From Halorussus marinus (GTDB lineage Archaea; Halobacteriota; Halobacteria; Halobacteriales; Haladaptataceae): DNA of 20,000 nucleotides. Location: assembly GCF_004765795.1 (NCBI RefSeq), contig NZ_SBIV01000001.1, forward strand, positions 736,236 through 756,235, read 5' to 3'. The translations under genes and the position numbers were made by a program. Of the stretch, positions 1 through 20,000 are shown piece by piece (the stretch's first letter is position 1; each line of letters starts with the position of its first letter). Below the pieces are notes generated by a model that saw nothing but the letters and a program-made list of their open reading frames with translations, was not told the DNA's origin and ran no database searches.

Positions 1-545
1 TCGAACTCGACGGTCAGCGCGAACACCACCGCGATCGCCGCCGGCACGGCCAGCAGGCCGACCACGAGCCGCCAGTCGAAAAACAGCAACAGCACCGCGG
101 TCGTCAGCGGGCCGAGCGCGATGCCGAGGTTCCCGGCCATCCCGTGGTAGGCGAACGCCGACCCCTGCTGGGAGACGCCCTTGCTGATGAGCGACAGCCC
201 CGAGGGGTGATAGACGCTCGCGGCGATCCCCCAGAGCACGAGCGCCGCGGCGATCACCGGCACGCTCGGCGCGAGGCTCAACAGGACGAACGACCCGCCC
301 ATCCCGACCAGACACGCGATGATGAGCCGGCGCGAGCCGTAGGCGTCGGCGAGCAAGCCGCCGGGTAGCGCGCCGAGTCCGAACAGCGCGTAGCCGGCCG
401 AGACGACCAGCCCCATCGTCCCCGGGTTCACCTCGAACAGGTCGAGCCAGATGGTCACGAGGATCGGGATCGACAGCTCGTAGGTGTGGACCATCCCGTG
501 GGCGACCATCACCAGCCCGACGATCGAGCGGTCGTTGCGGTTCAT
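1..545 (-). CDS. MFS transporter (5' part; runs off the window start)
   Basis: Not in the ORF track. Manual translation from ATG at 545: MNRNDRSIVGLVMVAHGMVHTYELSIPILVTIWLDLF...LPGGLLADAYGSRRLIIACLVG...YHPSGLSLIS...AFAYHGMAGNLGIALGP. It shows MFS motif A (GxLaDryGrR-like GLLADAYGSRR) and successive hydrophobic helices. Confidence 0.9.
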   Translation of the reverse strand, partial: MNRNDRSIVGLVMVAHGMVHTYELSIPILVTIWLDLFEVNPGTMGLVVSAGYALFGLGALPGGLLADAYGSRRLIIACLVGMGGSFVLLSLAPSVPVIAAALVLWGIAASVYHPSGLSLISKGVSQQGSAFAYHGMAGNLGIALGPLTTAVLLLFFDWRLVVGLLAVPAAIAVVFALTVEF

Positions 546-684
546 CGACGCACGCCTCCGACCGGATCCGTCGCTCCGCGTTCGCCTGTACGTCGAGCGA
601 CCGTGTCACGACTCGTCCGATTCACGCTTTGTCACACCGGAGTCTTGTCGTCGTCGCTCTTGAGTCTGGCCGTTCCGGCAGGCG

Positions 685-1995
685 TCAGAAGTCCGCCAGC
701 GACGATTGACCCGCTGGATCGGCGTCGGTTTCCGCGTCGGTGGGTCCGTTCGAGTCGTCGTCGAGCTCTGGGGGATCCGACGCATCGAAGGAGTCGGCAA
801 CGCCGGTGCGCTCGGCGTCGCCGTCCGGCGCGCTCTGGCCGTCCCACCCGCCGAGACTCGTCTGCTCGCCCGCGGCGAACGAGAGGTTCGAGACCCGGAC
901 GCCGACCTTCCGAACCGACTCGTCGTCGAACTCCCCGAGCAGTTCCACCGCGACCTCCTCGACCAGCTCCGGGTCGTCGACCGGGCCGGGAAGCGATGTC
1001 GCGCGCGTGTTCACGTCGAACGGCGGGGTCACCGCCTTGATGGCGATGGTCCGGTAGAGCGCGCCTTTCCGCCGGGCGCGGTCGGCGACGGCCTCCGCGA
1101 GCGTCCGGACGCGCTCGCGCTTGCGGTCGGGGTCGTCGGTCGCCTCGGTGAACGCCGACTCCCGCGAGAGGCTCTTCGGTCGGCCCCGCGGGGTGACCTC
1201 CCGGTCGTCTTCGCCGCGCGCCCGCCGGTACAGCTCCGCGCCGCGCTCGCCGAACCGGGCTTCGAGCGCGTCGGGGTCCGCGCCCGCGAGGTCCCCCGCG
1301 GTCTCGATTCCCAGCTCCCGGAGCTCGCGGGCCGTGACCGGGCCGACGCCGTGAATCTCGCCCGCGTCGAGGGGCGCGAGAAACGACCGGACCTCCCCGG
1401 GCTCGACGACCACGAGCCCGTCGGGCTTGTCGTGGTCGCTCGCGATCTTGGCGGCCGACATGTTGGGCGCGACCCCCACGCTCGCGGTGACGCCGACCTC
1501 GCGGTCGATGCGGTTCTTGACGTGGCGCGCGAACCCCTCGGCGACCGTCCACGCGGTCCGGTCGGTCACGTCGAGGTACGCCTCGTCGATGCTGACCTCG
1601 CGGACCACGTCCGCCGAGTCGTGGAGGATCTCTTTGACCTCCTCGCCGACCGACTCGTAGTAGTCGATGTCCACCGGTCGGTAGTGGCCCGTCGCCGCCG
1701 GGTCGAGGTCGGGATCGGTCTCGGCCGCCGCCCGCCGCGGAAGTCGGTCAAGGGCCTCGCCGATGGCCTGTGCGCTCTCGACGCCGTACTCGCGGGCCTC
1801 GTAGCTTGCGGTCGCGACCGCGCCGTGGCTCTCGCCGGGGTCGTAGCCCATCCCGACGACGACCGGTTCGCCCCGGAGTTCGGGCTCCCGGCGGCGCTCG
1901 CACGCCGCGTAGAAGCAGTCCATGTCGACGTGGAGGACGATGGCGTCGCGCCCGTCGCCGTCGGGCGTCCCGGGCAGTCGCGACCCGCCGGTCAT
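685..1995 (-). CDS. dinB: DNA polymerase IV (Y-family, DinB/PolY)
   Basis: Y-family motifs HVDMDCFYAA, ATASYEAREYGV, SIDEAYLD, SVGVAPN...AKIASD..KPDG and HhH IHGVGPVT, then little-finger domain RKVGVRVSNL. C-terminal PIP-like QSSLADF. Confidence 0.96.
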   Translation of the reverse strand: MTGGSRLPGTPDGDGRDAIVLHVDMDCFYAACERRREPELRGEPVVVGMGYDPGESHGAVATASYEAREYGVESAQAIGEALDRLPRRAAAETDPDLDPAATGHYRPVDIDYYESVGEEVKEILHDSADVVREVSIDEAYLDVTDRTAWTVAEGFARHVKNRIDREVGVTASVGVAPNMSAAKIASDHDKPDGLVVVEPGEVRSFLAPLDAGEIHGVGPVTARELRELGIETAGDLAGADPDALEARFGERGAELYRRARGEDDREVTPRGRPKSLSRESAFTEATDDPDRKRERVRTLAEAVADRARRKGALYRTIAIKAVTPPFDVNTRATSLPGPVDDPELVEEVAVELLGEFDDESVRKVGVRVSNLSFAAGEQTSLGGWDGQSAPDGDAERTGVADSFDASDPPELDDDSNGPTDAETDADPAGQSSLADF

Positions 1996-2020
1996 GTGCG
2001 GGAGTAGGCGGCCGCGACCG

Positions 2021-2027
2021 GATAAAT
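2021..2027 (-). promoter_or_regulatory. TATA box for dinB (leaderless-type)
   Basis: ATTTATC on the minus strand, 26-32 nt upstream of the ATG at 1995; the only AT-rich patch in this GC-rich spacer. Confidence 0.55.
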
Positions 2028-2109
2028 GGACCGCTCGCCGGTGTCGTGGCCGCCCGTCCGGGCGACGGGCGTGTCGGGTCGGGTCCGGTCGGGTCGCCGC
2101 CGAGGGCGT

Positions 2110-2517
2110 TCACGCGAGGTCGCCGTCCCGCAGGAGGTCGGCGACGACGTGGACGTACAGCACGACTGCGGTGAAGCGGGCGTAGACCGGGTCGTAGAGC
2201 GCGATCGCGCCGACGAGCGCCCCGCCGACGAGCGCGTGGCTCAGCAGTCGGTGGGTCTCTAACGTGGTCGTGTCGACGCCGTCGAACACCCGCTCTTGCT
2301 GGGTGAACGCGAACGCCGGATCGCCGACGCACCGCCGGAGGTGCGACCAGTCACCGGCGTGGTACCGCGCGATGAGAAAGTGATCGAGGTCGACGAAGAC
2401 GCTGAGTCCGACCCCGTAGACGAAGAGTCCGACCGCCTCTACCGTTCCGAGCGGGAGCGCGACGGACAGCGCGCCGGCGGTGAGAGCGCCGAGGACCGCG
2501 TGTTCGGGCGACTTCAT
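2110..2517 (-). CDS. Membrane-bound metal-dependent hydrolase (YdjM/DUF457-like)
   Basis: 135 aa hydrophobic protein with the His/Asp pattern of this family: N-terminal EH, VDLDH, THRLLSH, HVVADLL. Confidence 0.72.
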   Translation of the reverse strand: MKSPEHAVLGALTAGALSVALPLGTVEAVGLFVYGVGLSVFVDLDHFLIARYHAGDWSHLRRCVGDPAFAFTQQERVFDGVDTTTLETHRLLSHALVGGALVGAIALYDPVYARFTAVVLYVHVVADLLRDGDLA

Positions 2518-2675
2518 CTCGCCGACGTTCGGAGTCCTTCCAGTTAGTTCGCCGGGGTTCGGTTCGGAGCGCCCACAGCGTCGGCGAGTGGCGGCGACTG
2601 GCGGCCCGACAGCGATCGGTCCACCGGGTGTGACCGTTCAACAAACGCCACGGAGCCCGGAAAACATCGGTCAAA

Positions 2676-2682
2676 TTTATGA
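2676..2682 (+). promoter_or_regulatory. TATA box for sufS (leaderless-type)
   Basis: TTTATGA preceded by CAAA, 23-29 nt upstream of ATG 2705. Confidence 0.6.
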
Positions 2683-2704
2683 GAGTTTGCGATCAGTCGG
2701 AGGT

Positions 2705-4339
2705 ATGGAACGTGACGTGTCGTCAGTCCGGGACGACTTTCCGGTGCTGGATCGACGGGTGGACGACGAGCCGCTGACGTACCTCGACAACGCGGCGACG
2801 ACCCAGACGCCCCGCGAGGTGTACGAGGTCTACGAGGAGTTTTACGCCGGCTACAACGCGAACGTCCACCGCGGGATCCACGCGCTGAGCCACGAGGCCT
2901 CGGTGGCCTACGAGGCGGCCCACGACCGACTCGCCGAGTTCGTGGGCGCGAGCGGCGGCCGCGAGGAGATGATATTCACGAAAAACACCACCGAAGCCAT
3001 CAACCTCGTGGCCTACGGGCTCGGGCTGAACGAACTCGGCCCCGGCGACGAGGTGGTGCTGACCGAGATGGAGCACCACGCCTCGCTAGTGACATGGCAA
3101 CAGGTCGCAAAGCGAACCGGCGCCGACGTCCGGTACATCCGCGTCGACGACGACGGCACCCTCGACATGGACCACGCCAAGGAGCTGATCGGCCCGGACA
3201 CCGCGGTCGTCTCGGTGACCCACGTCTCGAACACGCTCGGGACGGTCAACCCCGTGGCGGCGCTCGCGGAGTTGGCCCACGACGCGGGCGCGTACATCCT
3301 CGTCGACGGCGCCCAGTCGGTGCCGACCCGGCCGGTCGACGTCGAGGCGATGGACGCCGACTTCCTCGCGTTCTCGGGCCACAAGATGGCCGGACCGACC
3401 GGCATCGGCGGTCTGTACGGCAAGCGCCACCTCCTCGAAGAGATGGAGCCGTTCCTCTACGGCGGCGAGATGATCCGCAACGTCACCTTCCACGAGTCGA
3501 CCTGGAACGAGCTCCCGTGGAAGTTCGAGGCCGGGACCCCGCCCATCGCGGCGGGCATCGCGCTCGGAGCCGCCGCCGACTACCTCGACGACATCGGGAT
3601 GGACGCGGTTCGGGACCACGAGAACGAACTCGCCCAGTACCTGCTCGAACGCCTCGACGCCCGCGACGACGTCGAGACCTACGGCCCGCCCGCGGGCGAG
3701 GAGCGGTCGGGGCTGGTCGCGTTCAACCTCGACGGCGTCCACGGTCACGACCTCTCGTCGCTCCTGAACGACCGCGGGATCGCCATCCGGGCGGGCGACC
3801 ACTGCACCCAGCCGCTCCACGACAAGCTCGACGTGCCGGGGTCGGTCCGGGCCTCCTTCTACGTCTACAACACCACAGCGGAGATCGACCGGCTACTCGA
3901 CGCCCTCGACGGCGCGCGCGACCGCCTCGAGGAGTATCTGGAAGACCGGTATCACGACCGCATCGCCGACCACTACCGGCGGCCACGGAACGCGGGCGGC
4001 CTCGAGGACGCCACGTTCACCAAACACTCCGCAGAGACTTCCTGTGGCGACGAGGGCGAGTTCCACGTCTCGGTCGGGTCCGACGGCACCATCGAGGAAC
4101 TCAGCTTCGAGAGCGAGAGCTGTGCGGTCAGTACCGCGGTCGCCAGCCTCCTCACCGAGCACCTCGCCGGCGAGCCCGTCGAGACCGCCGCGACGCTCGA
4201 CGGGACGGCGGTCGAACTTCTCGACGGACAGTTCCCCGATCTCCGGCGCGAGTGCGTGACCGGGCCCGAGCGGGTGATCCGGGAAGGCGCCCGCGAGCAT
4301 CTCGACGCGAGCGCGGAGTCGGCGCCCGCCGACGACTGA
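2705..4339 (+). CDS. sufS: SufS-type (class II) cysteine desulfurase fused to a C-terminal SufU/IscU (NifU_N)-like domain, 544 aa
   Basis: Start moved to ATG 2705 (MERDVSSVRDDFPVL). Desulfurase motifs: YLDNAATTQ, NANVHRG, EMEHHAS, DGAQS, PLP-lysine SGHK (K227) and class II catalytic RAGDHC (C367). From about residue 416: YHDRIADHYRRPRNAG...SCGD...ESCAVSTAVAS...RRECV, a U-type scaffold/sulfurtransferase pattern. Confidence 0.95.
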   Translation: MERDVSSVRDDFPVLDRRVDDEPLTYLDNAATTQTPREVYEVYEEFYAGYNANVHRGIHALSHEASVAYEAAHDRLAEFVGASGGREEMIFTKNTTEAINLVAYGLGLNELGPGDEVVLTEMEHHASLVTWQQVAKRTGADVRYIRVDDDGTLDMDHAKELIGPDTAVVSVTHVSNTLGTVNPVAALAELAHDAGAYILVDGAQSVPTRPVDVEAMDADFLAFSGHKMAGPTGIGGLYGKRHLLEEMEPFLYGGEMIRNVTFHESTWNELPWKFEAGTPPIAAGIALGAAADYLDDIGMDAVRDHENELAQYLLERLDARDDVETYGPPAGEERSGLVAFNLDGVHGHDLSSLLNDRGIAIRAGDHCTQPLHDKLDVPGSVRASFYVYNTTAEIDRLLDALDGARDRLEEYLEDRYHDRIADHYRRPRNAGGLEDATFTKHSAETSCGDEGEFHVSVGSDGTIEELSFESESCAVSTAVASLLTEHLAGEPVETAATLDGTAVELLDGQFPDLRRECVTGPERVIREGAREHLDASAESAPADD

Positions 4340-4342
4340 CCC

Positions 4343-4558
4343 CTACTCGTCTAACAACTGGAGGTCCTCGGCGACGAGGTCCGCCAGCGTGTCCGCGAGG
4401 TCGGGGTCGACCTCCGCGACCGGGTCGCCGCCGTGTCGACGGTCGTTGTGGCGCGCGAGCGTCGCTTCGAGCTCCGGAAGCGGGACCCGGCTGGTGGTCT
4501 CGCACTCCGAGCAGACGATCGGCACGTCGGGGACGTCCTCGTCGGTGTCACTCGCCAT
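4343..4558 (-). CDS. Small acidic C2H2-like metal-finger protein, 71 aa
   Basis: C-terminal part of track ORF 4343..5053, from ATG 4558: MASDTDEDVPDVPIVCSECETTSRVPLPELEATLARHNDRRHGGDPVAEVDPDLADTLADLVAEDLQLLDE. Pattern C-x2-C-x17-H-x4-H; halophilic composition. Confidence 0.8.
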   Translation of the reverse strand: MASDTDEDVPDVPIVCSECETTSRVPLPELEATLARHNDRRHGGDPVAEVDPDLADTLADLVAEDLQLLDE

Positions 4559-4741
4559 CGTGTGTGTGCTCGGTGCGCAGTACCAAAATCGGGTCGGTTC
4601 GAGCGCCGGGTCCGGTCGCTGGGTCGTCGGACCGACGCGCGGTGGCGAGCGTCCGGGCCTCCCCGGACTGTCGCCGTCGGCAAATTCCCACGACAGCGAC
4701 AAGACTATGTGGTGTGGTCTCAAGGAACTACTCGTATCGCC

Positions 4742-5011
4742 ATGCAACCGTGCCAGAACTGCCAGACGGTCATCGACGAGTACATCTTGGATAAACAACT
4801 CGAACCGCTGCGCGATCTCACGGTCGACGATTTCAACGTCTGTGCCGACTGCGCGACGGTCGTCGACGACGCCTGCGTGGCGTGTGGCGGCGCGGTCTAC
4901 GTCCCCCGAAGCCACGCGACGGCCCCCGACTACTGTCCGGCGTGTCGGTCCGACCACATCGAGCGCACGGGACGCGACCCCGGCTGGAGCCTCGATACGC
5001 CCTCGAGCTGA
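4742..5011 (+). CDS. Small protein with four CxxC motifs (double zinc-finger-like), 89 aa
   Basis: From ATG 4742: MQPCQNCQ...VCADCA...ACVACGG...YCPACRS. Eight Cys in four CxxC pairs; acidic composition. Confidence 0.85.
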   Translation: MQPCQNCQTVIDEYILDKQLEPLRDLTVDDFNVCADCATVVDDACVACGGAVYVPRSHATAPDYCPACRSDHIERTGRDPGWSLDTPSS

Positions 5012-5013
5012 GC

Positions 5014-5047
5014 GAGCCCGCCCCGACGGCTCGCCCCCGCTTTTTTC
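5014..5047 (+). terminator. Oligo-T terminator downstream of the four-CxxC gene
   Basis: T7 run at 5041-5047, 30 nt after the stop, preceded by a short GAGCC...GGCTC stem. It lies between convergent genes. Confidence 0.5.
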
Positions 5048-5065
5048 GAACACCCCGGGCCGGCG

Positions 5066-7399
5066 CTACGTGGCGTCCGGCTCGGTCAGCGCCCCCAACA
5101 GGTACTCGGCCCGCTCGGCGTCGAGCGGCTCGTTTGCGTTCCCGCAGTGGGGCGACTGGACGCAGGCCGGACACCCGCCGGTCGAGTCGCAGTCACAGCC
5201 GCCGATCATCTCGGCGGTGGTCGAAAGGAGCGACTCGACGGTCTCGTAGCCCTCCCGGACCAGTCCGACGCCGCCGGGGTAGCCGTCGTAGACGAAGATC
5301 GTGCTCTGGTCGGTGTGGGGGTGGCGGGGCGTCGACAGGCCGCCGATGTCGCCCCGATCGCAGAGGAGTTCGAGCGGGAACAGCGAGATCAGCCCGTGCT
5401 CGGCGGCGTGGATGGCGCCGGGGAAGTCCCCGCGCTCGCGCACCTCGGCCTCGACGTCGGCGGGGACGGTGAAGTACAGCGCCGTCGTGGACAGCGACAG
5501 CTCCGGGAGGTCGAGCGACTCGCGAGCCAGCGCGTCGCCGGTGGTCCCGTCCCGGCGCTCGAACCCGGTGATCTGCTTGCGCATCGTGACGTCCGCGAGT
5601 CGGACCGGGACGTCCTCGCGGGTCGAGAGGCGCTTCTCGCGGCGGTCGGCTTCGACGGTGATGGCCTTCTCGTGGAGGACCTTGGTGTAGTAGTCGGCCC
5701 ACGTCGGCGTGAGTTCGGCGACGCCGGCGTCGAGGTCCAGTTCGACCACCTCGTAGGCCTGCCCCTGGTGGTAGTAGATCGCGCCGGGGTGGGCGTCGGT
5801 CAGCGCGTCGCCAAATGGTAGGGTCGCGACGGTCTCGCCGTTCCTGCGGTCGAGCAGGTTCACCTCGCGGTCGTCGATGGTCCGGAGGCTCGTCTCGTGT
5901 TGGGGACTGCCGCCGCCGTCGTACGTCCACCGGACTCCCTCGGCGGTGGTGCGGCGCTCGAGTTCGCCCGCGTCTTCGAGCCCCGCGACCAGATCCGAAA
6001 ACTCCTCGCCGAAGAAGCGCTCGTCGGCGGGTTCGAGCCACGTCTCGCGAGCCGCCGAGCGGACGTGATCGGGCATCAGTTCGTCGTTCGCGGGGTTCAC
6101 GACCGCGCGCTCGGGGTCGCCGTCGAACAGCTCGTCGGGATCGCTCATCAGGTACTGGTCGAGTTGGTCCTCGCCCGCGACCAGCCCCACCAGCGCGGGG
6201 TCCTCGCCCCGGCCGGCGCGGCCGGCCTGCTGGAACGCCGCCATCCGAGTGCCGGGGTAGCCGTCGAGCAGGACGGCGTCGAGCCCGCCGATGTCGACCC
6301 CGAGCTCCAAGGCGTTCGTGCTCCAGACGCCCGGAATCTCGCCGTCCCGGAGCCCGTCTTCGATCTCGCTTCGTCGGTCGCGATCCAGCGCGGCCTGATA
6401 CGCGGTCACGTCGGGCGCGAGGTCCCCGCGACCGCGCTCGCGGAGTTCGTCGGCGCTCTCCATCGCGTACCGCTCGGCGGCCTGTCGCGCCCGGGTGAAC
6501 GTCAGCGTCTGGTAGCCCTTCGAGACGAGGTCGGCGAACAGCCGCTTGGTCTCGGTGTGGCTCGACGTGCGGCGGCCGCTGGCTCCCGCCGCGGGGTTCT
6601 CGTACTCGGGCGGGTTCCACAATACCCAGTGGGTCGGGCCGGTCGCGCTCGCGTCCTCGTCGACGAGCCGGAACGATGATTCGGGCTCGCCGGTCACGCT
6701 CGCGGCGTGTTCGACCGGGTTGCCGATGGTGGCCGAACAGCAGACGAAATCGGGGTCCGAATCGTAGCGCTCACAGACCCGCCGGAGCCGGCGTACCACG
6801 AGCGAGACGTGGCTCCCGAACACCCCGCGGTACTCGTGGACCTCGTCGAGCACCACCGTTTCGAGGCCCTTGAAGAACCAGTCCCAGAGCCGGTAGGCGT
6901 GGGGCAACAGCGCGTAGTGGAGCATGTCCGGGGTCACGAGCAGGACGGTCGGCCGGCGGTCCCGGACCGCCTCTTTGTCCGTCCGGTCGAGCCGACCGGT
7001 GTATCGCTCGACCGAGACGCGGCTCCCGAACCCGAGGTCGCGCGCGAGCCCCGACAGCGTCTCGTGCTGGTCGTTGATGAGCGCGACCTGCGGGGCGACG
7101 TAGAGAGTCCGCCCGCCGTGATCCATCGCGCGCTCGAACGCGGGGACGGTGTAGGTCAGGCTCTTGCCGCTGGCGGTCGGCGTGGCGACGACGGCGTTCG
7201 CCCCGCCGCGGACCGCCTCGACCGCGGCGGCCTGATGGCGGTAGAGCGCCTCGATCCCGCGGTCGGCGAGCGCCGACTCCAGTCGCGATTCGAGCGCCAC
7301 GTCGCGGGTCTCGCCCGCCCGTCCGGGTCGGGTGCGGTGGGCCGCGATCTGGCCGTCGTAGTAGGGGCGCTCGCGGAGCCACTCGATTGTCTCGTCCAC
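5066..7399 (-). CDS. SF2 DEAD/DEAH-box helicase with C-terminal DUF1998 (MrfA/YprA, Hrq1, SftH family)
   Basis: Q-motif LYRHQ, Walker A TPTASGKS, DEVH, SATIGNP, TNALELGVDIG and QQAGRAGR. C-terminal YDGYPGGVG and CDCDSTGGCPACVQSPHCGNANEPLD tetracysteine signature. GTG start. Confidence 0.93.
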   Translation of the reverse strand: MDETIEWLRERPYYDGQIAAHRTRPGRAGETRDVALESRLESALADRGIEALYRHQAAAVEAVRGGANAVVATPTASGKSLTYTVPAFERAMDHGGRTLYVAPQVALINDQHETLSGLARDLGFGSRVSVERYTGRLDRTDKEAVRDRRPTVLLVTPDMLHYALLPHAYRLWDWFFKGLETVVLDEVHEYRGVFGSHVSLVVRRLRRVCERYDSDPDFVCCSATIGNPVEHAASVTGEPESSFRLVDEDASATGPTHWVLWNPPEYENPAAGASGRRTSSHTETKRLFADLVSKGYQTLTFTRARQAAERYAMESADELRERGRGDLAPDVTAYQAALDRDRRSEIEDGLRDGEIPGVWSTNALELGVDIGGLDAVLLDGYPGTRMAAFQQAGRAGRGEDPALVGLVAGEDQLDQYLMSDPDELFDGDPERAVVNPANDELMPDHVRSAARETWLEPADERFFGEEFSDLVAGLEDAGELERRTTAEGVRWTYDGGGSPQHETSLRTIDDREVNLLDRRNGETVATLPFGDALTDAHPGAIYYHQGQAYEVVELDLDAGVAELTPTWADYYTKVLHEKAITVEADRREKRLSTREDVPVRLADVTMRKQITGFERRDGTTGDALARESLDLPELSLSTTALYFTVPADVEAEVRERGDFPGAIHAAEHGLISLFPLELLCDRGDIGGLSTPRHPHTDQSTIFVYDGYPGGVGLVREGYETVESLLSTTAEMIGGCDCDSTGGCPACVQSPHCGNANEPLDAERAEYLLGALTEPDAT

Positions 7400-7420
7400 G
7401 TCCGGGCGGTAGGGGCCGGT

Positions 7421-7482
7421 CGTCTAACGCCTTTCGCCCCGGAGCGACCGCGATCGCCCGAGGCGGGCCGAACCCTTTTAAT
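7421..7482. promoter_or_regulatory. Divergent promoter region between the helicase and moxR
   Basis: Plus strand: TTTTAAT at 7476-7482, 22-28 nt before ATG 7504. Minus strand: CGAAA (BRE-like) + GTTAGA, about 24-29 nt before GTG 7399. Confidence 0.55.
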
Positions 7483-7503
7483 CGGGCGCCGAGATGTCGG
7501 CGC

Positions 7504-8460
7504 ATGGACCAACCGACCGCAACGAAGCGATGCGAGCGCGTCCTCGACGCGGTCGGCGACGCGGTCATCGCCGACCGGGAGTTCCTCGAAACCGTCCTCA
7601 CCGGGATCCTCGCCCGGGGCCACGTCCTGCTGGAGGACGTGCCCGGCACGGGCAAGACCCTGACCGCCCGGAGCTTCGCCGACGCGCTCGGACTCTCGTT
7701 TTCGCGCATCCAGTTCACTCCCGACCTCCTCCCGGCCGACATCACCGGCTCGAACGTGTACAACGAGGGGACCGGCGACTTCGAGTTCTCGCCCGGCCCC
7801 GTCTTCGCGAACGTGGTACTGGCCGACGAGATCAACCGCGCGCCGCCCAAGACTCAGGCCGCGCTCCTCGAAGCCATGGGGGAAGGACAGGTCACCGTCG
7901 ACGGCGACACCCACCGGCTCCCCGAGCCGTTCTTCGTGCTCGCGACCCAGAATCCGGTCGAACAGCAGGGCACCTTCGGCCTGCCGGAGGCCCAGCGCGA
8001 CCGGTTCATCGTCAAGACCGAGATGGGCTACCCCGACTTCGACGGCGAGCGCGAACTCATCGACCGGCGGGCCGACCGGGTCGCGAAGGCCCCGAGCGTC
8101 GAGGCGGTCCTGCAGGGCCGGGAGGTCCCCGAGATCCAACGGGTGCTCGAAGGCATCCGGGTCGACGACAAGCTCCGGGACTACGTGGTCGCGCTCGGGC
8201 GGGCGACCCGAGAGGACGACCGGATCGACGTCGGCGTCTCGCCGCGCGGAGTCCAGCGGCTGTTCGAGGCCGCCCGCGCCGGCGCGGTCGTCAACGGCCG
8301 CGACTACGTGGTGCCCGACGACGTCAAGCGGGTCGCACGGCCGGCGCTCGCCCATCGGCTGGTGCTGACCGACGAGGCGGGCGTCCGGGGCGTCGACCGG
8401 GAGGCGGTCGTCGCTGACGTGCTCGATCGGGTCGACGTGCCCGCTGTCACGCCCACCTGA
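7504..8460 (+). CDS. moxR: MoxR-family AAA+ ATPase, 318 aa
   Basis: Start moved to ATG 7504. Motifs GHVLLEDVPGTGKT, RIQFTPDLLPADITG, LADEINRAPPKTQAALLEAM, ATQNPVEQQGTFGLPEAQRDRF and GVSPRG. Confidence 0.95.
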   Translation: MDQPTATKRCERVLDAVGDAVIADREFLETVLTGILARGHVLLEDVPGTGKTLTARSFADALGLSFSRIQFTPDLLPADITGSNVYNEGTGDFEFSPGPVFANVVLADEINRAPPKTQAALLEAMGEGQVTVDGDTHRLPEPFFVLATQNPVEQQGTFGLPEAQRDRFIVKTEMGYPDFDGERELIDRRADRVAKAPSVEAVLQGREVPEIQRVLEGIRVDDKLRDYVVALGRATREDDRIDVGVSPRGVQRLFEAARAGAVVNGRDYVVPDDVKRVARPALAHRLVLTDEAGVRGVDREAVVADVLDRVDVPAVTPT

Positions 8461-8544
8461 GCGGCGCGCCGAACGTCATCGGGGCGGCTCCCGCGGGCCG
8501 GGAACCGCCGCAACTCGTTTTTCGCCCCGTTCGAATCGCCGTCC

Positions 8545-8838
8545 ATGGTCGAGAAAGCGAGACGCGCGAAGGTCGGACCCGCGCGTGCGGACCCGGACCG
8601 GACGTGGGAGGTGTTCGCCCGCGACGAGGCCGGCGACGACCCGCGGTACGTCGGGCGGGTTCGGGCGGGCGACGCCGACGCGGCCCACGCGGAGGCGAGT
8701 CGGCTGTTCTGCTGGTACGCCGCGGAGGTGTGGGTGGTTCCGTCGGCGGCGATCCGGACGTATGCGGTCGACGCCGCCGGCGAATCCGAGTCGGCGCTCC
8801 CGGAGACCGGCGACGAAGGCCGGACCCACGAGCTGTAA
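8545..8838 (+). CDS. Htur_1727-family small protein (PaaB-like; normally radical-SAM-partnered)
   Basis: MVEK...WEVFAR...PRYVGRVRA.DA..AHAEASRLFCWYAAEVWVVP...GDEGRT matches my recollection of this haloarchaeal family (WEVF-x-R...VG-x-V-x-A...LF-x-W...VW). TTTTTC lies 22-27 nt upstream. Confidence 0.75.
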   Translation: MVEKARRAKVGPARADPDRTWEVFARDEAGDDPRYVGRVRAGDADAAHAEASRLFCWYAAEVWVVPSAAIRTYAVDAAGESESALPETGDEGRTHEL

Positions 8839-8860
8839 GTCCGCGCGACCGGCGGCCGGC

Positions 8861-10513
8861 TCACCGGAGCGCCGCCACCAGCAGGACGATCGCGCCGACC
8901 GCGCCGACGAGCGCGACGGTCACGCCGCCGACCGCCGTCGGCGCCGCCGACGGGATCGCGTCCGCCACGCCGTCGGCGGCCGCGAGCGCGAGCCCCCCGA
9001 CCGCGACCGTTCCGACCGCGTGCAACAGTTCGGCGCGGCGGGTGTCGGCTCGCCGACCGACCTCGGCGCCGAGCGTCGTCGCGAACTCCCCCGCGTCCCA
9101 GACGACGAGCGCGAGCGCGAGCCCCGCGAGCACCGTCCAGAGGGGCACGTCAAGCGTCCCCGCGAACGCCGCCGCGACGAACAGCCCGCCGGCCGCGAGC
9201 GACGGCCCGGCGATCGCGTCGGCGACGAGCCCGATCGCGAAGCAAAACCAGAGGGCGAACACGCCGAGCGCCGCCAGAAACGCCACCAGCGCGGCGAGCC
9301 CGACGACGACGGTCTCGGCGCCGTAGAAGTCGACGACTCCCCCAGAGAGCCGGCGGAACTGGTCGGCGAGCGCCGCGTCGAGCCGCCCGGCGACGAACGC
9401 GACCAGTCCGTCGACGACCCGTTCGCCGGCGACCCACGACGCGGCGGCGATCGCGACGCCCGCGGCGTACGGCGCGTAGCCGACGAGCAGGTCGGCGGTC
9501 GGCGTGCGGGCCGACCCTCTCACGAGCCCGAGCGCGACCGCGACCGCGAGCGCGCCGACGGTCAGCCCGACGAGGGCGCGGCGAAGCCCGGTGTCGGTGG
9601 TCACGTCGACGAGCGGATCGAAGGCGGCGGGCGGGAGCGCCGCGCGGAGGGCGTCGGTCGGGACCGCGACGCCGACGAGGAGTGCGATCGGGAGCGCGGC
9701 CAGCGCCGCGGTCGCGACCCAGACCGCCGCGCGGTCGAGGGCGTCCGCGACGGCCGCCACTTCGAGGTCGCCGACCGTCGCCCCGCCCGCGAGTTCGCGG
9801 GTCGGGAGCGCCCGGAGCGCCCGGTAGGTCGCGAACGCCGCGGCCGCGACCACCGCGGCGAACGACCCGATCTCCGGGTCGGACGCGGCGGGGGCGAACA
9901 GCCAGCCCGACGCCCCGGTCGCGACCCGGTCGACGATCCGGTCGACCGCCACCAGATCGTACTCCGTCGCGAGGGCGGTGGCCGCGAGCCCGACGGCGAC
10001 CGCAACCGGGACGACGGCGGTCCGGACCACCAGCCCCCAGCACCGCCCCAGCGTCTCGCCGGTGGCGACCCGCCGGACCGACGCGGCCGCGCCGAAGACC
10101 GCGAGCGTACAGCCACAGAGCACCGCCGCGATCCCGAGGAGCCGGAGGCTCTGGCCCGCCACCCGGGTCGGGTTCGGTGCGGGGAACACCGCCGCGAACT
10201 CGACGAGCAGTTCGTAGCCGATCCCGGCCGCGACAGCGCCGACCGCGGGCACGACGAGGAGGCTCGCCGCCAGCGTCCCGGAGACCCGCCACGAGTCGAG
10301 GTCCAACAGCCAGAGCGCGGCCGCGAGCCCGACCGCGCCCGCCCCGGCGACCGGCACGCCGGCGCCGACCCCCGCGAGCCGGCTCAGGAGCGCGACGCCA
10401 CAGACGGTGCCGAGTCCGGCGATCGCGGTGCTCGTTCGGGTCGGGGCCCAGTTTCGCTCCGGGACGGTGTCGGTCGGGCTGTCGGGCGCACGATCGGGAG
10501 TAGCGTCTGTCAT
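8861..10513 (-). CDS. Polytopic membrane protein, 550 aa (last gene of the transglutaminase/DUF58 operon)
   Basis: Likely start ATG 10513 (MTDATPDRAPD...), overlapping the DUF58 stop (ATGA). Many hydrophobic helices. The C-terminal 'LVVWDAGEFATTLGAEVGRRADTRRAELLHA' segment is typical of haloarchaeal DUF58-associated membrane proteins. Confidence 0.82.
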   Translation of the reverse strand: MTDATPDRAPDSPTDTVPERNWAPTRTSTAIAGLGTVCGVALLSRLAGVGAGVPVAGAGAVGLAAALWLLDLDSWRVSGTLAASLLVVPAVGAVAAGIGYELLVEFAAVFPAPNPTRVAGQSLRLLGIAAVLCGCTLAVFGAAASVRRVATGETLGRCWGLVVRTAVVPVAVAVGLAATALATEYDLVAVDRIVDRVATGASGWLFAPAASDPEIGSFAAVVAAAAFATYRALRALPTRELAGGATVGDLEVAAVADALDRAAVWVATAALAALPIALLVGVAVPTDALRAALPPAAFDPLVDVTTDTGLRRALVGLTVGALAVAVALGLVRGSARTPTADLLVGYAPYAAGVAIAAASWVAGERVVDGLVAFVAGRLDAALADQFRRLSGGVVDFYGAETVVVGLAALVAFLAALGVFALWFCFAIGLVADAIAGPSLAAGGLFVAAAFAGTLDVPLWTVLAGLALALVVWDAGEFATTLGAEVGRRADTRRAELLHAVGTVAVGGLALAAADGVADAIPSAAPTAVGGVTVALVGAVGAIVLLVAALR

Positions 10514-11928
10514 GAGTGTGCGAGGAGCGTCCGTAGCGATCGTTCGAGCGCGACGTCGAGCGGGTCGGCGACGTCCCAGTCGACCGTCGACGCGCCGGTC
10601 GCCCGGAGGTCCCAGAGCCGTAGCGTCCGTCTGGCGGCCGCGACCGTCCGGCCCGGCGAGTCGTCGCCGGTCACGTCGGGGCTGAGGACCGCCAGTTCGT
10701 GACCCCGGACCGCAAGCGACTCCGCGAGCGACTCGGGCCAGCCGTCGAGCGCCGGCGAGACCAGCACGACCTGCGAGTCCGCCGGCAGTCGGGCCAACAG
10801 CCGGCGGATCACGGGGTCGGTCCGACCGCCGTCCGGGGCCGCCGCGCCGGGGGCGTCGGCCGCATCGTCCGGGCGCTCGGCCGTCGGCTCCCGGGGCCCG
10901 GCGGCCGGCGCGGCCAGCGAGCCGTCGGACTCGTCGGTCGGGACCGATCCGGGGTCGTCGCGCTCGGCCGCGCGCCCGACCGCCGCGAAGACCCGCCGGG
11001 CGCTCCCGACCCCGTCGTCGGTGCCGACCCACGGGAGGCCGTCGGGCGGGAGCGCGCCCTCGTAGTCGCCGTCCCGGAGCCCGACCGCGGTGACGGTCGT
11101 CGCCACGCCCGCCGCGGTGAGCGCGTCGTACAGGCGTTCGGCCGCGTACGCCGACAGCTCGGCGCCGTTCGGGTAGCCGGCCCGGGCGGTCGCCCGCGCG
11201 ACGGGACGGGCGTCCACGACGACCACGGTCCGAGCCGCCCGCTCCTCGCGGAACCGGACCGTCGTGAGGTCGCCGGTCTTGCCGAACCGCCGCCAGTCGA
11301 TCCGGCTCAGCGAGTCGCCCGGCCGGTACTCCCGGGTGGAGTGAAACTCGATTCCCTCCCCGCCCGAGTCGGTCGTGTGGGTGCCGACCCGGCGGGGCGA
11401 CGGGCTCGCGAACGGCGGCTCGGACACTCCGAGCGAGCACGAGAGGGTGTCGGCGCCCGACGCCTCGACCGCGACGGTCGCCCGGTCGGTCCCGCTCAGC
11501 GTCCGGACCCGGACCGCGGGGTCGCCGAACGCGTGGTCCCCGCGGGTGGCGACGACCGAGTACGTCGCCGTCGCGGTCTCGCCCGGCCGGAGCGCGAGCG
11601 CGGCGCGCGGCGACCCCTCGACCACCCGTAGCTCGTCGGGGACCGCGTCGACGAGCCGGAGGTCCGCGAGCGCCGACTCGCCCTCGTTGCGGACGGTGAG
11701 TTTCACCTCGACGGTCGCGCCCGGTGGCGGCTCTGCGGGCGAGAACGACCGCTCGACGCTCGGCGCGGGCGCGTCCGACAGCGCCGAGAGCGCGCCGTAC
11801 GCGACGTAGCTCAGCGGGACGACCGAGGCCGCCAACAGCCGCGGTTCGGCGTACAGCAGGCCGATCGCGGTCAGCAGGAGCGTCCCGGCGAGGCCGCCCC
11901 GCCACCGCGGGACGCGCTCGCGGGTCAC
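10510..11928 (-). CDS. DUF58 domain protein (MoxR-associated, vWA-like)
   Basis: Two N-terminal TM helices and an Ig-like region, then the DUF58 signature GEGIEFHSTREYRPGDSLSRIDWRRFGKTGDLTTVRFREE and VVVVDAR. GTG start overlaps the upstream TGA; SD GGAGGTGA at 11935-11942. Confidence 0.92.
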   Translation of the reverse strand: MTRERVPRWRGGLAGTLLLTAIGLLYAEPRLLAASVVPLSYVAYGALSALSDAPAPSVERSFSPAEPPPGATVEVKLTVRNEGESALADLRLVDAVPDELRVVEGSPRAALALRPGETATATYSVVATRGDHAFGDPAVRVRTLSGTDRATVAVEASGADTLSCSLGVSEPPFASPSPRRVGTHTTDSGGEGIEFHSTREYRPGDSLSRIDWRRFGKTGDLTTVRFREERAARTVVVVDARPVARATARAGYPNGAELSAYAAERLYDALTAAGVATTVTAVGLRDGDYEGALPPDGLPWVGTDDGVGSARRVFAAVGRAAERDDPGSVPTDESDGSLAAPAAGPREPTAERPDDAADAPGAAAPDGGRTDPVIRRLLARLPADSQVVLVSPALDGWPESLAESLAVRGHELAVLSPDVTGDDSPGRTVAAARRTLRLWDLRATGASTVDWDVADPLDVALERSLRTLLAHS

Positions 11929-12563
11929 GTCGCCTCACCTCCGTCTCCGGTCGATCCGGCGTCGAAGGGGTCCTCGAGCGCCGCGACCGTGCGCTCGATG
12001 CGGCGCCGGCGCTCGGCCTCGGGGTCGAGCCACTTTCGGAGCCGGGCCCCGAGCGGGAACGCCGGCCCGTCCTCGGTGGCGAGAAATGCCGCGGCGGTCT
12101 GGTCGGCGGTCCACGCGCCGGTCTCGACCGCCCGGGTCGCCGCCTCGGGCGAGCAGTCAGCCCGGCGGGCGTGAGCCGCCTCCGCGGTCTCTGCGAGGGT
12201 CGCCCGGACCGACGCCAGCGCCGCCGGGTCGCCCGCGACCGCGTCGGCGACGCGCTCGTCGAGGGTCCGACCGGTCCGGGCGCGATCGGCGGCGGTGACG
12301 CGCTCGGGCGGGTCGCCGACCCCTTCGAGCGGCGCCGACGGCCCGACGGGAACCGGCGGGCGAGCCGACCCCGACCGGGCGCTCCACGCGGCGTAGAGCC
12401 CGACGACCGCGCCGAGCGCGAGCAGGAGTCGCCGAGGGTCGCGAGATTCGAGGCGGGCGGCGACCGCGGCCACCTGCTCGGCCGTGATGTCGGGCGCGAA
12501 GACGACGACCGCGGTGGCCGCGGTCAGGAGCGCGCCGAGGCCCCCGAGCAGACGCCGGCCCAT
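11925..12563 (-). CDS. Conserved haloarchaeal membrane-anchored protein of MoxR/DUF58 operons, 212 aa
   Basis: Two N-terminal hydrophobic segments and a C-terminal 'GAWTADQTAAAFLA...RLRKWLDPE' motif. Translationally coupled at both ends (TGATG and GTGA overlaps). Confidence 0.8.
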   Translation of the reverse strand: MGRRLLGGLGALLTAATAVVVFAPDITAEQVAAVAARLESRDPRRLLLALGAVVGLYAAWSARSGSARPPVPVGPSAPLEGVGDPPERVTAADRARTGRTLDERVADAVAGDPAALASVRATLAETAEAAHARRADCSPEAATRAVETGAWTADQTAAAFLATEDGPAFPLGARLRKWLDPEAERRRRIERTVAALEDPFDAGSTGDGGEAT

Positions 12564-15500
12564 CAGTCCTCACCCCCCGCGCCGTCGGCGTCGGCGTCGT
12601 CTTCGGGCCGGGTCGCCGCCTCGATGGCCGCCAGCGCGTCCTCGACGCGGGCGAGTCGGTCGGCCGGCGAGCGCGCGCCGTACTCGACGTCCCGGAACGC
12701 GTCTCTGAGCGTCGCCACCGCGTCGGCCGGGAGGTCGTCGACCCGGACGGCGTGGACCGCGAGCTCGCCGGGGGTCATCGCGGCCGGCCGGCGCACCGAG
12801 ACGGCGCCGAGGAACTCGCGCCACGCCTCCCGGAGCGTCCGATAGGAGTCCTCGTCGGTGGTTTCGGCGTCGTTGGCGGCCGGGGTGCCGACGCGGTCCT
12901 CGACCGACCGGCGAACCCGCGACCGCATCGCTTCGATCCGCTCGCCCAGCCACGCCCGGAGCCGCGCGAGCAGTTCGCGGACGGTCGTCTCGCGGGCCAC
13001 GAGCTCCCGGAGCGCGGCCGCGACCGACGCGATCGCTTCTTCGAGGAACGCCGCGATCCCGAACAGCGCGGCGACCGCGAGCCGCGGCAAGGCGGTCGTC
13101 GCGGCGAGCACGACGCCCGCGACGCGTCGGGGCGTCACGCCCCGTCGAGCCGCGAACAAGGCCAGCCCGCCGACCGCGAGCGCGACCCCGAGCAGGACGC
13201 CCGCGAGGTTCGCGAACAGCCCCGAGACGGTCTCCCGGGCGGTCTGGCCGTCGGCCGAGACGACGACGTCGGCGCTCGACGCGAACGGGAGCCGGGCGGT
13301 CACGGTGCCGTCGACGCCGGTTGTCAGGTCGGCGCCGCCGACCGCCACCGACGCGTTCGCCACCGGCTCGCCGTCGTAGTTCGCCGACACCTCGACGCCG
13401 GTGGCCGGCAGGGCGACCGGAAGCGACGGCTCGGCGGTGACGTTCAGCGCCGGGAGTTCGACGGTCGTCTCGCCCGACACCGGGCCGCGCGAGGCCGCGA
13501 CCGTGACGGGACCGGGCGAGTCGGGGAGTCGGATCTCTGCCCGACCCCGGCGGTCGGTCTCGGCGACTCGCTCGCCGCCGACCCGCACGTCGGCGTTCCG
13601 GAGCGGGACGTCGTCGACCGTCGCGGTCACGACCACCTCGCCGCCGGTGACGATCTCGCCGGATACGGTCAGCGTGGCGTTGGTCTCGAGCGCGTACGAT
13701 CGAGAACCGTTGGTCTCGTTGGCGACCGAGAGCGCGCCGGGCGGCGTCGAGACCGAGGCGGGGCGGTCGAACGCCAGCGACCCCACCGCGGCGGTCCGGG
13801 AGACCTCGCGTACCGTCACGGTGAGGTTCCGGGCGTAGGGGACCTCGCCGGACACTCGTCCCGCGTCGTCGGTCGTCCCGACCGGCTCGCCGTTGAACAG
13901 GACCTCCACGCCCGACGCCGGCGATCCGTCGCGAGCGACGGTCGCGGTCACGGTCGCGCCCGGCACCGGCGTGCGGTTGAGCGAAACGTCGTAGCCGGCG
14001 GCGGCCGTCTCGTCGGCCCCGTCGGTCTCGTCGATCTCTTCGGAGTTGTCGGTCTCGTCGGTCTTTTCGGAGCTGTCGGTCTCGTCGGTCCCGTCAGTGT
14101 CGTCGGTGTCCTCGGCGTCGTCGGTCGTTTCGCCCGGTTCGCTCGATCCGTCGCCGGTCGTCTCGGTCGCTTCTCCGCCGGTCGTCTCGTCCGATCCGCT
14201 CTCTTCCCCGCCGGACTCGCCCGACTGCGTCCCGCCGGCGTCGTCCGCCGTCGCGCCCGAGCCGTCGGGCGTGCCGGTCGACGCCCCCGGGTCGGTCGCG
14301 GTCCCGGGTTCGCCGTCGGCCGTCCCGTCCGACCCGCCCTCGGTCGCCGGGCCCGCCGTCGAGCCACCGGCGGTGGCGTCGGCCGTCGCGCCGGTGGCGG
14401 TGCCGACACCGTCCCCGCCCGTCTGGCCCGCCCCGGGCGTCACGGTGCCCTCCGCGGAGAACGTCTCGTTCGGGCTCCCCTCCTCGACGGGGTCGTAGTC
14501 GGTCTCGCCGGTCCGGTTTTCGAGCGCGGCCTGTTCGGCCCGGAGTCGGTCGCTCCCCGGCGTGGGGTCGAACCGGACCCACCCGACCTCCGGGAAGTAC
14601 ACCTCGACCCACGCGTGGGCGTTCATCCCCCGGACTTCGTAGGTGTTTGGCCCGACCTGCTGGCCGGTCGAGTAGCCGACGACGTACCGGGCGGGGACGC
14701 CCTGGGACCGGAGCATCGCTGTCATCGAGGTCGCGAAGTACTCGCAGTAGCCTTGCTCCATCTCGAAGACGAACTCGGCGGCCGCGTCCTCGCCGGGGCG
14801 GCTGGCGTTCAGCGAGTAGCTCTTGTTCGCTTCGAGCCACGATTCGATCCGGGTCGCGGTCCCGTACGGCGAGTCGGCGTCGGCGGTCAGGTTCGCGGTG
14901 AACGGGGCGAGCCGGCGCTCGGTGTCCTCGGGCAGGGCGGTGTACCGCGACTCGATCTCGTCGGGGTACTCGCGGCCCGCGGTGCGGAGCAACGTCGGGT
15001 CCTGCGGAGGTCGGTGGCTCACGCCCGTGTAGGTCGTGCCCGCCGGCAGGGCCGTCTCGCTGGCGAACGCACGGCGGTCGGTGACGAGCGGCGAGTCGAC
15101 GCCCGAGATCGATTCGGGACGCCAGACGCTCGGGAGCGCGGTCGCCGACTGATTGAGTCGGACCCGGTACTCGACGCGCTCGCCGGCGATTCCCTCGCCG
15201 CCGAGCGGCCCGGTGTACGGTCGGGGCTCGCCGGATCGCTCCCAGCCAGCACCGGTGTAGGTGTCGTACGCGCCGGTCCGCCAGTAGCTCTTCGCGCTGG
15301 CTCGGACGGTGAAGTGGACCGCGGCGTTCTGCGATCGGAAGGCGCTGGCGCCGTCGCTCGCCAGCGGCCCGCCCACGTCGGTTCGCTCGCCGGGATTGAG
15401 CGCGCCGAGGCTCCCGCCCCCGGAGAGCGCGCCGGCGCCGCCACCGCTACCGGCGGGCGCGGCGTCGTACGGGTCGGCGTTCGGTTGCGGGACGGTCGAG

Positions 15501-15655
15501 CCCAGCGGCGAGTCGCCCAGCCCCGACGAGGAGACCGCTGGCACGACTATCGCGGCGAGCGCGACGGCCGCGACACAGCACACGACCAACAGCGTCCGGA
15601 GGCGGTCGCGCGACTGCTCGTCGTCGGGCACCAGCGAGGGCGACGTGTCGGTCAT
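12563..15655 (-). CDS. Membrane-anchored transglutaminase-like (TgpA-type) protein with Ig-like repeats and a C-terminal DUF4129-like domain, 1030 aa
   Basis: YWRTGAYDTYTGAGW (TgpA N-region) and the Cys-His-Asp triad GYCEYFA / HAWVEVY / FDPTP. Then an acidic G/T/D linker, beta-rich repeats (TDDAGRV, TDRRGRA, TGVDGTV), TM helices and C-terminal TPGELA...FRDVEYG. Confidence 0.92.
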   Translation of the reverse strand: MTDTSPSLVPDDEQSRDRLRTLLVVCCVAAVALAAIVVPAVSSSGLGDSPLGSTVPQPNADPYDAAPAGSGGGAGALSGGGSLGALNPGERTDVGGPLASDGASAFRSQNAAVHFTVRASAKSYWRTGAYDTYTGAGWERSGEPRPYTGPLGGEGIAGERVEYRVRLNQSATALPSVWRPESISGVDSPLVTDRRAFASETALPAGTTYTGVSHRPPQDPTLLRTAGREYPDEIESRYTALPEDTERRLAPFTANLTADADSPYGTATRIESWLEANKSYSLNASRPGEDAAAEFVFEMEQGYCEYFATSMTAMLRSQGVPARYVVGYSTGQQVGPNTYEVRGMNAHAWVEVYFPEVGWVRFDPTPGSDRLRAEQAALENRTGETDYDPVEEGSPNETFSAEGTVTPGAGQTGGDGVGTATGATADATAGGSTAGPATEGGSDGTADGEPGTATDPGASTGTPDGSGATADDAGGTQSGESGGEESGSDETTGGEATETTGDGSSEPGETTDDAEDTDDTDGTDETDSSEKTDETDNSEEIDETDGADETAAAGYDVSLNRTPVPGATVTATVARDGSPASGVEVLFNGEPVGTTDDAGRVSGEVPYARNLTVTVREVSRTAAVGSLAFDRPASVSTPPGALSVANETNGSRSYALETNATLTVSGEIVTGGEVVVTATVDDVPLRNADVRVGGERVAETDRRGRAEIRLPDSPGPVTVAASRGPVSGETTVELPALNVTAEPSLPVALPATGVEVSANYDGEPVANASVAVGGADLTTGVDGTVTARLPFASSADVVVSADGQTARETVSGLFANLAGVLLGVALAVGGLALFAARRGVTPRRVAGVVLAATTALPRLAVAALFGIAAFLEEAIASVAAALRELVARETTVRELLARLRAWLGERIEAMRSRVRRSVEDRVGTPAANDAETTDEDSYRTLREAWREFLGAVSVRRPAAMTPGELAVHAVRVDDLPADAVATLRDAFRDVEYGARSPADRLARVEDALAAIEAATRPEDDADADGAGGED
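14021..14090. repeat. 27-bp tandem repeat (about 2.6 copies) in the transglutaminase linker
   Basis: gtcggtctcgtcgatctcttcggagtt (14021-14047) / gtcggtctcgtcggtcttttcggagct (14048-14074) / gtcggtctcgtcggtc (14075-14090). The first two copies are 24/27 identical. Encodes TDETDSSEKTDETDNSEEIDETD. Confidence 0.8.
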
Positions 15656-15728
15656 GTCGGGTGCGGACCCGGCCCCGGGTCGATCGCGTCGGGGCCGAGA
15701 GGTACGGGTGCAAACTCCGAGGACACAC

Positions 15729-15735
15729 GTAAAAA
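15729..15735 (-). promoter_or_regulatory. Candidate TATA box for the transglutaminase operon
   Basis: TTTTTAC on the minus strand about 75 nt upstream of ATG 15655. Confidence 0.4.
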
Positions 15736-15786
15736 GATTGGTGAATGTGGGAGTCGTTGCCGAGTCGATCGCTCGCGTCCGGCGGT

Positions 15787-15843
15787 CGTTTAAGTGCTTT
15801 TGGCGATAAGGAGAATATACGAGCGGAAGCCGATCCGGGTTCT
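15787..15843 (+). repeat. Left copy of the 57-bp inverted repeat flanking the RNAP-epsilon gene
   Basis: cgtttaagtgcttttggcgataaggagaatatacgagcggaagccgatccgggttct; 45/57 identical, ungapped, to the reverse complement of 16684-16740. Confidence 0.88.
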
Positions 15844-16600
15844 ACTGGTCTCGCGTCTCCTCGAAGCCGCCGCTCCGCCCGTCGCCGGACCCTCGGGTTT
15901 CGAGGCTCGGGAGGTTCGGGTCGCGGTAGGGGTTGTGGCCGTGGACCGCCTCGTCGAGCCCCCGCTCGTCGATCTGGTCTCTCAGGACCCGTCGGAGCCG
16001 GTTCAGGCTCGTGATGTCGATGCCGTGTTTTTCGGCGAGGTCGGCGAACGCCGGATCGTCGGTGATCGAGTCGAACTGATCGTAGAGGGCTTCGAGGCGC
16101 TCGGGCGGGAGGCTCCCGATCCACTCGGCGTCGTGGAGCCCGAGGTACCGCTCGCGCTCGGTGTCGACGACGTGGCGGATCGTGACGAGCGCGACCTTCG
16201 GGATCGCCCGCTGGCTCCCGAACGCGGTGAGATCGAGGTCGGCCATCACGCCGATGACCCGGTCGCGTTGCCACGGCGTCAGCGACAGGTCGTTGCAGAG
16301 GGCGTGGGTGATCCGGAGCTTGTCGAGGCGGTGCATCCGCTCGCTGTGGCCGGCCATCGCGGCGTGGCGCTCCTCGTGGAGTCGGCGGACGCTGTCGGAG
16401 AGGTCCGCGTCGGGCGAGCGCGCACGGCCGATCTGGGTCGCGGCCGGCGTCACCGGCCCCCACTGACGGACGATGCCGTCGCGCTGGAGGTCCGCGCGCG
16501 CGACCGCGCCGTCGCCGGCACGCCGGCTGAAGCGGCGCTCGTCCGCGGGGTCGTGTTGCCACGTCGGAAGCGCCGCGTCGGAGTCGCTCTCGGTCATCAC
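15842..16600 (-). CDS. rpoeps: Haloarchaeal protein annotated as 'DNA-directed RNA polymerase subunit epsilon'
   Basis: Motifs recalled for this family: RQWGPVTPAATQIGRA.SPDADLSDSVRRLHEE, LDKLRITHALCN.L.LTPWQRD, DLTAFGSQRAIPKVALV.IRHVVD, DITSLNRLRRVL and NPYRDPNLP. Start is GTG 16600 or ATG 16597. Confidence 0.8.
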   Translation of the reverse strand: MMTESDSDAALPTWQHDPADERRFSRRAGDGAVARADLQRDGIVRQWGPVTPAATQIGRARSPDADLSDSVRRLHEERHAAMAGHSERMHRLDKLRITHALCNDLSLTPWQRDRVIGVMADLDLTAFGSQRAIPKVALVTIRHVVDTERERYLGLHDAEWIGSLPPERLEALYDQFDSITDDPAFADLAEKHGIDITSLNRLRRVLRDQIDERGLDEAVHGHNPYRDPNLPSLETRGSGDGRSGGFEETRDQ

Positions 16601-16623
16601 CCACCTCTAGCGGCGCGACGCGG

Positions 16624-16633
16624 TTTAAATATA
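16624..16633 (-). promoter_or_regulatory. TATA box of rpoeps
   Basis: TATATTTAAA on the minus strand, 24-33 nt upstream of GTG 16600. Confidence 0.65.
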
Positions 16634-16683
16634 CGGCTCGTCGAACCGTCGAACGCCGTGGCTCGGCGGGCGATTGCTTCGGG

Positions 16684-16740
16684 AGAACGGCGATCCGTTT
16701 CGCCTCGTATCTACACCTTATCGCCAGAACCACTTAAACG
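16684..16740 (-). repeat. Right copy of the 57-bp inverted repeat flanking the RNAP-epsilon gene
   Basis: Minus strand reads cgtttaagtggttctggcgataaggtgtagatacgaggcgaaacggatcgccgttct. Confidence 0.88.
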
Positions 16741-16748
16741 AACCGCGA

Positions 16749-17702
16749 TCAGCGAGTCGATTCGGACTCGTCGAACGCCGCACGGAGGTGGTCGGCGATC
16801 TCGGCGATGGCCTCGCGGGCGCGGTCGATCTCCTCGGTCATGGTCGCGAAGCCGTGGATCATGTCGTCGTAGTTGACGTGGCGGACGTCGACGCCGTCGG
16901 CCGCCAACTGGTCGGCGTAGTTCGCGCCGCCGTCCCGGAGCGGGTCGAAGCCCGCGGTGAGGACCGTCGCCGGCGGGACCCCCGAGAGGTCACAGGCGTT
17001 CGACGGGTCGGCGTAGGGGTTGCGCTCGTGAACGTCGCTTTCGAAGTAGCACTCACGGAACCACTCTAGATCCCCCCGCTCTAAGACCCGACCGCCGTGT
17101 TTCTCGACCGACTCCTGACCGTCCTCGACGCCGACGCCGGGGTACAGAAGCGCCTGATAGTCGATATCGGGGCCCGCCTTCTCGGCCGCCATCAGGGACG
17201 CGACGGCCGCCAGCGCGCCGCCCGCGCTGTCGCCCGCGACCGCCAGCCGACCGTCGCCCGCGAGCGCGTCGGTGTTGTCGGCCGCCCACTTCGTCGCGGC
17301 GTAGGCGTCCTCGACCGCCGCCGGGAACGGGTGCTCGGGCGCGAGCCGGTAGTCGACCGCCATCACCACGCAGTCGCTCTCGCGGGTCAGATGGCGACAC
17401 AGTAGATCGTGGCTCGCCAGATCGCCGATGACGTACCCGCCGCCGTGGAAGTAGACCACCGTCGGGAACGGCCCCTCGCCGGTGGGCCGGTAGAGTCGGA
17501 CCGGGAGGTCGCCGTCGGGCCCCGGGATCGTCCGATCGACGGTCCGGCCGACCGACGGGGGGTTCCGGTTCTGAACCCAGTTCGTGAGCCGCATCAGGAG
17601 GCGCAAGCGGCCGAGCCCGACCTCTCGGATCGGGGCGAGGCCGAGCCGCTCGCGCCGGTCGAGCATCGCCCGCGCCTGCGGGTGGATCTCGTCGGCTTCC
17701 AT
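16749..17702 (-). CDS. Alpha/beta hydrolase, hormone-sensitive-lipase (family IV) esterase
   Basis: Oxyanion HGGG, DYRLAPEHPFPAA, nucleophile GDSAG, FDPLRD and MIHGF. Confidence 0.93.
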   Translation of the reverse strand: MEADEIHPQARAMLDRRERLGLAPIREVGLGRLRLLMRLTNWVQNRNPPSVGRTVDRTIPGPDGDLPVRLYRPTGEGPFPTVVYFHGGGYVIGDLASHDLLCRHLTRESDCVVMAVDYRLAPEHPFPAAVEDAYAATKWAADNTDALAGDGRLAVAGDSAGGALAAVASLMAAEKAGPDIDYQALLYPGVGVEDGQESVEKHGGRVLERGDLEWFRECYFESDVHERNPYADPSNACDLSGVPPATVLTAGFDPLRDGGANYADQLAADGVDVRHVNYDDMIHGFATMTEEIDRAREAIAEIADHLRAAFDESESTR

Positions 17703-17809
17703 ACCGGCTCTGCGGGCCGTTCTGTCAAAAAGTCGGCGATCGGTGAACCGACCCGAGATCCGACCGCGCGGCGTTCGAGCCCGTCACGTCCCGGCGTCAG
17801 CGAGACGAG

Positions 17810-18415
17810 TCAGCCCTCGGGGTCGTAGAACTCCGCCCGGAGGTCGTCGTCGTCGAGTTCGGTCGCCGTCTCCGAGAGGCGGGTGCGAAGTTCGGCGATC
17901 TCCTCGGTGAGTTCGACGTACTCGTCGTTGGCTTCGAGTTCTTCGGGGGCCTTCTTGGCTTCGATCGCGGCCTTCTTGTTCGCCAGCGACAGGAACCGCC
18001 GCATCTGAGCGTCGTAGGTGGTGCGCCGCACCAGCGTCTCGACGGTCTCGAGGAGCTCTTCGGCGTTCGACACCGGCTTTTCGAGGTACGCGTCGAAGCC
18101 GAGTTCGAGGATGTCGAAGTCGGGTTCGACCGCCGAGACCAGCGCGACCCGGCAGGTGAGCCCCCGATCGTGGATCTCGTCGAGCACGTCCTCGCCCGAG
18201 ATGTCGGGCATCCGCCGGTCGAGGAGCACGACGTCGACCTCGGCGTCGAGCTTGTCGAGCGCCTCGGAACCGCTGTAGGCGGTCCGGACCGCGTACTCCT
18301 CTTCGAGCCACTGTGCGTACGCGTCGGTGATCGGCCGCTCGTCGTCGGCTATCAGGACTGTCGCTTGCTGGGGCATGGAACCGGTCTCGTTCTGACTCCC
18401 TGTTGATTCACTCAT
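17810..18415 (-). CDS. Response regulator: receiver domain + HalX domain
   Basis: VLIADDE, phosphoacceptor VLLDRRMPDISG, VSAVEPDFDI and YLEKPV. C-terminal YD...RRFLSLANKKAAIEAKK...ELEANDEYVEL is HalX-like. An alternative start at MPQQA is possible. Confidence 0.88.
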   Translation of the reverse strand: MSESTGSQNETGSMPQQATVLIADDERPITDAYAQWLEEEYAVRTAYSGSEALDKLDAEVDVVLLDRRMPDISGEDVLDEIHDRGLTCRVALVSAVEPDFDILELGFDAYLEKPVSNAEELLETVETLVRRTTYDAQMRRFLSLANKKAAIEAKKAPEELEANDEYVELTEEIAELRTRLSETATELDDDDLRAEFYDPEG

Positions 18416-18500
18416 ACTCTGTGATCGTAACCTCTCTGGCCGCTCGGTTTCGCGACGCGGCCGATCGACCGCATCCGCGCGTGACTGACACCGAACATGA

Positions 18501-19583
18501 TCAGCTCGACTCCGTCTCGAACGGCGATTTGGCGGTCTCGGGCTCGTAACCGCTCAGGAAGACGAGGTTCCCTCGACCGACCTGGACCCGAGTGATGAGG
18601 CCTTTGTCCTCCATCTTCGAGAGCTTTCGGCTGACGGTGGATTTCGACCAGTCGGTCTCCTCGGTCACGTCGGTCTGTTTCATCCGACCGCCGTAACTGG
18701 TGAGTAGCTCGCGGATGCGGTCCTCGTCGGTGAGCATCGCGTCGTTCGGCACGTCGTCGACCGCGTTTCCGGCGGGCGAGTCGGAGGGGCTCGCCGGGCC
18801 GTCGGTGGTCGGTCGTTGCGTCGAGTTCTCGCCGTTCGACGCGGCGGCGTCTCCGCCCGAGAACAGCGACGACAGCGAGTCCCGGATGGCATCGAACACG
18901 CCGCCGTCGGTGTCGTCGATCTCGACGTCCGTGTCGTGGTTCTGGGTGTGGTCGCTGGTCGCGGTCCGGTCGCCGTACGTCTCGGTCACCGACCACTCCT
19001 CGCCGTCCGGGGACACCTCCACGACCGCGTCGAACAGCGTTTCGAGCGTGTTGATCGTCTTTTCGTCGTGAACGTCCGGATCCATGTGGTAGACCCCGAT
19101 GGCGTCGACGGCCCCGACCCGGTGGGTCAGGATGTGGAGATACCGGAACGCGGTGTCGAAGTCCACGTACTCGAGCAGGACGGTCAGCGTCTGGACCGAC
19201 ACCACCGTCTGGTTGCCGTTGTCCTGCCACCGGGTCAGCTGCTCGCTCAGCGGCGCGATGATGTCCATCGGCTGGTTCGGGTCGACCCGGCCGACCGACA
19301 CGCGCTCGGGAAGCGAGTCTTCCCCGTCGGGCCGCGTCTCGACCGTGTTGGCGTGGATGAACGCGAGTTCCGCGGGAAGCATCCCGACGTGTTCGCGCCA
19401 GTTTGCCACCCACGTCTCGGGCGGCGGCGTGTAGGTCACGGCGGCGACGTTGGTCCGCGCGGGCGGTTCTACGGCCGCGAGCAGTTCGAGACAGGCTCGG
19501 TTGCCTGTCGGCGTTAACGGAGCCAGCAGGAGCACGTTCGAGGACTGTTCGAGCTGTCTCCTGTCGGATGTGTTTATATTCAT
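18501..19583 (-). CDS. Degenerate RecA/KaiC-like (DUF835-like) domain fused to a C-terminal winged HTH; putative transcription regulator, 360 aa
   Basis: Start moved to ATG 19583 (MNINTSD). N-domain SNVLLLAP...VVSVQTLTVLLEYVD...FRYLHILTHRV...YHMDPDVHDEKTINTLETLFDAVVEV lacks a Walker A motif. An acidic linker leads to the wHTH LTDEDRIRELL...GGRMKQTDVTEETDWSKSTVSRKLSKMEDKGLITRVQVGRGNLVFL. Confidence 0.8.
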   Translation of the reverse strand: MNINTSDRRQLEQSSNVLLLAPLTPTGNRACLELLAAVEPPARTNVAAVTYTPPPETWVANWREHVGMLPAELAFIHANTVETRPDGEDSLPERVSVGRVDPNQPMDIIAPLSEQLTRWQDNGNQTVVSVQTLTVLLEYVDFDTAFRYLHILTHRVGAVDAIGVYHMDPDVHDEKTINTLETLFDAVVEVSPDGEEWSVTETYGDRTATSDHTQNHDTDVEIDDTDGGVFDAIRDSLSSLFSGGDAAASNGENSTQRPTTDGPASPSDSPAGNAVDDVPNDAMLTDEDRIRELLTSYGGRMKQTDVTEETDWSKSTVSRKLSKMEDKGLITRVQVGRGNLVFLSGYEPETAKSPFETESS

Positions 19584-19860
19584 TCGTTGTAGGTCGTGTC
19601 CTCGTTCGTTCGGGGGGGGAGATGTCGCAGACAGTTCGCCAAGTATCTGCCCTAACGCTATCGAACGTATTAATCTATCCTTCCCGTACTTGAGTCCGGT
19701 ACGTTCCATTGAACGATACCGGCGTTCTCCGACCCGCCGTCGCGGGTGACGGGTCGAGAACGCGGTGGCGGTACTGAATCCAACCACGCCGAAGAATAAA
19801 AGAACACGGGGAGCCACGAGACCCCCACACTCAAACCGGACGAGCACCAATTCGAGCCCG

Positions 19861-20000
19861 ATGAACGCAGTCATCCTCGCGGCGGGTGAAGGCACGCGGA
19901 TCCGCCCGCTGTCGGCGTCGCTCCCGAAACCGATGTTGCCGGTCGCCGACCGGCCGCTGGCCGCCCACGCCGCGGCCGCCGCCGTCCGGGCCGGCGCCGA
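19861..20000 (+). CDS. Sugar-phosphate nucleotidyltransferase (GlmU/RmlA-like), 5' part
   Basis: Manual translation [36 protein letters not shown] shows the LAAG.GTR.RPL...PKP nucleotidyltransferase signature. Truncated by the window end. Confidence 0.9.

Follow-up and report, generated by a model that had tools for sequence, protein, structure and literature searches.

Inverted copies of a promoter-shaped box enclose the RNA polymerase epsilon gene of Halorussus marinus, and the box accompanies this gene in many Halobacteria

The gene for RNA polymerase subunit epsilon of Halorussus marinus is enclosed by two inverted copies of a short conserved unit, here named the epsilon box, which among the Halobacteria genomes searched was found only where an epsilon gene was also present. 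The conserved part of this unit, as read from its sequence, has the shape of a complete archaeal core promoter. The reading to which we give an even chance is that the boxes form a dedicated, epsilon-linked promoter class from which the epsilon gene itself is transcribed convergently, in sense and antisense, and that inversion of the gene is a by-product.

Epsilon was discovered in the 1980s in purified Halobacterium RNA polymerase and, according to a 2021 review, improves transcription of native DNA, the enzyme with epsilon being efficient on native templates while the enzyme without it is not (PMC8305020). In its account of the subunit this review calls the role of epsilon 'enigmatic' and, for a machine at the core of information processing, finds so patchy a distribution 'astounding': the gene is present in nearly all Natrialbales (47 of 49) and in few Haloferacales (3 of 71) (PMC8305020, main text and Supplementary Text S8.a). 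No printed description of the box was found in the literature outside subscription journals, where our searches turned up only this review or unrelated papers.

The window, by which we mean the whole 20-kb stretch of H. marinus DNA that was analyzed, contains the following features around the epsilon gene.

15786..15843, plus strand: left arm, one epsilon-box unit, facing the 3' end of the epsilon gene (antisense)
15789-15795, plus strand: TATA-like TTTAAGT of the left arm
~15815-15819, plus strand: putative start of the left arm, from the 26-nt TATA-to-TSS spacing of HF2 class I repeats
15842..16600, minus strand: epsilon gene (haloarchaeal 'RNA polymerase subunit epsilon'); the listed ORF of 252 aa has GTG at 16600, and the next codon is ATG
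16624..16633, minus strand: putative proximal TATA-like block of the gene itself, TATATTTAAA on the minus strand
16684..16741, minus strand: right arm, one epsilon-box unit, sense, upstream of the epsilon gene
16738-16732, minus strand: TATA-like TTTAAGT of the right arm
~16712-16711, minus strand: putative transcription start of the right arm
16749-17702: esterase gene, between the right arm and the HalX-type gene in H. marinus
17810..18415, minus strand: HalX-type response regulator gene, a conserved flank marker for the orientation of the epsilon block in other species of the genus

The best ungapped 57-nt inverted repeat in the window, with arms at most 2 kb apart, matched at 45 of 57 positions, compared with best scores of 35–39 in each of 20 dinucleotide shuffles of the window; the 57-bp inverted repeat first predicted around this gene is thus real. 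Only two registers in the 20 kb scored 45/57 or better, both at the epsilon locus. A repeat search returned arms of 58 nt (15786-15843 and 16684-16741) which were 79% complementary at a spacing of 840 nt, the runner-up inverted pair in the same 2.5-kb stretch being 37 nt long at 70%. The further details of the original prediction also held: the left arm ends at 15843, inside the stop codon of the gene (15842-15844), the inner end of the right arm at 16684 lies 51 nt (predicted as about 50) from the AT-rich TATA-like block at 16624-16633, and none of the 17 window ORFs tested contained a transposase or recombinase domain by Pfam. The closest database relatives of the enclosed gene are annotated by NCBI as 'DNA-directed RNA polymerase subunit epsilon', in agreement with the name it had been given, and the ORF itself gave no match to Pfam (0 families at E<=0.01) or NCBIfam.

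The first T of the right-arm box is located 141 nt before the epsilon gene start, and this arm corresponds to the near-universal upstream unit of other epsilon loci. Between box and gene, the TTTAAA of the proximal block begins 32 nt before the epsilon ATG, a position that would fit a near-leaderless transcript, and equivalent TATA-like blocks are present in other genera. Because the gene has this proximal TATA of its own, basal epsilon expression can be accounted for without the box.

The conserved block of the box starts at a weak BRE-like position, includes TTTAAGT and ends near +12. In five lineages the profile extended from about -35 to about +12 and then vanished, the information content of the units being zero beyond about +12 to +25. 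TTTAAGT is followed at 26–27 nt by a conserved TAGATAC, and an invariant stretch of about 16 nt lies between the TATA word and the putative start (TTCTGGCGAYAAGG in the H. marinus family). The units occur singly, in direct tandem, and in tandem arrays of 2–4 units some 95–170 nt apart in intergenic DNA, each with a promoter-like head. Past the box, orthologous units differ in both sequence and length. Recurrent features of the units are purines at the start (GAGG/GAAGG) and, close by, the word TTCT/TTTC. A solo box upstream of menA was 92% identical across six species while its flanks were 43% and 39% identical, and the box was present at the orthologues in 35/35 family genomes and upstream of the gene in other families. 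These observations strongly support the earlier proposal that the fixed blocks represent selected sites and not a decaying duplication.

The closest published likeness is with the class I intergenic repeats of the halovirus HF2, for which Russ, Pfeiffer and Dyall-Smith (2021) describe units of about 58 bp with identity blocks separated by variable positions, each a complete haloarchaeal promoter with TATA mapped at -26 and the TSS at the G of TAGAG (PMC8707807). The same report states that these repeats, fused to the bgaH reporter, are active in Haloferax volcanii without viral factors, and its authors put forward the additional conserved blocks as binding sites for specific regulators (PMC8707807). 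The epsilon box shares with them the unit length of about 58 bp, the alternation of identity blocks and variable positions, the TATA-bearing word CTTTAAGT, a TAGA(G) initiator at a spacing equal within 1 nt, and a position and orientation conserved among relatives. TTTAAGT was invariant in a nine-sequence alignment which included HF2 IR4, and the HF2 beta motif (TCTTTAAGTC / CTTTAAGT) is present in the box, as CTTTAAGT in many units and as GTTTAAGT in the two arms of the window. In contrast, the stretches of 17–18 nt that separate TATA from start show no relation to each other (the HF2 sequence is CATTAGCTCCCGTCTAT), and the core of the HF2 gamma motif, CGTCTNNTAGAG, is absent from the epsilon box, only TAGA being common and preceded in the epsilon box by GGCGAYAAGGNG. 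The HF2 repeats are also viral and not tied to one host gene, whereas the epsilon box is cellular. Since the HF2 repeats are active in Haloferax volcanii, a species that by the 2021 review has no epsilon, and epsilon is rare in Haloferacales, the TATA/initiator skeleton alone does not need epsilon.

To describe the placement of the box in the H. marinus family, copies within 1.3 kb of the gene were counted at 35 epsilon loci, all of which had at least one. Upstream copies in the sense direction were found at 32 of the 35, and four upstream copies faced away from the gene. Downstream copies were present at 28 loci (25 by script, plus three which the script had mis-scored as 'inside'), and every one of them pointed inward. 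A sense box was found about 100–250 nt upstream of epsilon in seven families; among 39 epsilon loci from other families, 27 had, at E<=0.01, a sense unit not more than about 450 nt upstream and eight, including all four from one genus, had no unit at this threshold. The box is thus present at related loci, and the absence around orthologues that would have spoken against the original prediction was not observed. For 301 units, the first co-directional ORF was epsilon in 116 and a further 44 ran antisense into epsilon, with ORF calling that was crude and included spurious frames. A common downstream gene for the boxes away from epsilon was considered and rejected, as under the same crude calling these boxes preceded small lineage-specific sets of genes (menA-like at seven loci, DsbA-like at six, and a few others).

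The phyletic sample comprised 401 Halobacteria genomes searched with a strict box pattern, and the lists of box and gene carriers were compared by hand. Of these genomes, 104 contained the strict box and 151 contained the epsilon gene. All 104 box-bearing genomes carried the gene and none of the 250 gene-less genomes carried the box, counts which overstate the number of independent events because of kinship among the genomes. The reversed-pattern control gave no match in any genome searched. In one family of 155 genomes the gene was present in only two, and the same two were the sole box carriers there, with two and eight dispersed copies. The strict box was lacking in 47 of the 151 epsilon-bearing genomes, and the largest Haloferax-like genus of the sample, with 22 genomes, yielded no epsilon homologue. 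The 3.76-Mb genome of H. marinus contains exactly four box copies, and dispersal of the motif without linkage to the gene, which would also have spoken against the original prediction, was not observed; of the two copies away from epsilon, one precedes a menA-like gene and the other a membrane-protein gene. Some genomes have three or four epsilon copies, each with boxes, and plasmid copies were also found: one plasmid copy retains the convergent box pair, and a related box precedes epsilon paralogues of about 30% identity on small plasmids. A viral origin or use of box or epsilon was rejected, since tblastn gave no epsilon match in 50,697 phage records and viral contigs contained no true box; the universal pattern matched there once, by chance, in an unrelated contig and within coding sequence that resembles a tail-fibre gene.

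The predicted structure of epsilon has a confident core at residues ~80–225 with a cyclin/TFIIB-like fold, preceded by 80 N-terminal residues that are conserved in sequence but without a confident fold. In a VIA-align comparison with 48,161 chains, the first 41 of the best 50 matches were cyclin-fold entries; a Z of about 10 is middling for an all-helical model. Among these entries, structures of TFIIB, TFB and Brf (5wh1, 5iy6, 7o4i, 6cnb, 8ity, 1ais) gave Z 10.3 for yeast TFIIB, 10.2 for the human TFIIB core (rmsd 2.6 over 96 residues), 9.4 for Brf2, 9.1 for Brf1 and 8.3 for Pyrococcus TFB, and all of these superpositions fell on the first cyclin repeat. Cyclins proper scored equally against the epsilon core, and the fold therefore does not single out TFIIB. 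Epsilon differs from the TFIIB family in showing only one evident cyclin-like repeat and in lacking a match to the TFIIB cyclin-repeat domain (PF00382), a model which matched 24 times elsewhere in the same genome. A zinc ribbon is also unlikely, as no Cys was invariant in a 30-sequence alignment and only C102 reached 90% or more. The hhalign probability between epsilon and the 10 TFB paralogues of the genome was 0.2%, a profile search of PDB sequences gave 0 matches, and Foldseek against the PDB returned nothing at E<=0.001. The core is thus a predicted cyclin/TFIIB-like fold without a sequence link to the TFBs. Docking of epsilon with TBP gave a score of 0.00 (mark 0.32), which argued neither for nor against contact of the two proteins.

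In TFIIB the first cyclin repeat is a neighbor of TBP and touches the DNA immediately downstream of TATA, the very place occupied by the invariant part of the epsilon box. Among the explanations offered in the original prediction, a dedicated promoter class or autoregulatory loop is indirectly the best supported, by the nesting of box-bearing within gene-bearing genomes, the promoter-shaped conservation profile and the modelled fold. In the arrangement that we favor, each arm would act as an extended core promoter made up of the weak BRE-like position, TTTAAGT, the ~16-nt invariant stretch, the initiator-like TAGATAC and about 12 transcribed bases, and this promoter class would work with epsilon, a putative cyclin/TFIIB-like factor that co-purifies with RNA polymerase and that may be either required for use of the box or a regulator of it. 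The right arm would be the ancestral unit, placed upstream of the near-leaderless promoter and facing the gene, and the left arm, with its tandem relatives in other species, would drive transcription into the gene from its 3' end. By controlling both the sense and the antisense transcript of its own gene epsilon could maintain a homeostatic loop, and the few further boxes, at the menA-like and the membrane-protein gene, may form a small regulon.

Between identical neighbors the epsilon block was found in both orientations in different species of the genus; on a 15-genome tree at least three independent flips are required, and two well-supported sister pairs differ in orientation. The overlaps between direct and inverted alignments, of 53 and 63 nt, coincided exactly with the outermost arms, and the inversion breakpoints fall inside these arms. 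The original prediction had also raised the possibility of inversion or mobilization ends acted on in trans, of which inversion is supported at the evolutionary level and mobilization is conjectural. These observations, together with the genomes that hold several box-bearing gene copies and the plasmid copies, are what would be expected of a programmed invertible or mobile cassette whose arms are sites for a recombinase in trans and in which the orientation or copy number of epsilon is regulated. We nevertheless judge such a cassette quite unlikely, since the 17 window ORFs tested contained neither a recombinase nor a transposase domain, the sequences next to the two arms do not form a direct repeat, the box also occurs singly or in direct tandem, where inversion is impossible, its conservation profile is that of a promoter, and the whole block flips together with its arrays, leaving sense and antisense wiring equal in both states. 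Transposon or MITE ends were rejected on the same absence of a target-site duplication (judged by eye), the presence of only four genome copies, and the single or directly repeated units. In bacterial invertons such as hin and fimS, inversion also takes place between inverted repeats, and the epsilon locus resembles them in that such repeats bound a segment which occurs in both orientations and in that the crossover falls within the repeats. It differs from them in that no recombinase was found next to it, in flipping a whole gene with its promoters rather than a promoter relative to a gene, in that its two states were seen between species rather than within a population, and in a symmetric arrangement with no evident on/off consequence. 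Because the arms are inverted copies of about 55–60 nt, recombination from arm to arm has flipped the block several times between its fixed neighbors, and as the flip leaves the internal arrangement unchanged and no recombinase was found nearby, inversion looks like a by-product of homology and not a switch, one that is probably tolerated.

The units could also be genes for short non-coding RNAs of about 85–120 nt, with a shared promoter and 5' end, which would act with epsilon, for example as polymerase-binding or antisense regulators, the RNA itself being the functional product. The intergenic tandem arrays with their promoter-like heads, the antisense RNA that downstream units would yield against the epsilon gene, and the recurring purine-rich start and TTCT/TTTC word are in keeping with this, but a functional RNA is hard to reconcile with orthologous units that diverge in sequence and length after the box, and with the loss of all information content there. 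A permissive Rfam search gave nothing in window positions 15000-17500 and only one tRNA and one sub-threshold match, neither to a unit, at 12 further loci, and the mean MFE z-score of positions +1 to +45 in 108 units was -0.06 in sense, 0.02 in antisense and -0.07 in the distal control. With no Rfam match, no excess structure and no conservation past about +12, the paralogous small-RNA units suggested in the original prediction were not borne out, and we consider this explanation quite unlikely. Hairpins in the units were no more frequent than base composition predicts, and two 'compensatory' changes between the arms, seen by eye, are anecdotal given z-scores near zero. A leaderless small peptide was rejected, as the putative start reads ATG in only part of the units of one family, with ACG in its place in further units, and the remaining lineages lack a start codon at this position. 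A simpler alternative is that the box is the strong upstream promoter of the epsilon gene, or the operator of another regulator, which was copied in tandem, in inverted orientation and elsewhere, so that epsilon does not read the box and the two co-occur through origin and spread at the gene. This is agreeable with the upstream sense copy being the most universal, with the activity of HF2 repeats of the same TATA word and spacing in Haloferax volcanii without viral factors, and with the lack of a DNA-binding domain recognizable in the sequence of epsilon. We think it unlikely, although less so than the RNA genes, because distant copies remain 92% identical while their flanks drift, because such copies occur only in gene-bearing genomes, including the two exceptions among 155, and because a generic promoter does not need an invariant 16 nt between TATA and start.

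A bolder form of the dedicated promoter class, possible but to our mind doubtful, would make epsilon a promoter-specificity subunit: a single-repeat TFIIB-like factor which reads the invariant ~16 nt from TATA to start, has its own gene bracketed by converging promoters, sets its own level through sense and antisense transcription, and travels with its boxes as a module between lineages and plasmids. Bacterial alternative sigma factors likewise use autoregulated dedicated promoters. By analogy, epsilon would resemble them as a patchily distributed, polymerase-associated accessory factor with a few highly similar promoters, one of which stands before its own gene; epsilon and the sigma factors differ in domain of life, fold and promoter architecture, and dependence of the box on epsilon is a proposal.

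The epsilon box provides a concrete candidate for a DNA partner of epsilon, being short, specific, found only with the gene and adjoining it, and the modelled TFIIB-like fold adds a structural hint; together they make the role of epsilon directly testable with standard tools. If the link holds, epsilon would be a polymerase-associated archaeal factor specific to one promoter class and outside the known multiplicity of TBP and TFB paralogues, and, should it indeed confer promoter specificity, an archaeal counterpart of an alternative sigma factor. Whatever the mechanism, the locus offers a clear case from nature in which a gene has inverted repeatedly by way of short, promoter-like sequences in inverted orientation.

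The inverted repeat reported in the original prediction was located at 15786-15843 and 16684-16741, as two 58-nt arms which are 79% complementary with 840 nt between them; the runner-up inverted pair in the searched stretch was 37 nt long at 70%. When the whole window was scanned for ungapped 57-nt inverted repeats with arms no more than 2 kb apart, the match of 45/57 was reached nowhere else, and 20 dinucleotide shuffles used as control peaked at 35-39 each. As had been described, the arms enclose a single ORF of 252 aa (15842-16600, minus strand), with the left arm overlapping its stop codon, and the TATA-like sequence placed about 50 nt from the right arm corresponds to an AT-rich block at 16624-16633, 51 nt inside that arm and approximately 32 nt before the ATG. 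The ORF gave no Pfam or NCBIfam match, and its closest database relatives carry the NCBI name 'DNA-directed RNA polymerase subunit epsilon' (epsilon), the nearest named being from Halorussus. No transposase or recombinase domain was found in the 17 window ORFs tested, in line with the earlier reading. Domain matches identified the following neighbours:

16749-17702, minus strand, esterase (Abhydrolase_3/LipP1)
minus strand, transglutaminase-like protein
minus strand, HalX response regulator

The esterase gene separates the right arm from the HalX regulator gene and ends 8 nt from the arm, and the transglutaminase-like gene occupies the downstream side of the block, where ten relatives (loci L140-L149) have ABC-transporter genes. 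The flanks of the epsilon block are rearranged in the window genome relative to these loci. The cluster at 7504-15655, which encodes a MoxR-type AAA ATPase, a DUF58-domain protein, DUF7269 and DUF7519 ORFs and a 1030-aa transglutaminase-like membrane protein, is a common MoxR/DUF58/transglutaminase neighbourhood with no relation to the epsilon-box finding.

Each arm is one copy of a promoter-shaped element, here called the epsilon box, with the TATA-like word TTTAAGT. Its core of about 37-40 nt, CGTTTAAGTRNTTCTGGCGAYAAGGNGNANATACGAG, was found by pattern search in exactly four copies in the window genome, of which two are the arms, and an nhmmer profile confirmed the same four (E about 1e-12 each; next best E 19). 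The genome scan proposed earlier thus added two copies beyond the arms:

third copy, intergenic, between ABC permease and menA-like prenyltransferase genes, pointing toward the downstream gene
fourth copy, intergenic, flanked by a small membrane ORF and the gene of a YdjM-like membrane protein, pointing toward the downstream gene

Within the family of the window genome (the source family), 33 of 35 genomes carry 1-9 copies at no more than 3 mismatches, many arranged in inverted pairs separated by about 1 kb or in tandem at 120-170 nt spacing, and the reversed pattern used as control had 0 matches across the 35 genomes. Six species of the source genus share the solo box ahead of menA as an orthologous copy, and its 39 nt have 92% pairwise identity compared with 43% in the 78 nt upstream and 39% in the 80 nt downstream, which argues that it is functional in place and not a scar, and upholds the view of selected sites rather than a decaying duplication.

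A single sample of 401 Halobacteria genomes was used to search for both the box (slightly relaxed pattern) and the gene (epsilon homologue at E<=1e-20), and the genome lists were compared by hand. The box was found in 104 genomes and the gene in 151; the gene was present in 104/104 box genomes and the box in 0/250 gene-less genomes, counts in which related genomes are not independent.

Occurrence of the box and the epsilon gene by family (f numbers), as genomes with the feature out of genomes sampled
f1: box 7/7, gene 7/7
f2: box 2/155, gene 2/155 (same two genomes)
f4: box 16/22, gene 16/22 (same sixteen genomes)
f5: box 1/85, gene 17/85
f6: box 68/98, gene 95/98
f7: box 0/7, gene 3/7
f8: box 8/11, gene 8/11
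f9: box 1/7, gene 2/7
f3, f10, f11: box none, gene none

The two lone f2 genomes with epsilon carry 2 and 8 dispersed boxes, and the presence of both box and gene in them is hard to explain by ancestry alone. In one of these, G176, the end of a tRNA gene (L043 1835-1909; 56.7 bits in Rfam) is about 90 nt ahead of a box unit. The distribution of the gene in our sample agrees with that given in Supplementary Text S8.a of PMC8305020 (47/49 Natrialbales, 24/46 Halobacteriales and 3/71 Haloferacales). The 47 gene-bearing genomes without a strict box mostly have a diverged one: when 39 epsilon loci outside the source family, 36 from genomes without a strict box, were scanned with a profile of 108 units, 31 gave a match at E<=0.01 and 27 had a unit in sense orientation no more than about 450 nt ahead of epsilon, often 2-4 in tandem. 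The eight loci without a match at E<=0.01 were four of genus g41, two of g80, G118 and G395, and the two g80 loci had weak box-like matches below threshold. The part of the box universal across families is TTTAAGTNNYTCTSGYSACAASG, with the bases around the putative start varying by lineage.

The comparison of orthologue flanks proposed in the original prediction was made for the source family in one uniform scan of epsilon plus 1.3 kb each side, and the box was present at 35/35 loci. Upstream sense copies occur at 32/35; most of these loci have the proximal copy 133-219 nt ahead of the start, and some loci of genus g2 have it at about 610-790 nt. Downstream copies facing into the gene were scored automatically at 25/35 loci, or 28/35 on adding L127, L131 and L133, where copies had been scored as inside because ORF extension overran the true stop, which was found within their matches. 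Outward-pointing downstream copies numbered 0 among the 35 loci, and four upstream copies point away from epsilon (L116, L121, L122 and L123, in G026, G031, G032 and G033). The latter lie about 180-245 nt upstream of epsilon, and three stand back to back with sense copies whose TATA starts are only about 37-74 nt away, which would make a divergent promoter pair. This 35-locus arrangement indicates that the inverted repeat of the window is this genome's version of a convergent layout that runs through the family, and since the second copy is absent or co-directional (f8) in other families, the right arm represents the ancestral unit. The epsilon matches of G028, G007, G001 and G005 have one stop codon within the aligned range; they may be genes with a shorter C-terminus that the search extended past, or genes that are damaged. 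Some genomes (G330, G336 and G284, family f8) have 3-4 full-length epsilon genes on different contigs, each with an upstream box. Several of these genes are closely followed by another box of equal orientation, at a distance of about 860 nt from the first, which would be consistent with gene and boxes having been duplicated as a unit.

By crude ORF calling, epsilon was the first co-directional ORF for 116 of 301 units (median TATA-to-ATG 169 nt) and a further 44 ran antisense into epsilon, the remaining targets being small lineage-specific sets (menA-like at 7 loci, DsbA-like at 6 and a few others). At L008 and L010 (genus g2) a near-perfect palindrome, GTTAGTATTGTATACTAAC, lies about 110-130 nt after the box, between it and a 177-aa helix-turn-helix-like ORF, and may be an operator for another regulator.

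The information content of the box in five lineages climbs at about -35, peaks over TTTAAGT and the next 16 nt, is still high through TAGATACGAG or lineage equivalents, and is lost by about +12 to +25. Judged from the sequence, this extent is that of an archaeal core promoter (BRE, TATA, proximal element and initiator), for which Babski et al. give the haloarchaeal elements TTWT, CGAAA and -10 WW (PMC4983044). Of the elements described so far, the one most like it is the 58-bp class I intergenic repeat of halovirus HF2, for which promoter activity was verified by reporter, the start was mapped to the G in TAGAG with the TATA motif from -26 within TCTTTAAGTC, mutations at the TATA and start region affect activity, and activity was seen in Haloferax volcanii (PMC8707807). 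On alignment with HF2 IR4, box units share TTTAAGT and TAGA at a spacing equal within 1 nt, whereas the 17-18 nt between them are unrelated. From the HF2 TATA-to-start spacing, putative starts fall at about 15815-15819 (plus strand) in the left arm, antisense to epsilon, and about 16712-16711 (minus strand) in the right arm. As the HF2 repeats are active in Haloferax volcanii, the shared TATA/TAGA skeleton is a generic strong promoter, and any epsilon-specific reading has to come from the invariant bases that follow the TATA. In f6 and g2 units (for example L085, L100 and L101, and L007-L015) a run of four or five T (GGGCTTTTCGCGG, GAAGATTTTCGCGG) is conserved as little as about 10-15 nt past the putative start; since oligo-T is an archaeal termination signal, these units might yield only very short transcripts or pause the polymerase.

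An AlphaFold2 model of epsilon (30-sequence alignment) had pLDDT >90 over residues ~80-225, and the N-terminal 80 residues were of low model confidence yet conserved in sequence. The proposed Foldseek comparison returned nothing against the PDB at E<=0.001, and the TFIIB/cyclin-like fold, one of the two alternatives named earlier, was instead recovered by exhaustive VIA-align search, where the first 41 of the 50 matches listed were cyclin-fold entries, at Z values (about 10) that are middling for helical models.

VIA-align matches of the epsilon model
Cyclin C, Z 10.5
yeast TFIIB in pre-initiation complex, Z 10.3
human TFIIB core, Z 10.2, rmsd 2.6 over 96 residues
Brf2, Z 9.4
Brf1, Z 9.1
Pyrococcus TFB, Z 8.3

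A PDB profile search with epsilon gave 0 matches, hhalign against the ten TFB paralogues of the window genome gave a probability of 0.2%, and no zinc-ribbon cysteines were conserved in the 30-sequence alignment. The model points to a cyclin/TFIIB-like fold, yet epsilon cannot be classed as a TFB. All TFIIB-family matches fell on the first cyclin repeat. In TFIIB this repeat is positioned beside TBP and on the DNA immediately past the TATA box, the region in which the invariant box sequence sits.

By tblastn, 13 haloarchaeal plasmid records matched the epsilon gene and none of the phage records did; a Halorussus plasmid copy has the same convergent box pair. Paralogues with ~30% identity to epsilon over residues ~50-230 are carried by a 14.5-kb Halarchaeum plasmid (L103, CDS 7728-8789), which also has a P4-type primase and a recombinase, and a 29.8-kb Natrinema plasmid (L105, match 6001-6489). 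Each is preceded by a related box, TTTAAGT...TTACAAC...GTAGATGAAGGGA, recognized by inspection (nhmmer E only 0.9 and 4.3). These paralogues hint at a larger protein family whose boxes co-evolve with it and which may have originated on plasmids. In viral contigs the universal pattern matched once, within coding sequence of an unrelated virus, and this match was attributed to chance.

Three other accounts were weighed against that of a dedicated promoter. A generic promoter or foreign operator that merely arose at the epsilon gene is unlikely; it has to be set beside both the skeleton shared with HF2 and the confinement of the box to gene-bearing genomes. That the arms are short non-coding RNA genes, with products acting with epsilon, we consider quite improbable. 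Hairpins and two apparent compensatory changes between the arms were picked out by eye and discounted, as the units folded much like shuffles. The small-RNA option did not hold up, with no Rfam match on the units and folding no better than dinucleotide shuffles (108 units, first 45 nt past the putative start: MFE mean z -0.06 sense and 0.02 antisense; distal control -0.07). Unstructured transcripts from box units may be compatible with this result.

A programmed invertible or mobile cassette is the least probable of these accounts, although the block does invert between species. The HalX regulator gene is a conserved neighbour at 15/20 source-genus loci, on the same strand as epsilon at 10 and the opposite strand at 5. 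Across 13-kb regions of ten genomes, gene '0' and the regulator lie on one side and ABC-transporter genes on the other throughout, and the epsilon block alone differs, lying in one orientation in G023, G029, G020 and G024 and in the other in G022, G019, G030, G025, G032 and G027. The G023 segment 5914-7036 aligns inverted to G022 7168-6036 (76.8% over 1,156 nt) with both ends at box units, and the flanks align directly. An ML tree of concatenated regulator and epsilon proteins from 15 genomes, thus of two linked genes and not a species tree, required at least three orientation changes, with well-supported branches alone forcing three. Sister pairs G018/G029 (support 100/98) and G023/G027 (100/100) are opposite in orientation; in G023/G027 the direct flank and inverted block alignments share 53 nt at one end and 63 nt at the other, precisely on the outermost inverted units, and G018/G029 behaves alike, indicating that recombination within the arms flipped the block repeatedly. 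Because the whole block flips, the sense unit, gene and inward units turn together and the internal arrangement is the same in both states. We read the inversions as a tolerated consequence of inverted promoters and not as a switch, so that of the earlier suggestion of inversion or mobilisation ends acted on in trans, the flipping at the arms stands and is taken as a by-product.

The reading we prefer, evenly poised between belief and doubt, is that each arm represents an extended promoter of a dedicated class, which would work with epsilon. No description of the box was found in the searchable literature. Placed convergently around the epsilon gene, the box would let the factor govern its own sense and antisense transcription, the few additional copies elsewhere would constitute a small regulon, and inversion of the block would be a side effect. 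The inverted repeat first observed is confirmed, and the finding extends beyond the window.
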